Notes under the pieces: model-generated
What the model was told of the DNA's origin: nothing
Database searches by the model: none
What the model saw: only the letters and a program-made list of their open reading frames with translations
Assembly (NCBI GenBank): GCA_018093385.1
Contig: GCA_018093385.1_4808.1
Reading direction: 5' to 3' (one strand)
Source: a phage
DNA: 64,000 nucleotides
In this document: positions 1 through 64,000 of the stretch, in pieces
Numbering within the stretch: the first letter of the stretch is position 1
How the letters are laid out: each line of letters starts with the position of its first letter
Position numbers and translations under genes: made by a program

Positions 1-383
1 AAGAAAAATTTAAGCCAGCTTTCCGCAATCTCGCGGCCAGTAGCCAATCGGTCTGTCTTTTCCATAGGTCTGCACACGCCACAGGGTAATCCTTTCTGTA
101 GGCGTGTACTATTGCCAATTTTTACCCAAACTTGGCCAGCTTGGTCGACATAAGCTTGGCAACCCATGATTTCGAGTCGTTGTAGACACTGGCGAATCGT
201 TTTCAGCTTCTCACCGGACCGGATAGAGCGCGGTCGCGACCGCTGACCGTTTTTATTCACTGTACGCTTGGCGACCGGAATATCATTGGTGCGCTGCGGC
301 TTGGGTCGGTAATAAGCCTCTTCGCCAGGAGTCGCACCTGGCGTCAGTTCACGCTTAAGCGCCTTTTCAATGTCTATGATCAT
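1..383 (-). CDS. hypothetical protein, N-terminal fragment (gene runs off window start)
   Basis: ATG at 381-383 on minus strand; frame stayed open over the stretches re-checked by hand down to the window edge; absent from ORF track because no in-window stop. Confidence 0.3.
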   Translation of the reverse strand, partial: MIIDIEKALKRELTPGATPGEEAYYRPKPQRTNDIPVAKRTVNKNGQRSRPRSIRSGEKLKTIRQCLQRLEIMGCQAYVDQAGQVWVKIGNSTRLQKGLPCGVCRPMEKTDRLATGREIAESWLKFF

Positions 384-477
384 AATTTATGCCGCAGCAG
401 CATGAATTATTGCGTAAACAATTCCTAACAGGGCGACAACGCAAATCGTGCCCCAAAATGCAAAGCGCCGTGCCTCT

Positions 478-684
478 TTATCCATTGTCCACTGCTCCAA
501 TATCCGTTAAGAACTCGTGCAAAGCACCTTTCTTGTTGAGTTTTTGCATAGTCTTGATATCATCAAGTGATATACTTTGATCGCTTTGCTGTTTATCAAT
601 GCAAACAAGACTGCCTTTGGCCTTGATGGTCATGCCTTTGGCTTCGATACTTTTTACAAAATCTGACAACACTTTAATTTCCAT
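478..684 (-). CDS. hypothetical protein (68 aa)
   Basis: ORF in track, same strand and tightly packed with neighbours. Confidence 0.35.
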   Translation of the reverse strand: MEIKVLSDFVKSIEAKGMTIKAKGSLVCIDKQQSDQSISLDDIKTMQKLNKKGALHEFLTDIGAVDNG

Positions 685-964
685 TAGAGCCTTCTCCGCT
701 GTTAATGTTGTCCAGAATCAAGGTCGGAATTTCATCTTGAGTCCTGACTTTGTAATGAGAAGGCATCTTGCTTTCTAACAATGCCTGTTCGGCTTCTCCC
801 TTTGTCTCAAAGAGCGGGATGCACCAATCAACTGCGTTGCCATGTTCATTGCCTGTAACGGCTTTCAAAAAGACAAGGCGTTTGTCTGCAGGGTCGATGC
901 CGCAAATTAAGTATTTTGGAAGAGCCTTTGCTTTCTGAGCCTTATCAACATCTTCAAATTTCAT
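674..964 (-). CDS. hypothetical protein (96 aa)
   Basis: ORF in track, downstream of tail fibre gene on same strand. Confidence 0.45.
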   Translation of the reverse strand: MKFEDVDKAQKAKALPKYLICGIDPADKRLVFLKAVTGNEHGNAVDWCIPLFETKGEAEQALLESKMPSHYKVRTQDEIPTLILDNINSGEGSNGN

Positions 965-1045
965 AAATCACCTCACTTGTTAACGTATAATGAGTATAAC
1001 TTAATTGCGCATAAAGTAAAGGCGCTTTTCAGCGCCTTGAGTGAA

Positions 1046-3379
1046 TTATTTCGCTGATTTCAGCGCGGCTATCTCTGCCTCTAGTGATTCAACCTTTTTC
1101 ATCAACTCCTGCACCACGTGCATCGTGTCAAGAAGCATTGGAGTTGTGTCTAGTTGTTTTTGTTCAACCTCTACGCCTTCGCTCGGATAGAATTTCACCG
1201 TTTTTACATACAACGGGTCAATAATCTCTGCTTGTTGAGCGATGACACCCCTTCTTACCCTTTCCTTTTCATCATTGTTGTAAATAAATGTCACATATTC
1301 CAACGATGAAAGGTTGCTCCATGCTTTTTCAACCGTTCCTGGCTGTATGTCATGCTTCAAATTCTCATCAGAGATGGCATTCTTTTGAAGAGTATAAAAG
1401 CTATCTGATCCAAGAATTGATACAGAGAAAAACACATCATGAGAGTTAGGCTGTATGTTCATCCTTGTCTGGTACTGCGCATTATCATCTCCAACGACGA
1501 GCCAAGTGCCCTGCGCAAAACTTCCGTTATTGTTGTGGATCAAACCGTGGTGAAGCGTTGTGGCATAACCTGTATCAACCTGTTGACCGCCGCTAAAAAG
1601 ACTGTTGAAAGCATAGTTTTGACCCATTGACTGTCTCACCGTTGCATAGGTGCCGATTCTTGTTCCAGTCTCACTCCAAGACATTAAGCTTCCATATCTC
1701 GCGGCGAATCTGTCGCTGCTAAGAGTTCCTGCATCATCAAATGCAAGGTCTTTAGTCACCCCTTTTGTTTTATTGTACACAGACAGTATTGCATAATAAA
1801 ATCCATCCATGTATGCATCGCATCGCAATCCGGCATCAGCTTCAACAACAGTACCAATTTTGTATTGTGCCCTTACTTGCCCTGAAGACCCCTTAACCCC
1901 AGAGCCTGGTCGAACAGAATCCGCATTGATAACTGACCATTGCGTATTCGCGGCAACAAAGCCACCAGATGCACGAATCACCCAAACACCGACAAAGTTG
2001 CGCGGCACGATTTCAGCCGCTGATCTTCCGTATACAGGGCTTGATCGAGAAGCGTCAAAGTTTGTTTGTATGAATCTTGAACCAGAACCTGCTGCTGCTG
2101 GAGAGTCCCCAGAAGTGATCGACTGAAAAGCGCCATTAGTCGCCACCTGACTTGGCGCAGAAGCCAACGTGACCATTGTGCGCGGCGCGGAGTAAGTTAT
2201 ATTTGGTGCACCTGACTCAGAAACGACTCCATTTGATGATGGATTGCCTCCATCACCTCGACCGAACAGGGCCTGAATAGAACCCGTCTGCACGCCGTTT
2301 CGGTCCGGCACACGAAATGTTGTCGTTCCGTTACCTAAAGAGTATTTACCGCGTTTCGCTGGGTCCGCTAACCAATCTGCATCTGCAATAGGTGAAAGCA
2401 TTTGCGCATACGCCCAAAGTTCAGGCCAGTCAGCGCGGTTTAACAACTGCCCATCAGCAACGACTTCATACGGTTGAATATAAGCACGGCTGTCGCGTAA
2501 GTGGAAGTCACCGACGCCATAGTTCATAACGCCGTTCATACTTGGTCCAACGGTGCCTGTGTTTACTAAGTTCTCAACCCAACGCTTGGTCGCGGCATCA
2601 TGATCGTTTACTGGGTCACCAGCAAGCGGTGTTGCACCTTGTGGACGAATATTCAACCATGCTTGCGCATTGTCGGCTGACCCTGTGCCGCCCATAGAAG
2701 TCGGAACGATGTTTTGATCAGCGACTGTGCCAAATCCAAAAGCGGACTTCATACCCTGAATGGTAGTTTGGCCTGTGCCGCCGTTGGCGACTGGGATTAT
2801 GCTTGACTCGGAATAAATCATGACCCAAGGAGACCACGTGCTATTTTGAGCGTTGAATCTTCTTTGGTAAGTATTGTTAATGGAATATGATGTGTATTTT
2901 TGAATGCAACTTTCGGTCGATACTCCTGTTTGCAACACCTCTAAGACTCCTGCTTGTTCAACAGGATAGTTCAATCCAAAAGAGGCGGCGCCATCAGAGT
3001 TCTGATAATATTGCCCAAACCAGCTGCCGGTAAGAGCATTAAGATTCATGCCGGAAGGAACAGTGCCAAAATTTCGCAAGGTATTGGTCAAAGTCGCAGC
3101 AGTTGTTCGAATGGAAAGCATGTCACCAGCCGCCCATGCACGCGCTGCAGTTCCTTCCTGCGCACGCTGCACGGTTAGCACGTTTCCAACTACGGCTGTT
3201 ACTGTGACGATTTCAAATTGGAGGCCTGTTGCAGCGTCGACGATTGTCGCCACTACACGCTCGTTCGCGGCCAAGGTCGGAAAGCCCGACCCTGAGCGGA
3301 TTGTGATTGTGGTGTCTGAAGTCGTCGTTGGCTGGGCAAGCGCGACCTCAAAGTTGTTTTTGAATATTAGCCTTGGCAT
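1046..3379 (-). CDS. tail fibre/tailspike protein with C-terminal intramolecular chaperone (peptidase S74-like) domain
   Basis: 777 aa; C-terminal region SDENLKHDIQP...GVIAQQAEIIDPLYV...LEAEIAALK resembles auto-cleaving chaperone domains of phage fibres/endosialidases; Gly/Ser/Thr-rich central part. Confidence 0.6.
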   Translation of the reverse strand: MPRLIFKNNFEVALAQPTTTSDTTITIRSGSGFPTLAANERVVATIVDAATGLQFEIVTVTAVVGNVLTVQRAQEGTAARAWAAGDMLSIRTTAATLTNTLRNFGTVPSGMNLNALTGSWFGQYYQNSDGAASFGLNYPVEQAGVLEVLQTGVSTESCIQKYTSYSINNTYQRRFNAQNSTWSPWVMIYSESSIIPVANGGTGQTTIQGMKSAFGFGTVADQNIVPTSMGGTGSADNAQAWLNIRPQGATPLAGDPVNDHDAATKRWVENLVNTGTVGPSMNGVMNYGVGDFHLRDSRAYIQPYEVVADGQLLNRADWPELWAYAQMLSPIADADWLADPAKRGKYSLGNGTTTFRVPDRNGVQTGSIQALFGRGDGGNPSSNGVVSESGAPNITYSAPRTMVTLASAPSQVATNGAFQSITSGDSPAAAGSGSRFIQTNFDASRSSPVYGRSAAEIVPRNFVGVWVIRASGGFVAANTQWSVINADSVRPGSGVKGSSGQVRAQYKIGTVVEADAGLRCDAYMDGFYYAILSVYNKTKGVTKDLAFDDAGTLSSDRFAARYGSLMSWSETGTRIGTYATVRQSMGQNYAFNSLFSGGQQVDTGYATTLHHGLIHNNNGSFAQGTWLVVGDDNAQYQTRMNIQPNSHDVFFSVSILGSDSFYTLQKNAISDENLKHDIQPGTVEKAWSNLSSLEYVTFIYNNDEKERVRRGVIAQQAEIIDPLYVKTVKFYPSEGVEVEQKQLDTTPMLLDTMHVVQELMKKVESLEAEIAALKSAK

Positions 3380-3417
3380 TTTACGGTCCTCGTTTTGTCG
3401 ACAACCGTATTATAACC

Positions 3418-3759
3418 TTAATTTCTTTTGAGAGGAATATGACGGTGGCTGCCATTATTTGGTTTAATAATGAGCATAAAAACGATTAGAAAGATGATGG
3501 CTGATATACTTAATTCAATCAGCGCGGCTTGAGATATAGATTGATCTTCATGATACTGCTTTTGCATTTCTGCTTTCTTCTGAGCGCAAACTTCAGGTGA
3601 TATGTAATCGCCTTTTGAGTTGCCATAATAAATTTCGCCATTCTCAGAAATAAGCCTGCCGCAAATATCCGTTTCAGCCTGTGCGCTTGACATCATAATA
3701 ACAGTTCCGATGATAGCGGCGATAGTCCAGATTAACAGTTGTGATAAAGTGTTGTTCAT
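3418..3759 (-). CDS. small membrane protein (likely start at internal Met, MNNTLSQ...)
   Basis: Strong RBS AAGAGG 5 nt upstream of ATG at 3759; N-terminal hydrophobic segment plus C-terminal hydrophobic segment; track ORF extends to 3849. Confidence 0.45.
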   Translation of the reverse strand: MNNTLSQLLIWTIAAIIGTVIMMSSAQAETDICGRLISENGEIYYGNSKGDYISPEVCAQKKAEMQKQYHEDQSISQAALIELSISAIIFLIVFMLIIKPNNGSHRHIPLKRN

Positions 3760-3955
3760 AATAACCTCTTTAAATTCCCTTCCCATTTCGGGAAGGGTGA
3801 TAATTATTTTACGCGAAAGAATAGGCGCGTGCCACACAGCGAGTCCCAACGGCCCTCACCATCCCATATCGACCCAACACCAGCAGCGATTGGGCCAGCA
3901 GAATTGGCGGAATTGGCCCAGGCAAGACGTTTCAACTTCCAACTGCACCATCGAT

Positions 3956-4207
3956 TCACAGTTCATCTCCAGATTGCAAAATAAGACCCGCATAGAGGAT
4001 TGCCAAAGCCAAAGGTGCACCACCACCAGCCTCTCTATTCTCTTTGATTTGAAGAGTATCCTTAAGGAATTGCAACTGAACGTTGAATTCATTTTCAATT
4101 CCAAGAACTCCAGCCAATTCTTTTACAGAATCTGCATATGCCTTGTCTAGCAATTCTTTTGGTACTGTTAAAGTCAATTCATTTGCCATTTTCTTTCCAC
4201 TCCACAA
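3956..4207 (-). CDS. hypothetical protein (83 aa)
   Basis: ORF in track; co-oriented small-gene cluster. Confidence 0.4.
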   Translation of the reverse strand: MWSGKKMANELTLTVPKELLDKAYADSVKELAGVLGIENEFNVQLQFLKDTLQIKENREAGGGAPLALAILYAGLILQSGDEL

Positions 4208-4400
4208 ATGTGCTGCCGCTTGTTTCTCTATTTAGCAGGTATCTGCCGCGCATTCCATGAAGGCTGAATTCAACCGTCGATGGATTAGATTTTGAAAGCC
4301 ATATAGGCTGCCCGTCGAATGGACCGCCTACGCATGTATATTTCGCTTTTGGCTCACTCCTTTTGGGCTGTTTTGCCCGCTCTTTTATTGATAGTCTCAT
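4179..4400 (-). CDS. hypothetical protein (73 aa)
   Basis: ORF in track; overlaps neighbours by a few nt as in operons. Confidence 0.4.
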   Translation of the reverse strand: MRLSIKERAKQPKRSEPKAKYTCVGGPFDGQPIWLSKSNPSTVEFSLHGMRGRYLLNRETSGSTFVEWKENGK

Positions 4401-4615
4401 CAGTCTTCACCTTGAGATTCCAGACAAGTAAGGACAAGCCACGTCATCGGAAGAATCAAAACCAGAGAAATGAGGGACCAGATAGACCAGCACAAGATGA
4501 CAGACTTGAATGTGTGAACGTCGCCAAACGCAGCAGTAAAACAGAATCCCATTACAAATGCAATAGCTGTGGAATGGTTATCTATGGCTTTGATGGCACG
4601 GTCGATGAGTTTCAT
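4400..4615 (-). CDS. small membrane protein (71 aa)
   Basis: Two hydrophobic segments (FVMGFCFTAAF, ILCWSIWSLISLVLILP). Confidence 0.4.
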   Translation of the reverse strand: MKLIDRAIKAIDNHSTAIAFVMGFCFTAAFGDVHTFKSVILCWSIWSLISLVLILPMTWLVLTCLESQGED

Positions 4616-4792
4616 ATTACCTCCGGTTTTGAGTTAATATGATTATAACGCAGACTTTCAGAAAGGCAAACTTTTTGTGAATTTTAATCAAAAAAATGGC
4701 CAGAAAAAATCTGGCCGAAAGATCACCCTTTATCCACTACTAAGCTGGAATCATAATTTTACTTGATATAGCTTGTACAAGCAAACTATAAT

Positions 4793-6253
4793 ATGAATAA
4801 AATATTAACACATAATTGGAAATTCATGTACCAGTTGAATCCTGCTTTAAAAGAAGTCTGGAAGACAAAAGCGCGATACAAAGTGATATACGGCGGTCGT
4901 GCATCTTCCAAATCGCACGATGCCGCTGGTTTTGCTATTTATTTGGCGGCAAACTTCAAATTAAAATTCCTTTGCGTTCGACAATTCCAGAACAAGATTT
5001 CTGAATCTGTATATACTCTATTAAAAGACAAAATAGAGATTTCTGATTTTAAAGATGAGTTCAATTTATTAAAGAACTCTATCGAACACAAAAGAACTAA
5101 ATCTGAATTTCTATTTTATGGTATCGCACGTAACGTTGATGAAATCAAATCAACAGAAGGCGTTGATGTTCTTTGGCTGGAAGAAGCGCACGCGCTTACT
5201 GAAGAACAGTGGGACATTATTGAGCCGACAATACGTAAAGAAGGGTCCGAAATATGGATCATCTTTAACCCTGATGAAGAGGCCGATTTCGTATATCAAA
5301 ACTTTGTTATGCGACCGCCGAAGAATGCCATTGTTAAAAAGATAAACTGGCAAGACAATCCATTTTTGTCGCAAACGATGCTGGACGTTATTGCAGGCAT
5401 GTACGAGCGTGACCCGAAAAAGGCAGAGCACGTTTATGGCGGCGTGCCGAAGACTGGCGGCGACAAATCTGTAATCAACCGCGCATTCGTTAAGGCCGCG
5501 CTTAATCTACACAAGCACCCCACGCTGGGCTGGAGTTTGTCAGGGTCTAACCGTATAGGCTTTGACGTAGCGGACGATGGCGACGACCTTAACGCCACTG
5601 CATTCGTCACAGGAAACGTATTGCGCGGCATCAAGACGTGGGAAGGCCTGGAAGATGAATTGTTGAAATCGGCAAGCGGAGTTTGGAAAGATGCGCTTAC
5701 ATTCGGCGCTTCCATAACTTATGACGCCATCGGTGTCGGCGCTTTTGCTGGTTCAAAATTTGATGAACTAAACGAGTATGCAATACATGAAAATCCATCA
5801 TTTCCAAGAATCGAATTTAATGCGTTCAACGCGCAAGGGTCTGTTGATGATCCTGATGACGTTTTTCTTGAATTACCACACGTTGAAATACTCAATAAAG
5901 ACCATTTCGCAAACATAAAAGCGCAAAAATGGACTGAAATTGCAGAGAGATTCAGAAAGACATACGAATATGCAACTGGGCAAGCCGTATATCCGACTGA
6001 TGAATTGATTTCAATCGACACCGATGGTATACCGGAACTTGGGATTCCAGCTTGGACTACTGAAGAGATTGAGACGTTTCTTTTTGAGATGTCAGCGCCG
6101 CGCAAGGATACATCTGTTCTTGGTAAGTTCAAAGTTGAATCTAAAAAGGACATGGCAAAGCGCGGAGTCAAATCACCTAACAAAGCGGACGCAGCAATCA
6201 TGGCATTGATGAAACCAATCGTTGCAGCATCCGGCTTCTTCTCTAACCTTTAA
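4793..6253 (+). CDS. terL: terminase large subunit
   Basis: Walker A-like YGGRASSKS, Walker B-like VLWLEEAH, C-terminal nuclease-like region; 486 aa; precedes portal. Confidence 0.85.
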   Translation: MNKILTHNWKFMYQLNPALKEVWKTKARYKVIYGGRASSKSHDAAGFAIYLAANFKLKFLCVRQFQNKISESVYTLLKDKIEISDFKDEFNLLKNSIEHKRTKSEFLFYGIARNVDEIKSTEGVDVLWLEEAHALTEEQWDIIEPTIRKEGSEIWIIFNPDEEADFVYQNFVMRPPKNAIVKKINWQDNPFLSQTMLDVIAGMYERDPKKAEHVYGGVPKTGGDKSVINRAFVKAALNLHKHPTLGWSLSGSNRIGFDVADDGDDLNATAFVTGNVLRGIKTWEGLEDELLKSASGVWKDALTFGASITYDAIGVGAFAGSKFDELNEYAIHENPSFPRIEFNAFNAQGSVDDPDDVFLELPHVEILNKDHFANIKAQKWTEIAERFRKTYEYATGQAVYPTDELISIDTDGIPELGIPAWTTEEIETFLFEMSAPRKDTSVLGKFKVESKKDMAKRGVKSPNKADAAIMALMKPIVAASGFFSNL

Positions 6254-6256
6254 CAA

Positions 6257-6496
6257 TTAAAGCATTCCGTGCTGAAGGTCTAGTTTTCTTGCAGCAAATG
6301 ACCTGGCACGGAATCGCTTACCCGCTCTTACTGCCTGCCGAATCTTCTTTTGCATACACTTACGGTCAAAATCGTTGCGGTCAACGGCTTCGAGCAAATC
6401 CCGACGCAAAGCACCTAGTGTCGCCTTTTCGGATACTTCTATGCCCAGCGCGGCTGCAACGTCTTTCAAAACATCGAGTTCGGTTAATGTTCTCAT
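6257..6496 (-). CDS. small basic protein with HeH/SAP-like N-terminus
   Basis: TLTELDVLKDVAAALGIEVSEKATLGALRRDLL helix-extension-helix-like motif; Arg/Lys-rich C-terminus; opposite strand to flanking TerL and portal. Confidence 0.45.
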   Translation of the reverse strand: MRTLTELDVLKDVAAALGIEVSEKATLGALRRDLLEAVDRNDFDRKCMQKKIRQAVRAGKRFRARSFAARKLDLQHGML

Positions 6497-6909
6497 TTGA
6501 TAATCCCCTTGATGTCTGATTCAGCCATAAAAATGGGAGTGCCGTTTCCAGGAACGATTGAGCGGGTAATTTTGTCAAACAGATCGCCTTCCTCGACATG
6601 AATCTTGTAAAAGAGATTCTTGGAGTTCGAAGGGCACAAACCGATGAATTTGCCGATGCCGCGCACGCATTCATCTTCAAAGTATACCGTTTCACCTTCG
6701 AGAGATTCGATGCTCTGGACAGGGTATACTTTACGACCCATAAGCCATTCGTCAAGCGTCGCCTGCAACACGTTTCGCGAATCTAAAATCCATGGGTCAA
6801 TTTTCGCATCAGGGTATCGCGCGGCTGTCGCCTTTGCCAATTCTTCATATTCGCAGACGTTGACAACTTCGCCTTCGTGGATAACTACAAATACAATTGT
6901 TGTGCTCAT
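6493..6909 (-). CDS. hypothetical protein (138 aa)
   Basis: ORF in track, 4-nt overlap with downstream gene; no recognisable motif. Confidence 0.45.
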   Translation of the reverse strand: MSTTIVFVVIHEGEVVNVCEYEELAKATAARYPDAKIDPWILDSRNVLQATLDEWLMGRKVYPVQSIESLEGETVYFEDECVRGIGKFIGLCPSNSKNLFYKIHVEEGDLFDKITRSIVPGNGTPIFMAESDIKGIIK

Positions 6910-7004
6910 TTCAATCTCCTTTCATTTGGTTAAATAAAATATAACTCAAAATGATACAAAAGCAAAATATTTTATGAACTATTTATGATAACCATACATA
7001 TCAT

Positions 7005-7033
7005 TTGCTTACAAACACATGAATATTTATAAT
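7005..7033 (+). promoter_or_regulatory. sigma70-like promoter upstream of portal gene
   Basis: TTGCTT - 17 nt - TATAAT in AT-rich divergent intergenic region. Confidence 0.35.
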
Positions 7034-7070
7034 ATAGATTGATTCCCTTTCACTGTCAGGTGGCGTTACA

Positions 7071-9446
7071 ATGAAAATTCTTGGCATAAAACTCTGGGAG
7101 AAGACGCAACCAGAAGCCGAACCAGCGGAGATGCCGCCAGGCGACCCATTGGCACCGTTTGAACGCCTTGAAAGGCGCGGCAGCGGTCAACGCTGGGAAA
7201 AGACTGAAAGCAATCGACCGACCTTTAAAACGGTTGATGACTTCCCTTTATATGAGCCTGATATCAACGGGGACGGCGTTGCAATCATCAAAGGTCGCTC
7301 AGTAGATTCAGCAACCGTATCCAAAAAAGTTATGGATAATGCCTTAAAGAACATCAGTTCAGAAGGGCAGGTGAATCCATACACAGTGCCTATTCAGTTG
7401 CAAAACTGGTACTTGTCGCAGTCATTCATCGGCTATCAAGCTTGCGCCATCATCGCGCAGCACTGGCTGGTGAACAAGGCTTGTTCCATGGTAGGTCGCG
7501 ATGCGGTCCGTAAAGGCTGGGAAGTCAAATCCAGTTCTGAGTCGGAATTGTCAGTACAGGCCAGCGAACGCCTAAAGCAAATTGATAAAGAATTTAATAT
7601 CAAAGAGCACTTAGTTGAAGCCGAACGATTCAAGAATATTTTTGGCATCCGCGTCATCATATTTGATGTGCGCAGTGATGACCCAGAATATTATAGTAAA
7701 CCTTTTAACATCGATGGTGTGACAAAAGGGTCTTATAAGGGAATCATTCAGGTTGACCCTTATTGGATGATGCCATTCTTGACGTCTGAAAACACTGCAG
7801 ACCCTGCGTCACAGCATTTCTATGATCCAGAATACTGGGTTATCAGCGGACAGCGTTATCATCGCAGCCACCTAATCATCTTGCGCAACGATGAGCCAGC
7901 TGATATTCTCAAGCCGACTTATATCTACGGCGGCATTCCTCTGACTCAGCAGATTTATGAACGTATCTATGCCGCTGAACGTACCGCTAACGAAGCGCCA
8001 TTGCTGGCGATGTCTAAGCGTACAACCACGCTGCGGACCGACGTTGACAAGGCGATTGCCAATGAGCGGTCGTTTGCCGAACGTCTGATGATGTGGATTA
8101 AGTACCGCGACAACTATGCGGTAAAAGTGCTTGGTCAGAAAGAAGAGATGGACCAGTTTGACATCAACTTGTCAGACTTCGACAGCATCATCATGAACCA
8201 GTACCAGCTGGTGGCTGCAATCGCAAAAGTGCCGTCGACGAAGCTATTAGGGACGTCACCTAAAGGCTTTAACGCCACTGGTGAGTTCGAGATGGTCAGC
8301 TATCACGAAGAATTGGAAACTTGTCAGCAGCACGATTTGACGAAGATTCTGGACCGTCACTATAAAATCCTTTTGAAATCTGAAGGTGTTGAAGTCGACG
8401 TTAAAGTGGCATGGGAGCCAGTTGGTTCACTTACTGCTACTCAGCTTGCAGAGATTAACGACAAACGAGCGAATACTGGTAAGACTCTCATTGATGCTGG
8501 CGTCATCTCCCCTGATGAAGAGCGCGACCGCATCAAGGACGACAAAAACAGCGGCTACAACCGTTTGCCAGAAGATACAGCAGAAGAAACCCCAGGGATG
8601 TCTCCAGAGAATATGGCATTGCTTGGCAAGTCTGCTGGTGAAGTTCTGCAAGGTAAAGCCGATATTGAACAGGCCAAAGCTGATGTCGTCAAGATGGGCG
8701 GCCAGTTCTATAGTGAGACTGGTATCATGCCGGAAGGTGCCGCGCGCGGTGAGTTGGCAGAAAACCCTGACAGGGCGCCAGTTGAGATCAACATGGATGA
8801 TACCGATGACGAATCAAGCCATCAGGTTGATGTCCTAACGCAACTGAAAGAAGGTCTGGAGGGTATTGCTGACTATTACCTTAAAGAAGGTCAGGATGTG
8901 GATTTTGACCCTCAAAAAGACGCAAGGTCTGTGCAGCCGTCTACCCTTCCAAGCGTAAAAGGCAATGTAGTCAACTTGCGCCACAATGTAGGGAAGATGG
9001 ATGCCTCATCGCTGCCTAAGATGAAGTTGCACGGGATGATTCTTGGTATTGAGAATCCTCGCAACAGCATTCGCAGGGGCAACAGCCTTGATGGTGAATG
9101 GGCAGTTAAGATGCCGCACCATTACGGATTTATCAAAGGCACCAAGGGCGCTGATGGTGATGAAGTCGACTGCTTTGTTGGACCAAATATGAAGTCGCCT
9201 AAAGTATTCATCATTAACCAAAATGATAATTATTCTGGCGAATTTGATGAACACAAGTGTATGCTTGGATTTGATTCAGCAGAAGAAGCGAAAGAAGCTT
9301 ATCAAGCATCATTTGGTAACGGTTGGAATGGATTTGACTCAATCCACGAATTGGATGTAAACTCATTCAAGGAGTGGTTGAAGGGTGATTGCTCTCAAGC
9401 ATATGGAGCACTCAATAATCCTACTAATTCACCGAAGCAAGGTTGA
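7071..9446 (+). CDS. portal protein with C-terminal extension
   Basis: 791 aa ORF between TerL and MuF-like gene (synteny); C-terminal ~120 aa carry pyrophosphatase-like motifs (see findings). Confidence 0.55.
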   Translation: MKILGIKLWEKTQPEAEPAEMPPGDPLAPFERLERRGSGQRWEKTESNRPTFKTVDDFPLYEPDINGDGVAIIKGRSVDSATVSKKVMDNALKNISSEGQVNPYTVPIQLQNWYLSQSFIGYQACAIIAQHWLVNKACSMVGRDAVRKGWEVKSSSESELSVQASERLKQIDKEFNIKEHLVEAERFKNIFGIRVIIFDVRSDDPEYYSKPFNIDGVTKGSYKGIIQVDPYWMMPFLTSENTADPASQHFYDPEYWVISGQRYHRSHLIILRNDEPADILKPTYIYGGIPLTQQIYERIYAAERTANEAPLLAMSKRTTTLRTDVDKAIANERSFAERLMMWIKYRDNYAVKVLGQKEEMDQFDINLSDFDSIIMNQYQLVAAIAKVPSTKLLGTSPKGFNATGEFEMVSYHEELETCQQHDLTKILDRHYKILLKSEGVEVDVKVAWEPVGSLTATQLAEINDKRANTGKTLIDAGVISPDEERDRIKDDKNSGYNRLPEDTAEETPGMSPENMALLGKSAGEVLQGKADIEQAKADVVKMGGQFYSETGIMPEGAARGELAENPDRAPVEINMDDTDDESSHQVDVLTQLKEGLEGIADYYLKEGQDVDFDPQKDARSVQPSTLPSVKGNVVNLRHNVGKMDASSLPKMKLHGMILGIENPRNSIRRGNSLDGEWAVKMPHHYGFIKGTKGADGDEVDCFVGPNMKSPKVFIINQNDNYSGEFDEHKCMLGFDSAEEAKEAYQASFGNGWNGFDSIHELDVNSFKEWLKGDCSQAYGALNNPTNSPKQG

Positions 9447-9447
9447 T

Positions 9448-10299
9448 ATGGCTTTTAAAGCTTCGAAAAAACGTGAACGTCGCTCGCCCGATAGAATCGG
9501 GCGCGGCAGTCCGATAATCCCATCCAACGCTATTGCGATGGCCTATCGTCGTGAGATGAAAGGTCTTTGCTATGCGATGATTGACGACTATCAAGCAGGA
9601 ATTGCTGAGTGGCTTGAAAAGAAGCAGGTTAAAAAGTTCTTTGCGCAAGACTCTGCTGATTCAACTTTTCAGACCTTGATGAAGCGACTGCAACTGAAAT
9701 GGGCAAAAGCTTTCGCCCGTGTCGGGTCAAAGATTGCCGCAGATTTCATCAAGTCAGTTGAAAAGGGTGCCACTTCTGCTACATTTGCAAGTCTTAAATC
9801 TGCAGGAATAGAAGCGCCAAAAGCCACATATAATAAATTCGTTGAGAACACTCTTAAAACAAGCGAGACGTTCAACACGACTTTAGTGACTAAGGTTGGC
9901 GAAGATATTCACAACAGGGTGTACGAAGCGGTGATGCTTTCGCTTACTTCGCCAGACCCAGCGCAACAAGGCACGTCCGGCATTCAGGCGGCATTAAGGA
10001 ATGTAAAACACTTCTCTGCAAAACGCGTAGACCTTATTGCAAAAGACCAAACAAGCAAACTTTATTGCGTATTAAGTGATGAAAGGATGCGACAGAATGG
10101 CGTTGAGGAATTTGAGTGGGCGCATTCAGGAGCAGGAAAAGAGCCGCGAATATCGCATGAGCACGTCGACGGAATGAGATTTAAACTTGATGACAAGCGC
10201 CTATGGGAAGTTGGCGGCGAATTGAAGTTCAAAAAGGGTGACATCGGTCCTCCTGGATGGGCGATACACTGCAAGTGCAGAAAAATACCAATTATCTGA
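9448..10299 (+). CDS. head morphogenesis protein (Mu F / SPP1 gp7-like minor head protein)
   Basis: Position immediately after portal; ATG 9448 one nt after portal stop; size ~284 aa. Confidence 0.5.
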   Translation: MAFKASKKRERRSPDRIGRGSPIIPSNAIAMAYRREMKGLCYAMIDDYQAGIAEWLEKKQVKKFFAQDSADSTFQTLMKRLQLKWAKAFARVGSKIAADFIKSVEKGATSATFASLKSAGIEAPKATYNKFVENTLKTSETFNTTLVTKVGEDIHNRVYEAVMLSLTSPDPAQQGTSGIQAALRNVKHFSAKRVDLIAKDQTSKLYCVLSDERMRQNGVEEFEWAHSGAGKEPRISHEHVDGMRFKLDDKRLWEVGGELKFKKGDIGPPGWAIHCKCRKIPII

Positions 10300-10306
10300 G
10301 GTCATT

Positions 10307-11227
10307 ATGACGATACCAATCAACACATTCCCTCTATCTGGACAAACTCCAGTCTTGCCTGCGGTGTATGCTAATGGCTTGGCAATTGTCTCAGAATTCA
10401 CTTCTGATAAAAACTTGATTGTTCCACTGAGCCCGCCGCTTGCATCAGGGTATAACTCAGTAGGCCAATTCTTTATGATTGGCAATGATGGCGATTCGAC
10501 CAGCAAGCCTAATCTGACATTGTCTGTACCTAAGATGGACATCACAGACGTTCAAACTGGCTTGACTGCATCAACAATCACCATTGCTTTTGGAGAAGCG
10601 GTGATTATAGGAATGGAGTCTGGAGGGTCCAAGAATGCTGTCGCCGTTAAGGTAGTCAAATCCAGCGACAACCAATACACGTTACCAGCTGCGACGGCTT
10701 CCGTTCTCGGCGGCGTCAAAATAGGAAGCGGAATAAGCGTCGCAGGTGACGGTACAATTAGCGTCACTCAATACTCATTGCCGATTGCGTCAGCATCTAC
10801 TTTAGGCGGCGTAAAGGTCGGTACAACTCTATCAATTGATGGTTCCGGTGTGCTTAACGCAGCGGAAAGCACCGTCCAGAATGCCACGAACAGTGTTAGC
10901 AATCCTCCAACCACTTTGGTTAATCTGGCAACCTTAAACCTTCCTGCAGGAAAGTGGCTTGTGACGGCAAGTCAGTTGACTGTCGCGACAGCAGGAATTC
11001 AAGCGAACACCGGAATTACAGCCAAATTGTCAACAAGCGATTCAGATATTACGGATGATGCATTTACGATGTCAGCTGGCATTCGGGCTGCAGGTCGTTT
11101 CGGCGGCAATATTCCAACAAAGATAATTACTCTTGCCGCGCCTGGCGATGTGTATCTAAACTATCAATGCACAGATGCGTTGACATCTACCGTTTACGGA
11201 CAGATCACCGCAATCAAGCTGAACTAA
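10307..11227 (+). CDS. tail-fibre-repeat-containing protein
   Basis: Tandem motif YTLPAATASVLGGVKIGSGISV / YSLPIASASTLGGVKVGTTLSI typical of phage fibre repeats; ATG 10307 chosen over upstream track start. Confidence 0.5.
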   Translation: MTIPINTFPLSGQTPVLPAVYANGLAIVSEFTSDKNLIVPLSPPLASGYNSVGQFFMIGNDGDSTSKPNLTLSVPKMDITDVQTGLTASTITIAFGEAVIIGMESGGSKNAVAVKVVKSSDNQYTLPAATASVLGGVKIGSGISVAGDGTISVTQYSLPIASASTLGGVKVGTTLSIDGSGVLNAAESTVQNATNSVSNPPTTLVNLATLNLPAGKWLVTASQLTVATAGIQANTGITAKLSTSDSDITDDAFTMSAGIRAAGRFGGNIPTKIITLAAPGDVYLNYQCTDALTSTVYGQITAIKLN

Positions 11228-11237
11228 AGAGGAAGTT

Positions 11238-11375
11238 ATGCAAAAGATTATTCAGTCACGTTATGTTAAAGTGCGAAATATTAATTGCAACTCTTTGCTT
11301 TCTTGGAAATGGGCTGTTTACGACTCGATGTTAATTGGCGTTTTAGTTGCAGGAGTGCTATTTAATATTCACTGA
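11238..11375 (+). CDS. small hydrophobic protein (45 aa)
   Basis: RBS AGAGGAAG upstream of ATG; C-terminal hydrophobic stretch; below track size cutoff. Confidence 0.3.
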   Translation: MQKIIQSRYVKVRNINCNSLLSWKWAVYDSMLIGVLVAGVLFNIH

Positions 11376-11399
11376 ATTCATCGGCAAAGGATTGCCGCG

Positions 11400-11700
11400 A
11401 GTTTTATACGTATAATGACGTATCATCCGTATCAAGTAAGTTGTTGTTTTCAAAAGAATCTTACGGATGATACGGATGATACGCATTGCCGCCGTACTAT
11501 ATAGGAATTCAAATAAATTAATTTAAAATTATATATCTAATTTAATTTTATTTTTTTATAAACTCTTATATATGAAAAGTATCCGTATCATCCGTATCAT
11601 CCGTAGCACACCAGTGATAGCGCGGCTTATACACCGATACGGATAAAAATACGCCTCATTTTATCCGTATCATCCGTATCACACTAATAAAGGCGCGGCT
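11400..11700. repeat. iteron cluster flanking an AT-rich core
   Basis: 9-bp unit TACGGATGA / TCATCCGTA in 2-3 tandem copies at about 11421-11436, 11461-11482, 11581-11608, 11634-11643, 11662-11683 in both orientations around ~75 bp of nearly pure A/T (11500-11576); palindrome TATACGTATA at 11406-11415. Confidence 0.6.
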
Positions 11701-11790
11701 ATATCGGTCGTTATACATATTCAAACCATAATTATTGTTTGCCTAAGTTTTTTTCATTAGATATAATACACAATACTTATTTGAGGGTGG

Positions 11791-13209
11791 ATGCGAATGC
11801 AAACGGCACGCGAAATTGACAAAAATGGATTCTTGACGATTATGGGTTGTCCAATTTCGTCATTTGGCATTTTTGATTATTCTGCTGGTCAAGTTGGTCT
11901 TGATGGTGATCCGAATCGCATCGTAAAAGTCTATCGCCCTGAGTCAGCGGTGAAAGACCCCGAAGCGATAGATTCATTCAAAAATATCCCTTTCATCGAC
12001 AATCACGAAATGCTTTCTGGATTTGAAGGTGATGAGGATAACACAGCACCCGAAGAGTATGGAGTTGATGGCGTTCTGACTGGCAATGTTTATTATGACA
12101 AGCCATGGATGCGCGGCGACCTTAAAGTGTTTAGCCGTCGTCTGAAGAAGGCCATTGATTCTGGAAAGGTTGACTTGTCTTTGGGCTATGACTGTGAATT
12201 CATCATACAGTCTGGAGAGTTTGACGGGCAGCCGTATGAAGTGGTGCAGACAACTCTTCGCGGCAACCACATTGCTCTCGTGGACGTTGGTCGAGTACCA
12301 GGTGCACGGGTGCTGGATGGTCGTTGCTTTGACCATCTTTGTTTGACGACTGTAACACCATCCAACGAGGATTTAGACATGCCAAAACCGTTAAAAGGTA
12401 AAGCGCGTGATAATGCTGTTGAACAGCTGAAATCACTGATCCCTGCGCTCGAACAATTTCTGAATGAAGAGAGTACTGAAGCTGCTCATCAGGACGAAGT
12501 TGAAGTGAAAGCAGAAGAGAAGGACTCAACCGAAAATCGTGAAGAAGTAATGGTTGATCCAGAAGTCAAGGCAGAAGCAGAAGAAACCCCAGAAGGTGAA
12601 GAGAAGTTTGAAGTTGAAACTGAATCTCACGCCAGCGGCGAACTTCCGCAATTGATCAGCCAAATCGAAGCACTTATTGCAAAACTGAAAGGTGGCGCGG
12701 TAGGTGATGAAGAAGAAGTTGAAGCCGAAGTCAAAGACGAAGAAGTTGAAGTCAAGGCTGAAGATGTATCACCTTGCGACAAAGCTGAAGATGTGGTTAG
12801 CGGCCTGCAAAACAGCAACGTAAAGGGGGCTTCGGTCGAAAAAGATGACAAACCGACAAAAGCGGCGAAAGCGTCGCCAGGTCCAGCAAAAGGGGAACAC
12901 TCAATGGCATCTGATTCAGCAGTTGCTGCTTTCTACGCTGATTCTGCTCGTAAGAATAGCCTCTACCAGCGCCTGTCTAAAGTTGTTGGTGCCTTTGATC
13001 ATGCAACTATGGACTCCAAGTCCGTAGCGAAATATGGCGCTAAAAAGTTAGGCTTGAAGTGCGTTGATGGTGCTGAGTTTGACGTGGTGGATAATTATCT
13101 GCGCGGCGTTGAGCACGGTCAGAAACAGCGTGTAGTCGCAAAACAAAAGGCCGCTGCGGATTCTGCAGCAACTGACGAAGCATTTGAAGCTTGGTTGAAA
13201 GGGGAATAA
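11791..13209 (+). CDS. putative prohead protease/scaffolding protein
   Basis: Position before major capsid gene; long acidic low-complexity/coiled-coil middle (EVEVKAEEKD...); alternative start ATG 11797. Confidence 0.5.
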   Translation: MRMQTAREIDKNGFLTIMGCPISSFGIFDYSAGQVGLDGDPNRIVKVYRPESAVKDPEAIDSFKNIPFIDNHEMLSGFEGDEDNTAPEEYGVDGVLTGNVYYDKPWMRGDLKVFSRRLKKAIDSGKVDLSLGYDCEFIIQSGEFDGQPYEVVQTTLRGNHIALVDVGRVPGARVLDGRCFDHLCLTTVTPSNEDLDMPKPLKGKARDNAVEQLKSLIPALEQFLNEESTEAAHQDEVEVKAEEKDSTENREEVMVDPEVKAEAEETPEGEEKFEVETESHASGELPQLISQIEALIAKLKGGAVGDEEEVEAEVKDEEVEVKAEDVSPCDKAEDVVSGLQNSNVKGASVEKDDKPTKAAKASPGPAKGEHSMASDSAVAAFYADSARKNSLYQRLSKVVGAFDHATMDSKSVAKYGAKKLGLKCVDGAEFDVVDNYLRGVEHGQKQRVVAKQKAAADSAATDEAFEAWLKGE

Positions 13210-13211
13210 AC

Positions 13212-13829
13212 ATGACTTTCCAAACTAGTGTAGGCCGTCAATATACAACTGGCTTTCCTGGCGACATCGTTCGCGACGGCCCACAGCGTGGGAAGCCAGG
13301 CCGAATCGTTAGCGCCAACGACGGTGCAAACGTAAACGCCATCAGCCGTGTGTTTGGTTTTAAAGCTGACGTATCATTAATGGGTACTGGCCAAACCAAA
13401 ACCTTGGGCGCGCAGGACTTTGAAGTTGAACTGGGCGGCACCAATTACTATGGCATCCTTGGCAACAGCAAGCGTTACGCTCTGTATGGCAACTCTACTG
13501 GTCCTTTGGGCGCCAGCATGGTTCTGCCTCAATATAGCGAAGGCGAGTTCTACGATATGTGCACGGGCCTCGTAGTTGAAGTATTCAACCCAAGCACCAG
13601 TCCGCAGACGCTGAACTACGGCGACCTGCTCGCTTATGTACCTAAAGGCATTTCCAGCGGTAACAACCCGAACAACTTGCCTATCGGTGCAATTATCGCC
13701 TACACTGGCTCACTGCCAACTGGCATGGTTGCCATTCCAGGCGGTATCGTGATTGACCCGACTGCTATTGCCCTTTCCGGCCCAAGCGTCCAGTCTTCCA
13801 CTTATACCATTGTACAATTGACTCGTTAA
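13212..13829 (+). CDS. putative capsid accessory/decoration protein
   Basis: ATG 13212 just after scaffold stop; sits between scaffold and major capsid genes. Confidence 0.4.
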   Translation: MTFQTSVGRQYTTGFPGDIVRDGPQRGKPGRIVSANDGANVNAISRVFGFKADVSLMGTGQTKTLGAQDFEVELGGTNYYGILGNSKRYALYGNSTGPLGASMVLPQYSEGEFYDMCTGLVVEVFNPSTSPQTLNYGDLLAYVPKGISSGNNPNNLPIGAIIAYTGSLPTGMVAIPGGIVIDPTAIALSGPSVQSSTYTIVQLTR

Positions 13830-13843
13830 TAGGCAGGTGAATA

Positions 13844-14983
13844 ATGACTCGCATTAGCCAAACACACTCTCGCCTCCCAGCGAGCAAGGTGCGCCCTTTT
13901 GATATGCAATCCGTCACTGACGCGGCTGTTTCCCAGCTTGCTCGTATCGGTATTGTGTTTGATTCCGCGATTGTGCGTGATCAAATTGAGCACTTAAACC
14001 GTGCAGGCGCTTTTCGCGTAGGTGACGCCGCGTTTACTGCGCCGCAGACTACTCCGTCAATCCCGACCCCGTTGCAATTCCTGCAGCAATGGCTGCCTGG
14101 CTTCGTCAAAATCATGACCGCTGCTCGTAAAATCGACGAGCTGGTTGGTATTGATACCGTTGGTCAGTGGGAAGATGCGGAAATCGTTCAGGGTATCGTT
14201 GAACCAGCTGGCACCGCAGTTGAATATGGTGATTTCACCTCTATTCCTCTGGCAAGCTGGAACGTAAACTTTGAACGTCGTTCTATCGTTCGTGGCGAAA
14301 TGGGCATGGCAGTTGGTATGCTGGAAGAAGGCCGCGCGTCTGCTATGCGTCTGAACTCCGCAGAAACCAAGCGCCAGCAGGCTGCTGTATCTCTGGAAAT
14401 CATGCGTAACGCAATCGGCTTCTATGGTTGGTACAACGGGAACAACCGCACATTCGGCTTCCTGAATGATCCAAACCTGCCAGCAGCGATGACTTCCCAC
14501 ACCACTTCCGGCTGGGCTACTGCGACTTTCCAACAGGTAACTGCAGACATCCGTTTGATGGTTCGTCAAATTCGTGTGAACTCTCAGGACCAGATTGATC
14601 CAGAGAAAGTTGACATGACTCTGGCGCTGCCGACTAACTCTATCGATTGGCTGTCCAACACCACTGACTTCGGTATTTCTGTACGTGACTGGATCACCCA
14701 GACTTATCCGAAGATGAAGATCAAATCTGCACCGGAACTCAACGGCGCACTTGGCAGTGACCCGACTTTCTTGAACGTGGCATACCTGTACGCTGATCAC
14801 ATCGATTCCTCAATTGATGGTTCAAGCGATGATGGTTCCGTATTCAGTCAGCTGGTTCAAACCAAGTTCATGACTCTGGGCGTTGAAAAGCGTGCTAAGA
14901 GCTACGTTGAAGACTACGCAAACGCAACAGCAGGCGTTCTGCTCAAGCGTCCGTTCGCAGTCGTCCGTATGACTGGTATTTAA
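13844..14983 (+). CDS. major capsid protein
   Basis: 379 aa ORF with strong RBS GGCAGGTGA, directly downstream of scaffold genes, followed by stem-loop; size and synteny typical. Confidence 0.6.
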
Positions 14984-15008
14984 TTGCTGTGATTACACAG
15001 TAAAACAC

Positions 15009-15038
15009 ATGGGGCGTGGTCGAAAGGCTTCGCCCCAT
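15009..15038 (+). terminator. stem-loop downstream of capsid gene (weak terminator candidate)
   Basis: ATGGGGCG ... CGCCCCAT 8-bp stem; no clear U-tract. Confidence 0.3.
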
Positions 15039-15098
15039 ATCAATAGACCTCAAGGGCTGTAGGGGCTTATCTGAGGCTTATATAAATAGGACTACAAA

Positions 15099-15563
15099 AT
15101 GTCAAAATACATCGTTTCAACTATGTCTATGTCAGTTAACTACACTTTCTATACGGAAGTGAAAGAAAACCCGAATGCAAAAGCTGGTTCAGGCGCTCTT
15201 CCAAATATTCGCAAACAGATTCTAATCAAAGGCGGCGCTGGTCTTACTTCAGCAACTTCCGGCTTTGGTGAAATGGCAAAAGGCGCTGACGGTGCACCTT
15301 TGTGGACTCCTGAAGGAATCGTCACCGTTGTAAGCGATGCAGATTTTGAGCATCTGAAAGATCATCACGTGTTTAAGCAGCATCTTGAAAAAGGTTTGGT
15401 GAAAGTCGTAAATCACGACATTGTTGGCAATCACAAAGCCGTCGCCAAAGAAGTTCGCAGCATGTCAGACGACCCGTTTGCGCCTATGACGCGCGAAACT
15501 GCTGACAAGCGCATCAAGGTAAAATTGAGCGGCGACCAAGAAGATGATTTATTCCGCGTTTAA
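15099..15563 (+). CDS. hypothetical virion protein
   Basis: ORF in track within structural operon. Confidence 0.45.
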   Translation: MSKYIVSTMSMSVNYTFYTEVKENPNAKAGSGALPNIRKQILIKGGAGLTSATSGFGEMAKGADGAPLWTPEGIVTVVSDADFEHLKDHHVFKQHLEKGLVKVVNHDIVGNHKAVAKEVRSMSDDPFAPMTRETADKRIKVKLSGDQEDDLFRV

Positions 15564-15577
15564 ATAAGGTGAATGCC

Positions 15578-16033
15578 ATGTCATTAGATTACGAAAAGTT
15601 CAGAATTAAATTTCCACAGTTTGCTGATCAGGTTAAATTCCCTGACACAACACTTCAAGTATTCTATGACATGGCATGTGAATTTATTGAATCACAAGAC
15701 AGTCCTTGTCGTGTTTTAAATGGCAGTAAATTGGAGCTGGCATTGGAATATATGACGGCTCATCTTTTATGCATAGCCGCAGACCAACAAGTGTCTGTGT
15801 CTTCTGGTGACGGAGTTGAACAAGGCGGCTTCGTGACTGGCGCAACAATTGGTGACATCACAGTGAACAAAGTCGCGCCGCCTGCGAGTGATGGCTGGGA
15901 ATACTGGTTATCAAGCACTCCATATGGCATGGCGCTGTGGGCGCTTCTTCAAGCACTGGCCGTTGGCGGCTTGTCATTCGGCGGTCTTCCAGAGCGTGAA
16001 GGATTCCGTAAAATTGGTGGGGTATTCTGGTGA
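15578..16033 (+). CDS. putative head-tail connector/head completion protein
   Basis: Synteny after capsid; ATG 15578 with RBS AAGGTGA. Confidence 0.4.
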   Translation: MSLDYEKFRIKFPQFADQVKFPDTTLQVFYDMACEFIESQDSPCRVLNGSKLELALEYMTAHLLCIAADQQVSVSSGDGVEQGGFVTGATIGDITVNKVAPPASDGWEYWLSSTPYGMALWALLQALAVGGLSFGGLPEREGFRKIGGVFW

Positions 16034-16416
16034 GGATTCCTGGCGTAAACTTATATCGAGTTGCGACAAAGGTTATCGGTCGCCAACCGATTCAATATTA
16101 CATGTACAAGGGGCGCACCCTTGATAAGATGCGCAACTATGTCACTACATATGAAGAACCAATCACCTTACTTGCTTCGGTGCAGGCTGTACTTCGAAAC
16201 CAATACGTTGAGCTTGGTTTAGAGCTTCAAAAGAACTATGTCAAAATCTGGGTGGACAAAGACATTGTTGACCTTGACCGCGACGCTTCCGGCGACTATT
16301 TTGTGTTTGGTGGCAAAACGTACAAGATGGAAGATGAAACGACATGGTTTGACCAAGATGGTTGGACGTCTTGCCTTGCCGTGGAAGTAAAACAAAGCTT
16401 TCCAGTGTCTACTTGA
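16030..16416 (+). CDS. hypothetical neck protein
   Basis: ORF in track, overlaps upstream stop, probable GTG start. Confidence 0.4.
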   Translation: MRIPGVNLYRVATKVIGRQPIQYYMYKGRTLDKMRNYVTTYEEPITLLASVQAVLRNQYVELGLELQKNYVKIWVDKDIVDLDRDASGDYFVFGGKTYKMEDETTWFDQDGWTSCLAVEVKQSFPVST

Positions 16417-16417
16417 G

Positions 16418-16999
16418 GTGTATATGACAGATGTCGACCTGATTGACATGCTGGCAACGCGAATTGAAGAAGGTCTGTCGGCGTATAGTCGTGCAGACCT
16501 TTCTGCTGTTCCGGTCCAGAAAAAATACCAACCGACTCAACAGGGAATTCCGACTGGTGATCAGATTTGGTTTAACCTTTTATTCTCAGTCCCATTCGGT
16601 TGGTCAATGAGAAAGAATGAATTTGTCAATGATGAATCTCAATTCGTTAATGGCAAATTTAAAGATATTGAAGATCAGATATACGCAACACGTTTTCAAA
16701 TTAGCGGCTTATTCCCAGAAGTCCCTGGCAATCCAGAAAAGCCTACGGCTAATGACGTTTTGACTTATTTGGCAAGATTCATAACCCACAAGGCTAATTT
16801 AAGGGATTGGTTTAAAAAGCATCAGGCTTCAGTATATAGAGTCGACATGAACAACAATGAAAAGTTCTATGACGACATGTCGCAGTTTGAATCATTCCCT
16901 TCTTTTGATTTGGTAATCCTTCACAGAAACGCAATTTCAATTGACACGCCTGCTGTTGCAAGAGCTGTTAATAACGATTTAGGCGATATTCCGGTGTGA
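16418..16999 (+). CDS. hypothetical neck/tail completion protein
   Basis: ORF in track, structural operon. Confidence 0.45.
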   Translation: MYMTDVDLIDMLATRIEEGLSAYSRADLSAVPVQKKYQPTQQGIPTGDQIWFNLLFSVPFGWSMRKNEFVNDESQFVNGKFKDIEDQIYATRFQISGLFPEVPGNPEKPTANDVLTYLARFITHKANLRDWFKKHQASVYRVDMNNNEKFYDDMSQFESFPSFDLVILHRNAISIDTPAVARAVNNDLGDIPV

Positions 17000-17000
17000 T

Positions 17001-17486
17001 ATGACAAAATCAAAAATGATAGAAAAACAGATAAAGGCGCTTCAATCAATGAAGGGTCTTACTGTTGAGGCAGGATGGTTCGACTCTACCAGATACCCTT
17101 CAGAAACTGGTGGAGAAGGTATTCTGGTGTCAGAAGTTGCGCGGCTTAATGAGTTTGGTCACATAGCCGTTTTGAACTTTGGACAAGGACCAGTCAGGGT
17201 AGAAGTTCCACCCAGACCATTCATGAGATACGCCTATGAATTATTCGTTAGTGAGCGCAGTGAAATAGAGAATAAAATTGCTAAAAAGATTTTTTCCGGT
17301 AAAATAGACGCTAGACAGGCATTGGGTCAAATTGGGCTTGCGATGGAAGCAAAGATTGTCGAATCAATTAAAAACGGACCGTGGCAGCCAAACGCCAGAT
17401 ATACTGTACGTGTGAAGGGATTCGACAAACCTTTGATTCACACCAGCCTCATGTGGCAATCTGTCAGCAGCCAAGTCATTAAATAA
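17001..17486 (+). CDS. hypothetical neck/tail terminator protein
   Basis: ORF in track immediately before sheath gene. Confidence 0.45.
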   Translation: MTKSKMIEKQIKALQSMKGLTVEAGWFDSTRYPSETGGEGILVSEVARLNEFGHIAVLNFGQGPVRVEVPPRPFMRYAYELFVSERSEIENKIAKKIFSGKIDARQALGQIGLAMEAKIVESIKNGPWQPNARYTVRVKGFDKPLIHTSLMWQSVSSQVIK

Positions 17487-17498
17487 GAGGACACCGAC

Positions 17499-19037
17499 GT
17501 GATCAGTCAATCTCGTTATATTAAAATTGTATCAGGGGTCGGAGCAGGCGCGGCTGTTGCAGTTCGCAAACTGTCGCTTCGCATCATGACTTCCAATACA
17601 GTTCTGCCGCCAGGCATTGTAGCAGAATTTTCAACTGCTGATGCCGTTGGATCATATTTTGGTTTTTCTTCCGAAGAATACAAGCGCGCAGCACTGTATT
17701 TTGGATTCATCAGCAAGCAAATCAACTCGCCTGATTCAATCAGCTTTTCTCGCGTTGTATCCACGGCGATTCCTGCAATGGTTATCGGCGACACTGAGCC
17801 TAAAACGCTTGCTACTTTCCAGGCATTCACTGGCGCTATCTTAAGCATCACTTATGACGGCACAGACTACCTGACTGACGCCATCAACCTTTCAGCGGCA
17901 ACAAGTCTTGCCAACGTAGCGGAACTCTTGGAAACGGCAATCAACACCAAGTTTGCAGCAGAAGGTGGCACGTCGGTGCCTGCACTTGCTGATGCGGAAG
18001 TGTATTGGAATGCCAACACCCAGCAGTTCACTTTGGAAGCCGCTCCGTCGACCGCTGGTGCTGGAAACCTTTCGATTAACGTCACAGGTCAACCGACAGA
18101 CCCATCTCAGGCGCTTGGTTGGACGACTACTGGCACCGTTACGGTTGCTGGACAGGGTGTAGCAAGTCCGGTAGAAGCCATCGCGGCATCTGTGGAGATT
18201 TCCAACAACTTTGGCTCATTCCTTTTCGCTGGAGCAGACCGAACGCTGGAAGAAATCACAGCCGTTGCAGCTTGGACTCACTCGCAGAACAACATGTACA
18301 TGTATCTGTTCTCGACTGCATTCGCCAACATCGGCTCATACTATACCGCGTTGAAAGGTTACTCAGGCGTTGGTATGATGATCCGTGCAACTAACCTCGC
18401 GAATGATTACATCGACCAGGCACCTGCTGAAATTCTTGCGGCGACAAACTATAACACTGTAAATGCAACTCAAAACTATATGTATTATCAGTTTGAAACG
18501 CGAAATGTAACCGTATCGACTGATTCACGCGCAGATACTGCTGATCAAAACCGTGCAAACTATATCGGTGCGACTCAGCAAGCTGGTCAAACTCTCGCGT
18601 TCTTCCAGCGTGGTGTTCTGATGGGCGGGTCTACCGCAGCAGTTGACATGAACACTTATGCCAACGAGATGTGGCTTAAATCTGCTATCACTTCTCAGCT
18701 GTTCAGCATGTTCTTGAATCTTGGTCGCGTGCCTGCAAACGAAGAAGGCAAAGCGACTGTCCAAGCCATGATTCAAGTTGCTGTTGACAATGCGAAGGTT
18801 AACGGCACCATCTCTGTCGGTAAGGCGCTGACGGAAATTCAGAAACAGTACATCACGCAAACCTCCGGTGACAACACTGCTTGGCGGCAGGTTGAGACTA
18901 TCGGTTATTGGTTGACTGTCGATTTTGACACTGAAACCACTTCCGATAACCGCACCGAATACTATGCAACATACACGCTAATCTACTCTAAAGATGATGC
19001 TGTGCGTCGCGTTGAAGGTCGTGACGTTCTTATTTAA
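17499..19037 (+). CDS. tail sheath protein
   Basis: 512 aa ORF directly upstream of tube gene; RBS AAGAGGA with GTG start; size and order typical of contractile tails. Confidence 0.55.
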   Translation: MISQSRYIKIVSGVGAGAAVAVRKLSLRIMTSNTVLPPGIVAEFSTADAVGSYFGFSSEEYKRAALYFGFISKQINSPDSISFSRVVSTAIPAMVIGDTEPKTLATFQAFTGAILSITYDGTDYLTDAINLSAATSLANVAELLETAINTKFAAEGGTSVPALADAEVYWNANTQQFTLEAAPSTAGAGNLSINVTGQPTDPSQALGWTTTGTVTVAGQGVASPVEAIAASVEISNNFGSFLFAGADRTLEEITAVAAWTHSQNNMYMYLFSTAFANIGSYYTALKGYSGVGMMIRATNLANDYIDQAPAEILAATNYNTVNATQNYMYYQFETRNVTVSTDSRADTADQNRANYIGATQQAGQTLAFFQRGVLMGGSTAAVDMNTYANEMWLKSAITSQLFSMFLNLGRVPANEEGKATVQAMIQVAVDNAKVNGTISVGKALTEIQKQYITQTSGDNTAWRQVETIGYWLTVDFDTETTSDNRTEYYATYTLIYSKDDAVRRVEGRDVLI

Positions 19038-19084
19038 ATAATTGCCGCCGTAACTGGCGGCCATCTCTCTGAGAGGAATCTGTA

Positions 19085-19552
19085 ATGATTAACGTTTCCG
19101 GTTTTGGCGCTTCGATTCGTTTGGTAGCATCAAACACTTTTCCTAATGGTGTGACACTTTCTGATTTTGCAGATGATGCTGATCCGATTGACGCGCCGGA
19201 CCTGCAAATCTCTGAGGCTGCAATGGGCCTTAACGGTGACTTAGTAGTGTGGAACCGTGCAAACCCGCTTGAAGTAGGTGTGAACATCATCCCTACTTCT
19301 GAAAGTGATGTCAACTTGGACGTTCTTGCAGCTGCAAACCGCGTAGGCAAGCGCAAGAACTCCGCAAAAGATGTGATCACACTTGTGCTGACTTATCCTT
19401 CTGGAATGGTTATCACGCTAAACAAAGGCACCTTGACAACTGGTTCCGTAATTCCTGGCATCCAGTCTCAAGGTCGTGTGAAAACACGTCAATATCGCTT
19501 CAAGTTTGAGAACGTAGTCAAAACTGGCGTGAGCAACCAAGAGATTTTATAA
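19085..19552 (+). CDS. tail tube protein
   Basis: 155 aa immediately after sheath; paralog of 20503-21000. Confidence 0.5.
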   Translation: MINVSGFGASIRLVASNTFPNGVTLSDFADDADPIDAPDLQISEAAMGLNGDLVVWNRANPLEVGVNIIPTSESDVNLDVLAAANRVGKRKNSAKDVITLVLTYPSGMVITLNKGTLTTGSVIPGIQSQGRVKTRQYRFKFENVVKTGVSNQEIL

Positions 19553-19881
19553 TGTATCAAATACCACTTGACAGCGTACCTAACCAGAATATCAGCTTTA
19601 ACGTTGACGGTGCATATTGGCAGTTGCACATTTTTGCCGCTATCGAGCACATGTGTGCCGACGTATATCGCAATGGTGAACTTTTGATTCAAGGGGTGCG
19701 CTGTTTTGGTGGTATCCCAATGGTGCCTTATAAGTATCTCATGATTGGGTACGGTAATTTCATTTTCGACAGCGTACCTGATTATGAAAGTTTTAACTCT
19801 GGCGGCTGTAATCTATATTACATGTCAGAATCTGAGTTGGCTGAATTCCAGGCCACTGCTGAAGCGGAGTTTGCAATTTGA
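19552..19881 (+). CDS. hypothetical protein
   Basis: ORF in track. Confidence 0.4.
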   Translation: MYQIPLDSVPNQNISFNVDGAYWQLHIFAAIEHMCADVYRNGELLIQGVRCFGGIPMVPYKYLMIGYGNFIFDSVPDYESFNSGGCNLYYMSESELAEFQATAEAEFAI

Positions 19882-20234
19882 CAACTCTAACCATTGAAGT
19901 GAACGAAAATAATGACCTTTTTCTACCTGATGGAAGAAACTTAAATATTCTTTCAGGAGAAAAAGCGATGGTGCAAGTAATCAAGGCCGCGCATCAGATG
20001 CGACTTGGTGAAGACTTGTACGATATAGAAAACGGGGTCGATTATTTGGGGACCGTTTTCAAGTCGCCCGTTGACGAAGACGGTGCGCGAAAGTCGATTG
20101 CAGATGCTATTCTGAAGAAAGCAGACGTTGCCGGAATCGACTCATTGACTGTCACCATCCAAAACGGTATCCTTGGATTCACTGCAGAAGTGGTGACTAT
20201 TTATGGCGAACGTATAAAGGTGAGTAATCAATAA
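19878..20234 (+). CDS. hypothetical protein
   Basis: ORF in track, probable TTG start. Confidence 0.4.
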   Translation: MTTLTIEVNENNDLFLPDGRNLNILSGEKAMVQVIKAAHQMRLGEDLYDIENGVDYLGTVFKSPVDEDGARKSIADAILKKADVAGIDSLTVTIQNGILGFTAEVVTIYGERIKVSNQ

Positions 20235-20500
20235 TGGCACAAGTAATTCATTTTGCAAATGGCGTCATGAAATTTGGCGAAAAATTTGAAGACGCATCAG
20301 AGCTGTTTAATAAGAAGGTTGAGCCTGTTACAGAAATCAAAGAGCAGGTCGAAGAAAAGTCCGTTGAACAAAAACTCGATTTTGATTCCATGAGCGTTTC
20401 AGAATTGAAGTCTTACGCCAAAGAAAATGGCATCGACATCAAGGGTCTTTCTTATAAGGATGAAATTCTTGCTGCAGTTAAATCTGCATCTGCGGAGTAA
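20234..20500 (+). CDS. hypothetical protein with C-terminal HeH/Rho-N-like motif
   Basis: SVSELKSYAKENGIDIKGLSYKDEILAAV. Confidence 0.45.
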   Translation: MAQVIHFANGVMKFGEKFEDASELFNKKVEPVTEIKEQVEEKSVEQKLDFDSMSVSELKSYAKENGIDIKGLSYKDEILAAVKSASAE

Positions 20501-20502
20501 AC

Positions 20503-21000
20503 ATGGTCAATATTAGTGGATTTGGCACAAGCATTAGAATTGTCGCTCTTCAATCTTTTCCTGTTGGGCTGAATATCAGTTCTTTGTCTGATGACCAGGA
20601 TTCGCTAATTATTGAGGAAGTTGAATCAGTAGGTTATCAACTTACTTATGACGGCGGCATTTGCATATACGACAAAGCCGCCGTCGTTCGCGTATCCATT
20701 GCGGTCATTCCAAACACTGAAGATGACATAAATCTTAAGCTTTTATTATCTGCCCGTAAAGGTGGATTCAAGTGGTTGCCAATTCAGGATGTGACATCGA
20801 TGCTCATTACATATCCTGACGGTGGAAGGGTGGCATTCTCTAACGGAACGATAATCAGCGGTCCGCTTGGTGACTCCATAGAGCAATCAGGCCGTCGCAA
20901 GACAAACCGATACACATTTGTGTTTGCCAGCTACGGTGGCGCACAGAGCACGTCTCAAGTTGCCAAGGGCGTGGTGCAGAGCATATTGGGGTCCATTTAA
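20503..21000 (+). CDS. tail tube-like paralog
   Basis: N-terminus MVNISGFGTSIRIVA parallels MINVSGFGASIRLVA of 19085 gene; similar length. Confidence 0.5.
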   Translation: MVNISGFGTSIRIVALQSFPVGLNISSLSDDQDSLIIEEVESVGYQLTYDGGICIYDKAAVVRVSIAVIPNTEDDINLKLLLSARKGGFKWLPIQDVTSMLITYPDGGRVAFSNGTIISGPLGDSIEQSGRRKTNRYTFVFASYGGAQSTSQVAKGVVQSILGSI

Positions 21001-21533
21001 TGGCTATCGATTTACTGTCATATAGTCTATCAAACAGAAGCTTCACGATAAAGAGCTTCAACCTTGGAGAAGTATCCACGCTTGGATGGGCCATAGTCAA
21101 CGTCAAAATAAGACTCCAAGCGAAGATATTCAAAAACCAAAGGGAAGACGGCAGCTATATTGTCGATGGCAGAGTAAAGATGCCGCGAATACTCACTGTC
21201 ACCGTGATAGCTCAGACGAAAAGCGCATCAGATGCAATAGCTAAGATGTTGCAAAACAGGTCGACTATATACACAATTAATTCCCGTGGTTTAATATTCG
21301 AACGTATGGTGCTGCAAAATAACAACTTCAGCCAGGACGCTGACAATATAACGTCTCAGCCCATACAATTGGTCTTCCATGAGATATTAACACAGCAGGA
21401 TGTGTCTATTCAAACAGCGCAGGCAGGCGACTCAACAGTAATAGAGCGCGGCATTGCATACATAAAAGAAACTTCTGCCAGCGTCACTGGCGTCGCTACA
21501 AAGGTGATGAATGGTATCAAGGGGATGTTCTGA
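21000..21533 (+). CDS. hypothetical tail protein
   Basis: ORF in track. Confidence 0.4.
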   Translation: MAIDLLSYSLSNRSFTIKSFNLGEVSTLGWAIVNVKIRLQAKIFKNQREDGSYIVDGRVKMPRILTVTVIAQTKSASDAIAKMLQNRSTIYTINSRGLIFERMVLQNNNFSQDADNITSQPIQLVFHEILTQQDVSIQTAQAGDSTVIERGIAYIKETSASVTGVATKVMNGIKGMF

Positions 21534-22093
21534 TGGACTTCGTTTCGATTCTGCTTTCTGGTCAATCTTTGACCATAACGAATGAGTCAACAGGTCTTCC
21601 TGTCTGGACAAGGCTTTCACCTGTTTCTGCAGAAATAACATCCCCAGCAGAAACAACTCAATTCCCTCTTGCTGGTACAGCCATGCAGGTTGTCGAAGTA
21701 TCAAGCACGTCATCAGTAAGCAATTTACAGGCTGCAAAGGTTGTAATGCCAGCCCATATGGCGTTAAACGTAATTTGCAATGACCAGTCTACAATTGAAA
21801 ATATCATAAATTCATTTGATGATGACGAAGTCACATTTTCAATAACTTCACGAAGCATCATTGCCAGTAAAATGTCGATGTCCGACGTTGAAATAACCCA
21901 GTCAGAAGAAAACTTGAATGGAGTCTCAATAGTAATAACCTTCGAGCAAACGTCATTTAGCATTCAAGGAAGCTTCGACCCTAAACAATCTGCAGACGAA
22001 TCATCAAATGGTGTTGCTATTAAAGAACCAGTCAGTTTGACTACAACTGTGAGTTCGTTATATAATAAAATAAAATCAACAGTAGGAATATAA
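21533..22093 (+). CDS. hypothetical tail protein
   Basis: ORF in track. Confidence 0.4.
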   Translation: MDFVSILLSGQSLTITNESTGLPVWTRLSPVSAEITSPAETTQFPLAGTAMQVVEVSSTSSVSNLQAAKVVMPAHMALNVICNDQSTIENIINSFDDDEVTFSITSRSIIASKMSMSDVEITQSEENLNGVSIVITFEQTSFSIQGSFDPKQSADESSNGVAIKEPVSLTTTVSSLYNKIKSTVGI

Positions 22094-22094
22094 A

Positions 22095-22511
22095 ATGAAG
22101 ATCACCAACAAACAAACTGGTCGTACAGTAGAAATTAAAATCAGCAAAATGACTGCGATGGAAGGATGGAATATTCAGCGTCGCTTTGTCGAATTTGCAA
22201 TGTCGAAAGACCCTGCGTTCCGTTCAGAGTATACGATGGAAGTGTTGAGCTTCGCAAAAGTCGAGCTTGATGTGGGCCAAGAAATCCCATTAAGCACTGG
22301 TGCACTAATTGACAACCATCTTGGTGACTGGGAAAACCTTAAAGAAGTCTTCGAAGCAGTCCTCATGGAGAACGGTATAAACCCAGATACTCACGCCGAG
22401 CGTGAAGGCTACTGGGAACAAGCTGGCGGCGAAATGGCTGCAGCATTCATCGGCGAATCGATGCGATTAATCGCGCCATTCCTCAGCGGCGAGACTCCAA
22501 ACAAGGGGTAA
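22095..22511 (+). CDS. putative tail assembly chaperone
   Basis: Position immediately upstream of tape measure gene. Confidence 0.4.
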   Translation: MKITNKQTGRTVEIKISKMTAMEGWNIQRRFVEFAMSKDPAFRSEYTMEVLSFAKVELDVGQEIPLSTGALIDNHLGDWENLKEVFEAVLMENGINPDTHAEREGYWEQAGGEMAAAFIGESMRLIAPFLSGETPNKG

Positions 22512-22514
22512 ACT

Positions 22515-24695
22515 GTGTCTGACTCATTAGAAAAATTTGTGCTTCAATATACGGTGGACTTGAAAGAGTCCATCAATCGTCTTGAGCAATTGCAAGATAA
22601 AGTTGATCAGACAAACAAAAAGGCGAAATCCGCTGGAAAAGATTTCTCTGGAGCATTCAAAGATGTTTTTGGCGAGCTAAAGCCGCTTACTGGTGAGCTA
22701 GGGTCAATTGACGGAATACTTGCGCGGCTGACATATCGTTTTGCCGCGCTTGTTCCTGTGGTAGCAGGATTGGCTGTCGTCGTCAAATCCATCGTTGATG
22801 TTCGAAAAGAATACGAAGCGCAAAGAAAGCTTGGTTTTGAAGCCGGACTGTCTCCAATGGGTGTCGAACAACTACAACGACAGTTGAATGAAAGTTCAGG
22901 TGGCATCCTTGGCGCACAGGGGTCGCGCGATTTAATCAGCAAAGCTTCTAATCTGGCATTCAATGCATACACCAACCCCGATGTGATGAACAAGGACAAC
23001 TTGTTGTTGAACAAGATGGGGACAAGTCCTTTCAACAGTAACGGCGGCATCAAAGACACGAATCAGCTGCTTGATGAAATTGGAACAAAGCTGAGAAGTG
23101 TTAATGAGCAAACCGCTCGTGCCATTGGTGCTTTGGCAGGATTCACGGCTGATGAAGTCCGCGCCCTTCGTGAGCGCAACCAGTCTGTGAAAGAAAGCAC
23201 CCGTATAAGCGACGAAGAAACCGCGAAGCTGCAAAGACAGCAAGCTGCTCTTGAGACTATACGAAATAGTATGGGGCAAATTCAAGAAGATTGGCGGCGT
23301 ATTGAGTTGGTAATTGGTGAAAATGTCATGCCTGCATTCTCGACTCTTGTCAGCAAAACTGCTGATACAGTCGAAGGATTCCAGATGATGTTTCAGAGAA
23401 TGTCTGACGGATGGAGCGAATTTGTCGACAACTTCATCGCTGACTTGAAACATCCGTTTGACAAGCAGGCCGCTGTCAACGAACGTCACGAAAGAGCGGT
23501 TGACCGATGGATCACCCAAATGGCTGATGGCGATGTTAAACGCCAAAGGAATCAAGAACAGAACGCTGCTGAACAACGTTCTGCACAGGCTCTTTTTACT
23601 CGTGATATAAATCTTTTTTCAAGTGCTGTGTCAACCTTTGCTGGCGTGATTGATGAGCGTCAAGCTTGGGCGGCATGGGCAGGTGAAATCGGGCGCAGCG
23701 CAGGGCAATCCGCGATGCCTGGAACACCAGCATTGAATACTGGCGCGACCGTAGGGAATAATCTTGGGTCAGGGAATCCGACAGCATATGACTCAATATA
23801 TGAGGAAGCTTCAAAACGCTATGGCATACCTGTAGCGATGATGAAGGCTGTAACTGAAGTCGAATCTGGATTCAATCCAAATGCTGTGAGCGGAGCAGGC
23901 GCGACTGGTTTGATGCAAATCATGCCTTCTAACTTCAAGGGTCTTGGAATAACAGATGGTAATGATCCTCGACAAAACATTATGGGCGGCGCTCAACTTT
24001 TGAAAGAGTATCTTAACGCCGCCAACGGCGATTGGAATCTTGCGCTGACGATGTATCACGGCGGCTACGACCGAAGCGGCTGGGGCAAGAACACACGCGC
24101 GTATCCTGGAAAGGTGATGGCCGCTCTCGACCGACAATCCAATGGCGAGTATGCCACGGCAGCGCCGCAAGGTGCACCAGTTACTCCAGTACTTAGCGGT
24201 AGCGGAGCGGAAGCGCCAAAGGGCCGTTATGCACCAGTACAAGGTCAATCGCGCCAAACGGTGCAATACAGGCAATTGCAAGAAGCCATTGCAGGATACC
24301 TGAACGTACCAGTTGAGCAGTTGATGCAGGGACAAGTCAACAAAGGTGATATTGACTTTGCTCAAACTTACCTTAAGCTTGGCACGCAAAGGGATTATAT
24401 TAAAAACATGCAACTGGCTTCAACTCCAGGTGTAAGACCGAACATTCAAGCCGAAGCTATGAAAAACGCTCGTCTTGCTGCATTCCAACTTGAAGCATTT
24501 CAGAAATACGGCGGCGACCTTTCCGCGAATAGTCGACCTGGTGGGCGTGATATTACTATGGGTCAGAAAAACGTTGTCATCAACGTCAACGGCGCTCAAG
24601 ACCCACGCAGCACGGCATTCGAAACGAAACGAGTGCTTGAACAAGATGATATAAACGACATAAACAACCTTACTGCTACACCTTTGAAGTGGTGA
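22515..24695 (+). CDS. tape measure protein with soluble lytic transglycosylase domain
   Basis: 726 aa; SLT motif EVESGFNPNAVSGAGATGLMQIMP ... YHGGY; helical N-terminal part. Confidence 0.75.
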   Translation: MSDSLEKFVLQYTVDLKESINRLEQLQDKVDQTNKKAKSAGKDFSGAFKDVFGELKPLTGELGSIDGILARLTYRFAALVPVVAGLAVVVKSIVDVRKEYEAQRKLGFEAGLSPMGVEQLQRQLNESSGGILGAQGSRDLISKASNLAFNAYTNPDVMNKDNLLLNKMGTSPFNSNGGIKDTNQLLDEIGTKLRSVNEQTARAIGALAGFTADEVRALRERNQSVKESTRISDEETAKLQRQQAALETIRNSMGQIQEDWRRIELVIGENVMPAFSTLVSKTADTVEGFQMMFQRMSDGWSEFVDNFIADLKHPFDKQAAVNERHERAVDRWITQMADGDVKRQRNQEQNAAEQRSAQALFTRDINLFSSAVSTFAGVIDERQAWAAWAGEIGRSAGQSAMPGTPALNTGATVGNNLGSGNPTAYDSIYEEASKRYGIPVAMMKAVTEVESGFNPNAVSGAGATGLMQIMPSNFKGLGITDGNDPRQNIMGGAQLLKEYLNAANGDWNLALTMYHGGYDRSGWGKNTRAYPGKVMAALDRQSNGEYATAAPQGAPVTPVLSGSGAEAPKGRYAPVQGQSRQTVQYRQLQEAIAGYLNVPVEQLMQGQVNKGDIDFAQTYLKLGTQRDYIKNMQLASTPGVRPNIQAEAMKNARLAAFQLEAFQKYGGDLSANSRPGGRDITMGQKNVVINVNGAQDPRSTAFETKRVLEQDDINDINNLTATPLKW

Positions 24696-24699
24696 TAAT

Positions 24700-25572
24700 T
24701 TGAAAAAGAGAATCCTTAAAGTCACCTTATCTATGCCGGATGGCACAAGCCAAGTGCTTGATGAAGGATTGATGCTTAGATGCCGAATCAAAAAGGCAGC
24801 ACTTTCCGTGCAAAATAAGGCCACAATCGAAGTCGCAGGATTGACAGGGTACTTGAGAGAGTACCTGCTTTCCAACTTCACCGCATTCAACAAACGTCTG
24901 CGTGATCAAGGCCAATTGGCGGCGAATTATGTCAACGTAACAATTGAAGCTGGATATAGAGAAGGCAACGTTGTTAGTAGCAACTTAGTCTACAAGGGGC
25001 AAGTCACAACGGTCGAGATAACAGCGCCGCCGCCGAACATCGTCATACGCATCACTTGCTACACCAACCAGATAAACAGGACTAAGTTTATCACTCAAGC
25101 TGCACCGTCAAACCCAACATTCAAAGAGTTTGTGGAGTGGTCGGCAAAGCAAATGGATATTGATACTGTTATATGCGATACTTCGATTAACAATCAGCGC
25201 CTTGTTAACCCAGGCCGCACAACATATGTTGCAGCCGCCTTGCTGCTTGAGATTCAGAACTATCAAAGGAACTCTATTGCGGCATATATCGATGATGATA
25301 CGCTCATCGTCAAGGATAAAGACAAAATTCTGAATCCAGAACAGATAACGGTGATTGAGGAATTTGTCGGAATACCGATGTGGAACGAGTGGGGCGCTGA
25401 CTTCACTTGCATGTATAACGCGGATTTGAAGCTTGCCCAAGGTGTGAAATTCAAATCAGTCTTAAACCCAAGCTTGAACGACACCACATTTGTCATCATG
25501 CAACTTGAATATGATTTAGCAAGTCGTGATGATATATTTACGGTGACGGGCGGCGTTGCACCATCGGCCTGA
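24700..25572 (+). CDS. putative baseplate/distal tail protein
   Basis: ORF after tape measure; probable TTG start. Confidence 0.4.
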   Translation: MKKRILKVTLSMPDGTSQVLDEGLMLRCRIKKAALSVQNKATIEVAGLTGYLREYLLSNFTAFNKRLRDQGQLAANYVNVTIEAGYREGNVVSSNLVYKGQVTTVEITAPPPNIVIRITCYTNQINRTKFITQAAPSNPTFKEFVEWSAKQMDIDTVICDTSINNQRLVNPGRTTYVAAALLLEIQNYQRNSIAAYIDDDTLIVKDKDKILNPEQITVIEEFVGIPMWNEWGADFTCMYNADLKLAQGVKFKSVLNPSLNDTTFVIMQLEYDLASRDDIFTVTGGVAPSA

Positions 25573-25574
25573 AT

Positions 25575-26096
25575 ATGAGAAAGAATAAAGTAATTGAGCT
25601 GTTTGGAGTTACTTATGAAATACACCAATTCAGCGCAATAGACGCGTTTGAAATGGTTGATGCGATAAGCATATTAACTCCACTTGAATTATTAAGTGAA
25701 TGTCATGTTATTAAATATGACGGAACTAAAGTCAGATTAAACTCTGAGAAGGCCATCAGTGAAGAAGTGAAAAGTGTGCCAAATCACTTGCCGCCCAACC
25801 TTGTATTGAAAGTTCTAATGGAAGCGGTAAAGAAGCACAATTTTGGATTCCTCAGTGATTGGAAAGGCACTAAGATTCCAAATAGATTCTTGGCTGACGT
25901 CCCGACCGTAGAGCCTAATTATCTTGAGCCGATGGTTGCAAGCCTAATAAACAATGGTCTTGCTTCGTTAAAAGAATTGGAAGAATATTATTCATTGCGT
26001 GATGCATTCGCTATGTTTGATGGACTAATAGCAAAATCACTTAATGAAGCCTACTCAAACGAAGCTGCCATTAAAGAATCAAAGTCAAATCGCTAA
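25575..26096 (+). CDS. hypothetical baseplate protein
   Basis: ORF in track. Confidence 0.4.
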   Translation: MRKNKVIELFGVTYEIHQFSAIDAFEMVDAISILTPLELLSECHVIKYDGTKVRLNSEKAISEEVKSVPNHLPPNLVLKVLMEAVKKHNFGFLSDWKGTKIPNRFLADVPTVEPNYLEPMVASLINNGLASLKELEEYYSLRDAFAMFDGLIAKSLNEAYSNEAAIKESKSNR

Positions 26097-26153
26097 AATA
26101 TTGCTTATAGACTCCTTATAGATTATAATTTGTTGATCAGATATAAGGAGTCT

Positions 26154-26882
26154 ATGATGGCAGAGAAGTTAACTCAACTTACAAGCCCCAACCAAACTGA
26201 CAAATCAAGTATGTTTGCCGCGCTGCAGGGAATGCTGGACCGTGGCAAGTATACCACTGACGGCATGATTCCTGCACAAGTAATATCTTATGACCGCAAA
26301 CAGAATTTAGCAGTCATAAAGCCTGTTATTCATTTCGTAAGTCTTGATGATAAACCAGTGGAGCGTCAACCTCTGGTGTCAATTCCTGTATTGGCAATCG
26401 GCGGCGGCGGCTTTGTAATCAACTTTCCTTTGAAAGAAGGTGATTTGGGCTGGATATTCGCTGGCGACCGCGAGTTGTCGACATTCCTTGAAGAATTGAA
26501 GCCGACCGCGCCCACCAATGGTCGCGCGAAAACTTTCGCTGATGGACTGTTCATACCGGATGTATTTCGAAAATACACCATAAGCGGAGAGGATGCAGGC
26601 TCAATGGTAATTCAGTCCCTCAGCGGCGCTGTACGAATTGCATTAAGTGATGACTCGATAAACATAACCGCATCAGCTGGGGTAAACGTGAAAACACCAA
26701 TCACCACTATCGACCAACAACTGATAGTGAATGGAAAGGCAACATTCAATGGTGGTATAGAAGGGAAAGAAGGAACGACGGCAACGCTTCCGACTGGCAC
26801 CACAATCGGCGGCACAAATGTATCCACTCACGGGCACATAGGTAACGGACCTGGAAACAGAACTGGGGATATGATAGAATGA
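26154..26882 (+). CDS. putative baseplate central spike protein
   Basis: OB-fold-like region with GGGG motif (VLAIGGGGFVINFPLKEGDLGWIF); C-terminal STHGHIGNGPGN; RBS AAGGAG before ATG 26154. Confidence 0.45.
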   Translation: MMAEKLTQLTSPNQTDKSSMFAALQGMLDRGKYTTDGMIPAQVISYDRKQNLAVIKPVIHFVSLDDKPVERQPLVSIPVLAIGGGGFVINFPLKEGDLGWIFAGDRELSTFLEELKPTAPTNGRAKTFADGLFIPDVFRKYTISGEDAGSMVIQSLSGAVRIALSDDSINITASAGVNVKTPITTIDQQLIVNGKATFNGGIEGKEGTTATLPTGTTIGGTNVSTHGHIGNGPGNRTGDMIE

Positions 26883-28150
26883 GTGCACAATATTCTTACA
26901 TAGTAAGCACTGGTGTAATAACCATCGACACAGCCGATTTGCTGGCTGACGTTCAAAGTGAATGGATTGAGTCATTAGGGGTCGGGCTTGACGTTGATGC
27001 ATCGACACCGCAAGGCACCCTAATCGCGACAGAGACTTTGGCAAGAACTTCAGTCATGAAGAACAACGCCGAGCTGGGAAGTCTCATCAACCCTAATTAT
27101 TCATATGGCGTATACCTTGATGCCATCGCGGCATTGCTTGGTATTGAGCGAACGAAAAACATCAGCACGATGTTGAAAGGAATTACCGCAGAAGGAACGC
27201 CGCTGTTGGAAATTCCTGCTGGAAGTTTGCTGACGGATTCAAACGGCACATACTGGTATGTTCTTGAAGACGTTCAAATCACTTCGACTGGCAAGACAAG
27301 CAACATGACTCTTGCATCAAAAGATTATGGCTCATTTACTGTTGCCCCTGATGAAGAGTTTACAGTGGTGCAAGGTTATGACGTCATCGGATGGTCAAGA
27401 ACGTATTCAACATCATCAACGACGACTGTGCCAGGGACGCAATACATGGGCGACGGAGCGTTAAAGGCCGCACGCGTTAAGCGTCTTTACCAGCAGGGCA
27501 TTGCATCGCTTGGTGCCATTCGCGCTCGCGCCATGTCTGTCGACGGCGTGGAATCTGTGATGGTCGTGGAGAACGACACGGGATTGCCTGGAACGGTACG
27601 CGGCATCACCTTTTCAACGCCTAACGGTGTTTGGGTGTGCGCAAGCGGAACTTTCGATAAGCAAGTTTTTGCTGAGACCATTTTCAAAGCGAAAATGGGC
27701 GGCCAGCCGTGGGACTTTGGTGCTGACAACCAGGGCAATCCAGTCAACTCTCCTGATGGAATAGAAGTTGTCGACGAAGAATCACAACTGTCTTATTTTG
27801 TGAAGTTCAACACTGCAGTAATATATGACTTGTATGTCGATATTACTGTTTCAAGAGGCACCGCAACCGCCGATGCGGAATCTATTATTGCCGCTGTGTT
27901 GAATTACGGCAATGGCAATTTTAACGGTGAGCAAGGGTATACAGTAGGTCAATCTCAATCTTCTTTTGAAATTGCTTCAGCAGTGTCTTGCGAGTATCCA
28001 GGCTTGTATATTAAAGATTGCAAAATTGCAGCAGTTAAAAGCGGACAGGCAGCGCCAAATTATCCATCCGATTACGGCAGCGAGTGGATTGCAAATCCTT
28101 GGGATAAGGCGAATACTATGCGCGGCTTCATCAACGTTAAATTTGTGTGA
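26879..28150 (+). CDS. baseplate J-like protein
   Basis: 423 aa after spike gene; order typical of baseplate wedge. Confidence 0.45.
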   Translation: MSAQYSYIVSTGVITIDTADLLADVQSEWIESLGVGLDVDASTPQGTLIATETLARTSVMKNNAELGSLINPNYSYGVYLDAIAALLGIERTKNISTMLKGITAEGTPLLEIPAGSLLTDSNGTYWYVLEDVQITSTGKTSNMTLASKDYGSFTVAPDEEFTVVQGYDVIGWSRTYSTSSTTTVPGTQYMGDGALKAARVKRLYQQGIASLGAIRARAMSVDGVESVMVVENDTGLPGTVRGITFSTPNGVWVCASGTFDKQVFAETIFKAKMGGQPWDFGADNQGNPVNSPDGIEVVDEESQLSYFVKFNTAVIYDLYVDITVSRGTATADAESIIAAVLNYGNGNFNGEQGYTVGQSQSSFEIASAVSCEYPGLYIKDCKIAAVKSGQAAPNYPSDYGSEWIANPWDKANTMRGFINVKFV

Positions 28151-28156
28151 GGAACT

Positions 28157-30895
28157 ATGCAAAAGTTTGACACAAACCTGTTGCAAAACCTTAAGTGGAT
28201 GCAGAACAATGCACCAAACATTACGTCTTTGGTGCAAAAGAAAAGTGACTGGTATGAAAGATACCAAGATCAGTTTTGGGCTGACTGGTACAATAACATT
28301 TTTAACATTGACACTTGTGATGCAATGGGCATTTATATTTGGTGCGACATTCTTTGCATACCAAGAGACTTTGTGGACTTAAGCAATTATGAGCACAACT
28401 GGGCGTTTGGACCGACGCGCGACAACTTTGAAGGTGCGGACAACATCGGCGGCAACTTCTTTGGTGCTGGCGGGAAGGTTGTCAAGAATATCGAAGAAGC
28501 GCGCATACTTCTTAAGCTTCGTTATCTGACGCTTACAAGTGATGGCCGCATCGAAAGTATCAACCGCATGCTTAAGTGGATTTTCAACCGTGGAGAGGCT
28601 TGGGATTACTCTTCATCACGCTACGCATATGTGACCGACAATACTCAAGGCGCGGTGTCTTCGTCTGAATCAACCAATGGCTCATTCCTTCTGTACGACT
28701 GGCAAGGGTCAACTGAGATTCAGCATGATTATAAGCAGATACTTTTAAGCCATGGCAACAACGCCGGACTGACCATCAGCGGAGTGTCAGGCACCGTGTC
28801 ACGGATGGCGCACCCAGATTGGTACTCATGGGGAAATGGTTCCGGCACAGGGCTTGTCGGCGGCGACACCAGACAGTATGGTGGGCCTGATTACTATGGG
28901 CAGTTGTGTGGTGATTACCCAGGCGAGGCCATAGAGAATTTTGCCAACGCAGTAAGGGTCATCAAGACGGCTTCAAGCGGTGAGCCTGTGTATTCTTTGG
29001 CCAATAATCCAAGTGCCAAATCAATTTCGCTTCCTTCGCAGGCTGGCGTCAACGTTTGCTATAGCTTCTACATAAAGGTGCTTTCTGAAAACGTCGCTTC
29101 TGTTTCTGTTACAGAGAATAGTGATGCATCGAGTAATGGAAAGCTGTTTGACCCCGTCACTGGCCAGTTCAACTTGGACCCGTCATTGAGCTATTTCATC
29201 AAAGGCAAATTCGATGGAGTAAGAAGGGAATCAAACCGTGGTGGCATAAAAGCAATTGGCGGCGATTGGTATCGAATCTGGATTGTAGAGCAGACGGCAA
29301 CCGCTGCTTCTGGAGTAAGTACCAGCTTTTCAATAGAGTTGAAGGCGACTGCCGCTGGATCAACTCAAACTCGTGAATTGCCTGAAGGGTCTGATGCTCT
29401 TTTGTTTGGATACTCGATTTGCGTCTGCGACCCTGTTCAGAATCCAAATGGACCTGAGCCTTATTTTTATGGAACGCAAAACCCTCCTTCTGACGGAACA
29501 GCAATCCTGTCTGTAACGGCGGGAACACTCAATAACATCTCCTGTGCAAACGGACCGCTGACGACAAGAAACGGTGTAGTTGGCGAGTCATTCATGCAAC
29601 CTGGCTCATCACTTGCATACTCTGGCTCAATCGGCGGCCACCCGTACCCAGGGAACGCCACGCTGATTGCAGAGACTGATGGAATCAGACGCTCATGGAA
29701 CGTTAGCAGGCTGGATGGAGTACCGCCGCCGCCGACCGCCGACTATTACATGGAATACGTCATCGGACCTTATTTCGCCAACAACCTGTCTGACAACTTT
29801 AAGACGCTAGTTGGTGACAGGAATGAAGGATTCTTGCCAGCAAATGCCGGAATACGCTGGCAGCTTTACCAAGAAGTCGCAGACTTATCTGATATTGATT
29901 TGACTGTCAGCGACATAACAGACACGCGCGTAGGATTTGAAACGGAAGGTGTTGCGTGGATTAACACTGACGGTATCATCAGAGTTGGCGGCATCAACGA
30001 GTGGCCGCTGAACAACTTCAACGGTGTGATACGCCAGCTTGAATCTTTGAAAGGTGTAAACCAGGTCGTCGACGGCGCGCTTGTCAACGACTATTCAATC
30101 TCAAAAGCATCAAGAGATGACTTTGGTCGTGAAATACCACGCGCGGCAATCACTAACTATTGGCGCTACACACAGCCAAATGACGGTACATCTTTTGGCA
30201 ATATCATTGAGGATGGCGCAAACACTGTCACAGCGACGCCAATCAGCGGTGTGCCCAACCAGTTCCCATCATTCAAGCTTTCCGCTACAATAGGGACTGT
30301 GCCAACGTCCGGTTATGCACGCGCTGTACTTGCTACTAAATACACTGGCACCCTGACTGGCCCTTTGTCATTTATCGCAATAGTCAAAAACAACACGGTT
30401 AACGGTCAAAAACTTTTTGTAACTGTACCGGATGGGATGGGTGGCTATATCCCTAAATTCTACAACATAGGCGCAGGTGATTTGCAACGTATCGAAATTG
30501 ACCTTGCCGCTGAGATTGTTGAAGGCGCTACCTGGGATGGATCAACAGGCGGCATCAGCATCGGTTTGATATCAGGGAAAGACTTGCCGACCGAAGTTGG
30601 TACGACTCTTGAACTTGATATTTTAAGCTTGATGCTTGTGTCTGGTAGTACGATGAATGCGCTTGCAATTTCAACAAGCGAAGATTTCGCAAAGAAAACT
30701 GCGACTTCTATATACATCAAAAACCCAGGATCACTTGCCACTGGAGTTCAATTGATTGCTTCTAATGGTGATGTTGTAGCAACAGTAAACTTTCCGAGAA
30801 GTGCTGCTGGCGGTTATGTTTCAAGCATGAACATAACTGACTTAACTGGTGATTGGGCATCGACCCTTTTATCAAAAATTAAATACATCGTGTAG
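28157..30895 (+). CDS. large baseplate/tail fibre-associated structural protein
   Basis: 912 aa between baseplate J-like gene and tail fibre gene. Confidence 0.45.
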   Translation: MQKFDTNLLQNLKWMQNNAPNITSLVQKKSDWYERYQDQFWADWYNNIFNIDTCDAMGIYIWCDILCIPRDFVDLSNYEHNWAFGPTRDNFEGADNIGGNFFGAGGKVVKNIEEARILLKLRYLTLTSDGRIESINRMLKWIFNRGEAWDYSSSRYAYVTDNTQGAVSSSESTNGSFLLYDWQGSTEIQHDYKQILLSHGNNAGLTISGVSGTVSRMAHPDWYSWGNGSGTGLVGGDTRQYGGPDYYGQLCGDYPGEAIENFANAVRVIKTASSGEPVYSLANNPSAKSISLPSQAGVNVCYSFYIKVLSENVASVSVTENSDASSNGKLFDPVTGQFNLDPSLSYFIKGKFDGVRRESNRGGIKAIGGDWYRIWIVEQTATAASGVSTSFSIELKATAAGSTQTRELPEGSDALLFGYSICVCDPVQNPNGPEPYFYGTQNPPSDGTAILSVTAGTLNNISCANGPLTTRNGVVGESFMQPGSSLAYSGSIGGHPYPGNATLIAETDGIRRSWNVSRLDGVPPPPTADYYMEYVIGPYFANNLSDNFKTLVGDRNEGFLPANAGIRWQLYQEVADLSDIDLTVSDITDTRVGFETEGVAWINTDGIIRVGGINEWPLNNFNGVIRQLESLKGVNQVVDGALVNDYSISKASRDDFGREIPRAAITNYWRYTQPNDGTSFGNIIEDGANTVTATPISGVPNQFPSFKLSATIGTVPTSGYARAVLATKYTGTLTGPLSFIAIVKNNTVNGQKLFVTVPDGMGGYIPKFYNIGAGDLQRIEIDLAAEIVEGATWDGSTGGISIGLISGKDLPTEVGTTLELDILSLMLVSGSTMNALAISTSEDFAKKTATSIYIKNPGSLATGVQLIASNGDVVATVNFPRSAAGGYVSSMNITDLTGDWASTLLSKIKYIV

Positions 30896-30905
30896 AGGAA
30901 CGGCA

Positions 30906-32693
30906 ATGCCAACACTTATTAACAGACCTTTCGCGCAAAGCGGTGATGTATCCGTGGTGCCGGATGCAAGTCCAAGCGGTTATGTGAACTTCCAGCGCGG
31001 CTACACCCCTGACTATGCACTTGCGCTAGAAGCCGGAAACGTAGCCGCGAAAGCAGTTGAACGTGAGTCGATGAACTGGTTGCTGAATCTGATCACCGAC
31101 AACCTTATGTTCATACAGGACCACGGCGCTCAACAGTATTTCTCGTCTGACTTGAAGCCAGATGGATACCCGAAAAATGCCATCGTTGTCAGCAACTCTG
31201 GCACCCCTTCAGCGCCTGAATGGCGCATTTTCCAGAGTGTGGTAGACGGCAACACCAGCGCAGTCCCAGCTAACGGCGAAACGGAATCTTGGCAGGAATT
31301 GACGCTGCCTAGCGAAGCGAGAAAATATATTCCTATGCCTGCTGGCGGCGATGCGCAAAACCCGTATTTTGTTCGCGGACTGATTTCAAACTTTGTGGAC
31401 TTTGATAATATCACGACTTCCACAACTATTGTCATTCAATCTGATGCCGTTGCCGCTCTCTGCTCTAACATCCCGAATGCGGTTGGTGCGACGAAGGTTG
31501 CAGGACGTCTCCAGGTTTGCGCTTGGCAGGTTGATGCGCAGACTTTCGCCCTGCAACAATACACGTCAATGAACGGATATGTTTTCACCCGCTCTTATAC
31601 GTCTGGTGCTTGGAGTGCTTGGATTCAAAATGCAACTGTTCAAGACGTGCAAATCGGCACGCCGAATCTTGCATCAGGTAAAGGCGCACAAGATATAATC
31701 CTTACCGTTCCGGCAGGTTATGCATGGCCGCCGTCAGCAGGTAGTCGCCTGACAATTGTCAATGATGTAACGACTACCGGACCTGTTACCGTGACCATTG
31801 GTGCAAACAAAGTTGCAGTCCTTGGATTCGACGGCGGCGAGCTGCCAGCAGGGTCCATCGTCGGCCTTCTTCCTTTTACTATTATTTATGACGGCACCGT
31901 TTGGCGTCTTCTTCAAGCATTCGGCGCGGCGCAAATCGGTGTCGATGCTAGTGAGCCGCAACAGTTTGTTACAAAGCGCCAACTCGATGCTTTGGCCGCG
32001 AAGTTGATCACTATGGGTGATGTGTTCGAAGTCGGTGAGACTCGATTCTTGACTAATGGCACCAACCCAAATACTAAACTGGGCGCTTACGGTCAGGTAT
32101 GGACCAGATTGCCTGATAACATGGTCATCAGGACGTCTGGCACGGCAAGAAACGGTCTTGACACTGGAGGTGCAGACTCTGTTACTCTTACTGCCGCCAT
32201 GCTTCCTCTGCACAATCACAGCGTTAACATAACTACGCGACAAAGTGGTCCATGGTCCAATACCACTGGAGACGCAGGCAACCATAACCACACAGGCGAT
32301 ACCAGTCAAAACGGTGCTCACGTGCACGGAATGGATTCGGCAGGCAACCACCACCATGACAGTAGCTGGGGTGAGGCGAATACGAATGATGCGCGGTATG
32401 GCGTGTATGATGGGACGCACAACAACTTCGGAAGTCGAAAGGGCGGCGACTGGGACAACTATAAATACAACACCTCAACTAACGGCAACCACGTTCACAA
32501 TATTCAATCTTCTGGGTCACACACTCATGGGTTGAATATAAATTACGCTGGCAATCACAGCCATGGATATACCCTCCCCGCTCACACTCACGATGTGGTC
32601 GGTAACACTGGCGATGCAGGGCAGTCCGTCCCAACGGCTGTTTCAACTCTGCCGCGATATGTCGTCTTGAACGGCTGGTACAGAAGCGCATAA
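30906..32693 (+). CDS. tail fibre protein with His-rich C-terminal region
   Basis: N-terminus MPTLINRPFAQSGD typical of tail fibre N-domains; C-terminus has repeated H-x-H units (NHNHTGD, HVHGMD, NHHHDSS, HVHNIQ, HTHGLN, HSHGYT, HTHDVV). Confidence 0.6.
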   Translation: MPTLINRPFAQSGDVSVVPDASPSGYVNFQRGYTPDYALALEAGNVAAKAVERESMNWLLNLITDNLMFIQDHGAQQYFSSDLKPDGYPKNAIVVSNSGTPSAPEWRIFQSVVDGNTSAVPANGETESWQELTLPSEARKYIPMPAGGDAQNPYFVRGLISNFVDFDNITTSTTIVIQSDAVAALCSNIPNAVGATKVAGRLQVCAWQVDAQTFALQQYTSMNGYVFTRSYTSGAWSAWIQNATVQDVQIGTPNLASGKGAQDIILTVPAGYAWPPSAGSRLTIVNDVTTTGPVTVTIGANKVAVLGFDGGELPAGSIVGLLPFTIIYDGTVWRLLQAFGAAQIGVDASEPQQFVTKRQLDALAAKLITMGDVFEVGETRFLTNGTNPNTKLGAYGQVWTRLPDNMVIRTSGTARNGLDTGGADSVTLTAAMLPLHNHSVNITTRQSGPWSNTTGDAGNHNHTGDTSQNGAHVHGMDSAGNHHHDSSWGEANTNDARYGVYDGTHNNFGSRKGGDWDNYKYNTSTNGNHVHNIQSSGSHTHGLNINYAGNHSHGYTLPAHTHDVVGNTGDAGQSVPTAVSTLPRYVVLNGWYRSA

Positions 32694-32701
32694 GGTGATT
32701 T

Positions 32702-33346
32702 ATGATTAATGCAAACGTAATATCTAAAGGGACCGGATGCAGCATGGATGTTGCTGAAAAATGGGTCGACCCCTTCAAGCAGGCTTGTGAGCACTACGGA
32801 ATCAAAAGCAAGAATGCCATCGCGGCGCTGCTTGCAAACGTAGGAGTGGAAACAGGCAGTCTGAAGACCTTTGTGGAAAACCTGAATTATTCCGCTCAAG
32901 GTCTTGCTAATACGTGGCCTAGCCGTTACAGCGCCAGCGGTCGTTTCGGTGGCGCACCAAACTCCTTGGCATTGTCGATTGCCCGTAAACCAATGGAAAT
33001 CGCCAATAATACATATGCAAACCGAATGGGAAATGGTTCGGTAGCATCTGGCGACGGTTGGAAGTACCGTGGCCGTGGTGCCATTCAGCTGACTGGAAAG
33101 GACAACTATGCAGAGTATTCAAAGCAATCAGGGTATGACGCATTGAATAACCCTGACATTTTGACTGAGCCGAAATACATTGCTGACAGCGCGGCATGGT
33201 TCTTCAAGAACAGCGGTTGCATTCCACTTGCCGATGCGGGCGCATTTGATTCGACCGTGAAGCGGATTAACGGGGCCGCGCCAAATACGGCTAACCATGG
33301 GGATTTGCGACGGAAGCGTTACAAGGGAGCACTAGCAGTTATGTAA
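32702..33346 (+). CDS. endolysin, glycoside hydrolase family 19-like
   Basis: YRGRGAIQLTGKDNYAEY motif characteristic of GH19; RBS AAGGTGA. Confidence 0.75.
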   Translation: MINANVISKGTGCSMDVAEKWVDPFKQACEHYGIKSKNAIAALLANVGVETGSLKTFVENLNYSAQGLANTWPSRYSASGRFGGAPNSLALSIARKPMEIANNTYANRMGNGSVASGDGWKYRGRGAIQLTGKDNYAEYSKQSGYDALNNPDILTEPKYIADSAAWFFKNSGCIPLADAGAFDSTVKRINGAAPNTANHGDLRRKRYKGALAVM

Positions 33347-33380
33347 GAAAAAGGCCCATATGGGCCTTTGTTTATTTTAC
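33346..33380. terminator. bidirectional rho-independent terminator
   Basis: GGCCCATATGGGCC hairpin flanked by A-run and TTTGTTTATTTT between convergent genes. Confidence 0.65.
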
Positions 33381-33602
33381 GGCTTCAACCTGGACGGGCG
33401 GCGCGGAACTTGTATCAATGTCTGGCAAGTCGAAGTAATACCCCGCCATGCCAATCACGCCAACAATCGCGGCCCGTGCCACCTTGTTGCTAATTGACTC
33501 CCCAATAAGCTTTACCAACAGGGACAAGATTTGAGACGTCAAAGCCTTTTTCAGCCTTTTGTTTTCTTCCAAATCTTTCTGCATAACTACCACCCATGTC
33601 AA
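33372..33602 (-). CDS. small membrane protein (holin candidate, unproven)
   Basis: 76 aa with one hydrophobic helix (AAIVGVIGMAGYYF); adjacent and convergent to endolysin. Confidence 0.35.
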   Translation of the reverse strand: MTWVVVMQKDLEENKRLKKALTSQILSLLVKLIGESISNKVARAAIVGVIGMAGYYFDLPDIDTSSAPPVQVEAVK

Positions 33603-34141
33603 CGCACATCCTGTGTCTTAACATTACCTGAAGCATCTCTTAAGGGCAGTGGATAGTAGGCCATTTGGTAGTCTGATACGCCTTCAACATGATAAAACAC
33701 GATTACGTCTTTGCTGTTGATGAGCATGTTAACGACATCTGATTTATCTTCTGGAGTGAGTATGAGTGCGCCGCCTGTCCTGCTGTCTACTGCAACAGGG
33801 TATGTCTTGTCGACAAGGCCGCTGTCCAATGTATTATACCTGACAACGATTTCAGGGGCATCAACTTTTGCAATTGACATTCCGAACACAAACGACACGA
33901 CTTGGCGACCGCGATCATTCATTACGCACATCTTTTCCTTGTCAAACCTTTCCTTTATCACATCGTATTTGTTCCAGCAAAATTCGAACGATTGACCGTT
34001 GTTAAAATATCTCGTTAACACTTTGGCATTACTATTTGGCGGCGTAAACATACTTTCAGCCGCTGCACTTTTGGTGAAGAACAAAACTGTCAGCATAGCC
34101 ATGATGATGATCAAAACGATCTTTAAATTTTTCGATTTCAT
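33599..34141 (-). CDS. secreted/periplasmic protein
   Basis: N-terminal signal peptide-like MKSKNLKIVLIIIMAMLTVLFFTKSAAA. Confidence 0.5.
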   Translation of the reverse strand: MKSKNLKIVLIIIMAMLTVLFFTKSAAAESMFTPPNSNAKVLTRYFNNGQSFEFCWNKYDVIKERFDKEKMCVMNDRGRQVVSFVFGMSIAKVDAPEIVVRYNTLDSGLVDKTYPVAVDSRTGGALILTPEDKSDVVNMLINSKDVIVFYHVEGVSDYQMAYYPLPLRDASGNVKTQDVR

Positions 34142-34219
34142 TATAATTCACCTTTTGATTACGAATATTAATAGTATAGGCCGAAGGTTTTGAAAGTAAA
34201 TAAGGCGAAAGGTAAATAA

Positions 34220-34247
34220 AAGAAAAGCCGGAGATTTCCGGCTTTAT
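34220..34247. terminator. rho-independent terminator (bidirectional)
   Basis: GCCGGAGATTTCCGGC hairpin flanked by A-run and T-run. Confidence 0.6.
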
Positions 34248-34317
34248 GTATACACTGTATGTTAAATTCTATAAAACGACGCGATAGATTATCCGCACCA
34301 ATTATTTATCTAGTGTC

Positions 34318-35295
34318 TTAAAAATACTCCATATCGGTAATATCACGGAAGCATTTATACAAAGCAGAGCGCGGCACATCAACAATGCCAAAGTTAAAGA
34401 ATTTATACGTTAGATATTTATCGCGATAGTTCTCGCGATTCTCCCAAAGCATTTTTCTCTCTGCCATAGGCATTGAACCAGCGGATACGCGGAAAGGAAT
34501 CATCTCACCTTTTTCATCCACATATTTTGGATTGACGACTACGAATGAGCCAAGGTGTCCTTTCGCAACTAAACCTTCAGCCTCTTTTGAACGCTTGGTG
34601 CGACCCAATTCGTCAATGAATGCTTCGTTGTTGTTCTCCATCATCTCAACGAAGTCTATGATCAATCCTTCTTCATCGGTCCACGGCTTGTCCTTCCACA
34701 CATCACGTGACTTCGGCGTCGCGCGGCCATGCTTGTATTTGCCCGTCCAAGACTTGCCATACAAGCCTTCATATCCAAGCTGGTCTGCTTCGATTTGCAT
34801 CGCCGCGTACTGTTCCATATTTTCGATGTTTCGATATTCGAGAGCGCGAAGGAATGGGCGTCGACCATGGTTGATGAGATGTTGATTAACTTCAGCAACT
34901 CTAGCTCGATAGTTTGCATAACGCTTTTCAAAAGGCAGATCAGGTTCGCTAAAGTCATCAAACACCCACCATGTAAAGTTAGTGATTGCATCAGTGTTCA
35001 TGCATGCAGTATAGGCCTGTTGCATGACGTTCTTGTCATTTGGATTGCCGTCGATTAGCTCTCCATCAAGTCCGTGAATTAATTCACCCAAGAAGAGGAA
35101 CTCTTTTTTGATTTGAATGTTGCGCAGCGCCATGCCGGACGTGCCCATTGGCAAGTTGTCATACGCCATTGCGCGTATGCCATCGACCTTGAATGACAAT
35201 CCGCAAGGCAGCGGCACGTCTTCGCCGCGCTCGATTATTTGCTTACGCTGGCAACCCTTCATTGGTTTTAATGCTTTGATTTCTCCTGCCATCAC
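34318..35295 (-). CDS. ATP-dependent DNA ligase
   Basis: Adenylation motif I FKVDGIRA (K-x-D-G-x-R); 325 aa. Confidence 0.8.
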   Translation of the reverse strand: MMAGEIKALKPMKGCQRKQIIERGEDVPLPCGLSFKVDGIRAMAYDNLPMGTSGMALRNIQIKKEFLFLGELIHGLDGELIDGNPNDKNVMQQAYTACMNTDAITNFTWWVFDDFSEPDLPFEKRYANYRARVAEVNQHLINHGRRPFLRALEYRNIENMEQYAAMQIEADQLGYEGLYGKSWTGKYKHGRATPKSRDVWKDKPWTDEEGLIIDFVEMMENNNEAFIDELGRTKRSKEAEGLVAKGHLGSFVVVNPKYVDEKGEMIPFRVSAGSMPMAERKMLWENRENYRDKYLTYKFFNFGIVDVPRSALYKCFRDITDMEYF

Positions 35296-35885
35296 TCAAA
35301 CTCCTTATTCATCACTTGTTCCAGCGCATAGGCGTAAGCCTGATCAGTCGATTTGATAAACGTGCCGTTGTACATGACGCCTTTGCGGTCTTTGATGTCT
35401 TCGTAGGCAGCTTGCGCACAGTCGGATAAGCGAAGGCCATAATCATGAGCTACGCCGGAAAGGTAATCGACTGCGGCCATGATGGTGACGTCAATATCCA
35501 TGGTTTGATTCTTGGCAATAGCATCACCAAGTCGTCCAAGGGTCTTTGCCAGGCGAAGGATAAATGAATGAGGGTGAGCGCCTTTATCAGCGCAACCGCC
35601 GCCATTAATGTTTTCGATTTCAGCACCGTTTTGCGCTGCCAGGATGGTCAACACGACAAGGCAATCGCCAATGTCGTCCTTAATTGCGGCTTGCAAGTCA
35701 CAGATGGCCTGCTCTGTATATCCAATTTCGGGGTCGAAGAACACAAGGTCATGGAGTTGATCAACGTGGTCGGTCAACTCCCCAAACTCGCTGATAAGCT
35801 TCGGGTATTGGTCCTTAAGGTCGCAACCTTGGATGATGTTACGGTCAGAAGCCCACTGGCGAATGTTTGCATAAATCTGGTTCAT
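35292..35885 (-). CDS. MazG-like nucleotide pyrophosphohydrolase
   Basis: KLISEFGELTDHV and IGDCLVVLTILAAQNG resemble the MazG EExxE / GD-x-L helix motifs. Confidence 0.45.
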   Translation of the reverse strand: MNQIYANIRQWASDRNIIQGCDLKDQYPKLISEFGELTDHVDQLHDLVFFDPEIGYTEQAICDLQAAIKDDIGDCLVVLTILAAQNGAEIENINGGGCADKGAHPHSFILRLAKTLGRLGDAIAKNQTMDIDVTIMAAVDYLSGVAHDYGLRLSDCAQAAYEDIKDRKGVMYNGTFIKSTDQAYAYALEQVMNKEFE

Positions 35886-36400
35886 TTATTTTCCTTTGAT
35901 GCATTGAATTGATCGATTTTTATTTTAGCCTGATTATAAGTATCAATCAAGCTATTAACTTTCTCTTTTAATCGGCTTGTTTCTGCGGCGAACTGAACAA
36001 GAAATCTGACATCTCCTTCTGATAGTCCACAGTTTCCTTCTGGGATAGAGAGGCGTCCAGTGGTCGCAGAGTCGGGCATACTCCTGAGTAACTCACGGGA
36101 GCAGCTGAGTTGCGCGCGCAGCTTGATATTCCCAGACTTGTAACGAGCAATAGTGTCATCAGCAACCAGTTGCGCTTCCTGGCGACCTTTCTCATATGCC
36201 GATGCCGATTCAACCTGTAAAGATGCAATTTGCTCTTCGAGTGCATTTATCTTGTCCTTACGCTCATTCAGCGATGTCAGATATTGGTTATCCTTGGCCA
36301 GTGATGCGTTGGTTTGCTGCAGGTCTTCAACGTATGATCCAGCGGCAAACGCGCCAACAAGGGCCAGAATCTTCAGGAGCGGTACAATTCTTTCTATCAT
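35882..36400 (-). CDS. i-spanin (Rz-like)
   Basis: N-terminal TM helix (IVPLLKILALVGAFAAGSYV) followed by coiled-coil-rich periplasmic domain; contains an embedded lipoprotein ORF. Confidence 0.5.
   Translation of the reverse strand: MIERIVPLLKILALVGAFAAGSYVEDLQQTNASLAKDNQYLTSLNERKDKINALEEQIASLQVESASAYEKGRQEAQLVADDTIARYKSGNIKLRAQLSCSRELLRSMPDSATTGRLSIPEGNCGLSEGDVRFLVQFAAETSRLKEKVNSLIDTYNQAKIKIDQFNASKENK
35968..36195 (-). CDS. o-spanin (Rz1-like) embedded in i-spanin gene
   Basis: Alternative frame entirely within 35882-36400; MRKVARKRNWLLMTLLLVTSLGISSC lipoprotein signal with lipobox; Pro-containing short mature part with a second Cys. Confidence 0.5.
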   Translation of the reverse strand: MRKVARKRNWLLMTLLLVTSLGISSCARNSAAPVSYSGVCPTLRPLDASLSQKETVDYQKEMSDFLFSSPQKQAD

Positions 36401-36410
36401 GATGCACCAG

Positions 36411-36440
36411 ATAAATAAAAGGCCGCCAATCGGCAGCCTT
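36411..36440 (-). terminator. rho-independent terminator
   Basis: Minus-strand hairpin GGCUGCC-GAUU-GGCGGCC followed by U-run. Confidence 0.5.
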
Positions 36441-36457
36441 GTTGATTTGATTGTCGA

Positions 36458-37318
36458 TTAAAACTCTTCTGCGTCGGCAGGAGTTTCATTGACAGGACCA
36501 GCGGCACCGCTTGCTTCTTCCTGCTTGCTGCGGTCGATGTTAACGTTGCCGCCCACTACGTCATTGTGGAATGCCTTGGCGACTTCGTACAGACCTTTGT
36601 CCTGCACCAGACCTTCCAGCTCAAACTTCAGAACGGACCAGGTGTTGCCGTCTTTGGACTGGGATGCAGTACCCATGCGAACGATGTTCATAAAGGTCGG
36701 CGGCGTTTTCAAACCTTGCGGAGTTTGAACTTTCTTCTGCTGCAGCGCGGTCATCAGCATACGAGACGGCTTGATCATCGAAGAAGTCAAAGACAGCATG
36801 GCGCTGCCAAATTCACCCGTTTCTTCGTTCAACAGAATCACGAAGTGGTTACGTGTATCTGCATAGTAAGGAGATTTCTTCTCGTGCACTTTGCCGTTTT
36901 CGTCCGGCACAAATACCTTACCGTTGATCTCAACAGCGCGGCCTGCCGCGACTTCTGCATCAACGTGCTCTTTGGTGAATTCACCTTTAAAGCCTTTGTC
37001 GTCGGACTCGCGACCGCCCCAAAGAATGAAGGTACGTTTGAATGCGCAAGGGATGATCTGCACGCCTTTCTTACCGTCATACAACTCACCAGTAACGGTG
37101 TTGTAAAGCATGCCAGCTTTTGCGCCAGGAACGTGTTTTGGATCATCTTCGTCGACCATAGGAGACATCTTCTGCAGTACGACGATAAAAGGAATGGCAT
37201 ATGCATCGGCATCGGCACCTTCAAAACCAGCGCCAAAATCGGTCATGTCGACAAAATCAGCCATAGCGGACATCTGGGTGTTTTTCACTGCAACTTCGGT
37301 AGTTTCTTTCTTAGACAT
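36458..37318 (-). CDS. putative ssDNA-binding protein (T7 gp2.5-like)
   Basis: Acidic C-terminal tail ending in Phe (ETPADAEEF); location in replication operon. Confidence 0.4.
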   Translation of the reverse strand: MSKKETTEVAVKNTQMSAMADFVDMTDFGAGFEGADADAYAIPFIVVLQKMSPMVDEDDPKHVPGAKAGMLYNTVTGELYDGKKGVQIIPCAFKRTFILWGGRESDDKGFKGEFTKEHVDAEVAAGRAVEINGKVFVPDENGKVHEKKSPYYADTRNHFVILLNEETGEFGSAMLSLTSSMIKPSRMLMTALQQKKVQTPQGLKTPPTFMNIVRMGTASQSKDGNTWSVLKFELEGLVQDKGLYEVAKAFHNDVVGGNVNIDRSKQEEASGAAGPVNETPADAEEF

Positions 37319-37377
37319 TTGATATTTTCCTATAGTATCAAGTTTCGTGGCAACCTGATTTCAAGATAAAGGTTAAA

Positions 37378-37935
37378 TTACTTTTTGCTTTTAGGCAAGG
37401 TTATTTTAGCTTCTTTGTATTCAAAAACGCTAATATCTTCACTAACTGGATTGCCTGCTTCCAGCTGTTCTTTTACAAATGACTTCAGTGTAGCAGAATG
37501 AACGCCTTGTTTCAATGTGGCTTCAACACCATCTTCACGCAGCGCGGCAACAATCTCTTGCGCCTGTTCGATTTCTTCGCGACCGAACTCAGCCGTGACG
37601 CTGGACTTGATCAGGCCGCCGTAACCGTTGTTGACAAGCCAATCGAAAACTTTTAATTCGTTTTCTTTCTTGATCGAAGCATTCACCTTGGACTCGACCT
37701 TGATTTTGGTCTTGTCCTCAAGCTTGATCTCAGACACGCCAAGCTCATCCATAACGCCAGGAAGCAGAACAGTTTTGATTTCACTGATTCGCTGCTTTTG
37801 CATATCAGCTTCATCTTCAAGCTCTGTCAAAGCTTCTTGGCGTTCTGCCAGTTCAGATACTAAGCGCGCAAGGCGCTCTTGAATGCTCTCAGGAGCGACC
37901 TGCGGCAAATCATCTTCCCAATTAATATTGCTCAT
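37378..37935 (-). CDS. hypothetical protein, coiled-coil N-terminus
   Basis: ORF in track; possibly recombination-associated, not assignable. Confidence 0.4.
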   Translation of the reverse strand: MSNINWEDDLPQVAPESIQERLARLVSELAERQEALTELEDEADMQKQRISEIKTVLLPGVMDELGVSEIKLEDKTKIKVESKVNASIKKENELKVFDWLVNNGYGGLIKSSVTAEFGREEIEQAQEIVAALREDGVEATLKQGVHSATLKSFVKEQLEAGNPVSEDISVFEYKEAKITLPKSKK

Positions 37936-38195
37936 ATTTTACCTTCTTGCATTAGCCCTTCAACACGGGTCATTTGATAACGTTCAGGTTTCCAAGCCGC
38001 CAAAGCCTTCTCAGCGCCTTTCAAGGTTTTATATGCCTTGATGCCAGGCATAATAACGGTATTCACCCCAGCACCGTTGCCATAATCAAACTCTTTAACA
38101 ACGCGGAACATCCCGTCAATTTCTTTGACCAAAAGACGTTTGAAAGCGATTGCGCCAGTAGCTTCATTTTTGTAACGTTCAAGGATGCGTACCAT
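37932..38195 (-). CDS. hypothetical protein (87 aa)
   Basis: ORF in track. Confidence 0.4.
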   Translation of the reverse strand: MVRILERYKNEATGAIAFKRLLVKEIDGMFRVVKEFDYGNGAGVNTVIMPGIKAYKTLKGAEKALAAWKPERYQMTRVEGLMQEGKI

Positions 38196-38269
38196 TTTGT
38201 ATTCCTCTGTTTCGTTTCGATGAAGTAATTATGACTCATCTTCCGTGACAAGTCAAATTATTTTTGATA

Positions 38270-39793
38270 TTAATTCATCTTTTTGCCGTCGAGGATGTGA
38301 TCAGCAAGCATAGATTTCATGCTCAGTGAACGCTGAATTTCTTCGTCGATGGTATCAACACCAATAAAATCAACATACAGCACGCTTGATTTGGTGCCGA
38401 TGCGGTGATTTCGGTCTTCGGATTGTTTGCGCAACTCGTTGTCATAGTTGCAAGAATAATAGATTGCCAAGTCGGCGGCGGTAAGCGTGATTCCGATGCC
38501 TGCCGCTGCAGCGTGACAAACCAAGACTTGCGTTCCACCGTTCTCGACTGTGTTTTTCTGGAAGTCATCAATCAAGAACTCGCGCTGCTCTTTTGATGTT
38601 TCACCGTTGTACACACCAGTGACCACGCCTTCAGACTCAAGCCAATCCTTAATCTGGTTCATCTCTTCCTTAAAGATGGCCCACACAATGAATTTGCGCT
38701 CTGGGTCGTCTTCCAGCACCCCTTCCACATAGTCCTTAAAGGCCGTGAATCGTGGGTTGTCTTCCATGTAGACCATCTCATCATACACCTTAACAAAGCC
38801 TGATGTCACCTGCTTCATCTTAGTGCGAGATGCGATCATCTCAAACTTAACGTTTTCTTCTTCGCCTTTGTACTCCATCAGATAGTTGTACTCATTCTTG
38901 AGTTCATCGTAAACATCGCGTTGTTTAGGCGACAACTCGAAGTCAATAAACTTGTACACCTTCTCTGGAAGGTCCGGCAAGTATTCCGCTTTTGTCGCAC
39001 GAAAATAGTGCGGTTCCATCAGCCGGATAAGCTTGTCAAGGTTCTTGTACATCGGTCGGCCAAACTGGTCTTTGCGCGGCACTTGCGGAATCCCATAGCC
39101 ATTGCCGCCGATTTTCTTGAGAATGGCCTGCATCTCTGGGTCGTGCGCTTCAAGTAGCACTGTGAATTCAGAGTTGAATGCACGGAACGATTTGGTGCCA
39201 AGCAAGCCAGCTTCAAGGAAGTGGTATTGCATGTAAATATCAGCAGGCGAGCGTGGCAGCGGCGTACCAGAAAGGATTCGACGGGCCTTTGCCAGCCGTC
39301 CCAATTCCACAACCTTGATGGAGCGTTTGGCTGTGTTATTTTTGATACGCGTCGATTCATCAATGATCATCAAACAGCGGTATTTCTTCAAGACCGACTC
39401 AATGTGTTGATAACCGACTGGTGTGTTGACGGTGTCAATGTTGAATGAGAAGATGCGCGCAGGCACTTCGCCTTCAGGGTAGTGATCAGCAAACATCTTC
39501 TCCCAAAGCGCCTTGCCCTTTTTAGTCTTCATCTTGTCATTGCCGCGCCAGTAATGACCAATCCATTTAATGGAAAGGTGCTCTGGTGCTTCACGACGAA
39601 TCCAGTTTGAGTGTACACCGTTAGGAGCGATTACAACCATGGCATCAAACGCGCCAGCAGTGAAATGCTTTTCAAACTCTGCCAAAGCAGTCCAGGTTTT
39701 GCCAAGACCCTGTTCCATGAAATAGGCAAAGTATTTTCTGCGGCCTGCTTTATCAAGCGCCAATAATTGGTGGCGCATTCCTTGTGTTTTCAT
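38270..39793 (-). CDS. SNF2-family helicase/ATPase
   Basis: Motif I GLGKT, motif II LMIIDESTRIKN (DExx box), SGTPL, C-terminal helicase domain motifs. Confidence 0.85.
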   Translation of the reverse strand: MKTQGMRHQLLALDKAGRRKYFAYFMEQGLGKTWTALAEFEKHFTAGAFDAMVVIAPNGVHSNWIRREAPEHLSIKWIGHYWRGNDKMKTKKGKALWEKMFADHYPEGEVPARIFSFNIDTVNTPVGYQHIESVLKKYRCLMIIDESTRIKNNTAKRSIKVVELGRLAKARRILSGTPLPRSPADIYMQYHFLEAGLLGTKSFRAFNSEFTVLLEAHDPEMQAILKKIGGNGYGIPQVPRKDQFGRPMYKNLDKLIRLMEPHYFRATKAEYLPDLPEKVYKFIDFELSPKQRDVYDELKNEYNYLMEYKGEEENVKFEMIASRTKMKQVTSGFVKVYDEMVYMEDNPRFTAFKDYVEGVLEDDPERKFIVWAIFKEEMNQIKDWLESEGVVTGVYNGETSKEQREFLIDDFQKNTVENGGTQVLVCHAAAAGIGITLTAADLAIYYSCNYDNELRKQSEDRNHRIGTKSSVLYVDFIGVDTIDEEIQRSLSMKSMLADHILDGKKMN

Positions 39794-40212
39794 TACAATT
39801 CCTCTAAATACTTGATGATGTGATGAATAGTTCCCTTCACGATTATCTCACGTTGAACGTCTGCAGTATTATAACGCTTTAATTCAATAGAAGGGTGGAC
39901 TAAATAAAACATCTTCTCAGAATCAACCTTAAGCAGAACAAATGATGGGTATTTCCAATCATTCCACGAAGAAAGAAAGCTGCATTGGCCTTTCTCAAAT
40001 GCATTTCTGAAAGGTGCAGTGGTGGCCCTTGCAGGCCACGATTCAAAGAACTTCATTTCAAGCCAAAAGCCGCGCCCTTTCCGGTTGGTGCCGATTACGT
40101 CCGGCACGCCATCGCCCGTCATTGACTCGATTCGTTGAAGCTTCAATACCGATTCTGAATGCTTCTTCAAAGGCACGAATATGTATTTCTGCTCACGGTT
40201 ATTTGTTGCCAT
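39793..40212 (-). CDS. VRR-NUC-like PD-(D/E)xK nuclease
   Basis: GVPDVIG ... GRGFWLEMK pattern; immediately downstream of the SNF2 helicase. Confidence 0.55.
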   Translation of the reverse strand: MATNNREQKYIFVPLKKHSESVLKLQRIESMTGDGVPDVIGTNRKGRGFWLEMKFFESWPARATTAPFRNAFEKGQCSFLSSWNDWKYPSFVLLKVDSEKMFYLVHPSIELKRYNTADVQREIIVKGTIHHIIKYLEEL

Positions 40213-43096
40213 CTGGATACACCTGTTTGATCACGTCAACGATGAACATATCAATGCCTTCAAGCTTGCGACCTTTCATCAGGAAGAATGCGCCGTTCCC
40301 GACGTTTTCAGCGATGTACTTCCCGTACTTCTGGAACTTCTCTGGACGAATCCTGAAGCGCATTGGCGAGTCGGTCGAGTCGTCTTTGCACATAAGGTCG
40401 ATGAACTGAGTCTCAAGCTTGTTCCCGTACTGGTCAAACTCTGCGTAGCGGCCATCAGCTTGAAGACCCTTTTTAAGCTTGCCGTGCTTTGTATAGATGC
40501 CGCGCTCAAGTCGTTTACGGATGCGTGTTGCTTCGTTCTCGTCCGCAAGCACTTTCTTTGTCAACTTGCCGATTACTATTGCGCGCTCGTCATCACCGAC
40601 TTCCTTCATCTGGCGTATTGAAGCGCCGGACGTCACACCAATCAGATACGGGTCATTATACGCCCAGCCGAACTTTGTGTGCATCTCTGTAAGGTCGCCG
40701 TATTTTACTTCAGCATTGGCCAATGCGTCCTTTTGCTTCTGCGTTAAGGTTCCGGCTTCACGCGCTTCGATATACTTCATCGCTTTCACCATGCCGTACC
40801 CTTTCGCATTCATGATGCCGCCGATTAGCTTTCCGTTCGCGATGGTCCAGTTCATTGAAGAGTGATCAGGGTCGATTGGCACATAATCCACACCTTCCTT
40901 CGCAAGTTCACGTAATATCGCAATCGTCTGGTCTTCGTCCTTAGCAGCGCGTAAGCAGGCTGCGGCAAATTCCAACGGGTAGTGTCGCTTAAGCCACAAG
41001 GTCCAGTAGGTCACGACCGCGTATGACACGGAGTGTGACTTGTTAAAGCCCCATGACCCGAACGTGGCCATCGCTTGCCAAAGCTTTCTTGCATCCGCTT
41101 CCGGTACGCCGTTATTGATTGCGCCTGCAACAAAGTCCTCGCCAAGCTTGTTAAAGTATTCTTCACCCTTACGGCCTGACATCGCCTTACGCACAGCTGA
41201 CGTTTTCGCCCAGTCAAATGAACCAATCTCTTTAACCACGGCCATGATTTGCTCTTGGTAAAGAAACACGCCGTAAGTCTCTTTCAAGTACGGCTCAAGC
41301 TGCGGCACGTCGTACTCAATCGGCGCACGTCCTGCCGCGCGTTCAATGTATTTCTGGGCCATACCGGATGACAACGGGCCAGGTCGACCCAAAGCTGTCA
41401 GGTTGTCGATTTTGTTAAAGTTGTCGACGTGCACAAAGTTTGTTACTGAGCGTACAGCATCACCTTCAAACTGGAAGATGCCTGACATCTTGTTTTCGTT
41501 AAGAATGTCAAGGACGCTTTGATCATCAAGTTTGATTCCGTAGAGCGTTTCAGCATCAATAACGCCTGTATCAGAAATAATGCCGAGAGTACGAAGGCCC
41601 AGCGCATCAAGCTTCAAAAGGTTGAGGTATTCACTGTCAGGCTTATCGATTTGCGCAATCCCTTCTGCAGTTACAGTACAGTAATCAGAGATTGGGTCAT
41701 TACACACAATGATGCCCGCTGCGTGAACACCTGTGTGAGACGGGTGAATCTCAAGGTCACCCATGCAACGCGCGGCGTCAGGATATTTCGCCACGAACTC
41801 TTGGCCCGTGGTCGTTGTTGCAAAGGTATCCTCCAGGCCGTGACCATAACGGGCGTCACCGGATGAGTATTCAAGCAATGCGTTTTTAATGTTGGCCGTT
41901 TCGTGGTATCCAATGTTGAACTTCTTACCAACCTGCGCCATTACTGAGTTGGCCTTAAGAGTGTTGATGTTGCCAAGCTTCGCAACGTTCATTTCGCCGT
42001 ATTTCTCTTTAAGATAATCAAACACCATATAGCGTTTGGTATCTTCAAAGTCGATGTCGATGTCAGGAAGGTCGGCGCGGCTTACGTCGATGAATCGGGC
42101 AAACAGCAGCTTATACGGGATTGGGTCCACTTCCGTGATGCCGAGGCAATAGCAAACAAGTGAACCGGCCGATGAGCCGCGAGCAGGACCGACGAGCATT
42201 TTTGTTTTTGCGAATCGTACAAGGTCCGCTACTACCAGAAAGTATGAGTCGAAATCTTTCAGCTGAATCTGGTGAATTTCTTCGTTGAAGCGGTCCTCGT
42301 ATTCCTGAGTCCATTCTTTGATGTGACCTGCTTTTAGACGGTACTCCATGCCCTCGCGAGCAAGCTTTACCATGTCACCAGCAAGTTGAATAATCGGTGC
42401 CTTACGCAATTTCAGGTCAAGTCCGACTATGCCGTTTGCTATGTCAACAGCATTGGCCGTTGCCTGATTGAGCTCGTCTTCAGTCAAGATGCCTTTAAGC
42501 TGTTTGCGCAAGTCTTCCGAGTCAACGATGCAGTGCGGCTTGACCGTGTCGCGCACTTCCCAAGCATAAGCGAAGTCAACGTGCTCAGGAGAAGGCATGT
42601 GATTGTATCCGGTTAAAACCAGCGGCCTTCCGTTGCTGCGGTGAGCCAACACCTGGCGCTTAGCCAAAAGGAACGACGATGGGTTGACGTCTATATAGTC
42701 GTAGTCCTCTGGCCGCAGCAGCTCCACGGCACCGCCACAGAATTTAACGACGCCATCAAGCGCACCGAACTCTGCACGGGTAAGCCCACCGCGCTGCGTT
42801 GAAAGTGTTGTAGCGTTGTAAAAAGATTTTAAGTCAAGGGCCAATATCCAAGCCTTCGGTTTGAATCCCTTTTTAGGGTCCGCATCAGGGTCGATGATTG
42901 GAATCTCCATTCCAAACATAGGCTTAATATCATTTTTCTGGCATTCCTTTTCCCAGCGAACGTGACCCCATGTGTTGTTATCAACTAATGCCGCGACTTC
43001 GCAGCCCAACTCTTTGAGCCGTGCTATAATTTCAGGATGCCGTCCATAAACTTCTTTGAACGTGTAACCGCTGCGAACTCTCAATTGTGGAAACAT
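40199..43096 (-). CDS. DNA polymerase III alpha-like replicative polymerase
   Basis: 965 aa; N-terminal PHP-like region; LKLDALGLRTLG resembles the conserved DnaE motif. Confidence 0.85.
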   Translation of the reverse strand: MFPQLRVRSGYTFKEVYGRHPEIIARLKELGCEVAALVDNNTWGHVRWEKECQKNDIKPMFGMEIPIIDPDADPKKGFKPKAWILALDLKSFYNATTLSTQRGGLTRAEFGALDGVVKFCGGAVELLRPEDYDYIDVNPSSFLLAKRQVLAHRSNGRPLVLTGYNHMPSPEHVDFAYAWEVRDTVKPHCIVDSEDLRKQLKGILTEDELNQATANAVDIANGIVGLDLKLRKAPIIQLAGDMVKLAREGMEYRLKAGHIKEWTQEYEDRFNEEIHQIQLKDFDSYFLVVADLVRFAKTKMLVGPARGSSAGSLVCYCLGITEVDPIPYKLLFARFIDVSRADLPDIDIDFEDTKRYMVFDYLKEKYGEMNVAKLGNINTLKANSVMAQVGKKFNIGYHETANIKNALLEYSSGDARYGHGLEDTFATTTTGQEFVAKYPDAARCMGDLEIHPSHTGVHAAGIIVCNDPISDYCTVTAEGIAQIDKPDSEYLNLLKLDALGLRTLGIISDTGVIDAETLYGIKLDDQSVLDILNENKMSGIFQFEGDAVRSVTNFVHVDNFNKIDNLTALGRPGPLSSGMAQKYIERAAGRAPIEYDVPQLEPYLKETYGVFLYQEQIMAVVKEIGSFDWAKTSAVRKAMSGRKGEEYFNKLGEDFVAGAINNGVPEADARKLWQAMATFGSWGFNKSHSVSYAVVTYWTLWLKRHYPLEFAAACLRAAKDEDQTIAILRELAKEGVDYVPIDPDHSSMNWTIANGKLIGGIMNAKGYGMVKAMKYIEAREAGTLTQKQKDALANAEVKYGDLTEMHTKFGWAYNDPYLIGVTSGASIRQMKEVGDDERAIVIGKLTKKVLADENEATRIRKRLERGIYTKHGKLKKGLQADGRYAEFDQYGNKLETQFIDLMCKDDSTDSPMRFRIRPEKFQKYGKYIAENVGNGAFFLMKGRKLEGIDMFIVDVIKQVYPDGNK

Positions 43097-43638
43097 TATT
43101 TACTCCAGATGTCATATACGCCAATTTGTTGGCAGACTTTGTGCAGTAATATTACGTCGTCTAATGCACGGTGCTTCTGTTCATATTTTCCGAAATATAA
43201 TTCATACAGCTCTTGAAGCTTAACTCTTCGGCCAAAAATAGGCAAGGTTTGCTCAACTGTACATATGTTTATTTCTGGAAAATTAACATCATCAAGCGTA
43301 AGTCCTTCGCGCTGTAGTGCATAATCAAGAATGTTTTTATCGAACGCATGGTTGTGCGCGATAGTTGCATCAGTCTTCTTGAAGATTTCTTTTAGCTGCG
43401 GGACGAAATTGATGAACGGTGGATTGCACTCAAGGTCTTCATTTGTTAATCCGGTAATCTTTGTGATGATTTCTTCGATCACGATTTCAGGATTAATTAT
43501 GAATTCAAACGTTTCAAGAATCTCTTTGCCGTCTGTCAGCAAGCCTGCAAATTCAATAGGGCGCGGCTGCATTCCAAGCGGCGCTTTCGGGTGCACGGTT
43601 AATCCGGTTGTTTCGAAGTCATAAGGGAGAAATAACAC
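43096..43638 (-). CDS. DnaQ-like 3'-5' exonuclease
   Basis: Exo motifs DFETTGL, AHNHAFD, HRALDD. Confidence 0.85.
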   Translation of the reverse strand: MLFLPYDFETTGLTVHPKAPLGMQPRPIEFAGLLTDGKEILETFEFIINPEIVIEEIITKITGLTNEDLECNPPFINFVPQLKEIFKKTDATIAHNHAFDKNILDYALQREGLTLDDVNFPEINICTVEQTLPIFGRRVKLQELYELYFGKYEQKHRALDDVILLHKVCQQIGVYDIWSK

Positions 43639-43651
43639 ATTGGCCTCCTAC

Positions 43652-43678
43652 AAAAAGGCCGCCCATTAGGACGGCCAC
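43652..43678 (-). terminator. candidate rho-independent terminator
   Basis: Imperfect hairpin GGCCGUCC-UAAU-GGGCGGCC followed by U-run on minus strand. Confidence 0.4.
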
Positions 43679-43692
43679 AGATTCACGATTCG

Positions 43693-44244
43693 TTATACAG
43701 TGTACGGAGTACCGTCTTGATTTAAGCGCACGATAAACTTCAAATCAACGCCGATGATTTCACGCGTATCAAAGATCACATAGTTGTAACGACGTTGACC
43801 AGCAATGTTCGGGTTGGTATGAGAGTCAGTTACAACTTCCTGTGCAACCTGAATACCTTCTTCGCTAAAGAACTTACGCCATTCAGCAAGTTCAGCGGCA
43901 GTCACGTGCATACCAAGGTGGCTGACCTGATTGTCATGCGCATCGATATATTCGATGTTTTCGTTAATCCAGTTGCAGCCCATTGTGTAGTCAAGGATTT
44001 CAAGCTCAAGAGGCTTACCAGCGCCGCCATCAGTACCGTTGCCAGCCTGATAGTTGAAGCGCAAGTCAGCTTCATTGGTGCAATCGTCGCGACGACCTTT
44101 AAAGTCATCAGCTTCAAATACGCGACCAGTAGCAACAACATGATCATGGAACCATTCTGTCAGGCCGATTTTAGCCAAGAAATCCTGTGCGCGCTGAGCA
44201 TCTGGAATTGACAGGGCGATTTGTTCAATTTTAAAATGTGGCAT
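43693..44244 (-). CDS. hypothetical protein, possible VOC/glyoxalase-like fold
   Basis: 183 aa; weak resemblance only (HLGMHV); assignment tentative. Confidence 0.3.
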   Translation of the reverse strand: MPHFKIEQIALSIPDAQRAQDFLAKIGLTEWFHDHVVATGRVFEADDFKGRRDDCTNEADLRFNYQAGNGTDGGAGKPLELEILDYTMGCNWINENIEYIDAHDNQVSHLGMHVTAAELAEWRKFFSEEGIQVAQEVVTDSHTNPNIAGQRRYNYVIFDTREIIGVDLKFIVRLNQDGTPYTV

Positions 44245-44340
44245 TTTGTTTCCTTAATTAAATATTATTGATTAATTACTGTGTTGTCTTCGTCCTGTTT
44301 CTTTTCAGGAGCGGGTGTGACAACTTCAAATGTTCGTGAT

Positions 44341-45024
44341 TTATTTACCAAATGGAATATCAGTACCAGACATAAAGCGCCATGCGCCTGTAATTAAGAT
44401 ATGGCGAATGAAGTCAGCAATTACTTGCGGCTCAGTCTCCAATCCATTCATCAATGCCTTTTTCTGGTATTCAGCGGCGTATTCAGGAGTCCAGCCGCGA
44501 GTCGCGCAAACTGCATCTTCAATCTGTTTAGACATGCCAGTGCCGCGCAACTTGTTAGGACTAATAGAGAATACCGTGATGCCGTACTTAGGCGTAAGTT
44601 CGTGAGCCATCTGCTTGCTGATCATAAGCGCAGCGGCCTTGGATGCATTATAACACAAGCTGGACGTCATAGGAATATGCGCAGCGTTGGAAACGATGTT
44701 GATCACAAAGCCTTTGTTGTCGATAAGACTTTTCAGCGCAGCCTGAGTCGTGTTAACGAAAGAGAATGCGTTGGTGTGCATAACGCGGTTAAACTCTTCA
44801 TAGTTTACATCTTCAAACCAATTGTTAGAGTTGACACCAGCACAGTTGATCAAGCCTTCAACATCATATGGGCTTAAAATTTCTTTCATCTGTTTAGCAT
44901 CGCGGACGTCATATCCGTATGCTGAATCGATGCCAAGCACGTTATGACCGTAAGCGCCAAGGGTGTCAAAAATAGATTTACCAAGACCGGAATTGGAACC
45001 TGTTACAACAATTACTTTTTTCAT
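44341..45024 (-). CDS. short-chain dehydrogenase/reductase (SDR)
   Basis: N-terminal TGSNSGLG dinucleotide-binding motif; catalytic Y-x-x-x-K (YNASK). Confidence 0.75.
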   Translation of the reverse strand: MKKVIVVTGSNSGLGKSIFDTLGAYGHNVLGIDSAYGYDVRDAKQMKEILSPYDVEGLINCAGVNSNNWFEDVNYEEFNRVMHTNAFSFVNTTQAALKSLIDNKGFVINIVSNAAHIPMTSSLCYNASKAAALMISKQMAHELTPKYGITVFSISPNKLRGTGMSKQIEDAVCATRGWTPEYAAEYQKKALMNGLETEPQVIADFIRHILITGAWRFMSGTDIPFGK

Positions 45025-45089
45025 TTATTTATCCTTTTTGGACTTCGTTTCGATGAGGTAAATATAACTCATCGAAACGCACAAGTAAA

Positions 45090-45965
45090 CTATTTATTGA
45101 AATTAATATTATGGGTGTTTACAAGACGTTCACACATGGCGCTATAAACACCATCGTCGTGTATTGAGTCTTCGTGCTTCAGGCCGCTGATTGCGAAGCG
45201 TGTAAGCTTGACAATCTTAAGCTCGAACAGATGCCACATGTGGTAGTCTTCCGGTGTTTTCAGCGTCACGCCATTAGGGAACAGTACCTGCATAACCTGA
45301 CCTACCATCACAGCGTTATCGCCATAGACAGCGTTGCGCTCACGGAAGGTCGCGGCCATCGCATCAAGAATATCGGCGGCGGTTGCTGGGCCTTGTGGTT
45401 CAACTTCAACAACTTTAGTCTCTTCTTTCCCTGTTGCGCTTGGATCAACTGCTAATTGCTGCACCATTTCACCTGCCTTGCAAAGATTAAATGTAAAAGC
45501 GATTTTATTTTGAGCAACGGAATTATAATACAAGGCTTCATCTTGCATCGCCGCGAGTACGTCTTGTCGGTCGTCGAATACATTAATGATTCGATAATCG
45601 CCGTGCCGCAAAGCGTGCGATAGCCATCCAGATTTCATAATAGTTGATGGACGTTTGTCGCCAGAGTCTCTCATCTTGATTGTAAATTCATCAAAAGGGA
45701 AAACATTGTCCAGACGTTCAAAAGTCACTTGTCTGTATTTTTCTGGCCTTGCAGTCCAATATTCAACCGCCTCACCGCGAAGAGATGCCGACTCTACTGC
45801 TGATGCAATGTGAGGATAGAACTGATCATAACCAATACCGCTGTGATAGTCATCATAGTCTGACAACGGACCTGCCACCTTGATGCGGTCTAAGCGCCAA
45901 CGGTCATCAAACAGCGTTCCGTCAAGGTCGAATACGTTTAAGATTTCGCTGTTTTTAATGCTCAT
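45090..45965 (-). CDS. HAD-family phosphatase fused to a C-terminal nucleotide-metabolism-associated domain
   Basis: HAD motif I FDLDGTLFD near N-terminus; C-terminal FRERNAVYGDNAVMVGQ ... EDSIHDDGVY resembles MazG-like/DUF1599-type helical domains (from memory). Confidence 0.5.
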   Translation of the reverse strand: MSIKNSEILNVFDLDGTLFDDRWRLDRIKVAGPLSDYDDYHSGIGYDQFYPHIASAVESASLRGEAVEYWTARPEKYRQVTFERLDNVFPFDEFTIKMRDSGDKRPSTIMKSGWLSHALRHGDYRIINVFDDRQDVLAAMQDEALYYNSVAQNKIAFTFNLCKAGEMVQQLAVDPSATGKEETKVVEVEPQGPATAADILDAMAATFRERNAVYGDNAVMVGQVMQVLFPNGVTLKTPEDYHMWHLFELKIVKLTRFAISGLKHEDSIHDDGVYSAMCERLVNTHNINFNK

Positions 45966-46765
45966 CCTTTTGATACTCCATCTTTAGCAACTGGATTGTT
46001 GGTGATTGGCATTGCACTCCAAAACTGGATGCGCAACTCTTCTTGCTGTGCCGTGGTATCCATCCAATCACGATACCAAGGGCAATGGGCTTTGCCATGA
46101 CGAGGAAACGCGCACTTACCCATACCGATGCACTGGGGCTGTAGTAAAGGATTGGCCCACGGGTGCACCTTAAGGACTTCCGCAACCATTGCACGGAATA
46201 CTTCTTGATACTCGCCTTGAGTACGCGTGCACAAGCGGTTAGAGGCCATTTGTTGCAGAGTGCGCAAGTTGAACTTTGCCATGATATGCGTTTGCATATT
46301 AGAAGGCAACACGGCACGTGCATCTTGAATCTCTGCGCCAGCCGCGCGAAGTTCTTGGTATAGGGCGTCAATGGTTGCCATTGCATCATCCCATTTCTCT
46401 GCCAGTTCAGCAGCCTTCTCGTCATGACGAGTCCATCCCTTTGGATCATCCTCTGGGTAAGTAAATTTGGCAGGACGAATCGCATCAAATGCTGACGACT
46501 CCTGAGCGCGGCTTGTGCGTTCTTGATATGCACCTGTGCGTGTGCGCACCATCTGATGAGTCATATTCTTTGATACATCAGTGATGTCAAAGATATAGTC
46601 CACAAAGTCAAAAGGCGACTTGATTGTATCAAGCATGTAGCGCCAGTGCTCTTGCTTCTCTGATTCTGTCATCTCAGAGACTGGCTTACCAGTCATGCGC
46701 GTGTTCTTTGTTTCCAGCAAAAGGTCAAGTGCATCTTGGGTGTATCGAATTAATTCAACTTTCAT
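45962..46765 (-). CDS. ThyX-like flavin-dependent thymidylate synthase homolog (divergent)
   Basis: THQMVRTRTGAYQERTS parallels the ThyX motif RHR-x7/8-S but with RTR; 267 aa. Confidence 0.55.
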   Translation of the reverse strand: MKVELIRYTQDALDLLLETKNTRMTGKPVSEMTESEKQEHWRYMLDTIKSPFDFVDYIFDITDVSKNMTHQMVRTRTGAYQERTSRAQESSAFDAIRPAKFTYPEDDPKGWTRHDEKAAELAEKWDDAMATIDALYQELRAAGAEIQDARAVLPSNMQTHIMAKFNLRTLQQMASNRLCTRTQGEYQEVFRAMVAEVLKVHPWANPLLQPQCIGMGKCAFPRHGKAHCPWYRDWMDTTAQQEELRIQFWSAMPITNNPVAKDGVSKG

Positions 46766-46778
46766 TTTAATTATCCTA

Positions 46779-47225
46779 TTAACGGTAATTCACTAGTTGC
46801 TGATCACCAGAGAAGGTGCAATGATAAACGAATTGTGCGTTATAAAGCAACTGAAAACTTTTCTTTGGTTCATTATTAGAACTCATTGATGTAAAGATTT
46901 CTGCACCAGAACGGTTTTCACCAATCAGGTTAATAAAGCCGCCAGTTGAACGAGGCTGAACGAAAGTGAAACGCTGCATCCACGGAGTCCGGTTGGCACC
47001 TTTTCCGGTGAATCCCTGAATCTGAATATTCAGACCTTCTTGCTCGTTCACACCGATGTAAGTGGTAATTGTTGCGCCAGTCGTCGCTGCGGTCTTGCCG
47101 TCCATCGCTTCGCAATCGTAAACAGCGATTGAATCGGAAGTACGGACAGCGGCTTCAGTCGCTTCCATATACATGGTTCCGAGAATAGCAGTCGCGGCAA
47201 GCGCGATTCCAGTGATGCGTTTCAT
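46779..47225 (-). CDS. secreted/periplasmic protein
   Basis: Signal peptide-like MKRITGIALAATAILGTMYMEATEAA. Confidence 0.45.
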   Translation of the reverse strand: MKRITGIALAATAILGTMYMEATEAAVRTSDSIAVYDCEAMDGKTAATTGATITTYIGVNEQEGLNIQIQGFTGKGANRTPWMQRFTFVQPRSTGGFINLIGENRSGAEIFTSMSSNNEPKKSFQLLYNAQFVYHCTFSGDQQLVNYR

Positions 47226-47290
47226 TTTCGTTTCCTCTATGAGTTCTGCTTCAATGATTAAAGTATACGCCCATTGAAGCAGAAAGCAAA

Positions 47291-48286
47291 TTATTTATTA
47301 GCAATATAAGCAAATTTTTGATAGTTATTTGCTTTGATGAGTTTTTCAACTTCAGCAAGGTCATGAGCGACGTCATCAAGCAAAATGTTTCGCCAAGTAG
47401 CGAATCGACCGACACTAAATACGTTCAAATCCATAGTCAACTGGAGCAGTAAGGCGTGGCGCAAGTCTTTCGGAATGTCGACAATTTTGCCATACTTCTG
47501 GTCAACCTTTTCAACTTCTTCCAAAGAGATGTCATTCCATGAAAGACCAAAAGCGGTAAGAACTTCATCCACTTCTGCACGCAGCTTCATGTCGCGATAA
47601 CGGGTAATGCCGCCAGCGGCTTCAACTGCTGCCGCGCTGACGCTTACCAATGGAATTGTTTCAATGATCAGCGTGTCACCAGTGATTGATGCGCGGTAAG
47701 TCCTTACAGAATAGTCAGGGAAGTAAATTGTTTGATAAAGTTCACACTTGCGCTTAATCTTAAAACGATAAACGCGAATATTTGCCTTATCAAACGAGAA
47801 GTCGAGCTTTTGATCAATACCAGCAAGCTTCATCATGACTGGCAGCGGCGATGTGTTGATGATTGGCGTCTCGCTATAGCCGCAAAGCGTGTCGACCGGA
47901 GTATTAAAGAATATACGGTCACCCAGTTTATCGACAAGTTGATCATAAAAGTCATCCGGCGCTATGTAGCGCGTAGCAGTTTGAAGCTTCATGATTGAGC
48001 GGCTGCCAAACTGGTTGGTGACTTTCATAGAGTACATATTGGCAAGGTTAATCGGGCAGTGGCCGTGATAGTAGTTGCCACGAAAATACACAGCCTTATC
48101 GACTGTCACGGCCTTAAAGGGGATTCCGGTAATACGGCTTACTTCTTCGCCGCGAAATCGTAGCAGCGCCTTGTGCTGCGCGACGCGTTCGCCTGCTTCG
48201 TACACAATAGAGTTCGGAAAGTGACAAGCCGTGATAAGTCCTGCCAGTCCGCCGCCGATAATCATTACAGGTTGTTTCATGTTCAT
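47291..48286 (-). CDS. FAD/NAD(P)-binding oxidoreductase
   Basis: N-terminal Rossmann motif VMIIGGGLAGLITA (GxGxxG). Confidence 0.55.
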   Translation of the reverse strand: MNMKQPVMIIGGGLAGLITACHFPNSIVYEAGERVAQHKALLRFRGEEVSRITGIPFKAVTVDKAVYFRGNYYHGHCPINLANMYSMKVTNQFGSRSIMKLQTATRYIAPDDFYDQLVDKLGDRIFFNTPVDTLCGYSETPIINTSPLPVMMKLAGIDQKLDFSFDKANIRVYRFKIKRKCELYQTIYFPDYSVRTYRASITGDTLIIETIPLVSVSAAAVEAAGGITRYRDMKLRAEVDEVLTAFGLSWNDISLEEVEKVDQKYGKIVDIPKDLRHALLLQLTMDLNVFSVGRFATWRNILLDDVAHDLAEVEKLIKANNYQKFAYIANK

Positions 48287-48364
48287 TTGTCCTTTGTGGG
48301 TGATATGATAAGTATAATAGCTAAATTATCTTACAGCAACAAGTCATTTTATTTAGTACAGACG

Positions 48365-48391
48365 AAAAAAGACCCACAACTAGTGTGGGTC
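48365..48391 (-). terminator. rho-independent terminator
   Basis: GACCCACA-ACTAGT-TGTGGGTC hairpin with U-run on minus strand. Confidence 0.6.
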
Positions 48392-48419
48392 AATTACCGC
48401 TACATAACCGTCCTAGAGG

Positions 48420-49268
48420 TTATTCTGCTTGATCGTCGTGCTCTTCGGCATCTGCTTCGGATTCAACATCGATGAACTCGATGTGGCCCATCTCTTCCAG
48501 TTTGCTCAGGTAAGAGCGAACTGAAGCGCCAAACAGCTGATCTTTAACTTTTTCACCCAGCTCGTCGATAGACTGCGGCTGACCGATTTCACCTTCTTTG
48601 ATCGCAGCCAGTACGCGACCACGGGTGGAATGTTCTTGCGGCTGGCTCAGGCCGTTTCCGGTGTAAACAAAGTGAGTTGCTTTAGCGCGACGCTGACCAT
48701 TAGCTTTCTTGGCGGCTTTACGCTCTGCAATCGCTTTGCGACGCTCTTCAGCTTCTTTCTTACGCTGTTCTTTCTGTTGTTCTGCAGCTTCTTTCGCCGC
48801 GATCTTAGCAGCTTCACGCTCTGCCTTGCGTTTCGCTTTCGCTTCTTCTTTAGCCTTTTCTTTTTCGGCTTTCGCTTCTGCACGGGCCTGATCACGTTCA
48901 GCCTTTTTCGCCGCAGCTTGTTCAGCTTTCAGGCGCTTGGCTTCTTCTTTCGCCTTTGCCTTTTCAATTTCTTTAGCGGCTTTAGCGGCTTCACGCTCTG
49001 CCTTCTTAGCAGCAGCCTTTTCAGCACGCTCTGCAGCCTTCTTAGCGGCTTCTTCAGCACGCTTCTGAGCCTTCTCGTCAGCAGCCTGCTTGCGTTTCAG
49101 CGCAGCTTCTTCACGCTTGGCTTGTTTTTCCTGCTCACGCTTCTGGCGTTTTTCTTCGGCTTCTTTCTTTTTAGCCAGGCGTTTTTCTTCAGCCACGCGA
49201 CGACGTTCTGCTGCGGCTGCTTGTTTTTCTTCTTTAGATAATACTTTGATTGCTTCGGCCATATTCAC
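48420..49268 (-). CDS. Lys/Ala/Glu-rich low-complexity protein with globular C-terminal domain
   Basis: ~200 aa of KAAEKAAKE-type repeats followed by a non-repetitive ~80 aa C-terminus. Confidence 0.5.
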   Translation of the reverse strand: MNMAEAIKVLSKEEKQAAAAERRRVAEEKRLAKKKEAEEKRQKREQEKQAKREEAALKRKQAADEKAQKRAEEAAKKAAERAEKAAAKKAEREAAKAAKEIEKAKAKEEAKRLKAEQAAAKKAERDQARAEAKAEKEKAKEEAKAKRKAEREAAKIAAKEAAEQQKEQRKKEAEERRKAIAERKAAKKANGQRRAKATHFVYTGNGLSQPQEHSTRGRVLAAIKEGEIGQPQSIDELGEKVKDQLFGASVRSYLSKLEEMGHIEFIDVESEADAEEHDDQAE

Positions 49269-49421
49269 AGTCCTTAAATAAATTAGTTTATTTTATATTC
49301 CCCGTTTGGGATAACTTAATTATGCCTTCAGTCGCCGCCAGTAGCAACTAAAAACTATGGCGGCAATGCCACTTTAATTAAACTGATTTTCAGTTTTATT
49401 TTTCGTAAATTTACGTCAACA

Positions 49422-50606
49422 TTAACGCGCTTTCAAATCACGGTACACGGTCAGATTCTTCTTAGCACGGGTGATAGCGGTGTACATCATCTTGGAGTAC
49501 GGAACGCCGCGCAAGATTTCTTCCAGCACGCACACATTGTCCCACTCGCTGCCTTGCGATTTGTGCACCGTGATGACATAGCCATAATCCATCCCGCCAA
49601 CAGCGCGTTGGGCCTCTTTGCGCACTTCCTGATCAGTAGAGAAGGAAAGAGGATTAATCTTAACCTTTATATCTTTGCCATCGGTAAGCGAGCGCAAATT
49701 GACATACATGATTTCATTGGACTCGTCTTCGTCCCTTTCAAAGTCCGGCACTGGCTCATAGCTAATAACAATCCCTTGCTCGCCATTACAGAATCCTGGC
49801 CCGTGCTGGTTGAAGGTGCAAATAACTTTCTCGCCGATTCCTGGCATTGGCGTTATACGTCCGCTCACTTGCCGTAATAATGAATTCCATTTATCTTTGG
49901 TGCTATTATAGGAGCAAATAATTTGATCATCTTCGCCCATGAATTTCTTCAATGCAGTAACGCGCGGCGATTCTGCCAATACTTTGACGTCATCGTATTC
50001 ACGCGGAGGAAGGCGGTTGCCTTGGCGCACGAAGAAGGAGGCGCGGATTATATTGGACTCTTTCCCTTGCCGCATGATTTCTGTTAACAGTACGTCAACG
50101 GCTTCTTCGGTAAAGTAGGCGGCGGCTTTTACCGGAGGGACTTGTCCAATGTCGCCTAATGCCAGCACAGGGATGCGGTGATCAAGAAGGCGCTCTGTGT
50201 CCCACTCGCCAACCATCGACGCTTCATCGAGTACAACAAGGTGCGGCCTTTCGTCCAGTTTTGACTTTCTCGAAAAGATTGGCTCATTGTCGTCATTTAC
50301 GCCGCGCACGTTATAGATGAACTGGTGAAGGGTCTTAGCGCCACGACAGCCTTTTTGCTTTAATCGGCTTGCAGCCTTTCCGGTCGGCGCAATATAGATA
50401 GCGCCGTACTCACCGACACAGCGGCGCACAATCTCGCGAGCAATAGAGGTTTTACCAGTCCCTGCATAGCCAGCGATGAAAAACACGCGCTTCGTCGTTT
50501 TACCGTCCTGCAATCGCTTGTACCATGCAACGGCTTTCTCGATGGCGTCGATTTGTTGCGCGTTAAACTGAATCACTGGCTCATCATTAAATTCTGGAAT
50601 GTTCAT
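49422..50606 (-). CDS. Dda/RecD-like SF1 helicase
   Basis: Walker A GYAGTGKT, Walker B VLDEASMV, C-terminal ITVHKSQGSE. Confidence 0.85.
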   Translation of the reverse strand: MNIPEFNDEPVIQFNAQQIDAIEKAVAWYKRLQDGKTTKRVFFIAGYAGTGKTSIAREIVRRCVGEYGAIYIAPTGKAASRLKQKGCRGAKTLHQFIYNVRGVNDDNEPIFSRKSKLDERPHLVVLDEASMVGEWDTERLLDHRIPVLALGDIGQVPPVKAAAYFTEEAVDVLLTEIMRQGKESNIIRASFFVRQGNRLPPREYDDVKVLAESPRVTALKKFMGEDDQIICSYNSTKDKWNSLLRQVSGRITPMPGIGEKVICTFNQHGPGFCNGEQGIVISYEPVPDFERDEDESNEIMYVNLRSLTDGKDIKVKINPLSFSTDQEVRKEAQRAVGGMDYGYVITVHKSQGSEWDNVCVLEEILRGVPYSKMMYTAITRAKKNLTVYRDLKAR

Positions 50607-50932
50607 TATAACTCCACTACGCTTTCAAGGTCCAGATATACTGGAATAAAATGGCAATCTTCTTTTCGTTCAAACATCTCACCATCAACATGGCTGAAGA
50701 AAACAGTTGTGTTTGGTATCTTCCATCCTTTCTCGTCGCGCACTAAGTACGCCATGGATTCAACAGGGATGTACAGCGATACCGGATTTGCGGCAAAAAT
50801 AAATTTGATTCTGTCTGGTTGACCCAGGAATCGCATGATTGTCAGGCTTGAATTCAATCTTGTATTAAGGAAGGACTCAACGATTCCGACGTGTGTTGCA
50901 CGTTCGCGTTGCTTCGTCTCTTTTTCGTTCAT
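50606..50932 (-). CDS. hypothetical protein (108 aa)
   Basis: First gene of minus-strand operon. Confidence 0.45.
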   Translation of the reverse strand: MNEKETKQRERATHVGIVESFLNTRLNSSLTIMRFLGQPDRIKFIFAANPVSLYIPVESMAYLVRDEKGWKIPNTTVFFSHVDGEMFERKEDCHFIPVYLDLESVVEL

Positions 50933-51035
50933 TTCAGGCGACCTTTGTTAGTGCGGAAATATTTTCTGATAGTATAATTGCAGATATAGTATAAAGCAAA
51001 GTAAATCGAAATTGTGAACTAAATGGTAAATATTG

Positions 51036-51063
51036 TTGACTTTGTATCACTCAATATTATACT
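51036..51063 (+). promoter_or_regulatory. sigma70-like promoter for early region
   Basis: TTGACT - 16 nt - TATACT in divergent intergenic region upstream of 51093. Confidence 0.35.
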
Positions 51064-51092
51064 GCAGGTATTGATCACCGAAGGAAAGAAAG

Positions 51093-52175
51093 ATGGCTAG
51101 TTTAAGAGAAGAAGCAAAAATAATTGAAGAGTTTTTAACAGAACTCCAAAGAGGCATCCCAGAAGATGAGCGCGTCATGACGGTGTTTGCTCCTGAAGCA
51201 ACGGTGCAGACTGATGAGCGCGGCAAGAAGATCAACAGCAGCTTCTGGCCTAAGCCTTGGAAGTTGGGCAAGCCGCTCATGCAGCACCAAAACGGCTATG
51301 CGTGCATCAGTTCAATGCGTAAGGCTCCCAACCCAAAGACGGGTGAGATGCGATACTGGCGTACAGAGTCAGCCTTTGGTCACGGCATGGCGATGATGGT
51401 CGACGACATCGGTCACGGTAAAGGGTCCAAAGGCGATTTAGATTTGGAATTCTTTTTTGAGCGACTGAAGCCGACTGTCATCGTCGAGACTTCACCGAAC
51501 AATCACCAGCTTTGGTACTTCTTTAAAGAACCGATTGACCATCTTATTCAGTTCAAAGCGTTCCTTGGGTCTTTCGTTAACATGGTACTCAAGAAGGGCG
51601 GCGACAACACGATTAAAGACGTAACGCGCGTGGGTCGTGTTCCTGGGTGCATCAACAACAAGCGTGTGACTCACGACGGCCCCTATAAATATGTCGATGA
51701 GAACGGCGACCCGTTCCGCTGCCGACTTGTCCATGCAGACTACTCATTGCGCTACACCATCGAAGACATTTGTCAGGCATTTGGCTTTCACGTCGTCATG
51801 CCGCAAAAGCGTGAAATTCAAATTGACGTTGATGAATACAAATACGACGCTGTTTGGTATAAGATAGCCCAGCAAATCCTTGCGCGCAATAAGATGGGCG
51901 AGGGGTCTGATGGCGATGTTGTTGAAAACATGTCGGGCAAGTGCCGCATCATCTGTCCTTGGGGTGAAGAGCATACCAACGGCGACCCGTATGGCGCTTA
52001 CTTTCGCGGCCCTATCCCTGGTGCAGAACATGAGTTTGTGTTCGGTTGCGCTCACGACTGTCACCGGAAAGGGGAAGGCAAGAAAGGTTGGACTGCTTTT
52101 GTTGAAGCAATCGTCATGCCTTATATTGAGAATCAACTTGACATGATAAATCGTCGTGCAGGTGGCATAAAATAG
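51093..52175 (+). CDS. putative primase/replication initiation protein
   Basis: ETSPNNHQLWYFF resembles RepB-prime/Prim-Pol type motifs; C-terminal Cys/His cluster (CRIICPWGEEH ... CAHDCH). Confidence 0.4.
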   Translation: MASLREEAKIIEEFLTELQRGIPEDERVMTVFAPEATVQTDERGKKINSSFWPKPWKLGKPLMQHQNGYACISSMRKAPNPKTGEMRYWRTESAFGHGMAMMVDDIGHGKGSKGDLDLEFFFERLKPTVIVETSPNNHQLWYFFKEPIDHLIQFKAFLGSFVNMVLKKGGDNTIKDVTRVGRVPGCINNKRVTHDGPYKYVDENGDPFRCRLVHADYSLRYTIEDICQAFGFHVVMPQKREIQIDVDEYKYDAVWYKIAQQILARNKMGEGSDGDVVENMSGKCRIICPWGEEHTNGDPYGAYFRGPIPGAEHEFVFGCAHDCHRKGEGKKGWTAFVEAIVMPYIENQLDMINRRAGGIK

Positions 52176-52233
52176 TTTGCTTTTATTTTCATAGCAACTA
52201 TAATCATTTTATGAACTGAAGCAGAGGTGATTC

Positions 52234-52380
52234 ATGCAAAGCGAAGAATTGAACATCGAGGTTGAATGTCTGTTAAAGTCGTTAGAACCTAAACCAGCAG
52301 AGCTTCCGACCCTTCAAGGCGTCATGGCTCACCATCAAGCGGCTGCGGCCAAACACTACTCTGAATTTGTTAAGGAATAA
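52234..52380 (+). CDS. small ORF (48 aa)
   Basis: RBS AGAGGTGA before ATG; below track cutoff. Confidence 0.3.
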   Translation: MQSEELNIEVECLLKSLEPKPAELPTLQGVMAHHQAAAAKHYSEFVKE

Positions 52381-52383
52381 AAG

Positions 52384-52674
52384 ATGAACGAACCAAAAAT
52401 GATGACCGTTGAAGAAGCGCAAAAGCTTCGTGTTGAAAACGAGCTTAAGCTTGTCAACCAGATTCTCCCCTTGTTTGCAGGATACGCAGTGGAGGAAGTT
52501 GTTGGTGCAATCCTTAACGTATCCACGCATGTAGCTATGAATCTTCAGGCCGAGCGATTCAACACGCTGCTGACTATTAAAGACCTTACAGTCAGTGCAA
52601 CGTTCACAGTTGAGCCAGTCAATTTTGACGAAGCTTCAGCCGCGATTCAACAGCAAAGAGATCAAGAGGTGTAG
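52384..52674 (+). CDS. hypothetical protein
   Basis: ORF in track. Confidence 0.45.
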   Translation: MNEPKMMTVEEAQKLRVENELKLVNQILPLFAGYAVEEVVGAILNVSTHVAMNLQAERFNTLLTIKDLTVSATFTVEPVNFDEASAAIQQQRDQEV

Positions 52675-52675
52675 C

Positions 52676-52939
52676 ATGGGTGCTTTCCGTAACGAGTTCA
52701 TCTGGAACGTTACCAGCAATCTCTCGACTTGTCCTAACTGTGCGAGCGATGTTATCAAGGTGCGGCAGCATCGCAACGCGGAGGAAGGTGCCTGGGAAGA
52801 TGGCGACCTTGTAGAGTGCCAGTGCTGCTCTCATGAAGGTGTTGTGGAACTTCACGCTGGCGAAGGTTGTCCACCAGCAGAACGTACAGCACGCGTTGAA
52901 TGGGATGCAACAGACTCCATTGGTGATCCTCAACAGTAA
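52676..52939 (+). CDS. small zinc-ribbon-like protein
   Basis: C-P-N-C ... C-Q-C-C cysteine pairs; RBS AAGAGG; ATG 52676. Confidence 0.4.
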   Translation: MGAFRNEFIWNVTSNLSTCPNCASDVIKVRQHRNAEEGAWEDGDLVECQCCSHEGVVELHAGEGCPPAERTARVEWDATDSIGDPQQ

Positions 52940-52957
52940 ATTTAGGTATAGATACTT

Positions 52958-53062
52958 ATGAAAGCCGTAAAGAAATACACATTAATCATTTCCCTTGTCA
53001 TCATCCTGGGGCTATTATATGTATTGGATATGGCATATTATTTGGCAGGGGTGAGTGGATGA
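52958..53062 (+). CDS. small hydrophobic peptide (34 aa)
   Basis: MKAVKKYTLIISLVIILGLLYVL single TM-like; ATGA overlap with next gene. Confidence 0.3.
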   Translation: MKAVKKYTLIISLVIILGLLYVLDMAYYLAGVSG

Positions 53063-53349
53063 ATATTGTAATTCTTTATGGTGAAAATATCAGCGATGAC
53101 GACATCGAAGTTGCCGTTGATGTTTACGGTATCGATGAGGTGAAACGTGTTGAAGAAATTAGTGGCGCAAATCTCAATGAGATTGTCAAAGAGGCTGGCT
53201 GTCCTTCGGAAGAGATTCTGGTGGTTACTAACGATGACCTGTCTTCTATGGATCATTTGCGCCGCATCTTCACCGATTGCCAATACCTTCATGCTGTTCA
53301 ATCAGTAAACAAATTGAGAAAGGCATACGCCAACCAATTTCCTTGCTGA
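53059..53349 (+). CDS. hypothetical acidic protein
   Basis: ORF in track. Confidence 0.45.
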   Translation: MNIVILYGENISDDDIEVAVDVYGIDEVKRVEEISGANLNEIVKEAGCPSEEILVVTNDDLSSMDHLRRIFTDCQYLHAVQSVNKLRKAYANQFPC

Positions 53350-53398
53350 TAGTTCACCAGTTATATTGCTTTAAATTGAGTTTTACTATATTAATATA

Positions 53399-53425
53399 CA
53401 ACGCCAGATTTCTGGCGTTTATTTA
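53399..53425 (+). terminator. rho-independent terminator
   Basis: AACGCCAGA-TTTC-TGGCGTT hairpin followed by TATTTA. Confidence 0.5.
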
Positions 53426-53485
53426 CCGCACCCTGAAAGGATATATCCATGCAACAATATAACAAAGCCGTATCAGGAGGATTAA

Positions 53486-55156
53486 ATGTCAATTAATAAT
53501 GACAATCTTCCAGAGGATACAGGTGATGAATTTGGTGCAATCTTTGACGAAATTCAAGATGCAGGCGTTTCGGAAGAAATGCAGGCAGCAGAGCAGCAAG
53601 GCACCAGAGCTAAAATCAGCCTTCAACATAAAGCTGTTGAAAAAGATTCAGAGCGCATGGAATGCTACGGTGAAGAAGACTTGGTTGAAAGAGCACGCTT
53701 GCTCGCCTCACTTCAGGTAATCAAGTTCCCTCACTACAAGCCTACCAAAGATGACTTCGTTCTACAGGCAGACCGGACGAGTGACATGAACCGTTATGCG
53801 GTGTTCGACGCGTTGTTTGATAAGGGAAGTGGCGTCGTTCCATTCCCTCACAAAGATACTTTTCGTGGGCGCTTAGTCGACCATCGCGGCGAAACATTCA
53901 CCGACCGTACTTTGGAAGTCACAGAGATAGTTGCCGCTGTCGACGCAGCAGGATTGTCCAACCCAAACTCACGTCAGGTCGCTCAATCCTATAAGGAATG
54001 GGCCATGCGTTATCAGCGCGACGACCTGATGGACTTCTTCTACAAGAAGCTGCCTGAATGGGACGGTACTGCGCGCATCGAGAAATACCTTATCGAGCTA
54101 TTCCGACCGTTCGATACAGAGTTAAACCGACAAATCGGTGTGTATTTTTGGCTATCGCTCTACAACCGCCTGACCAACCCTGGCTGTCAAGCGCCAATCT
54201 CCATCGCGCTCATCGGCGGCCAGAATGCAGGGAAGAGTTATTTTAGCAAGCTGCTTTGCGAAGCTATTATGAACGACCGCCACGCAACACCGATTCCGTT
54301 GAACTTAGCCGCGCAAAACTTCAACCCGTTCTTGCGAGCTATTACGGGTCGCTCAATTATCGCGAACGTTGGCGAGATGACAGGCTTTAAAAAGGCCGAC
54401 ATCGAAAACATGAAAGCATTCCTGACTAAGACGGAAGATGACCTGGACTTCAAATTTGAAGATACGCAGGTTAAACCACGCCAGTGGATTGCTATCATGG
54501 ACGGCAACGAATACGCAGGCATGCAGCGTGATGACACGGGCAACCGTCGTGTGTACCCTATCTTTGTTGGCCAACTCGCCGACAAGGACGGGCAACCGAA
54601 CTGGTCGAAAGATTTCCAAGCTGACCTTTCCACTTTGAAAGAAGACGTTTGGCAGTTGATGGCTGAGTGCGCTGCATGGATGGAGAAGCACGGCGAAGCA
54701 GGTTACAATGCATTTGTTGGTGAAACATCTCGCATGCTTACTGAGTTTAGTAAGAACGAAATGGAACGTGCGCGCGGCGTTATTCGTGATGAGATGGTGG
54801 ACAACGACCTTGTTGAAGTCGTCATCACCGCGCCTTATGACCGACATCACAGCGGACGCTGGCACATCACCAGTGGTGCTATTGCTATGGGATTCAGAGC
54901 GAAGTGTGGCAAGTCGCCTTTCTCTCGTACCCTTGCGCCGCACATGTCGAAGCTTGGTTTTGAGCCTGCAACCTATCGCAACCAGCGCGGGTACTTTACG
55001 CCGCTGATTAAGAATGAAGCAGGAGAATACATTTCTGATTTGATGACCATCTTAGCGTATCTTATCCGCGATGAGTCTGACCCTGAAGATATTGAATTCT
55101 TGAAGAAGGTTATTGAGCGTAAACGTTCTTTGGGAAGAGATAAGGATGAATTCTGA
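53486..55156 (+). CDS. P-loop NTPase, VirE/primase-associated helicase-like
   Basis: Walker A GGQNAGKS; 556 aa; location next to primase-like gene. Confidence 0.5.
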   Translation: MSINNDNLPEDTGDEFGAIFDEIQDAGVSEEMQAAEQQGTRAKISLQHKAVEKDSERMECYGEEDLVERARLLASLQVIKFPHYKPTKDDFVLQADRTSDMNRYAVFDALFDKGSGVVPFPHKDTFRGRLVDHRGETFTDRTLEVTEIVAAVDAAGLSNPNSRQVAQSYKEWAMRYQRDDLMDFFYKKLPEWDGTARIEKYLIELFRPFDTELNRQIGVYFWLSLYNRLTNPGCQAPISIALIGGQNAGKSYFSKLLCEAIMNDRHATPIPLNLAAQNFNPFLRAITGRSIIANVGEMTGFKKADIENMKAFLTKTEDDLDFKFEDTQVKPRQWIAIMDGNEYAGMQRDDTGNRRVYPIFVGQLADKDGQPNWSKDFQADLSTLKEDVWQLMAECAAWMEKHGEAGYNAFVGETSRMLTEFSKNEMERARGVIRDEMVDNDLVEVVITAPYDRHHSGRWHITSGAIAMGFRAKCGKSPFSRTLAPHMSKLGFEPATYRNQRGYFTPLIKNEAGEYISDLMTILAYLIRDESDPEDIEFLKKVIERKRSLGRDKDEF

Positions 55157-55803
55157 TGAATAAAGCAATCAACATCGCTAAATTCTTTCAACATCTTGGT
55201 GAACTGAACAAAGAAAGTGACGTTCACGGCGAAGAAATGAACCGAATGATCTCAACCGTGTTGCGCGGCTTTGGTTATGATAAGGACTCAATCACTTGCA
55301 AGCGCACAAAGCTTGTCGATGAGTCTTATCTTTACTACGTAGAGCTGCGCATTGGGAAAGATGTGATGATCATTGACCCTAAACTGGAAGGGGCGCACTG
55401 TTTTGGCGCTCACCCTCGTGCGAGTGAATTCAAGGGTCGCGGTCGCAACCGAATCCAGAAGCTTGATGATGCAGGCGACTTGAACATTGCAATGTTCCTC
55501 AAAGAGTTCCTTGCTCTTCCAAAGGTTGCATCATCCACGGGCCGCGATGACCCTTGCAAGATTGGCTTCAGAACTAAAGATTTGCGCAATGCGCTACGCA
55601 AGAAGGGATTTGTGCCTTCTTATGACAACGTCGCCGCGCTGATGGCTTCAATGGAGGAAGCTGAAGCGATGGACAAGGTGCGCGGCTATTTCCTGAATAC
55701 AGGCTTCACCATGTATGAATGGCACACGAAGGGATTGACTGTCGCCGACTTCATCTATTCATTAGAGCAGAAGTATGTACGCAATATGCAGGCCACAGGA
55801 TAA
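55156..55803 (+). CDS. hypothetical protein
   Basis: ORF in track. Confidence 0.45.
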   Translation: MNKAINIAKFFQHLGELNKESDVHGEEMNRMISTVLRGFGYDKDSITCKRTKLVDESYLYYVELRIGKDVMIIDPKLEGAHCFGAHPRASEFKGRGRNRIQKLDDAGDLNIAMFLKEFLALPKVASSTGRDDPCKIGFRTKDLRNALRKKGFVPSYDNVAALMASMEEAEAMDKVRGYFLNTGFTMYEWHTKGLTVADFIYSLEQKYVRNMQATG

Positions 55804-55842
55804 TCATCATCAAAATATTTGCTTTTCTGACGAGGTGATATT

Positions 55843-56067
55843 ATGATTAATTTAGACAGGATTGAGTTAGCACTTAGTACCTTAATCAAATATTACCAGT
55901 TTGCTTTTAAGGCTAGTTTGTTCGGCTTGTTCAATCCTCATCAAGCAGCAAAGGCGCGAAGCAATGCTAACCGCCTGCGCTGTACTGGTATAGTTATCCA
56001 CGACCGGATATTGACAGAGGGTAGATTCAGCCATGAATACACAAGGGAGAATAACAAAGCAACGTAG
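55843..56067 (+). CDS. hypothetical protein
   Basis: RBS GAGGTGA; overlaps the next ORF in another frame. Confidence 0.3.
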   Translation: MINLDRIELALSTLIKYYQFAFKASLFGLFNPHQAAKARSNANRLRCTGIVIHDRILTEGRFSHEYTRENNKAT

Positions 56068-56242
56068 GGCTTTACAAGTCCTCATCCACTACCTGTCACG
56101 CCTTTATCCAACGGCGCACGAGCAGAATCCATCAACGGGTCACCTGTTTAAGCGCCGTAACCTTTCATTGAAGACATTCGCTTTAATCCAATACGACCGC
56201 TACCTGGACGGGCGCTACTGCGGCCCGAAGGACTCGCTATGA
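56033..56242 (+). CDS. hypothetical protein
   Basis: ORF in track; weak RBS. Confidence 0.3.
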   Translation: MNTQGRITKQRRALQVLIHYLSRLYPTAHEQNPSTGHLFKRRNLSLKTFALIQYDRYLDGRYCGPKDSL

Positions 56243-56517
56243 TTACTACATACAAAGTGTTCTTTGTCAAGTGCACATCATCTATTGATGACCAATTTAC
56301 TGCTGGTAAAAACTATTGCGTGATTTCCAATCCAAATATCGATATAATCTTGAACGATTATGACATCTATGAACCTATGCCAGCGACTGCGTTTGAGGTC
56401 GTCGGTCATGTGCGACTCAAGACCAATGTCGAAAATATGCACGACCCGTTGTTTAAGAAGCACATTAAGAATGCCATGCAAGACTTCTGCGCGGCAATGT
56501 TTAAATATTATAAGTGA
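56239..56517 (+). CDS. hypothetical protein
   Basis: ORF in track. Confidence 0.45.
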   Translation: MITTYKVFFVKCTSSIDDQFTAGKNYCVISNPNIDIILNDYDIYEPMPATAFEVVGHVRLKTNVENMHDPLFKKHIKNAMQDFCAAMFKYYK

Positions 56518-56524
56518 GTTGAAG

Positions 56525-56746
56525 ATGAGCAAGAAAACCCTTAAGGCTGGCGACCGTATCCGTTGGGTGTCAGGACAGCACATGCGTGCGGGCACCATCC
56601 TTGAGCTGGATGAATACCTTACCGATTCTCGCGGTCGCAATCATTACCGTGTAAGAATCGATACAGTAAAAGAAGATGACAAGTCAATGGTTGGTGAAGT
56701 GGTCATCGTTACTCCACGTCAAATTAAGGCGGCTTGTGAAGCATGA
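56525..56746 (+). CDS. hypothetical protein
   Basis: ATG 56525 inside longer track ORF. Confidence 0.4.
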   Translation: MSKKTLKAGDRIRWVSGQHMRAGTILELDEYLTDSRGRNHYRVRIDTVKEDDKSMVGEVVIVTPRQIKAACEA

Positions 56747-56898
56747 ATAAATATCAATTTAGCGATAATAAAATCAGTAAGGCGGATGCAATCAAGCAGC
56801 TTCGTCGCGTACTTGAAGCCAGCGGCCATACGAAAGAGCGTGCACGCGTCCTAGCCAAAGAACATTATAAACGTTTTGTGTCACAAATCAGAGGTTAA
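56743..56898 (+). CDS. small ORF (51 aa)
   Basis: ATGA overlap with upstream gene; below track cutoff. Confidence 0.3.
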   Translation: MNKYQFSDNKISKADAIKQLRRVLEASGHTKERARVLAKEHYKRFVSQIRG

Positions 56899-56900
56899 TT

Positions 56901-57395
56901 ATGATCATCCATCGCCCTTTAATGTTAAAGAAAGAAGAAGCTAAAGAAATTTTACACGCATTGAGACGTGCAGAAGCAGATGTTAAACTTCGCGTAAAGG
57001 TAAGAGGCTTCATTATGAAGCAGTTCGAAAGTGATGATGTTGACTATGCCATTGATGAATTGCTGAAGCGCAACGTCAAGGGTGCAACAAGACCTATTTA
57101 CCATCAATCTCGTTGCGTACAAGCTCCTATCAAGACTTATGTTGATAAAAAGCCGCGCCTTAAGCCTGTTCCGGCTGATAAAATAGAAGTCGGTGATGTT
57201 ATCGTCTGCGTCTATTACGGCAGTCAGATTTTCAATGCTGTTGTAGTAAGACGATACAGTATAAACGGCTGCCAATACATGGAAGTGACAAACGCAAAGA
57301 AAGAACCTGGCAGCTTGAACGTGGCTTACGCATTAAGGGAATTCAACAGTCCTTCTTGCACTCTTTATAAGGTACTCGACCATGGCTCATGTTAA
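56901..57395 (+). CDS. hypothetical protein
   Basis: ORF in track, RBS AGAGGT. Confidence 0.45.
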   Translation: MIIHRPLMLKKEEAKEILHALRRAEADVKLRVKVRGFIMKQFESDDVDYAIDELLKRNVKGATRPIYHQSRCVQAPIKTYVDKKPRLKPVPADKIEVGDVIVCVYYGSQIFNAVVVRRYSINGCQYMEVTNAKKEPGSLNVAYALREFNSPSCTLYKVLDHGSC

Positions 57396-57729
57396 AGACG
57401 AAGTGTTGTTTGGCGCAGAGATTAAGAAACGTGTCAGAGAAATGGCAGGAGAAGAAAGAGTGAAGTCGCTGCGAAAAGGTTTTGATCACATCAACGGCGT
57501 ATCCGGCACGAAGGAGATGGGCGTGTTGGTAAAAGACATTCGCATTGGCGATGTCATGGTCATCGACCGACAAGCGCGCGTCGTTATCCAGGTACAACCG
57601 AACGATGATGAAGGATGTGTCCTATTGAAGCTGAAGAAACTTTCATCCAGCCCAGCGAAAGCCGTGATCAAGAAGGTATGGCCCGAAGGATTACGCAAAC
57701 TCATCCGTCGACCCGTGGAGAATGTATGA
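57382..57729 (+). CDS. hypothetical protein
   Basis: ORF in track. Confidence 0.45.
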   Translation: MAHVKDEVLFGAEIKKRVREMAGEERVKSLRKGFDHINGVSGTKEMGVLVKDIRIGDVMVIDRQARVVIQVQPNDDEGCVLLKLKKLSSSPAKAVIKKVWPEGLRKLIRRPVENV

Positions 57730-57965
57730 TGGAAGATTATATCAACGCTATGTATATGGCATTCTATGTCGTGCAACTTCCGAATGGCGCGGTATTCTAT
57801 GGCGAGTATACCTTTGACGTTCAATATGACGTTTCAGAGCGTACAGTGTTAACAAGGGAGTTGATTTCTGACCTTAAGGACGACATCAAACGCGTCGCGC
57901 GGCAGCAGTTCAATTTGGATGACACCGTCATCGTTCGAATTACCGGAATAACAGAGGTGCAGTGA
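57726..57965 (+). CDS. hypothetical protein
   Basis: ATG 57726 overlapping upstream stop. Confidence 0.4.
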   Translation: MMEDYINAMYMAFYVVQLPNGAVFYGEYTFDVQYDVSERTVLTRELISDLKDDIKRVARQQFNLDDTVIVRITGITEVQ

Positions 57966-58294
57966 TGACCCGTGATCAGATACTCGCCGCGCATGAGCGT
58001 GGATTAATAAAAGAAGTGTGGAAGAAGGCCAATGCTTTTGCTGATTCTTATTACTTCTTAAAGAAGTGCATAAAAGAAAATGCAAGAATGGGCAACACAG
58101 TATTGACTTTTAATCTTCTGTCTTATGGCGAAAAGCTTAATGCAATATATGCTTGTCGACTAGCCAGCATGAAGTTCGATAGAGGAAATTACGGAGAGTT
58201 GACCATCTATCGATTCTCTCACCGGACGGGTGATACAAAGATAACAAGGACGCGTGACCAGATAGAGATTGACCTACTCCACTATGTAAAATGA
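57962..58294 (+). CDS. hypothetical protein
   Basis: ORF in track. Confidence 0.45.
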   Translation: MMTRDQILAAHERGLIKEVWKKANAFADSYYFLKKCIKENARMGNTVLTFNLLSYGEKLNAIYACRLASMKFDRGNYGELTIYRFSHRTGDTKITRTRDQIEIDLLHYVK

Positions 58295-58300
58295 ATATCA

Positions 58301-58333
58301 AAAAGGTGAGCTAAATGCTTGCCTTTTCTTTTA
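58301..58333 (+). terminator. rho-independent terminator (copy 1 of repeated cassette)
   Basis: AAGGUGAGC-UAAAU-GCUUGCCUU hairpin (two G-U pairs) plus U-run. Confidence 0.5.
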
Positions 58334-58379
58334 TCAATACTTATACTCTTTTCATCAAGACTAACAAGTGAGGTGAATT

Positions 58380-58697
58380 ATGATTTACTTAGGAATGGAC
58401 GAGGGTGCTTACAAAGACCTTTCAAGGGTGCCAAACGTTAAGTTGGACACAGCTGTACACATCAAGCCTTGGCCAATCGCCCACCCAGACGTTGTTGTCC
58501 CAGTCGCTCCTGGCACGCGTTACGTGGCCATTGATGACGACGGAGTCATTCACTGTTATTCGGAAAAACCAAAGTATATAGAGCAATATCACGGTTGGTT
58601 TTTGGACGAGCGTGCAATGGCGCGTTACTGCGGCGAAGTCGGTCTGGAAGGCTGGAGCTTCGAGGCTAGTGAATCGTGTGTCGAGGTGCAATTATGA
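58380..58697 (+). CDS. hypothetical protein (paralog of 62176-62667 N-terminal region)
   Basis: VAIDDDGVIHCYSEKPKYIEQYHGWFLDE vs VARDSNGSIWVYEEKPAWEERRGQWLYE. Confidence 0.45.
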   Translation: MIYLGMDEGAYKDLSRVPNVKLDTAVHIKPWPIAHPDVVVPVAPGTRYVAIDDDGVIHCYSEKPKYIEQYHGWFLDERAMARYCGEVGLEGWSFEASESCVEVQL

Positions 58698-58912
58698 ACG
58701 CCGCGCTGGGTAAGTTGCCATTCAATAAGCGTAATGAGTTGCGCATGGTATCGCGCTTTCAACAAACGCATTTATCACTAATCAAGATTGCAAACAAGGC
58801 ATACTCTCTAAATTGTCCTGAAGAAGAATGGAAAGAATTGAATGAGCGTCGTAAACAATTACAACATGCTGCATTCAAGCTGCAGCAATATGCTATGGAG
58901 TATGCAAAATGA
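58694..58912 (+). CDS. hypothetical protein
   Basis: ATG 58694 inside longer track ORF. Confidence 0.4.
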   Translation: MNAALGKLPFNKRNELRMVSRFQQTHLSLIKIANKAYSLNCPEEEWKELNERRKQLQHAAFKLQQYAMEYAK

Positions 58913-59193
58913 AGATGCAAAGATGTCCCCATTGCTTGTCCACGATGCGGCTTACTGCTGAAGAATATTTACATCACGTTAACGTTTGTGATGCTAATCC
59001 TGAAAACTCGACACGTTACTATTATCATTATCATGCGGAAGCAGAAGACGGCTCAGGCGCAACAGGCATCGTCACTACGAAAGAAATGGTGATCACAAAA
59101 AAGGCGTATGAAAGCCTGCTGGATACAATCAAGGAAGTGTCTGGCAAAGAAATAGTCTGCATTAAATCTTTATCTTTCTTGCACGAGGTGTGA
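58909..59193 (+). CDS. small Cys/His zinc-finger-like protein (paralog A1)
   Basis: MKMQRCPHCLSTMRL...HHVNVCDANPENS. Confidence 0.45.
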   Translation: MKMQRCPHCLSTMRLTAEEYLHHVNVCDANPENSTRYYYHYHAEAEDGSGATGIVTTKEMVITKKAYESLLDTIKEVSGKEIVCIKSLSFLHEV

Positions 59194-59194
59194 A

Positions 59195-59578
59195 ATGAGA
59201 ATGAAGCGTTGCCCTTACTGCCACGATGTGATGCACCTTCCACACGAAGAGTTTGTGCAGCACATGACTAACTGTGATAAGAATCCTAATAGCGAAAGCC
59301 AACTTGAAGAAAGAATGTTCTTGGTGTCATTCAAAGCTTCTGCTTATGAAGTGCAACGTTCTTACGGCGCACCAAGTACGATTTACTGTCCAACAACATT
59401 GAGAAGCGACATCGACTCAATTCAGCTTGCGGCTTGGATTAACGTTAAGGAAGGAATCACGCCGCACTTTATTGCGCGCATCCAATCTCAGATTCTACAA
59501 ATCAAGCGCGAATACAACCGTGACATCACTGAAGTGAAGGTGTTGTCTATCACACCGATGAATAAGGAGTTGCCGTGA
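59195..59578 (+). CDS. small Cys/His zinc-finger-like protein (paralog A2)
   Basis: MRMKRCPYCHDVMHL...QHMTNCDKNPNSES, tandem to A1. Confidence 0.45.
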   Translation: MRMKRCPYCHDVMHLPHEEFVQHMTNCDKNPNSESQLEERMFLVSFKASAYEVQRSYGAPSTIYCPTTLRSDIDSIQLAAWINVKEGITPHFIARIQSQILQIKREYNRDITEVKVLSITPMNKELP

Positions 59579-59835
59579 ACAAGGGTCCGATGACTAAGTT
59601 AGCCGTTGCCGCGCGGAAGCTTCGACAAGCCGTTAATGGGTCGCGGCCCGTGGTGTTAACACTCGACGACGCAAAGGCACTGGTAGAGCTACTCGACGAG
59701 CACAACCGACGCAAGAATCTGGAGAACACATTACGCTGGCGCGTTACTCCGAAAGGGCGGGAGAGCGAAAAGAAAGCTTACTTGCGGCGCAAACTAAGGT
59801 CGGTCGGCCTTCACGAAGAGGCGAAGAATATTTAA
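59575..59835 (+). CDS. hypothetical basic protein
   Basis: ORF in track, probable GTG start. Confidence 0.4.
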   Translation: MNKGPMTKLAVAARKLRQAVNGSRPVVLTLDDAKALVELLDEHNRRKNLENTLRWRVTPKGRESEKKAYLRRKLRSVGLHEEAKNI

Positions 59836-59839
59836 TTCA

Positions 59840-59873
59840 AAAAGGTGAGCTAAATGCTTGCCTTTTTATTTGC
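59840..59873 (+). terminator. rho-independent terminator (copy 2 of repeated cassette)
   Basis: 30-bp identity with 58301-58330 including hairpin and U-run. Confidence 0.5.
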
Positions 59874-59907
59874 CTGCATTATACTTAGTTCATCAAGCAA
59901 AGGAGAA

Positions 59908-60216
59908 ATGATTATGAGTTACGACGAAAGGTTTGGCAGAAGCGGATTATTTCATGACGCTGTACACAAAGACAGCAAAGATGTTGTCTGCGCATTCAAG
60001 GTTGATTCTTACGGTACGCTGAAACCTTTTAAGGTCGGCGAAACATACAAGCTGTTTCACGGCTGGTTGACGCGTCGCAACAACTTGCCTGACATGGAAG
60101 TCTGGTGGATAGAATACAAGGGTCAGGCTCATCGGTGCAAGGTTGTAGAGGTGCGCGGCGTGAACTACTATCAATCTGTTATCAGCGGATTTGTTTTTAA
60201 AGAGGGTGAGCTATGA
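59908..60216 (+). CDS. hypothetical protein (KVGETYKLF family)
   Basis: RBS AAGGAG; shares FKVG-x-TY-x-L motif with 61439-61780; start may be ATG 59914. Confidence 0.45.
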   Translation: MIMSYDERFGRSGLFHDAVHKDSKDVVCAFKVDSYGTLKPFKVGETYKLFHGWLTRRNNLPDMEVWWIEYKGQAHRCKVVEVRGVNYYQSVISGFVFKEGEL

Positions 60217-60518
60217 GTACCGAAGCAATGAAGAAAAAGATTTTGAACACTTTGCAAGAAGCCGTGAACTGTGGTGCCATTAAAGAGTTCAAGGAGACTC
60301 AAGAAGGCGGTGAGCCAGTATTCTTCTTTAAGAATAAAAAGGACGGTGTAGCGGCAATCATGCTATTAAAGAATAGTGATGATACATTTATTCTTTGCGT
60401 CGGCGGTTACGACCTTGTCGCTGATGATGCATTCATCACTTGTGCCGACGGCCTTAATCCTATGTTGGCATTTGAGCGTCGCGCCATCCGTGTTGCAACG
60501 TTTGGAGGGAATTTATGA
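60213..60518 (+). CDS. hypothetical protein
   Basis: RBS AGAGGGTGA; N-terminus similar to 60930 gene. Confidence 0.45.
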   Translation: MSTEAMKKKILNTLQEAVNCGAIKEFKETQEGGEPVFFFKNKKDGVAAIMLLKNSDDTFILCVGGYDLVADDAFITCADGLNPMLAFERRAIRVATFGGNL

Positions 60519-60700
60519 GTACCGAAGTCCATAACGCTTCAGCAATGGTAAGCTTTTACCGTAACAAAGGCGTGTCTCTCGTTAAAACGCCGCAAGGCAT
60601 GCTGTTCTTTGGCACGCGCTTCCTTAAGGCTTCGGAGCGTGAAACGCTGTCCAAGTTTGACCAGAAAACATTACATGCAGTTTGGAGAAGACAGCAATGA
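60515..60700 (+). CDS. hypothetical protein (61 aa)
   Basis: RBS GGAGGG. Confidence 0.4.
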   Translation: MSTEVHNASAMVSFYRNKGVSLVKTPQGMLFFGTRFLKASERETLSKFDQKTLHAVWRRQQ

Positions 60701-60933
60701 CATCCAACCTTAAAGCCCGTTTATTATTCATCAAGCCGCATGTGCCGTATAAGATTAGTAAGCGCACCTGGCTTAACATTTACAACCGCAGCGGCGACCG
60801 TTGTTTGTACAAGGCGAAGCGACGCAAGAAGGTATATTTAAAGGCTGTGATGTCGCAACCCGTCGATGCATTCAACATCGGCGAAAATGAACTGTCAATC
60901 GGCTATCAAATTGAACTCGGAGTAAAGAAATGA
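60697..60933 (+). CDS. hypothetical basic protein
   Basis: ATGA overlap with upstream stop. Confidence 0.4.
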   Translation: MTSNLKARLLFIKPHVPYKISKRTWLNIYNRSGDRCLYKAKRRKKVYLKAVMSQPVDAFNIGENELSIGYQIELGVKK

Positions 60934-61439
60934 AAATCGAACAACTCGAAGCAGTATTGGAAATGGCTGTAAAGGCAGGCGCAATCAGAAGCTATAGCCG
61001 CGAGAAGTCTGATGATGCTGCACACTTTTGTCGCAACTTCTATATTGTCGGCAACCTTAACGACCACTACACCATCGAGTGGTATACTAATATGATGACG
61101 CTTAAGTCGCGCACCATGGAGCTTTGGTTTGATGACGTTTGCCTTTCTCATAGCCACCCGTGCTACGACGTTGCGCTTGGATTCTTTTACAAAAGCAACC
61201 AACCAATCGCCCACATCGGTGAGAAGCATGAGCATTTGAAGGATAAACAAAAGACTGCTGACGGTTGGATTGATTGGGATGGTGGAGACTTGAATCCAGT
61301 CCCAGGTAAGAAGGTGCTTTACGTGCTGCGCGACGGCGCTACAGCAACAAAGCCGATTGCATCAGATGAATTGCGCTGGGAGAAGATTGAACGCCACCGC
61401 GATGGCGATGTCATCAAATACAAAGTCGTGGAGGAATAA
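60930..61439 (+). CDS. hypothetical protein with C-terminal GGD-NPVPG domain
   Basis: C-terminus WDGGDLNPVPGKKVLYVLRDG paralogous to 62664 gene C-terminus. Confidence 0.45.
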   Translation: MKIEQLEAVLEMAVKAGAIRSYSREKSDDAAHFCRNFYIVGNLNDHYTIEWYTNMMTLKSRTMELWFDDVCLSHSHPCYDVALGFFYKSNQPIAHIGEKHEHLKDKQKTADGWIDWDGGDLNPVPGKKVLYVLRDGATATKPIASDELRWEKIERHRDGDVIKYKVVEE

Positions 61440-61780
61440 TGGAAGAGCAAGAAGGCCGTGAGCTAACGTTCGACGAGCAGATGCAAGAGCTTCAGCGCAC
61501 ATCGCCGCTGCACGGTAAGATTGTTGACATAGAGGCGAGCGAATCCAACCTCACCCAATGGCGGCTCAAGTGCACCAGCACAAGCAAAGAGCTTTCAAGC
61601 TTCAAAGTCGGTCAGACCTATTTGCTTTATGAGGCAAAAGGACTTATTATTGATGGAAGGCAAATTGTCTTCACGGTAGTCAGCGGAATGCGTTGGTTTG
61701 TGAAGCGTGATGTCGAGGGCCGTGACATGTTTGTCGCAGGCTTTCCAGAAACAAGATTCCAATTGGAGAAGGTTAAATGA
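61439..61780 (+). CDS. hypothetical protein (KVGQTYLLY family)
   Basis: Motif shared with 59908 gene. Confidence 0.45.
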   Translation: MEEQEGRELTFDEQMQELQRTSPLHGKIVDIEASESNLTQWRLKCTSTSKELSSFKVGQTYLLYEAKGLIIDGRQIVFTVVSGMRWFVKRDVEGRDMFVAGFPETRFQLEKVK

Positions 61781-62118
61781 ATCAACATAAAGAACGTTTA
61801 GAAGAACTGGTGCGCGGTGAGCTTTACGGCGGCGATGACTCACTGTTCAAGTTAAGCGATGCGGTTGTCAACGAGTACATTCACGGGCTGGTCGACGCGC
61901 AAGGTCGTTTTCCTTATCCGCGAGACTATTGCAACGACATCACAGCAGCGTGGCCCGTGATGCTTGCTAATGATGTCAGCGTCGTGCGAAACTGCGGCAA
62001 CAAAGAACCGAACTGTGACTACTCGGCTTACGTCGCGTTGGACGGCATGGACATTGCATCATTTAAGTGCAGCGGCAATCACGACAACCCGTTGCGCCGC
62101 GATGCACGTAATCATTAA
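61777..62118 (+). CDS. hypothetical Cys-containing protein
   Basis: ORF in track. Confidence 0.45.
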   Translation: MNQHKERLEELVRGELYGGDDSLFKLSDAVVNEYIHGLVDAQGRFPYPRDYCNDITAAWPVMLANDVSVVRNCGNKEPNCDYSAYVALDGMDIASFKCSGNHDNPLRRDARNH

Positions 62119-62175
62119 GCTGCACGCCAACAAAGGCGAAGGCTCAGTGGCAACCGTTTATGAGAAGGTGACAGC

Positions 62176-62667
62176 ATGACTAACAAAACGCAACGCATCA
62201 ATTTTGAAGGAAAAGAATACAAAATAGACGTTCGTGCACGATTCGTTGCGCGCGATTCCAATGGCAGCATCTGGGTGTATGAAGAGAAGCCTGCATGGGA
62301 AGAACGGCGCGGCCAGTGGTTGTACGAAACCTGTGGTTCAGTTTGGTGCGAGCGCATCGACCAAGTGAAGACGTTTGAAAAGAACAGACCAGCATCACGC
62401 GATTCATTGAAGGAAGTGGCAGAAATCAAAATCCAGGACCCAACGCCGTCGACCGATAAACAATACGCAGTCGGGCAACGTGACATCGAGCAACTCGACG
62501 AGGGCGGCTATTATACGCGCCACATCTATGCCATGACTCATGAAGGACTTTACAGCAAGTCGGACATCGCCGCTGAATTAGCCCATCGTGACTTGCAACT
62601 TGACTTGCTTAAGATAGAAATCCAAAACTTACGCAACACCATTTTAAATACCTGGAGCTTAAAATGA
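62176..62667 (+). CDS. hypothetical protein
   Basis: RBS AAGGTGA; N-terminal region paralogous to 58380 gene. Confidence 0.45.
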   Translation: MTNKTQRINFEGKEYKIDVRARFVARDSNGSIWVYEEKPAWEERRGQWLYETCGSVWCERIDQVKTFEKNRPASRDSLKEVAEIKIQDPTPSTDKQYAVGQRDIEQLDEGGYYTRHIYAMTHEGLYSKSDIAAELAHRDLQLDLLKIEIQNLRNTILNTWSLK

Positions 62668-63089
62668 TACAACGTTACGACCTGACATATGATGTGGTAT
62701 CAGAAGATTGCTCCATCACTCCCGTTCCAGAGAGTCATGAAGGACGTTTTGTTGCATATGAGGACTATGAATCATTGCTCAAACTTAATGAGTCGCTAAC
62801 AAAAGAGATTGAGCAATACTGCGAGCGCATCAAAGCCGCTGAAGATGTTATCAAGCTTTTTAGCGAGGCTGTCGATAAATACAAGGAGTGCAACGTACCG
62901 ATTAAGGAGGAAGCGTGGACCGTGTGGCTTGGCGGCGATAATCCGGTGCCTGGTGAGATTGTTGAATACAAGCTGCGCAATGGAGGTGATAAAGTACTGT
63001 CGAGACTTTCTGACCATCTTCACTGGGGTCATATAGGAGCACTCAAAGGCAGCGACATTATTGCTTATCGGGTTGCTAAGGAGGGGTGA
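62664..63089 (+). CDS. hypothetical protein with C-terminal GGD-NPVPG domain
   Basis: WLGGDNPVPGEIVEYKLRNG. Confidence 0.45.
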   Translation: MIQRYDLTYDVVSEDCSITPVPESHEGRFVAYEDYESLLKLNESLTKEIEQYCERIKAAEDVIKLFSEAVDKYKECNVPIKEEAWTVWLGGDNPVPGEIVEYKLRNGGDKVLSRLSDHLHWGHIGALKGSDIIAYRVAKEG

Positions 63090-63538
63090 TGGGCAAACGG
63101 CTTATCGCCGCTGGTTGGGCCATACCGAAGTGGGGCCATCGTGCGCATTACTTTGACGAAGGAGAAGTGCAAAGCCTTTGCGGTCGCGCAACGTATTTCG
63201 GTGATGAGCGCGTCAGCGGCGATTATATCGACTCGCTTTTAGGCAAAGGTGATTGCAAGAAGTGCCAGAATATATTAAGGGATATTCTCACGCAAAAAGG
63301 ATTGCTTGAGCTTGATGAATCGGAAGAAGTAATTGAGCTTAAGCTGGAAGCCAATCACCTTATTAATATGTTCAAGAACTATTACGCAACTAATATGCGA
63401 TCAAAGATGCGTAAGAAAGTAATAGAAGAGGTACTTACTTACAATCCGTTAAGGATGAATAAAACTAAATTGAAGAAATTTAACATAATGGTAAGGAAAG
63501 AATTTAAAAGGCTAGGAGTGAAGAATTTTATATTTTAA
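63086..63538 (+). CDS. hypothetical protein
   Basis: ORF in track, probable GTG start; last gene before noncoding region. Confidence 0.4.
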   Translation: MMGKRLIAAGWAIPKWGHRAHYFDEGEVQSLCGRATYFGDERVSGDYIDSLLGKGDCKKCQNILRDILTQKGLLELDESEEVIELKLEANHLINMFKNYYATNMRSKMRKKVIEEVLTYNPLRMNKTKLKKFNIMVRKEFKRLGVKNFIF

Positions 63539-63554
63539 TAGTGATTAATGTTAA

Positions 63555-63580
63555 GAGGGCCGAATGGCCCTTTTGTTTGC
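63555..63580 (+). terminator. rho-independent terminator
   Basis: GGGCC-GAAT-GGCCC hairpin followed by TTTTGTTTG. Confidence 0.65.
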
Positions 63581-63599
63581 CTGTTGTTTGTGAGGCTTT

Positions 63600-63830
63600 A
63601 TTATCGGATAAAGCGATTGATTTGTGTAAATCTATTAGAGGGTCGTGGGCAGTGAGTATTGTGACGTGAATTTTGTGTCTTGAATATGTGTGCGAATCTG
63701 GAAGATTATTGTACTGTGGTGCTGTGGGATTGGAGAGGGAATCACTAGGAATTGGAGCGTGTACCGTGGTGTGTGGTCCTGTAGGCTGCGCCGTCTATGG
63801 GATTGCCGCTTGAAATTAAAAAGGAGATAT
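63600..63830. other. noncoding G+T-rich, C-depleted tract
   Basis: Long stretch dominated by GTG/TGT/TGG words with very few C on plus strand; no ORF. Confidence 0.4.
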
Positions 63831-63859
63831 AGTTAGCTGGCTAACCTTACGCATAGAAT

Positions 63860-63975
63860 TTAAGCGTATAATGACGTAAGATTTGGACCTATCCGTAGTT
63901 CACTCCACACACTTCTATGGTGCGCCGCGACTGGTTTCAGTGGTACATCTTACGGATGATACGGATGATACGCGT
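63860..63975. repeat. second copy of iteron/promoter-like module
   Basis: GCGTATAATGACGTA and 27-bp ATCTTACGGATGATACGGATGATACGC identical to 11458-11484; palindrome GTTAGC-TG-GCTAAC at about 63831-63846. Confidence 0.55.
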
Positions 63976-64000
63976 CGCCGCTATACTTTATACAACTTTG

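Follow-up and report, generated by a model that had tools for sequence, protein, structure and literature searches.

The 777-aa open reading frame on the minus strand of the 64,000-nt phage sequence analysed here (the window) very probably encodes the hypervariable receptor-binding fibre of a Wifcevirus myophage, namely the 'T-shaped' fibre with two receptor-binding domains (RBDs) described by Humolli et al. 2025 (PLoS Biol, PMC11990801). The fibre nature of the product is apparent from its match to PHROG 6921 'tail fiber protein' (E=2e-200, aa 23-777), and the protein is 100% identical to NCBI protein P0001, from a contig labelled E. coli. The phage in the window is a Wifcevirus myophage, with backbone DNA 96-98% identical to known members. 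In this role the gene would determine host range in a phage group under consideration for biocontrol of E. coli O157.

The position of the gene upstream of the terminase and on the opposite strand, as described in an earlier note on this DNA, agrees with its coordinates (Table 1) and with the Terminase_3 match (PF04466, E=3e-37) of the divergent large terminase ORF (4793-6253, plus strand). The gene is likewise opposed to the tail module, whose sheath-to-baseplate genes are encoded on the plus strand. A Shine-Dalgarno sequence, GAGGA, is located 7 nt 5' of the fibre ATG. A sigma-70 promoter scan returned 13 sites against 7.6 ± 2.5 expected, which is too weak for assigning a fibre promoter. Neither Pfam nor PHROG matched the small neighbours on the minus strand (478-964 and 3418-4615), so that nothing beside the fibre gene was recognised as a separate chaperone or adaptor gene for the fibre.

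Table 1. Coordinates of the fibre gene, its modules and reference genes in the window
Feature	Position	Strand	Remarks
Terminator-like hairpin	1019..1038	-	8-bp stem, 5 G-C pairs; weak T-tract; begins 8 nt past fibre stop
Variable ('T-shaped') tail fibre CDS, complete	1046..3379	-	777 aa, 83.5 kDa precursor, ATG start
Stop codon of the 777-aa fibre gene	1046-1048	-	
Intramolecular chaperone (Peptidase_S74), aa 670-777	1049..1372	-	12.3 kDa; long C-terminal helix aa 745-776
SDENLK motif, predicted autocleavage site and dyad	1355..1372	-	Ser670 codon 1370-1372, Lys675 codon 1355-1357
RBD2 distal tip, aa 490-669	1373..1912	-	22 alleles among 114 homologues
Conserved junction FVGVWVIRASGGFVAANTxWSVIN, aa 461-489	1913..1999	-	3' boundary of RBD1 block
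RBD1 variable insert, aa 381-460	2000..2239	-	33 alleles among 114
Gly-rich shaft and conserved RBD1 core, aa 201-380	2240..2779	-	Tail-collar-type motif
Pyocin-type knob, aa 101-200	2780..3079	-	Hypervariable, 30 alleles at 80% identity among 114
N-terminal anchor, aa 1-100	3080..3379	-	At least 94% conserved in 114 homologues
Portal	7071-9446	+	
Tail module, sheath to baseplate	about 17.5-33 kb	+	
Other, conserved tail fibre	30906..32693	+	Pbunavirus gp47-like N-terminus, HxH-repeat tip; ATG at 30906 confirmed

Relation to known fibres

Both Wifcevirus fibres, including the 'T-shaped' one with two variable receptor-binding domains inside a single protein, have already been described, as has the horizontal exchange of the dual-RBD fibre (Humolli et al., PMC11990801). 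The two-fibre arrangement and the dual-RBD fibre are thus already known, and as these and the exchange were all published in 2025, little is added here as discovery. The fibre of Humolli et al. (Gp114 of ManiWeber/Bas99; Bas98_0110, Bas100_0105 and Bas101_0105) is the orthologue of the window fibre, encoded at the same position and on the same strand with the same length of 777 aa, and the two are built alike, from an N-terminal anchor through RBD1 and RBD2 to a C-terminal chaperone. The window protein is 93-94% identical to those of Bas98, Bas100 and Bas101 and 67% identical to that of Bas99. It differs from the published fibres in its knob allele and by a synonymous DNA divergence of ~10-15% distally, and in nothing different in kind.

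The history of the gene is nevertheless distinct from that of the backbone. Compared with known Wifcevirus members, the fibre gene reaches at most 88% DNA and 94% protein identity over its full length, and its synonymous divergence from Bas100 amounts to 10-15% of nucleotides versus 2-4% for the backbone. Within RBD2, 49 codons differ from Bas100 by synonymous changes only and 4 by amino-acid-changing ones. The distal part (aa ~235-775) is common to T5-like siphoviruses and Gordonclarkvirinae podoviruses. In combination, the occurrence of the distal part across morphotypes, the shuffling of modules among 114 homologues (see below) and the excess of synonymous divergence over the backbone bear out the earlier suggestion of a host-range cassette acquired separately.

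A further relative is LtfA of phage DT57C (PDB 8HQZ chain d; Golomidova 2016, Ayala 2023), which is also S74-ended. Residues 216-561 of the window fibre correspond to LtfA 522-876 (E-values of 9e-141 and 8.5e-123), the shaft and RBD1 core (aa 201-380) are about 75-90% identical to LtfA residues 522-690, and the chaperone aligns to LtfA 962-1074; the part of LtfA homologous to the window fibre is not resolved in 8HQZ. The RBD2 and chaperone alleles of the two proteins differ, with 46% identity over aa 235-777. LtfA has, moreover, a long coiled coil, a second protein (LtfB) that it bears as a branch, and a T5-type N-terminus threading into the LtfC ring at the tip of a siphovirus tail, whereas the window fibre carries a GP4-type anchor and a pyocin-type knob in place of the LtfA N-terminus. 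LtfA is a host-range determinant that binds the O22/O87 O-antigen; its specificity is exchangeable by recombination, and a swap of its C-terminal region switches the host (PMC4728585).

The knob was recognized from its match to R-type pyocin fibre knobs (PDB 6CL5, 6CL6 and 6CT8) over aa 102-189, with an E-value of about 1e-6, or 7e-9 with a profile, and a fold match was also obtained in the confident part of the window fibre model. In pyocin fibres the knobs are reportedly shaft elements, and the receptor is said to be bound by a C-terminal 'foot'. In Wifcevirus-type fibres, by contrast, the knob is among the most variable modules.

As regards the receptor, all four BASEL Wifcevirus phages are totally dependent on the O16 O-antigen (PMC11990801), and the O16-dependent Bas98-101 have RBD1 inserts 94-96% identical to that of the window fibre. 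In Bas99 only RBD1 is common to the window fibre (95%) and RBD2 is not (17%). The RBD1 insert of FEC19, an O157:H7 phage, is 98% identical to that in the window, and the RBD1 allele alone is consequently no predictor of O-type.

Module alleles and their exchange

The allele counts in Table 1 refer to 114 Wifcevirus-type homologues, with modules clustered at 80% identity for the knob. Two separately variable blocks, aa 381-460 and aa 490-669, are parted by the conserved junction, and natural short relatives (~380 aa) exist without the RBD1 block. The 114 sequences display 72 distinct combinations of module alleles. RBD1 allele 0, for instance, is found with 7 different RBD2 alleles, and RBD2 and chaperone alleles pair almost one-to-one. 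As judged from these sequences, the variable modules assort independently, with the exception of RBD2, which is inherited with its chaperone. The allele patterns show that modules are exchanged by recombination at conserved junction motifs and that new specificities are generated in this way, the partners being other Wifcevirus phages as well as T5-like and Gordonclarkvirinae ones; RBD2 moves as a unit with its own chaperone. The latter rule and the conserved junctions at aa ~200, ~380 and 461-489 and in the last ~17 residues are useful for host-range engineering.

The knob is 73-77% identical to those of Bas98, Bas100 and Bas101 and is the sole module that sets the window fibre apart from theirs; its codon differences are amino-acid-changing as often as synonymous. 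Together with the 30 alleles among 114 homologues, an allele richness on a par with that of the two named RBDs, these features raise the rather doubtful idea that the knob, which was not treated as an RBD in the 2025 description (Humolli et al., PMC11990801), could be a third independently exchanged receptor-contacting module. To the same tentative grade belongs the idea, suggested by the vB_Eco4M-7 peptide counts given below, that in some alleles the S74 chaperone might stay unreleased and be retained on the particle. Either one, if true, would modify the picture of two RBDs and a chaperone that is cleaved and released.

The shaft contains a tail-collar-type motif (DGQLLNRADWPELW...TTFRVPDRNG). 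The Pfam Collar family scored below threshold in the window fibre (13.6 bits versus a cutoff of 24), and across homologues it was matched at E<=1 in 26 of 32 sequences, with a best E-value of 0.0018. The gp12-like fold given to RBD1 in the 2025 description was not reproduced: a similarity to T4 gp12 was not detected by BLASTP, the hhalign comparison of the family profile with gp12 gave a probability of 0.4%, and gp12 was absent from the results of the PDB profile search with the fibre family.

The S74 domain and orthologues in virions

The C-terminal S74-type intramolecular chaperone proposed earlier is confirmed by Pfam PF13884 (Peptidase_S74), which matches aa 670-722 over profile positions 1-54, above the cutoff (E=6.1e-10; 39.7 bits versus 22), and the profile was matched in 32/32 homologues. 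Both members of the expected catalytic dyad, Ser670 and Lys675, are present. They are invariant in alignment A1 (32 sequences, with some alleles only 20-30% identical in the chaperone domain) as well as in alignment A2 (20 sequences), and the predicted cut falls between Ile669 and Ser670. In the K1F endosialidase the dyad is reportedly Ser911/Lys916, with the lysine likewise five residues past the catalytic serine. The SDxxxK motif at the start of the domain and the long C-terminal helix are shared with other S74 chaperones (K1F endosialidase 3GW6, GA-1 gp12 3GUD, T5 pb1 and MyRF ICA 7DC3), and fold matches were obtained to 7DC3 and 3GW6. Profile searches matched MyRF ICA 7dc3 (4e-8) and S16 gp37 6f45 (6.5e-5), the match to the GA-1 gp12 chaperone 3gud being weak (0.11).

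The full-length AlphaFold2 monomer, computed from the 32-sequence alignment, had a mean pLDDT of 50 and was usable only in the knob and chaperone regions, with low confidence in the RBD1 region. In the chaperone the pLDDT was 74-88 over aa ~680-770, with a helix at 745-776, and a Foldseek search with the confident C-terminal part of the model returned 7dc3 (E 4e-5, TM 0.55 on target) along with 3gw6, the chaperone of an endosialidase (E 2e-3). When RBD2 and chaperone (aa 492-777) were modelled separately from 20 more diverse homologues, the mean pLDDT was 48, and Foldseek gave no match to this second model at E<=0.001. No match to T5 pb1, whose fibre-tip fold is attributed to RBD2 in the 2025 description, was obtained from either monomer model, both of which are poor.

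Published mass spectrometry places orthologues of the fibre in CsCl-purified phage particles, so that the outcome taken as refuting in the earlier note, a lack of S74 similarity and of the protein in virions, is not what is observed. For vB_Eco4M-7_27 there were 34 peptides covering 80% of the protein and 2013 PSMs; for ECML-117 gp24 the number of peptides was 18 (PMC7048862). On the same evidence a reading of the gene as non-structural or as a moron was rejected. Autocleavage with release of the chaperone is predicted for the window fibre by analogy with other S74 proteins, and on this point the orthologue proteomics are split. In our re-analysis of the published data for ECML-117, all 109 PSMs were located in aa 8-669 and 0/109 in the chaperone. 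Conversely, for vB_Eco4M-7 the chaperone accounted for 500/2013 PSMs (25%) and for 22% of the fibre peptide area, although it makes up only 14% of fibre residues. With chaperone peptides this abundant, it cannot be taken for granted that the chaperone is fully cut off and released. Junction-spanning peptides were looked for in the published tables and not found, the expected ones being too short to be informative. The self-cleavage step thus appears consistent with the ECML-117 data and not fully consistent with those from vB_Eco4M-7.

Proposed function and alternative readings

In the mechanism that we favour, the 83.5-kDa precursor would trimerise, and the S74 chaperone would nucleate folding of the distal tip, in which the chains are intertwined, before cutting itself off at Ser670 via the Ser670/Lys675 dyad to give a 71-kDa mature fibre, as suggested by family membership and the invariant dyad. 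The invariant N-terminal anchor would hold the trimer on the virion, with the baseplate as the most likely site. The RBD1 insert, lateral in the shaft, and the RBD2 tip may then contact variable surface glycans, chiefly O-antigen, possibly with a contribution from the knob, and this contact would permit passage through the O-antigen layer and set the host range. The genetic evidence for O-antigen binding by LtfA, the O16 dependence of Bas98-101 with their near-identical RBD1 and the allele pattern all point to such glycan contact. The conserved HxH-tip fibre probably acts in a later, invariant step.

An unlikely variant of this mechanism retains the same fibre and role, and places it on the neck or collar (whisker-like) or at another non-baseplate site, with the two fibre sets at different heights. 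The only solved homologue of the anchor is the N-terminus of a podophage fibre (PDB 8JOV chain 1, 18 chains), which a tblastn search with the aligned fragment assigned to the Ralstonia phage GP4. GP4 fibres attach via an Ig-like adapter ring that encircles the head-to-tail adapter (PMC11445570), and in myophage Bas63 the neck whiskers are homologous to GP4 Fiber-1 (PMC12609058), although the 18-chain protein matched here may be a GP4 protein other than Fiber-1. The anchor is also without homologue in the Pbunavirus relatives that have solved baseplates, so that baseplate attachment is unsupported by solved relatives, and the fibre gene adjoins packaging and head genes outside the tail module. 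Humolli et al. called the relation of the two fibre sets unclear, yet from their AlphaFold-Multimer models they read the N-terminal domain as a baseplate attachment domain (PMC11990801). Furthermore, a ~670-aa fibre on a myovirus neck could not touch the cell surface before the baseplate, and the 912-aa baseplate protein at 28157-30895, which is ~400 aa longer than its Pbunavirus counterparts, could speculatively offer a docking site. Much more remote is an enzymatic tailspike or depolymerase of endosialidase type instead of a non-enzymatic fibre. Such a reading might be drawn from the Pfam family name, 'Chaperone of endosialidase', and from the annotation of the phage SP13 orthologue as 'endo-N-acetylneuraminidase', which looks like a name transfer from the S74 domain. 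However, the endosialidase similarity is confined to the chaperone domain, the fibre body matches LtfA, the pyocin fibre knob and the GP4 fibre, and Pfam, NCBIfam and PDB searches returned neither a sialidase nor a beta-helix nor any other catalytic family, the NCBIfam scan giving no match for either fibre. The depolymerase reading was rejected, as no catalytic domain is present.

The window does encode a second, structurally different fibre, in agreement with the earlier note: the S74-ended protein is structurally unrelated to the HxH-tip fibre of the tail module, which in its N-terminal part resembles gp47, the tail fibre of Pbunavirus Pa193 (9b45_2, E=5.5e-32). Both have orthologues in particles (vB_Eco4M-7_27 and _63). 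It is, however, quite improbable that the two serve as alternative receptor-binding proteins on different hosts, like the two tailspikes of SP6 or K1-5. An alternative determinant would be expected to vary like the 777-aa fibre, whereas the DNA of the HxH-tip fibre is 97-98.7% identical in the best 10 of 29 Wifcevirus records, O157:H7 phages included, and at least 80% identical in all 29; this conservation makes it an unlikely alternative specificity determinant. The total requirement for O16 O-antigen in all four BASEL phages likewise argues for sequential use and against the conserved fibre as another way in. The earlier interpretation of two fibres as dual receptor specificity is therefore not sustained, since the tail-module fibre is conserved and the literature puts the duality inside the 777-aa protein. 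The description of the tail-module fibre as His-rich holds for its tip, where the 614-aa reading has 8 HxH motifs (aa 455-581), and not for the protein as a whole, which contains only 3.3% His.

Gene, domain architecture and chaperone

The 777-aa variable fibre is encoded by exactly the ORF that the earlier note had proposed, with position, strand and length all matching, and lies on the minus strand, the tail module being carried by the plus strand. The phage is a Wifcevirus myophage related to WFC, WFH, FEC19, ECML-117 and the BASEL phages Bas98-101. The whole protein was assigned to the tail-fibre family phrog_6921 (PHROGs, E=2e-200), and a 100% identical NCBI protein comes from a contig of 68,615 bp with an E. 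coli label. Over 25 kb of the structural module, DNA identity to several of these Wifcevirus phages is 96-97.6%; the best DNA matches of the fibre gene reach only 88%, and at least 80% of the gene is covered at the DNA level in only three phage records.

Features of the window and conservation along the 777-aa fibre (114 full-length homologues, scored against the window's residue)
Feature	Position	Strand	Remarks
777-aa fibre ORF	1046-3379	-	ATG start
Fibre ribosome-binding site	7 nt upstream	-	GAGGA (sequence)
Fibre C-terminal end	1046-1096	-	last ~17 codons, ends LEAEIAALKAAK
Terminator-like hairpin	1038-1019	-	starts 8 nt past fibre stop codon
Small ORF directly upstream of fibre gene	3418-3759	-	113 aa from ATG; hypothetical in Bas100 annotation
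Sigma-70-like site	4669-4642	-	10/12 consensus match only
Terminator-like hairpin, fibre block/terminase intergenic	4716-4698	-	sequence pattern only
Sigma-70-like site	4763-4792	+	11/12 consensus match only
Large terminase	4793-6253	+	PF04466; divergent from fibre gene
Portal	7071-9446	+	divergent from fibre gene
Baseplate protein, 912 aa	28157-30895	+	first ~185 aa match 9b45_v, 8env_K
Conserved fibre	30906-32693	+	ATG at 30906; eight HxH motifs in distal 130 residues
Endolysin	32702-33346	+	glycoside hydrolase 19 (chitinase-like) PF00182, E=4e-7; phrog_181, E=5e-69
Fibre anchor	aa 1-100		conserved, >=94% identical
Fibre knob	aa 101-200		variable
Fibre shaft/RBD1 core	aa 201-380		conserved
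Fibre RBD1 insert	aa 381-460		variable
Fibre	aa 461-480		conserved
Fibre	aa 481-760		variable
Fibre	last 17 residues		conserved again

Dissection by PDB sequence search, repeated with the family profile, related aa 4-104 to the N-terminus of the Ralstonia podophage GP4 fibre (8JOV chain 1; 18 chains), aa 102-189 to the knob domain of R1/R2 pyocin fibres, aa 216-561 to LtfA of T5-like DT57C (8HQZ chain d; 8.5e-123, whole-sequence E=9e-141), and aa 673-775 to the C-terminus of LtfA. The full-length AlphaFold2 monomer was poor overall (pLDDT 50) but confident over knob and chaperone, and the predicted knob fold resembles pyocin fibres in Foldseek. Comparison of RBD1 with T4 gp12 gave an hhalign probability of only 0.4% (family profile) and a negative BLASTP result, and gp12 was absent from the PDB profile-search matches of the family. 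In 26 of 32 members a sub-threshold match to Pfam Collar recurs at one common site (best E 0.0018), where the motif DGxxL...W/YPxL...TTFxVPDxxG is recognisable by eye. Likewise, the T5-like character of RBD2 was not detected at the sequence level, as also reported by Humolli et al. (PMC11990801).

The C-terminal S74 intramolecular chaperone claimed earlier stands: by sequence, dyad and fold the fibre is a member of this family, and autocleavage is predicted. Peptidase_S74 ("chaperone of endosialidase") matches aa 670-722 (E=6.1e-10, 39.7 bits; cutoff 22), and Ser670 and Lys675 belong to the motif SDENLK, which aligns with the first position of the Pfam profile. Neither residue varies across 32 aligned sequences, some with chaperone alleles sharing only 20-30% identity with the window's, or across a second alignment of 20 more distant RBD2-chaperone proteins. 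With the family profile the C-terminus matches the MyRF ICA domain (7dc3, 4e-8) and S16 gp37 (6f45); its match to the GA-1 gp12 chaperone (3gud) is weak. The modelled chaperone (pLDDT 74-88) likewise matches the MyRF ICA domain and the endosialidase intramolecular chaperone (3gw6) in Foldseek. After cleavage, the mature fibre (aa 1-669) would be 71.1 kDa and the chaperone 12.3 kDa. Across Wifcevirus fibres the extreme C-terminus, LEAEIAALKAAK, is kept even where identity in the remainder of the chaperone is as low as 20-30%, which suggests a fixed 3' recombination boundary within the coding sequence.

Module exchange and separate history

The fibre itself is already known from Humolli et al. 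(PLoS Biol 2025; PMC11990801), who described two different fibres in Wifcevirus phages: a conserved one with a T4 gp37-like HxH tip, encoded in the tail locus, and a T-shaped one with N-terminal anchor, Gp12-like RBD1, T5-like RBD2 and C-terminal intramolecular chaperone, whose RBDs are highly variable and exchanged horizontally with Tequintavirus and Gordonclarkvirinae. The present analysis makes small additions concerning RBD2-chaperone linkage, natural variants that lack RBD1, the hypervariability of the knob as a third module, and split proteomic evidence on chaperone release. A role of the knob as RBD is not discussed in that paper, from which the word "pyocin" is absent.

Clustering the modules of 114 sequences individually at 80% identity gave 30 knob, 33 RBD1 insert, 22 RBD2 and 15 chaperone alleles, with 72 distinct combinations among the 114 fibres. 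Seven RBD2 alleles are found alongside the window's own RBD1 allele. Between RBD2 and the chaperone, alleles correspond almost strictly one-to-one (one chaperone allele is common to two RBD2 alleles), as predicted for a dedicated chaperone and its client. Short relatives of ~380 aa, in which the shaft motif TKRWV.NKF..GI is fused directly to ANTSWSVIN, are without the entire RBD1 block, consistent with a shaft into which RBD1 is inserted laterally.

Except for a different knob, the window carries nearly the same allele as Bas98/100/101. Relative to Bas100, the anchor is backbone-like (97.3% DNA identity), and identity over shaft, RBD1, RBD2 and chaperone is 85-90% in DNA but 95-98% in protein; synonymous-only and amino-acid-changing codons number 60 and 4 in aa 201-380, and 49 and 4 in RBD2. 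This codon pattern therefore indicates a separate and older history of the distal part, with strong purifying selection. For the knob, identity is 73% in both DNA and protein, with 29 synonymous-only versus 27 amino-acid-changing codons; it is thus a replaced allele. By tblastn the full-length protein is confined to 29 phage records, each of them Wifcevirus, and the aa ~235-775 cassette occurs also in T5-like siphoviruses (SelmaRatti 65%, phC17 60%, DT57C 46%) and Gordonclarkvirinae podoviruses (52-60%). With this separate history and sharing across phage groups, the suggestion of a separately acquired host-range cassette was right.

Virion presence, receptor and attachment

Published shotgun mass spectrometry of CsCl-purified vB_Eco4M-7 and ECML-117 (Necel et al. 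2020; PMC7048862) detected the fibre orthologues, which are therefore particle-associated: vB_Eco4M-7_27 was the top-scoring protein (34 peptides, 80% coverage, 2013 PSMs), and ECML-117 gp24 gave 18 peptides. The supplementary peptide lists were mapped onto these orthologues. In ECML-117 all 109 PSMs fall within aa 8-669, the final peptide stopping 8 residues short of the Ser, and the chaperone received none against seven expected tryptic peptides of detectable size; this fits cleavage and release. In vB_Eco4M-7 the chaperone, 14% of residues, accounts for 25% of PSMs (500 of 2013) and 22% of the summed area, so that either the chaperone is retained or precursor co-purifies; that preparation also contained a few non-structural proteins (PMC7048862). 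The evidence on release is thus split between the two phages, and the published lists for both include no peptide spanning the junction. Transfer to the window's allele is indirect, as both chaperone alleles are ~28% identical to it.

The closest characterised homologue is DT57C LtfA, which binds O22-type O-antigen (O87 in DT571/2), is needed only on hosts bearing O-antigen, and switches host specificity by recombination in its C-terminal region (PMC4728585, PMC10713586). For Bas98-101, dependence on O16 O-antigen is total (PMC11990801). All four have RBD1 inserts with 94-96% identity to that of the window; in RBD2, identity to the window is 97-98% for Bas98/100/101 and only 17% for Bas99. Since the insert is common to the four and RBD2 is not, RBD1 is the shared candidate for O16 dependence, a view that Humolli et al. 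reached by phylogeny (PMC11990801). The RBD1 insert of FEC19, an O157:H7 phage, is 98% identical to the window's, and the allele therefore does not simply map to one O-type.

The earlier note also offered dual receptor specificity as a reading of the two fibres. Dual binding sites inside the 777-aa fibre, with sequential use of the two fibres, is the more likely reading. The conserved fibre, which matches tail fibre gp47 of Pbunavirus Pa193 (9b45_2, E=5.5e-32), has a locus whose DNA identity is at least 80% in all 29 records and 97-98.7% in the ten that match best. The relationship between the two fibre sets was termed unclear by Humolli et al. (PMC11990801). Fibres of the GP4 type are attached to an adapter ring where head and tail meet (PMC11445570), and GP4 Fiber-1 relatives are neck whiskers in myophage Bas63 (PMC12609058); no homologue of the anchor was found in Pbunavirus. 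The 777-aa fibre most likely attaches at the baseplate. Only the first ~185 aa of the 912-aa baseplate protein match Pbunavirus baseplate wedge/triplex proteins (~500 aa), leaving ~700 aa and making it roughly 400 aa longer than its counterparts; speculatively, this remainder could serve to dock the extra fibre. Its orthologue vB_Eco4M-7_62 (98.6 kDa) is particle-associated (PMC7048862).

Neighbouring genes

Within the first 5 kb, the best matches to a sigma-70-like site lie at 4640-4800, in the intergenic region from which the fibre-containing minus-strand block and the terminase diverge. The 113-aa product upstream of the fibre gene, without a match in Pfam or PHROG, has a segment resembling a signal peptide or TM segment at its N-terminus, MNNTLSQLLIWTIAAIIGTVIMMSSAQA, and a hydrophobic one at its C-terminus. 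The portal combines PF06381 (aa 122-468) with a fused C-terminal inorganic-pyrophosphatase-like domain (PF18823 InPase, E=4e-46, aa 649-771); its ECML-117 orthologue gp34 (88.6 kDa) was found in particles (PMC7048862), with C-terminal-region peptides including GADGDEVDcFVGPNLK and VFIVNQNDNYSGEFDEHK. The endolysin gene lies immediately 3' of the conserved fibre gene, and the lysis function therefore comes directly after the tail module.

Follow-up and report, generated by a model that had tools for sequence, protein, structure and literature searches.

The InPase domain was described in the polyvalent proteins of phages, including the portal of BcepF1, by Iyer, Burroughs, Anand, de Souza and Aravind (2017, J Bacteriol, PMC5512222). 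They proposed that the domain is injected and that its substrate is either nucleotide-like or pyrophosphate (PPi). Enzymes on head-internal carriers inside the capsid are also known from the T4 Alt ADP-ribosyltransferase and the MuF-fused toxins (PMC5512222). The portals of the Pbunavirus phages E217 and Pa193 have been solved by cryo-EM (PMC10329688, PMC11456595). In both structures, only residues 94/97-528 are modelled, the C-terminal helical barrel points into the capsid, and residues 529-765 are without density. Pbunavirus phages are used in therapy, and the InPase domain that sits in their portals is unmodelled and unmentioned in both atlases.

In this work, we have analysed a portal gene in a 64-kb stretch of phage DNA (the window). 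The fusion of a portal with InPase is already known, as it was computed in 2017 by Iyer et al., and it is not a new kind of element. The window portal shares its architecture with gp124 of the Burkholderia phage BcepF1 (53% identical). It also shares with the InPase of polyvalent proteins the domain family (157 bits) and the predicted packaging in the virion (PMC5512222). The homology with the Pbunavirus portal gp19 of E217 and Pa193 extends over the full length (core about 58% identical, C-terminal 170 residues E=2e-50), and both the domain order and, in relatives, the flanking gene order are the same. Unlike T4 Alt and the MuF toxins, the carrier here is the portal, which is not ejected, so that delivery would need cleavage.

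The portal gene and its C-terminal domain

The features of the locus are shown in Table 1. The portal gene lies between the genes for the large terminase and MuF, and the MuF-like gene starts 1 base past the portal stop codon. The full-length fusion protein is covered by phrog_4660 (1268 bits), and the gene shares 97.8% identity with the portal gene of vB_Eco4M-7. The portal core matches PF06381 Phage_portal_3 above the curated threshold (E=4e-88, 295.8 bits against 33.8) and is homologous to the solved Pa193 gp19 portal (PDB 9b41). The AF2 model of this core has a pLDDT of 80-94, and the mean column conservation is 0.78. The DUF2213 protein downstream matches phrog_3778, 'head maturation protease' (E=1e-172).

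Table 1. Coordinates of the portal-InPase gene, its parts and two neighbouring genes in the window.
Feature	Position	Strand	Basis
Portal-InPase fusion gene, 791 aa + stop codon	7071..9446	+	ORF; phrog_4660
Portal core, aa 122-468	7434..8474	+	PF06381 Phage_portal_3; AF2
Long C-terminal helix, aa 512-550	8604..8720	+	DSSP, full-length model
Tether, aa 551-648, mostly disordered, poorly conserved	8721..9014	+	AF2 pLDDT
InPase domain, aa 649-771, trimmed family I pyrophosphatase fold	9015..9383	+	PF18823, AF2, hhalign
E661 and R668 (IENPRNSIR), aligned with E20 and K29 of E. coli PPase	9051..9074	+	hhalign
Signature stretch HHYGFIKGTKGADGDEVDCFVGP, aa 683-705 (Y685, D695, D697, D700)	9117..9185	+	HMMER, hhalign
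FDEHK (D726, E727, K729), invariant acidic pair and lysine	9243..9257	+	52 fusions, 158 domains
GFDSAEEAKEAYQASFG, aa 733-749, helix after the FDEHK strand	9267..9317	+	Helix aa 737-746 in model
Disordered C-terminal tail, aa 772-791	9384..9443	+	AF2, conservation
MuF-like minor head protein gene	9448..10299	+	PF04233, phrog_324
DUF2213 / Pa193_gp24-type head maturation protease-scaffold protein	11791..13209	+	phrog_3778, PF09979

The C-terminal 123-residue domain of the portal is a genuine InPase domain, with a shortened and divergent family I pyrophosphatase fold. The cutoff of PF18823 'InPase' is 26.8 bits; the protein reaches 156.6 bits (E=4e-46) and its C-terminus taken alone 160.2 bits, where only positions 12-135 of the 135 model positions are matched. 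The domain is modelled confidently by AF2 (pLDDT 90.4). The top PDB matches of this model in two fold searches are family I pyrophosphatases only, and the predicted model exhibits the PPase-type beta-barrel. The hhalign comparison with E. coli-type PPases gave 92% probability and E=6e-7 over the span from E20 to D97, with a shallow template profile (Neff about 1.4-1.7) for which the listed Ppa relatives are all at least 82% identical and a single scan of genome contigs for more PPases retrieved enterobacterial ppa genes only (at least 90% identical). The general PPase models score below their cutoffs, with 18.2-20.8 bits over only 25 residues for PF00719 (cutoff 23.5) and 18.5 for NCBIfam NF002578 (cutoff 246).

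These findings are consistent with an earlier note on this DNA, which had proposed that the portal ends in a fused module resembling pyrophosphatase and had named a profile search and a structure prediction as checks. Both PF18823 and hhalign match pyrophosphatase-like profiles, which contradicts the lack of profile similarity on which the proposal was to be given up, and PPases are the top fold matches of the model. The C-terminal location of the module was correct in that note (9090-9443), but its start was placed 75 nt too late, as the domain begins at 9015, and its end lies at 9383.

The YGxI...DGDxxD motif is common to the InPase domain and E. coli Ppa (PF00719). InPase has about 123 residues against 175 in E. 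coli Ppa, and it is a tethered domain where Ppa is a free hexamer. The stretch from the first strand to the YG strand is shortened, as in the InPase of Iyer et al. (PMC5512222), with 24 residues from E661 to Y685 against 35 in E. coli PPase (from E20 to Y55). The gaps of the hhalign alignment fall into this stretch.

Putative active site and second motif

The family I PPase signature, D-[SGDN]-D-[PE]-[LIVMF]-D-[LIVMGAC] (PROSITE PS00387), is fitted by DGDEVDC at aa 695-701. This is the sole match in the six-frame translation of the window. The match is not due to chance, because 0.007 matches are expected from residue frequencies and the mean over 200 shuffles was 0.01, against the one observed. 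The signature follows the YGF-I element in the portal C-terminus, as the earlier note had claimed. Y685, D695, D697, and D700 are aligned to Y55, D65, D67, and D70 of E. coli PPase by both HMMER and hhalign.

From mutagenesis, the PPase active site is established to comprise about 14 residues (E20, K29, E31, R43, Y51, Y55, D65, D67, D70, D97, D102, K104, Y141, and K142). InPase has counterparts of E20, K29 (as Arg), Y55, D65, D67, and D70, so that the motif is not isolated, and the domain retains the acidic metal-binding cluster together with some phosphate-binding residues. Of the full PPase set, E31 (Gly), R43 (deleted), Y51, and D97 (N or D) are lost or not conserved; pyrophosphate itself therefore need not be the substrate. 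PPase mutant entries (D65N, D70N, D97N, and R43Q) were among the structure and sequence matches.

The residues E661, R668, Y685, D695, D700, D726, E727, and K729 are invariant across 52 portal fusions, which were retrieved with the full-length query and reach down to 48% identity, and the conservation of D697 among them is at least 90%. The putative active-site residues are also at least 97% conserved in 158 InPase domains of unrelated architectures, a set that includes the InPase domain of the window itself. The D697 position in these general domains is occupied by D (87%) or E (13%). The family positions with at least 90% conservation in the 158 domains (E, R, W, YG, T, DGD..D, Q, FDEHK, A, Y, and W were tested) are all retained by the window protein, apart from a single Gly position (N665). 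The top conserved 20-residue block of InPase is the DGDxxD region (0.84), which is on par with the portal core. This pattern suggests that the putative active site is under purifying selection.

The same conservation makes it very unlikely that InPase has lost its catalytic activity and persists as the relic of a pyrophosphatase, in the role of a structural spacer or of a module for interaction with the scaffold. Such a relic would fit with the loss of several canonical catalytic residues, with the scores under the PF00719 and NCBIfam PPase thresholds, and with a domain that is unseen in the cryo-EM maps, but it would not be expected to keep the acidic cluster, Y685, R668, and K729 so strictly or to hold its DGDxxD block at the level of the portal core.

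The portal-fused InPase clade is a distinct subfamily. The N-terminal GNYxKG motif is present in none of the 52 portal fusions, including the window protein, and in 123 of the 158 general InPase domains. Conversely, LPKxKxxG is found in 32 of the 52 portal fusions against 1 of the 158 general domains, and the classical PPase signature (Glu at [PE]) in 40 of 52 against 2 of 158. The missing GNYxKG motif marks a difference between subfamilies and not an exclusion from PF18823. A clade without GNYxKG and with the canonical PPase signature could also be functionally distinct.

The C-terminal half of the domain is aligned with less certainty. FDEHK corresponds to E101-D102-A103-K104 of E. coli PPase by strand topology, which conflicts with the relaxed hhalign alignment, where a low-confidence extension places it at Y141/K142. 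The similarity between GFDSAEEAKEAYQASFG and the E. coli PPase C-terminal segment GWENAEAAKAEIVASFE, to which the earlier note had drawn attention, was recovered by HMMER and relaxed hhalign. This parallel is not upheld, since HMMER gives it a domain score of -0.2 bits (i-Evalue 7e3) and the per-column confidence of relaxed or global hhalign over the second motif is about 0-2. The insignificance of the second motif taken alone is what a chance resemblance in an unrelated C-terminal extension would predict. The probability of such a resemblance is practically negligible, because it is refuted by the PF18823 match, the PPase fold matches, the hhalign E-value, and the single signature found where 0.007 were expected.

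InPase in the virion and its position in the head

All 20 published virion peptides of vB_Eco4M-7 map exactly onto the portal frame of the window, which shows that the plus-strand frame is translated. Two other ORFs, one on the minus strand (9006-9254, 82 aa) and one internal in the +2 frame (8386-8838), were rejected as spurious, as the virion peptides show that the portal frame is translated there. The InPase domain accounts for 427 of the 559 portal spectra of vB_Eco4M-7 virions, where five peptides of InPase and the one at the extreme C-terminus were detected. The detected peptides include GADGDEVDcFVGPNMK from the signature stretch and GDcSQAYGALNNPTNSPK from the tail. InPase peptides were likewise detected in ECML-117 virions. 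The presence in the virion that is expected of polyvalent or capsid-delivered effectors has thus been found by shotgun proteomics in two close relatives, where the virion preparation included a few non-structural proteins such as DNA helicase. The first 93 residues of the Pa193 portal were missed by mass spectrometry, whereas peptides 12-32 and 45-53 were found in Wifcevirus virions. The listed portal peptides are all fully tryptic and come from shotgun analysis, so they are equally compatible with an attached and a free domain.

By homology, the long C-terminal helix overlaps with the helix of the portal barrel, which in E217 and Pa193 reaches into the head. The tether has a pLDDT of 30-36 at residues 551-581, followed by a predicted helix at 582-602 (66-86). 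Statistics over aa 521-648, which overlap with the long helix, gave a mean conservation of 0.35, a length of 109-174 aa in homologues with almost no conserved position, and an acidic composition (25 D/E against 12 K/R in 128 residues). The tail has a pLDDT below 50 at aa 782-791 and a conservation of 0.29. The models thus place InPase on a tether of about 100 residues inside the head, where it is predicted to hang outside the DNA channel. The earlier note had located the module at the DNA entry/exit vertex; its fusion to the portal holds, but the module would be tethered inside the head and not lie in the channel. Twelve copies of InPase would be loaded per capsid, because the portals of E217 and Pa193 are dodecameric.

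At 3.6 Å per residue, the fully extended tether of about 128 residues spans about 460 Å. The tail apparatus of Pa193/E217 is about 1,300-1,500 Å long (PMC11456595, PMC10329688) and the portal stays in the capsid, so the host would be reached only if InPase is cut off. InPase might instead remain covalently tethered in the capsid and work there, for example by binding Mg2+ and DNA phosphates, or a DNA end, near the barrel, with a role in genome retention, headful sensing, or priming of ejection. A portal that is a permanent component of the virion and a tether that cannot stretch to the host are consistent with such a role, and so are peptides that span the N-terminus, core, linker, InPase, and extreme C-terminus with no sign of trimming. 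The E217 barrel also folds only with DNA present (PMC10329688). With its acidic tether and likewise acidic active site, however, InPase is ill suited to DNA binding, and the distribution described below also counts against an intracapsid role, which we consider unlikely.

Distribution of InPase and its proposed function

With clustering at 50% identity, InPase was identified in 12,274 representatives. The family is thus very large, and it occurs mostly in virion-associated phage proteins. The best 149 of these representatives are mostly giant polyvalent proteins, and none of these 149 has a portal core of this type. InPase also stands alone, and a ClpP-like head protein carries it as the N-terminal domain. 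In sister portals, an ADP-ribosyltransferase toxin domain is appended after InPase with unchanged gene order. The question whether related portals carry the same extension, which had been raised beforehand, has a divided answer. It is carried by the 52 portal fusions but not by a portal whose core is 43% identical; this portal has no C-terminal extension, and its genome is without any InPase. InPase is therefore shown to be an accessory to the portal.

This distribution points to cargo rather than to portal mechanics, because InPase occurs in many non-portal proteins, alone or on a ClpP-like head protein, is absent from the portal with the 43%-identical core, and is joined by ADP-ribosyltransferase in sister portals. 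The thousands of non-portal carriers, the working portal without InPase, and a toxin-type domain with no obvious intracapsid role also speak against a domain that serves only within the capsid. We propose, with a probability of about 0.55, that the portal carries a capsid-packaged cargo enzyme that hydrolyses PPi or a pyrophosphate-containing nucleotide and acts early in infection after its release. The portal C-terminus, which faces the head interior, would package InPase as cargo. As a hydrolase, the cargo would depend on Mg2+ and split either pyrophosphate or a nucleotide-like molecule that contains pyrophosphate. Once freed from the portal, it would exit with the DNA and act in the host as infection begins. 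We infer its catalysis and substrate as well as its proteolytic release and its delivery to the host. No experimental report on the activity of the InPase domain or on virion pyrophosphatases was found in the literature.

E. coli holds abundant pyrophosphatase of its own, so the gain from additional PPi hydrolysis is not obvious. This also weighs against the possibility that InPase acts on PPi or a related metabolite within the producing cell, ahead of assembly or in its course, and is packaged only incidentally. Clearance of inhibitory PPi is listed as an option by Iyer et al. (PMC5512222), Wifcevirus phages have been reported as very fast replicators, and work in the producing cell would need neither cleavage nor delivery. 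Judging from the gene order, the portal belongs to a late structural module and would appear once most nucleic acid synthesis is over, and the steady link of InPase to head-internal carriers (portal, MuF-type, ClpP-like, and polyvalent) suggests that packaging is the purpose. Work in the producing cell is thus improbable.

For the release of the cargo enzyme, the DUF2213 protease-scaffold is the sole candidate enzyme identified from the sequence. In a more speculative form of the cargo proposal, which we regard as rather doubtful, this head protease would cut InPase free, and InPase would serve as a first-wave counter-defence enzyme, leaving before or with the DNA, that destroys a small molecule with a pyrophosphate group other than PPi itself, for example an alarmone or an immune signal derived from a nucleotide. 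If this is true, the portal C-terminus would be a general loading dock for injected effectors, to which sister phages have added ADP-ribosyltransferase.

The substrate of InPase would reveal what such phages hydrolyse in the first seconds of infection, and its exit from the capsid would reveal whether portals carry injected enzymes. A tractable system is available in the Wifcevirus isolates of the BASEL collection, which grow on engineered E. coli K-12. One GenBank record already calls such a portal "inorganic pyrophosphatase".

A pyrophosphatase-like domain at the portal C-terminus

The earlier note had proposed a pyrophosphatase-like module at the portal C-terminus from two quoted stretches, both of which exist in the ORF (HHYGFIKGTKGADGDEVDCFVGP, aa 683-705; GFDSAEEAKEAYQASFG, aa 733-749). 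The heptapeptide DGDEVDC in the first stretch agrees with the classical family I pyrophosphatase (PPase) pattern. It is the sole match to this pattern in the six-frame translation of the 64 kb, against about 0.007 matches expected from residue frequencies and a mean of 0.01 over 200 shuffles. Chance resemblance of the motif is refuted. Sub-threshold matches limited to the YGF...DGDEVD stretch were obtained with PF00719 (18-21 bits vs 23.5) and NCBIfam NF002578 (18.5 vs 246).

The Pfam search and the structure prediction that had been asked for both bear out the module. The domain matches Pfam PF18823 (InPase, a family I pyrophosphatase-like domain), and hhalign of the profile of this domain and 32 homologues against E. 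coli-type PPases gave 92% probability (E=6e-7) spanning E. coli-equivalent residues 17-98. The AlphaFold2 model of aa 640-791 acquired a mean pLDDT of 90.4, and its 50 best Foldseek matches in the PDB are all family I PPases (E from 2e-4, TM ~0.3-0.5). The fold relationship is real but distant. We place the probability that the domain is InPase, or pyrophosphatase-like, at about 95%. The second parallel, to the E. coli C-terminal helix, is not statistically supported (HMMER -0.2 bits). By predicted hairpin topology, FDEHK (D726, E727, K729) would be matched to E101-D102-A103-K104 of E. coli PPase, and relaxed hhalign runs on to the C-terminal helix instead, reproducing the second parallel with negligible confidence.

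Active-site residues were compared in an alignment of 158 domain instances (the top representatives from a search of the whole library, with the window protein) and in one of 52 full-length portal fusions with identity down to 48%. E20, K29, Y55, D65 and D70 of E. coli PPase correspond to E661, R668, Y685, D695 and D700 of the window protein. All five are invariant in the 52 fusions, so that the motif is not isolated, and D726, E727 and K729 are also invariant. D67 corresponds to D697, which is kept in at least 90% of the 52 fusions and is D in 87% and E in 13% of the 158 domains. E31 is lost to an invariant Gly (G670), R43 and Y51 are lost in alignment gaps, and D97 is not conserved (D719; N or D across the family). 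From these alignments, the metal-binding cluster appears intact and the pyrophosphate-binding basic shell is, as aligned, partly missing, so the substrate need not be PPi. A dead structural relic would be a rival explanation for the domain, but the acidic cluster is invariant.

The finding is a correct rediscovery, since the family is already in Pfam, UniProt gives viral proteins the name "Inorganic pyrophosphatase domain-containing protein", the database protein P0310 (99% identical to the window protein) carries both precomputed Pfam matches, and the portal-InPase fusion was described in 2017 by Iyer et al. (PMC5512222). Four additions, all small, are made here. They are the evidence from virion peptides, which cluster in the domain, its being left unmodelled and unmentioned in both cryo-EM atlases, the residue-level tally against E. 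coli PPase, and the setting apart of the portal-fused clade as a distinct subfamily.

Head module and place of the domain in the capsid

The source of the window is an E. coli myophage of the Wifcevirus type, and its portal gene is 97.8% identical to that of vB_Eco4M-7. The neighbours of the portal gene make up a standard head module. The one-base spacing between the portal and MuF-like genes suggests translational coupling. In the major capsid protein, the matches to family models begin only at residue 59 (PHROG) or 131 (Pfam), consistent with removal of its N-terminal segment by the adjoining protease-scaffold protein. The module is interrupted between large terminase and portal by two small genes on the reverse strand; at the syntenic position, a relative (locus L086) likewise has a pair of reverse-strand genes, of which one carries DUF2786/DUF7168.

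Features of the window around the portal gene
Feature	Position	Strand	Remark
Tail fibre or spike, 777 aa	1046-3379	-	C-terminal endosialidase-chaperone domain (Peptidase_S74)
Large terminase	4793-6253		
Small gene	6257-6496	-	no match in Pfam or PHROG
Small gene	6493-6909	-	no match in Pfam or PHROG
Portal-InPase ORF, 791 aa	7071..9446	+	ORF found; stop TGA 9444-9446
Phage_portal_3 domain PF06381	aa 122-468		E=4e-88 (Pfam)
Short helix	8814-8876 (aa 582-602)		pLDDT 66-86
Region of the GNYxKG/LPKxKxxG difference	8994-9023 (aa 642-651)		
InPase domain PF18823	aa 649-771		156.6 bits vs cutoff 26.8 (Pfam)
MuF-like protein	9448-10299		ATG 9448, one base past portal stop
Head-fibre-like protein	10238-11227	+	phi29-type head fibre motif PF11133, aa 131-170
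DUF2213 / Pa193_gp24-type maturation protease-scaffold protein	11791-13209		
Cement protein			in head module
Major capsid protein	13844-14983		

Mean column conservation in the 52-sequence alignment is 0.78 for the portal core, 0.35 for residues 521-648, 0.65 for the InPase domain and 0.84 for the DGDxxD block (aa 681-700). The 521-648 segment is acidic in the window (25 D/E vs 12 K/R) and has 109-174 residues among homologues. The full-length model exhibits an ordered core, a long helix (512-550), a disordered stretch (551-581, pLDDT 30-36), a short helix followed by coil, a well-folded InPase domain (pLDDT ~87-93) and a disordered tail. The short helix is of moderate confidence and lies mid-tether in disordered, poorly conserved surroundings.

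The cryo-EM models of the homologous E217 and Pa193 portals cover residues 94/97-528 of 765, with a C-terminal helical barrel that points into the head and no density reported for residues 529-765 (PMC10329688, PMC11456595). Neither paper mentions a pyrophosphatase-like domain. By homology, twelve InPase copies should be suspended over the portal, within the capsid, by flexible tethers.

Distribution and possible role of the domain

PF06381 and PF18823 are both present in 120/120 best full-length homologues, which include BcepF1 (the fusion example cited by Iyer et al.) and a Luteibacter phage protein named "inorganic pyrophosphatase" in GenBank; long contigs among them are ~65-75 kb. The C-terminal module matches 471 records in the phage genome collection, mostly Pbunavirus portals. 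A Bordetella phage portal (core 43% identical) has 491 aa without the extension, and a six-frame search found no InPase in that genome, so the module is an accessory accretion. P0363 has ~240 unassigned residues past InPase, and P0334 has ~280 additional N-terminal residues.

The GNYxKG motif, which precedes the domain in 123/158 instances, is found in 0/52 portal fusions. LPKxKxxG is found in 32/52 fusions vs 1/158 instances, and the classical PPase signature is kept in 40/52 vs 2/158 (the 158 include the window domain). By these motifs, the portal-fused clade is a distinct subfamily.

Among 1.84 billion representatives, a profile search identified 12,274 proteins with InPase. Most of the best matches are multi-domain proteins of 1,000-6,000 aa, and the window-type portal core is present in 0/149 best representatives. 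InPase stands alone in Vibrio phages and occurs in proteins of the DarB-like, "type I restriction enzyme" and "mega" kinds (PHROG families, BFVD structures). In Tenacibaculum phage Larrie (L002 1734-3455), it is N-terminal in a 573-aa protein annotated ClpP, whose gene lies immediately upstream of one annotated 'structural protein'; this adds a further head-internal carrier. Five sister portals (P0324, P0333, P0382, P0397, P0411) lengthen the portal-InPase architecture by a spacer and an ADP-ribosyltransferase exoenzyme toxin domain (PF03496) at the extreme C-terminus, Pfam-confirmed in P0324, P0333 and P0411. P0324 (L086 8001-11966), the sole sister whose context was examined, lies in the same gene order as the window portal.

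This sequence evidence favours a cargo enzyme over a component of the packaging motor, because the domain is independent of the portal, associates with head-internal carriers and is joined by a toxin domain in sister phages. It is also the view of Iyer et al. (PMC5512222), who proposed injection, with a nucleotide-like substrate or PPi. InPase would be packaged on the portal and delivered into the host, a mechanism that we hold as possible and somewhat doubtful. Delivery is the weak step. The portal stays unejected and the 128-residue tether (fully extended ~460 A) is shorter than the tail apparatus (~1,300-1,500 A in Pa193 and E217), so InPase would first need to be cleaved free, with the DUF2213 protease as the presumed enzyme. 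A tethered role inside the capsid and a role in the producing cell are the rival explanations to delivery.

Portal peptides in virions

All 20 reported portal peptides of vB_Eco4M-7 virions map exactly to ORF 7071..9446, so the portal frame is translated. The supplementary proteomics lists the InPase peptides LHGMILGIENPR, MPHHYGFIK, GADGDEVDcFVGPNMK, VFIINQNDNYSGEFDEHK and cMLGFDSAEEAK, and the extreme C-terminal peptide GDcSQAYGALNNPTNSPK; some of the same portal peptides are present in ECML-117. The shotgun digest shows that the domain is present and reads attached and free forms alike, and the preparation held a few non-structural proteins. Of the 559 portal spectra, 427 fall in InPase, while the linker accounts for 50, the N-terminal 121 residues for 40 and the core for 30, a strong skew given 123 residues for InPase vs 399 for the core region (aa 122-520). 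This may be an effect of trypsin accessibility, or the domain may differ in stoichiometry or state. The first 93 residues of the Pa193 portal were reported as undetected, whereas peptides 12-32 and 45-53 are present in vB_Eco4M-7 virions.

Follow-up and report, generated by a model that had tools for sequence, protein, structure and literature searches.

A probable head-fiber gene and a separate small membrane protein gene in the head module of a Wifcevirus-type phage

Two genes between Mu-F and the scaffold gene

The DNA that we analyzed (the window, 64,000 nucleotides in all) comes from a Wifcevirus-type phage of E. coli and is 98.6% identical at the nucleotide level to Bas98 and vB_Eco4M-7. 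Its head block runs in the order portal, Mu-F, fiber, scaffold, cement, and major capsid protein, with a 45-aa ORF and a repeat-rich intergenic region between the fiber and scaffold genes:

9448-10299, upstream of the fiber gene: Mu-F-like head gene
10298..10301, plus strand: Shine-Dalgarno-like GAGG, 5 nt 5' of the fiber start codon (read from the sequence)
10307..11227, plus strand: fiber gene, ATG start, 306 aa, 30.88 kDa, pI 4.7
11228..11233, plus strand: Shine-Dalgarno-like AGAGGA, 4 nt 5' of the start codon of the 45-aa ORF (read from the sequence)
11238..11375, plus strand: 45-aa ORF, ATG start, putative gene for a tail-anchored small membrane protein
11382..11407, plus strand: terminator-like hairpin (CGGCAAAGGATTGCCG) with a T-rich tail, from a consensus scan
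11411..11790, no strand assigned: highly conserved regulatory-type region, outside the fiber unit
11739-11767: promoter-like site ahead of the scaffold gene
11791-13209, downstream of the 45-aa ORF: DUF2213/Pa193_gp24 gene (Pa193-gp24-like scaffold)

Both ORFs match annotated coding sequences in Bas98, vB_Eco4M-7, and others, are kept in all 29 Wifcevirus records, and are under strong purifying selection (pN/pS, 10 Wifcevirus genomes). The original prediction, a protein with tandem repeats of the fiber type and a 45-aa ORF inside the head module, was borne out for the ORFs, the repeats, and the neighbors. It had called this position atypical, which is true of fiber genes generally, but in this lineage it is the regular place for the gene family.

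The GAGG site overlaps the stop codon of Mu-F (10297-10299). Given that the fiber gene follows Mu-F after a gap of only 7 nt, has its own Shine-Dalgarno sequence, and is followed downstream by the hairpin, it is probably co-transcribed with the portal and Mu-F genes; together with the 45-aa ORF these would make up one apparent transcription unit, of which the fiber gene is the last large gene. Judged by its sequence, the hairpin likely ends this unit, and the other Wifcevirus subgroup retains a hairpin whose flanks differ. Altogether 415 nt with 9-bp repeats separate the 45-aa ORF from the scaffold gene; an AT-rich core is flanked by 9-bp ATCCGTATC units arrayed in tandem, in both orientations. 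A further ATCCGTATC array lies at 63.9 kb. Relatives that lack the fiber gene have the same intergenic layout with different repeat units, and an Rfam search of the region returned chance-level matches only.

The original prediction described the 45-aa protein as hydrophobic, and this holds for its C-terminal half, where a transmembrane helix spans about residues 25-44 (Kyte-Doolittle up to 2.3). A basic N-terminal half precedes it, and the protein also carries an SWKW motif and an invariant Asp29. A GenBank note on the vB_Eco4M-7 counterpart, gp39, likewise reports a transmembrane domain by Phobius. The gene is tightly constrained, with a pN/pS of 0.012 and summed differences of 211 synonymous and 9 non-synonymous across 10 Wifcevirus genomes. 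No family in Pfam, PHROGs, or NCBIfam matched it, and homologues by position and pattern were found in L003, L004, MyoSmar, 14-1, and BcepF1. We considered and rejected a role as a holin or lysis protein: all relatives carry the ORF within the head block, and lysis functions are encoded at other sites (gp64 and gp69 in vB_Eco4M-7). We read the 45-aa ORF as a separate, older gene of the conserved head-gene block with a predicted tail-anchored inner-membrane protein as its product. Our preferred guess, held with low confidence, is that this protein may act as a membrane-proximal assembly helper for the portal or prohead.

Architecture and relatives of the fiber protein

The fiber protein has three parts, a putative N-terminal anchor, two LPxAT..LGGVK repeats, and a C-terminal knob:

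10307..10660, plus strand: N-terminal anchor domain, aa 1-118, all-beta, AF2 pLDDT about 90
10676..10771, plus strand: repeat 1, aa 124-155, YTLPAATASVLGGVKIGSGISVAGDGTISVTQ
10772..10867, plus strand: repeat 2, aa 156-187, YSLPIASASTLGGVKVGTTLSIDGSGVLNAAE
10892..11224, plus strand: C-terminal domain, aa 196-306, predicted TNF/C1q-like jelly-roll knob

Its orthologues include gp38 of vB_Eco4M-7 (99.3% identical, 30.9 kDa), gp36 of ECML-117, and gp6 of Bas98; the gene is found in 29 Wifcevirus genomes at 95-99% amino acid identity. Across 10 Wifcevirus genomes its pN/pS is 0.052 overall, falling to 0.029 in the N-domain, the most constrained part, and reaching 0.07 in the distal domain, which is also conserved within the genus. 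By comparison, the T-shaped tail fiber that determines host range is described as highly variable (PMC11990801). Names given to the fiber protein in GenBank are inconsistent, ranging over tail fiber, tail protein, tail connector, head fiber, and hypothetical. The 'tail fiber' label appears in the records of Bas98-101 and F13, and the annotation of Bas98-101 is based on Pharokka/PHROG. The tail-type names in several records count against a head fiber.

The two repeats are identical at 15 of 32 residues and are visible only at the protein level; TRF detected no tandem repeat in the DNA of the fiber gene. Full-length homologues carry 2, 3, or 4 copies. Pfam matches the protein to PF11133 (Phage_head_fibr) at 29.4 bits against a curated gathering cut-off of 24.6 (E 6.9e-7), over 40 residues, aa 108-147, aligned with profile positions 213-252 of 277. 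The repeats also match phrog_9625 (1.2e-14), and a search of NCBIfam gave no match. Nearly all of the 971 database proteins that match at E<=1e-3 do so via the repeat. The repeat also produces matches to tail-type PHROGs, phrog_10588 (tail protein, 7.6e-7) and phrog_27381 (tail fiber, 2.9e-4), and is shared with the 'long tail fiber' of phiRSL1 (1e-14). The repeat is common in tail fibers, which we count against a place on the head.

An AF2 model of the fiber protein has a pLDDT of 76, with both globular domains at about 85-92; an earlier run with only 5 full-length homologues reached 52.8 and was not used in fold searches. No helix in the model reaches 4 residues, and the shaft region is beta or extended. 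In a fold search, one domain of the model proved to be a TNF/C1q-type ten-strand jelly roll. Because the search reports no aligned residues, we infer rather than read off that the match belongs to the C-terminal domain of the model. Matches to this fold include the PRD1 spike P5, Bacillus BclA, the lectins BC2L-C-Nt and PLTL, and cyanophage fiber tips (the short tail fibers of A4 and A-1(L)); these TNF/C1q-like knobs, together with Bacillus ExsFA, are 9-19% identical to the C-terminal domain. The best structural matches are tail-fiber chains (9k09_A and 8ke9_A), a second point that we count against a head fiber. A profile search with the C-terminal domain gave one weak match outside the family, a 168-aa metagenomic protein (P0131, E 3.5e-3).

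The N-domain has no sequence match in Pfam, NCBIfam, PHROGs, or the PDB, attachment domains included. Its remote homologues are confined to the N-termini of fiber-like proteins in E217-like phages, and those that could be located sit only in head or packaging modules. The fiber gene falls between Mu-F and the scaffold, cement, and major capsid genes in the window and in 5 further lineages. In four further lineages, comprising BcepF1 and several uncultured relatives, the domain stands directly after Mu-F, joined to differing shafts and tips: in L002-L004 (48-56% identity, 2-4 repeats), in L013/L014 (P0127), in L017 (P0121, with a second tandem paralogue), and in BcepF1 (gp122, with a collagen-like shaft). 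L013 has several fiber-like genes in this slot, and in L009 the homologue adjoins the terminase gene. In phage Maja the fiber gene has shrunk to a 68-aa remnant of the N-domain (gp006), and at the same junction in Pbunavirus, MyoSmar, and XcP1 it is absent. Accessory decoration proteins typically show such repeated loss. An IMG/VR search with an alignment of 5 N-domain sequences recovered Wifcevirus contigs only.

Several candidate relationships were rejected. The profile search with the N-domain returned P0122, a false positive that Pfam identifies as a TPR-repeat protein, and P0130, which has many short repeated matches like those of P0122 and was treated likewise. The N- and C-terminal domains are not duplicates of each other (hhalign probability 0.2%). 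A 68-aa ORF of Pbunavirus, considered as a shrunken fiber N-terminus, turned out to encode a helical protein of no relation to it; ORFs of this type lie alongside the fiber gene in L002-L004, L013-L015, and BcepF1, and the window has none.

Among the closest known systems is gp122 of BcepF1 (YP_001039806, A1Z026), together with the Maja remnant; gp122 has the same N-domain in the same slot directly after Mu-F. The HMM match has an E of 3e-37, with gp122's own sequence in the model, and the relationship is also seen in independent tblastn links (2e-5) and in a Foldseek match in BFVD. In contrast to the protein studied here, gp122 has 583 aa, its shaft is collagen-like (GXY, PF01391), and its distal part is unrelated. 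BcepF1 also keeps a conserved 64-aa ORF between the fiber and the small membrane ORF that Wifcevirus has lost.

Tentatively, and at somewhat less than even odds, we read the 118-residue N-domain as an undescribed family of capsid anchors in E217/BcepF1/Wifcevirus-type (Lindbergviridae-like) myophages, in which the slot after Mu-F would be a site for swapping shafts (LPxAT, collagen) and tips (a TNF-like lectin knob, others). The genes at this junction go unmentioned in the E217 paper, and a literature search turned up no structural study of any Wifcevirus or Bcepfunavirus.

A virion protein most likely carried on the head

Published proteomics places the fiber protein in the virion. In CsCl-purified particles of vB_Eco4M-7, gp38 was identified by 8 peptides with 72.9% coverage and a score of 3353, the third-highest, although mass spectrometry scores are not stoichiometry; gp36 of ECML-117 was likewise detected by mass spectrometry (PMC7048862). 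We checked the identification of vB_Eco4M-7_38 by locus tag and mass against the GenBank record. The original prediction had taken joint absence from virions and from all relatives as the mark of a recent non-functional insertion; the proteomics contradicts the one and comparative genomics the other.

At least part of the protein is not needed in the laboratory. A re-sequenced stock of vB_Eco4M-7 (PP596836) carries a 1-nt deletion, listed by its authors as Thr209fs, and this stock is fully infective; the phage constructed in that work detected 53/53 clinical O157 isolates (PMC11074155). The frameshift removes the knob, the C-terminal third of the fiber protein. These data show that the knob is dispensable in the laboratory, a conclusion that does not necessarily extend to the whole protein.

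Another of the closest known systems is gp8.5 of phi29 (PF11133; 6QVK, 3QC7), a non-essential virion component. Both are fibers encoded in the head block, trimeric in gp8.5 and predicted to be so here; in both, the fiber follows a beta-rich N-terminal base of about 110-118 residues; and both contain a Y-x-LPAAT-xxx-LGGVK motif (E 4e-4 with a PDB profile), although the match spans only 30-40 residues. The two-barrel capsid base of gp8.5 (residues 1-110) has no counterpart in the sequence or all-beta model of the fiber protein, nor does its helix-turn-helix supercoiled three-stranded stem (PMC6542822), and the fiber protein, unlike gp8.5, ends in a TNF-like knob. Moreover, the virus here differs from phi29 in that it is E217-like and has a contractile tail and a cement protein. 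The motif recurs as YxLPAATxSxxGGVK in crAss001 gp21/gp29 (7QOF; E 0.033), which cryo-EM places on the capsid; these are very short chains (97 aa), however, with a marginal match and no common anchor or tip. T4 Hoc and T5 pb10 are non-essential, surface-exposed capsid accessories thought to be weakly adherent. They are Ig-like monomers with no relation to the fiber protein in sequence or fold, so the analogy is functional only.

Taken together, head-module location, the shared repeat motif, an anchor domain confined to E217-like head/packaging modules, presence in virions, laboratory dispensability of at least the knob, and repeated loss make a head fiber or decoration protein, as originally proposed, the best-supported reading; the attachment to the capsid itself we infer. 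With a probability of roughly 0.6, the fiber gene encodes a short, trimeric, accessory, non-essential virion adhesin, most likely a capsid-anchored head fiber, the 45-aa ORF is an older gene of its own that encodes a tail-anchored membrane protein, and neither forms a cassette with the repeat region.

Two other positions on the virion deserve weighing. Portal and fiber genes apparently share a transcription unit, with the fiber gene second after the portal gene; some records call its product a 'tail connector protein', and this virion protein is probably non-essential, as T4 whiskers are. The trimer could sit as a whisker on the portal or connector region, as T4 fibritin does, and serve as an environmental sensor or an assembly aid. 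We consider this improbable. The neck proteins (homologues of E217 gp27, gp28, and gp29) are equally conserved with and without the fiber gene, and the fiber protein has no similarity to fibritin or any known neck-binding domain. In addition, the two tandem paralogues of L017 and the several fiber-like genes of L013 suggest many equivalent sites, which a capsid lattice fits better than a single neck does. The annotation of Bas98-101 implies instead an auxiliary tail or baseplate fiber, a third receptor-binding fiber encoded in the head module, and the repeat and fold matches to tail fibers noted above would agree with it. This is just as doubtful: the fiber gene is not among the tail and baseplate genes, which begin well downstream after the sheath gene; its anchor is unlike any known baseplate-attachment domain, and the genomic settings of its homologues are those of head and packaging modules; the stock without a knob infects normally; the distal domain shows no diversification across the genus; and sister genera with a homologous tail do without the fiber gene. 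The BASEL study, moreover, explains two tail fibers without invoking it (PMC11990801).

The original prediction had also raised the idea that the fiber gene, the 45-aa ORF, and the iterons form an inserted cassette. The absence of the fiber gene from the junction in Pbunavirus, MyoSmar, and XcP1 and the repeat-rich, AT-rich character of the intergenic region are what one might cite for a recent, non-functional insertion of this kind, yet we give it almost no chance. The 45-aa ORF and a repeat-flanked AT-rich region also stand at this place in Pbunavirus 14-1, MyoSmar, and BcepF1, whether a fiber gene is there or not, and the idea fails because the two occur in other genera whose members lack the fiber. 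Both ORFs are under purifying selection, the fiber protein is abundant in virions, and its gene is in every Wifcevirus and, at 48-56% identity, in the same place in relatives. The G+C content of the fiber gene equals that of its neighbors, with no compositional sign of horizontal transfer seen, and we saw no flanking direct repeats or integrase around it.

Proposed working and implications

If the protein is a capsid-anchored head fiber, it might work as follows. The portal and Mu-F genes would be read together with the fiber gene. The C-terminal TNF/C1q-like jelly roll would trimerize the product, predicted to be a trimer, and set its register, and the two LPxAT..LGGVK repeats would form a short beta-structured shaft, as suggested by the fold class and by homologous repeats in solved fibers. 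The N-domain would then dock the trimer on a component of the E217-type head module, a candidate being a three-fold or quasi-three-fold site of the capsid/cement lattice. From there the knob may touch the cell surface or the environment through weak contacts, probably directed at glycans, that could help adsorption in nature and are unneeded for infection in the laboratory.

The outcome is an annotation fix; it does not claim a new kind of system or overturn current understanding. Wifceviruses serve in biocontrol and detection of E. coli O157 and in the BASEL collection, and an abundant protein of their virions has been labeled inconsistently. Identifying it as an accessory, probably dispensable fiber rather than a receptor-binding tail fiber guards against wrong inferences about host range. 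An abundant, exposed protein whose C-terminal third can be removed, it is also an attractive site for tags or display. For the family, which includes the therapeutic Pbunaviruses, the finding points to a new family of anchor domains and to a slot for accessory genes within the head module. If this is true, these phages would possess, independently of their tail fibers, a second adhesin system borne on the capsid, one that has been repeatedly lost and regained and may offer a dispensable display platform.

Gene order and coding status of the fibre locus

Over the 3.9 kb around the fibre locus, identity is 98.6% to Escherichia phage HermannAdler_Bas98 and 98.4% to vB_Eco4M-7. All 29 records matched there belong to Wifcevirus or to unclassified close relatives with E. 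coli or Shigella as hosts.

Gene order around the fibre locus
4793-6253, large terminase
6257-6909 (minus strand), two small ORFs of 79 and 138 aa, separating terminase from portal gene
7071-9446, portal, fused to an inorganic-pyrophosphatase-like domain
9448-10299, Mu-F-like head protein
10307-11227 (plus strand), fibre gene, 306 aa
11238-11375 (plus strand), small ORF, 45 aa
11376-11790, non-coding stretch, 415 nt, with a terminator-like hairpin directly after the small ORF
11739-11767, promoter-like site TTGCCT-17-TATAAT, ahead of the scaffold gene
11791-13209, DUF2213/Pa193_gp24-type gene ('scaffold')
about 13212-13829, E217-gp24-type cement protein
13844-14983, major capsid protein

The scaffold label of the original prediction is reasonable, since residues 286-326 of the homologue Pa193 gp24 were built beneath the capsid five-fold vertices and interpreted as a scaffolding remnant (PMC11456595). 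The portal matches PF06381 (E 4e-88) and, at its C-terminus, the inorganic-pyrophosphatase-like PF18823 (E 4e-46), a fusion kept in all E217-like relatives examined (L002-L004, L009, L017 and MyoSmar). The terminase-portal interval may be another variable slot, because relatives carry DUF2786/DUF7168 and trypsin-like genes there in place of the two minus-strand ORFs.

Both the fibre gene and the small ORF lie where they were predicted, each with a Shine-Dalgarno-like site, and both are annotated as CDSs in deposited genomes. Among ten Wifcevirus genomes, the Mu-F and fibre genes show a synonymous divergence of about 0.31, and the small ORF one of 0.16. The pN/pS ratio is 0.035 for Mu-F, 0.052 for the fibre gene (0.029 in the N-domain, 0.069 in the repeats and 0.070 in the C-domain) and 0.012 for the small ORF, where the summed differences are 211 synonymous versus 9 non-synonymous. 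Given these low ratios, the fibre gene and the small ORF are functional protein-coding genes, real and conserved. Product names for the fibre gene differ among GenBank records (tail fiber, tail protein, tail connector, head fiber, hypothetical), and in vB_EcoM_SP13 (L027 1076-1828) its start is placed at an internal codon.

A modular fibre protein in purified virions

Two publications already supply part of the check proposed with the original prediction, the first by LC-MS/MS of CsCl-purified vB_Eco4M-7 and ECML-117 (Necel et al., PMC7048862). The vB_Eco4M-7 orthologue (locus tag 38) is 99.3% identical to the fibre protein, whose calculated mass is 30.88 kDa. Listed as an 'unknown protein' of 30.9 kDa, it was identified by 8 peptides with 72.9% coverage and a score of 3353.7, the third-highest in the table and higher than the scores of the cement protein, the portal and the major capsid protein; gp36 of ECML-117 (30.8 kDa) was likewise detected (PMC7048862). 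These data show that the fibre protein is a component of purified virions. The orthologue of the 45-aa product, gp39, is absent from the vB_Eco4M-7 identifications (PMC7048862), as might be expected of so small a membrane protein.

The protein comprises three modules: an N-terminal anchor (residues 1-118), two fibre repeats and a jelly-roll knob, the last probably forming the C-domain (residues 196-306). As predicted, it contains tandem repeats, with a signal far above chance: the two 32-residue units (124-155 and 156-187) are identical at 15 of 32 positions, and the repeat matches PF11133 at 29.4 bits (curated cut-off 24.6) and phrog_9625 at E 1.2e-14. Nearly all of the 971 database proteins that match at E<=1e-3 do so through the repeat alone. 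Three full-length homologues (48-56% identity) retain both the N-domain (~118 residues) and the C-domain (~111 residues) around three (P0002), four (P0003) or two repeats (P0004); a repeat count that varies between constant end domains is how a modular fibre shaft behaves.

With five sequences alone, AlphaFold reached a pLDDT of only 52.8; adding remote N-domain homologues from an exhaustive HMMER scan raised this to 76, with the N-domain at ~90-95 and most of the C-domain at ~85-90. The repeat region stays low in confidence, as expected when a trimeric shaft is modelled as a monomer. Fold searches returned TNF/C1q-type jelly rolls, the BC2L-C N-terminal lectin among them (Foldseek E 6.5e-5 to 1e-3, probability 1.0). 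The jelly roll probably belongs to the C-domain, because BFVD matches are collinear with the whole query and carry their C1q/BclB-type domain C-terminal to a collagen/fibre stalk, and because two tail-fibre chains align over 160-176 residues, the length of shaft plus tip. Profile comparison finds no relationship between the N- and C-domains, and the N-domain has no sequence relative in Pfam, annotated PHROGs, NCBIfam or the PDB.

A re-sequenced vB_Eco4M-7 (PP596836), from the group that rebuilt the phage synthetically (PMC11074155), bears on the role of the knob. Its fibre gene is split into two annotated CDSs (L033 201-1120) by a single-base deletion, equivalent to window position 10930, that truncates the protein at the onset of the C-domain; the authors themselves record it in Supplementary Table 11 as 'vBEco4M7_38 ... 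AC->C, frameshift_variant Thr209fs' (PMC11074155). The constructed phage detected 53/53 clinical O157 isolates tested (PMC11074155). Infection in the laboratory therefore does not require the distal knob; should the knob nucleate trimerisation, the fibre as a whole is probably dispensable as well. PP596836 also differs from the window's protein by an Ala-to-Asp substitution in repeat 1 and by a Tyr-to-His substitution close to the C-terminus.

The slot after Mu-F and the neighbouring elements

The position of the gene, originally considered atypical, is unusual for fibre genes in general but is no oddity of this genome: the same slot holds N-domain fibre genes in several related lineages.

Content of the slot after Mu-F in relatives
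L002-L004 (uncultured; about 72 kb where complete): fibre, conserved 64-69-aa ORF, small membrane ORF, long intergenic region
Burkholderia phage BcepF1: 583-aa N-domain protein, 64-aa ORF, 46-aa membrane ORF
L013/L014: three large fibre-like genes, then an 81-aa homologue of the conserved ORF
L017, 7948-10871: two consecutive N-domain genes (tandem paralogues)
L009: slot empty; 182-aa N-domain-plus-repeats protein just upstream of the terminase gene
Phage Maja (Bcepfunavirus; L032), 4495-4701: 68-aa ORF directly after Mu-F
Pbunavirus 14-1 and MyoSmar: only a 68-69-aa ORF and a 46-49-aa membrane ORF between Mu-F and scaffold
XcP1: nothing annotated between Mu-F and scaffold
Conserved 64-69-aa ORF: L007 4139-4345; L006 4166-4375; L019 8824-9018; L002 7034-7219; L003 6952-7128

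The BcepF1 protein joins the shared N-domain to a collagen-like shaft and a different tip. The Maja ORF matches the BcepF1 N-domain over residues 4-69 (42% identity, E 9e-9) and appears to be a decayed remnant of a fibre gene. In cultured phages (50,697 records), the N-domain is restricted to Wifcevirus and Bcepfunavirus. This distribution, together with the layouts of the slot, argues that the anchor domain belongs with the head/packaging module in this phage family and that the distal parts are exchangeable; the fibre gene has been lost several times. Such a pattern is the signature of an accessory surface protein partnered by a conserved head-module product, and it favours capsid attachment, short of proof. 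The slot can also hold several fibre genes at once (L017, L013/L014); in L013/L014 (L013 3716-9388) one of the three encodes P0127, which has the N-domain, and another a protein of 1073 aa with YadA-head repeats.

In relatives, a highly conserved 64-69-aa helical protein (MPLxxGTS...KDPKQAxAIAY) separates the fibre slot from the small membrane ORF. Its position marks it as the likely Pa193 gp21, a protein that LC-MS identified in virions. The 64-kb window contains no homologue at all, so the gene was apparently lost in Wifcevirus.

The small ORF was described as hydrophobic, which holds for its C-terminal half only: a basic N-terminal half, an S/T-W/L-K motif and an invariant aspartate are accompanied by a C-terminal transmembrane helix. 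This pattern recurs at the equivalent position in L003 (52% identity, E 3e-13), L004, MyoSmar, 14-1 and BcepF1, with pairwise E-values of 0.003-0.06 that are weak but positionally consistent; the small ORF is therefore older than the Wifcevirus fibre and independent of it. It does not adjoin lysis genes. In every relative it is the last gene of the portal/Mu-F transcription unit, and on that ground we favour, with low confidence, a membrane-associated function in early head assembly, loosely analogous to T4, where portal initiation is membrane-bound; superinfection exclusion or a different membrane function is just as possible.

Within 11376-11790, 9-bp ATCCGTATC units stand in tandem at 11419-11434, 11581-11608 and 11663-11681, with an inverted array at 11462-11486; these arrays, in both orientations, flank an AT-rich core. 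In the ten-genome alignment 405/459 columns are invariant, against ~31% synonymous difference in the flanking Mu-F and fibre genes, so that this non-coding region is better conserved than their synonymous sites. Relatives share the layout with different units (GCGGATAA in L002, CGTATCATGA in L003, TTACTTTTCG in MyoSmar), which suggests co-evolution with a cognate DNA-binding protein. A 16-mer of the region occurs 7 times in the window versus 0.02 expected. The repeat motif has a second copy, TACGGATGATACGGATGATACGCG at 63951-63975; the element is therefore present at least twice in the genome, which agrees better with a regulator-binding site than with a single origin. The flanks of TACGGATGATACGGATGATACGCG (63840-64000) resemble 11411-11500, and this locus runs into the window end.

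A probable head fibre and its alternatives

The original prediction offered a head fibre or decoration protein, or a cassette inserted together with the iterons. The cassette of fibre gene, small ORF and iterons does not survive comparison: the repeat-flanked layout is also present in genomes without a fibre gene which, with its conservation, marks the element as an ancestral, strongly constrained regulatory or replication-type site and not as cargo that came with the fibre gene, and the G+C content of the fibre gene (0.45-0.50) equals that of its neighbours. The same observations, along with the pN/pS of both ORFs, make a dead cassette highly improbable.

We favour a head fibre, with a probability of roughly 0.6, and infer that it is trimeric, attaches to the capsid and not to the neck or baseplate, and mediates glycan-type adhesion. 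Sequence matches of the family profile to the PDB are confined to the repeat motif, namely the phi29 head fibre gp8.5 (6QVK, E 4e-4; 3QC7, E 1e-3) at 'YSLPAATTTTLGGVKKG' and the crAss001 head-fibre chains gp21/gp29 (7QOF, E 0.033). The motif is frequent in tail fibres too and indicates 'fibre', not 'head'. An auxiliary tail fibre is unlikely, as is a neck whisker. In phi29 gp8.5, an N-terminal base of about 110 residues docks on the capsid and is followed by the fibre (PMC6542822), an analogous layout; however, neither the phi29 base nor its helical stem can be detected here, so we would not file the protein as a full gp8.5 family member.

Head fibres and decoration adhesins are already well known; what is new is a previously undescribed anchor domain and a defined accessory slot, and the practical value of the finding lies in annotation and phage engineering.
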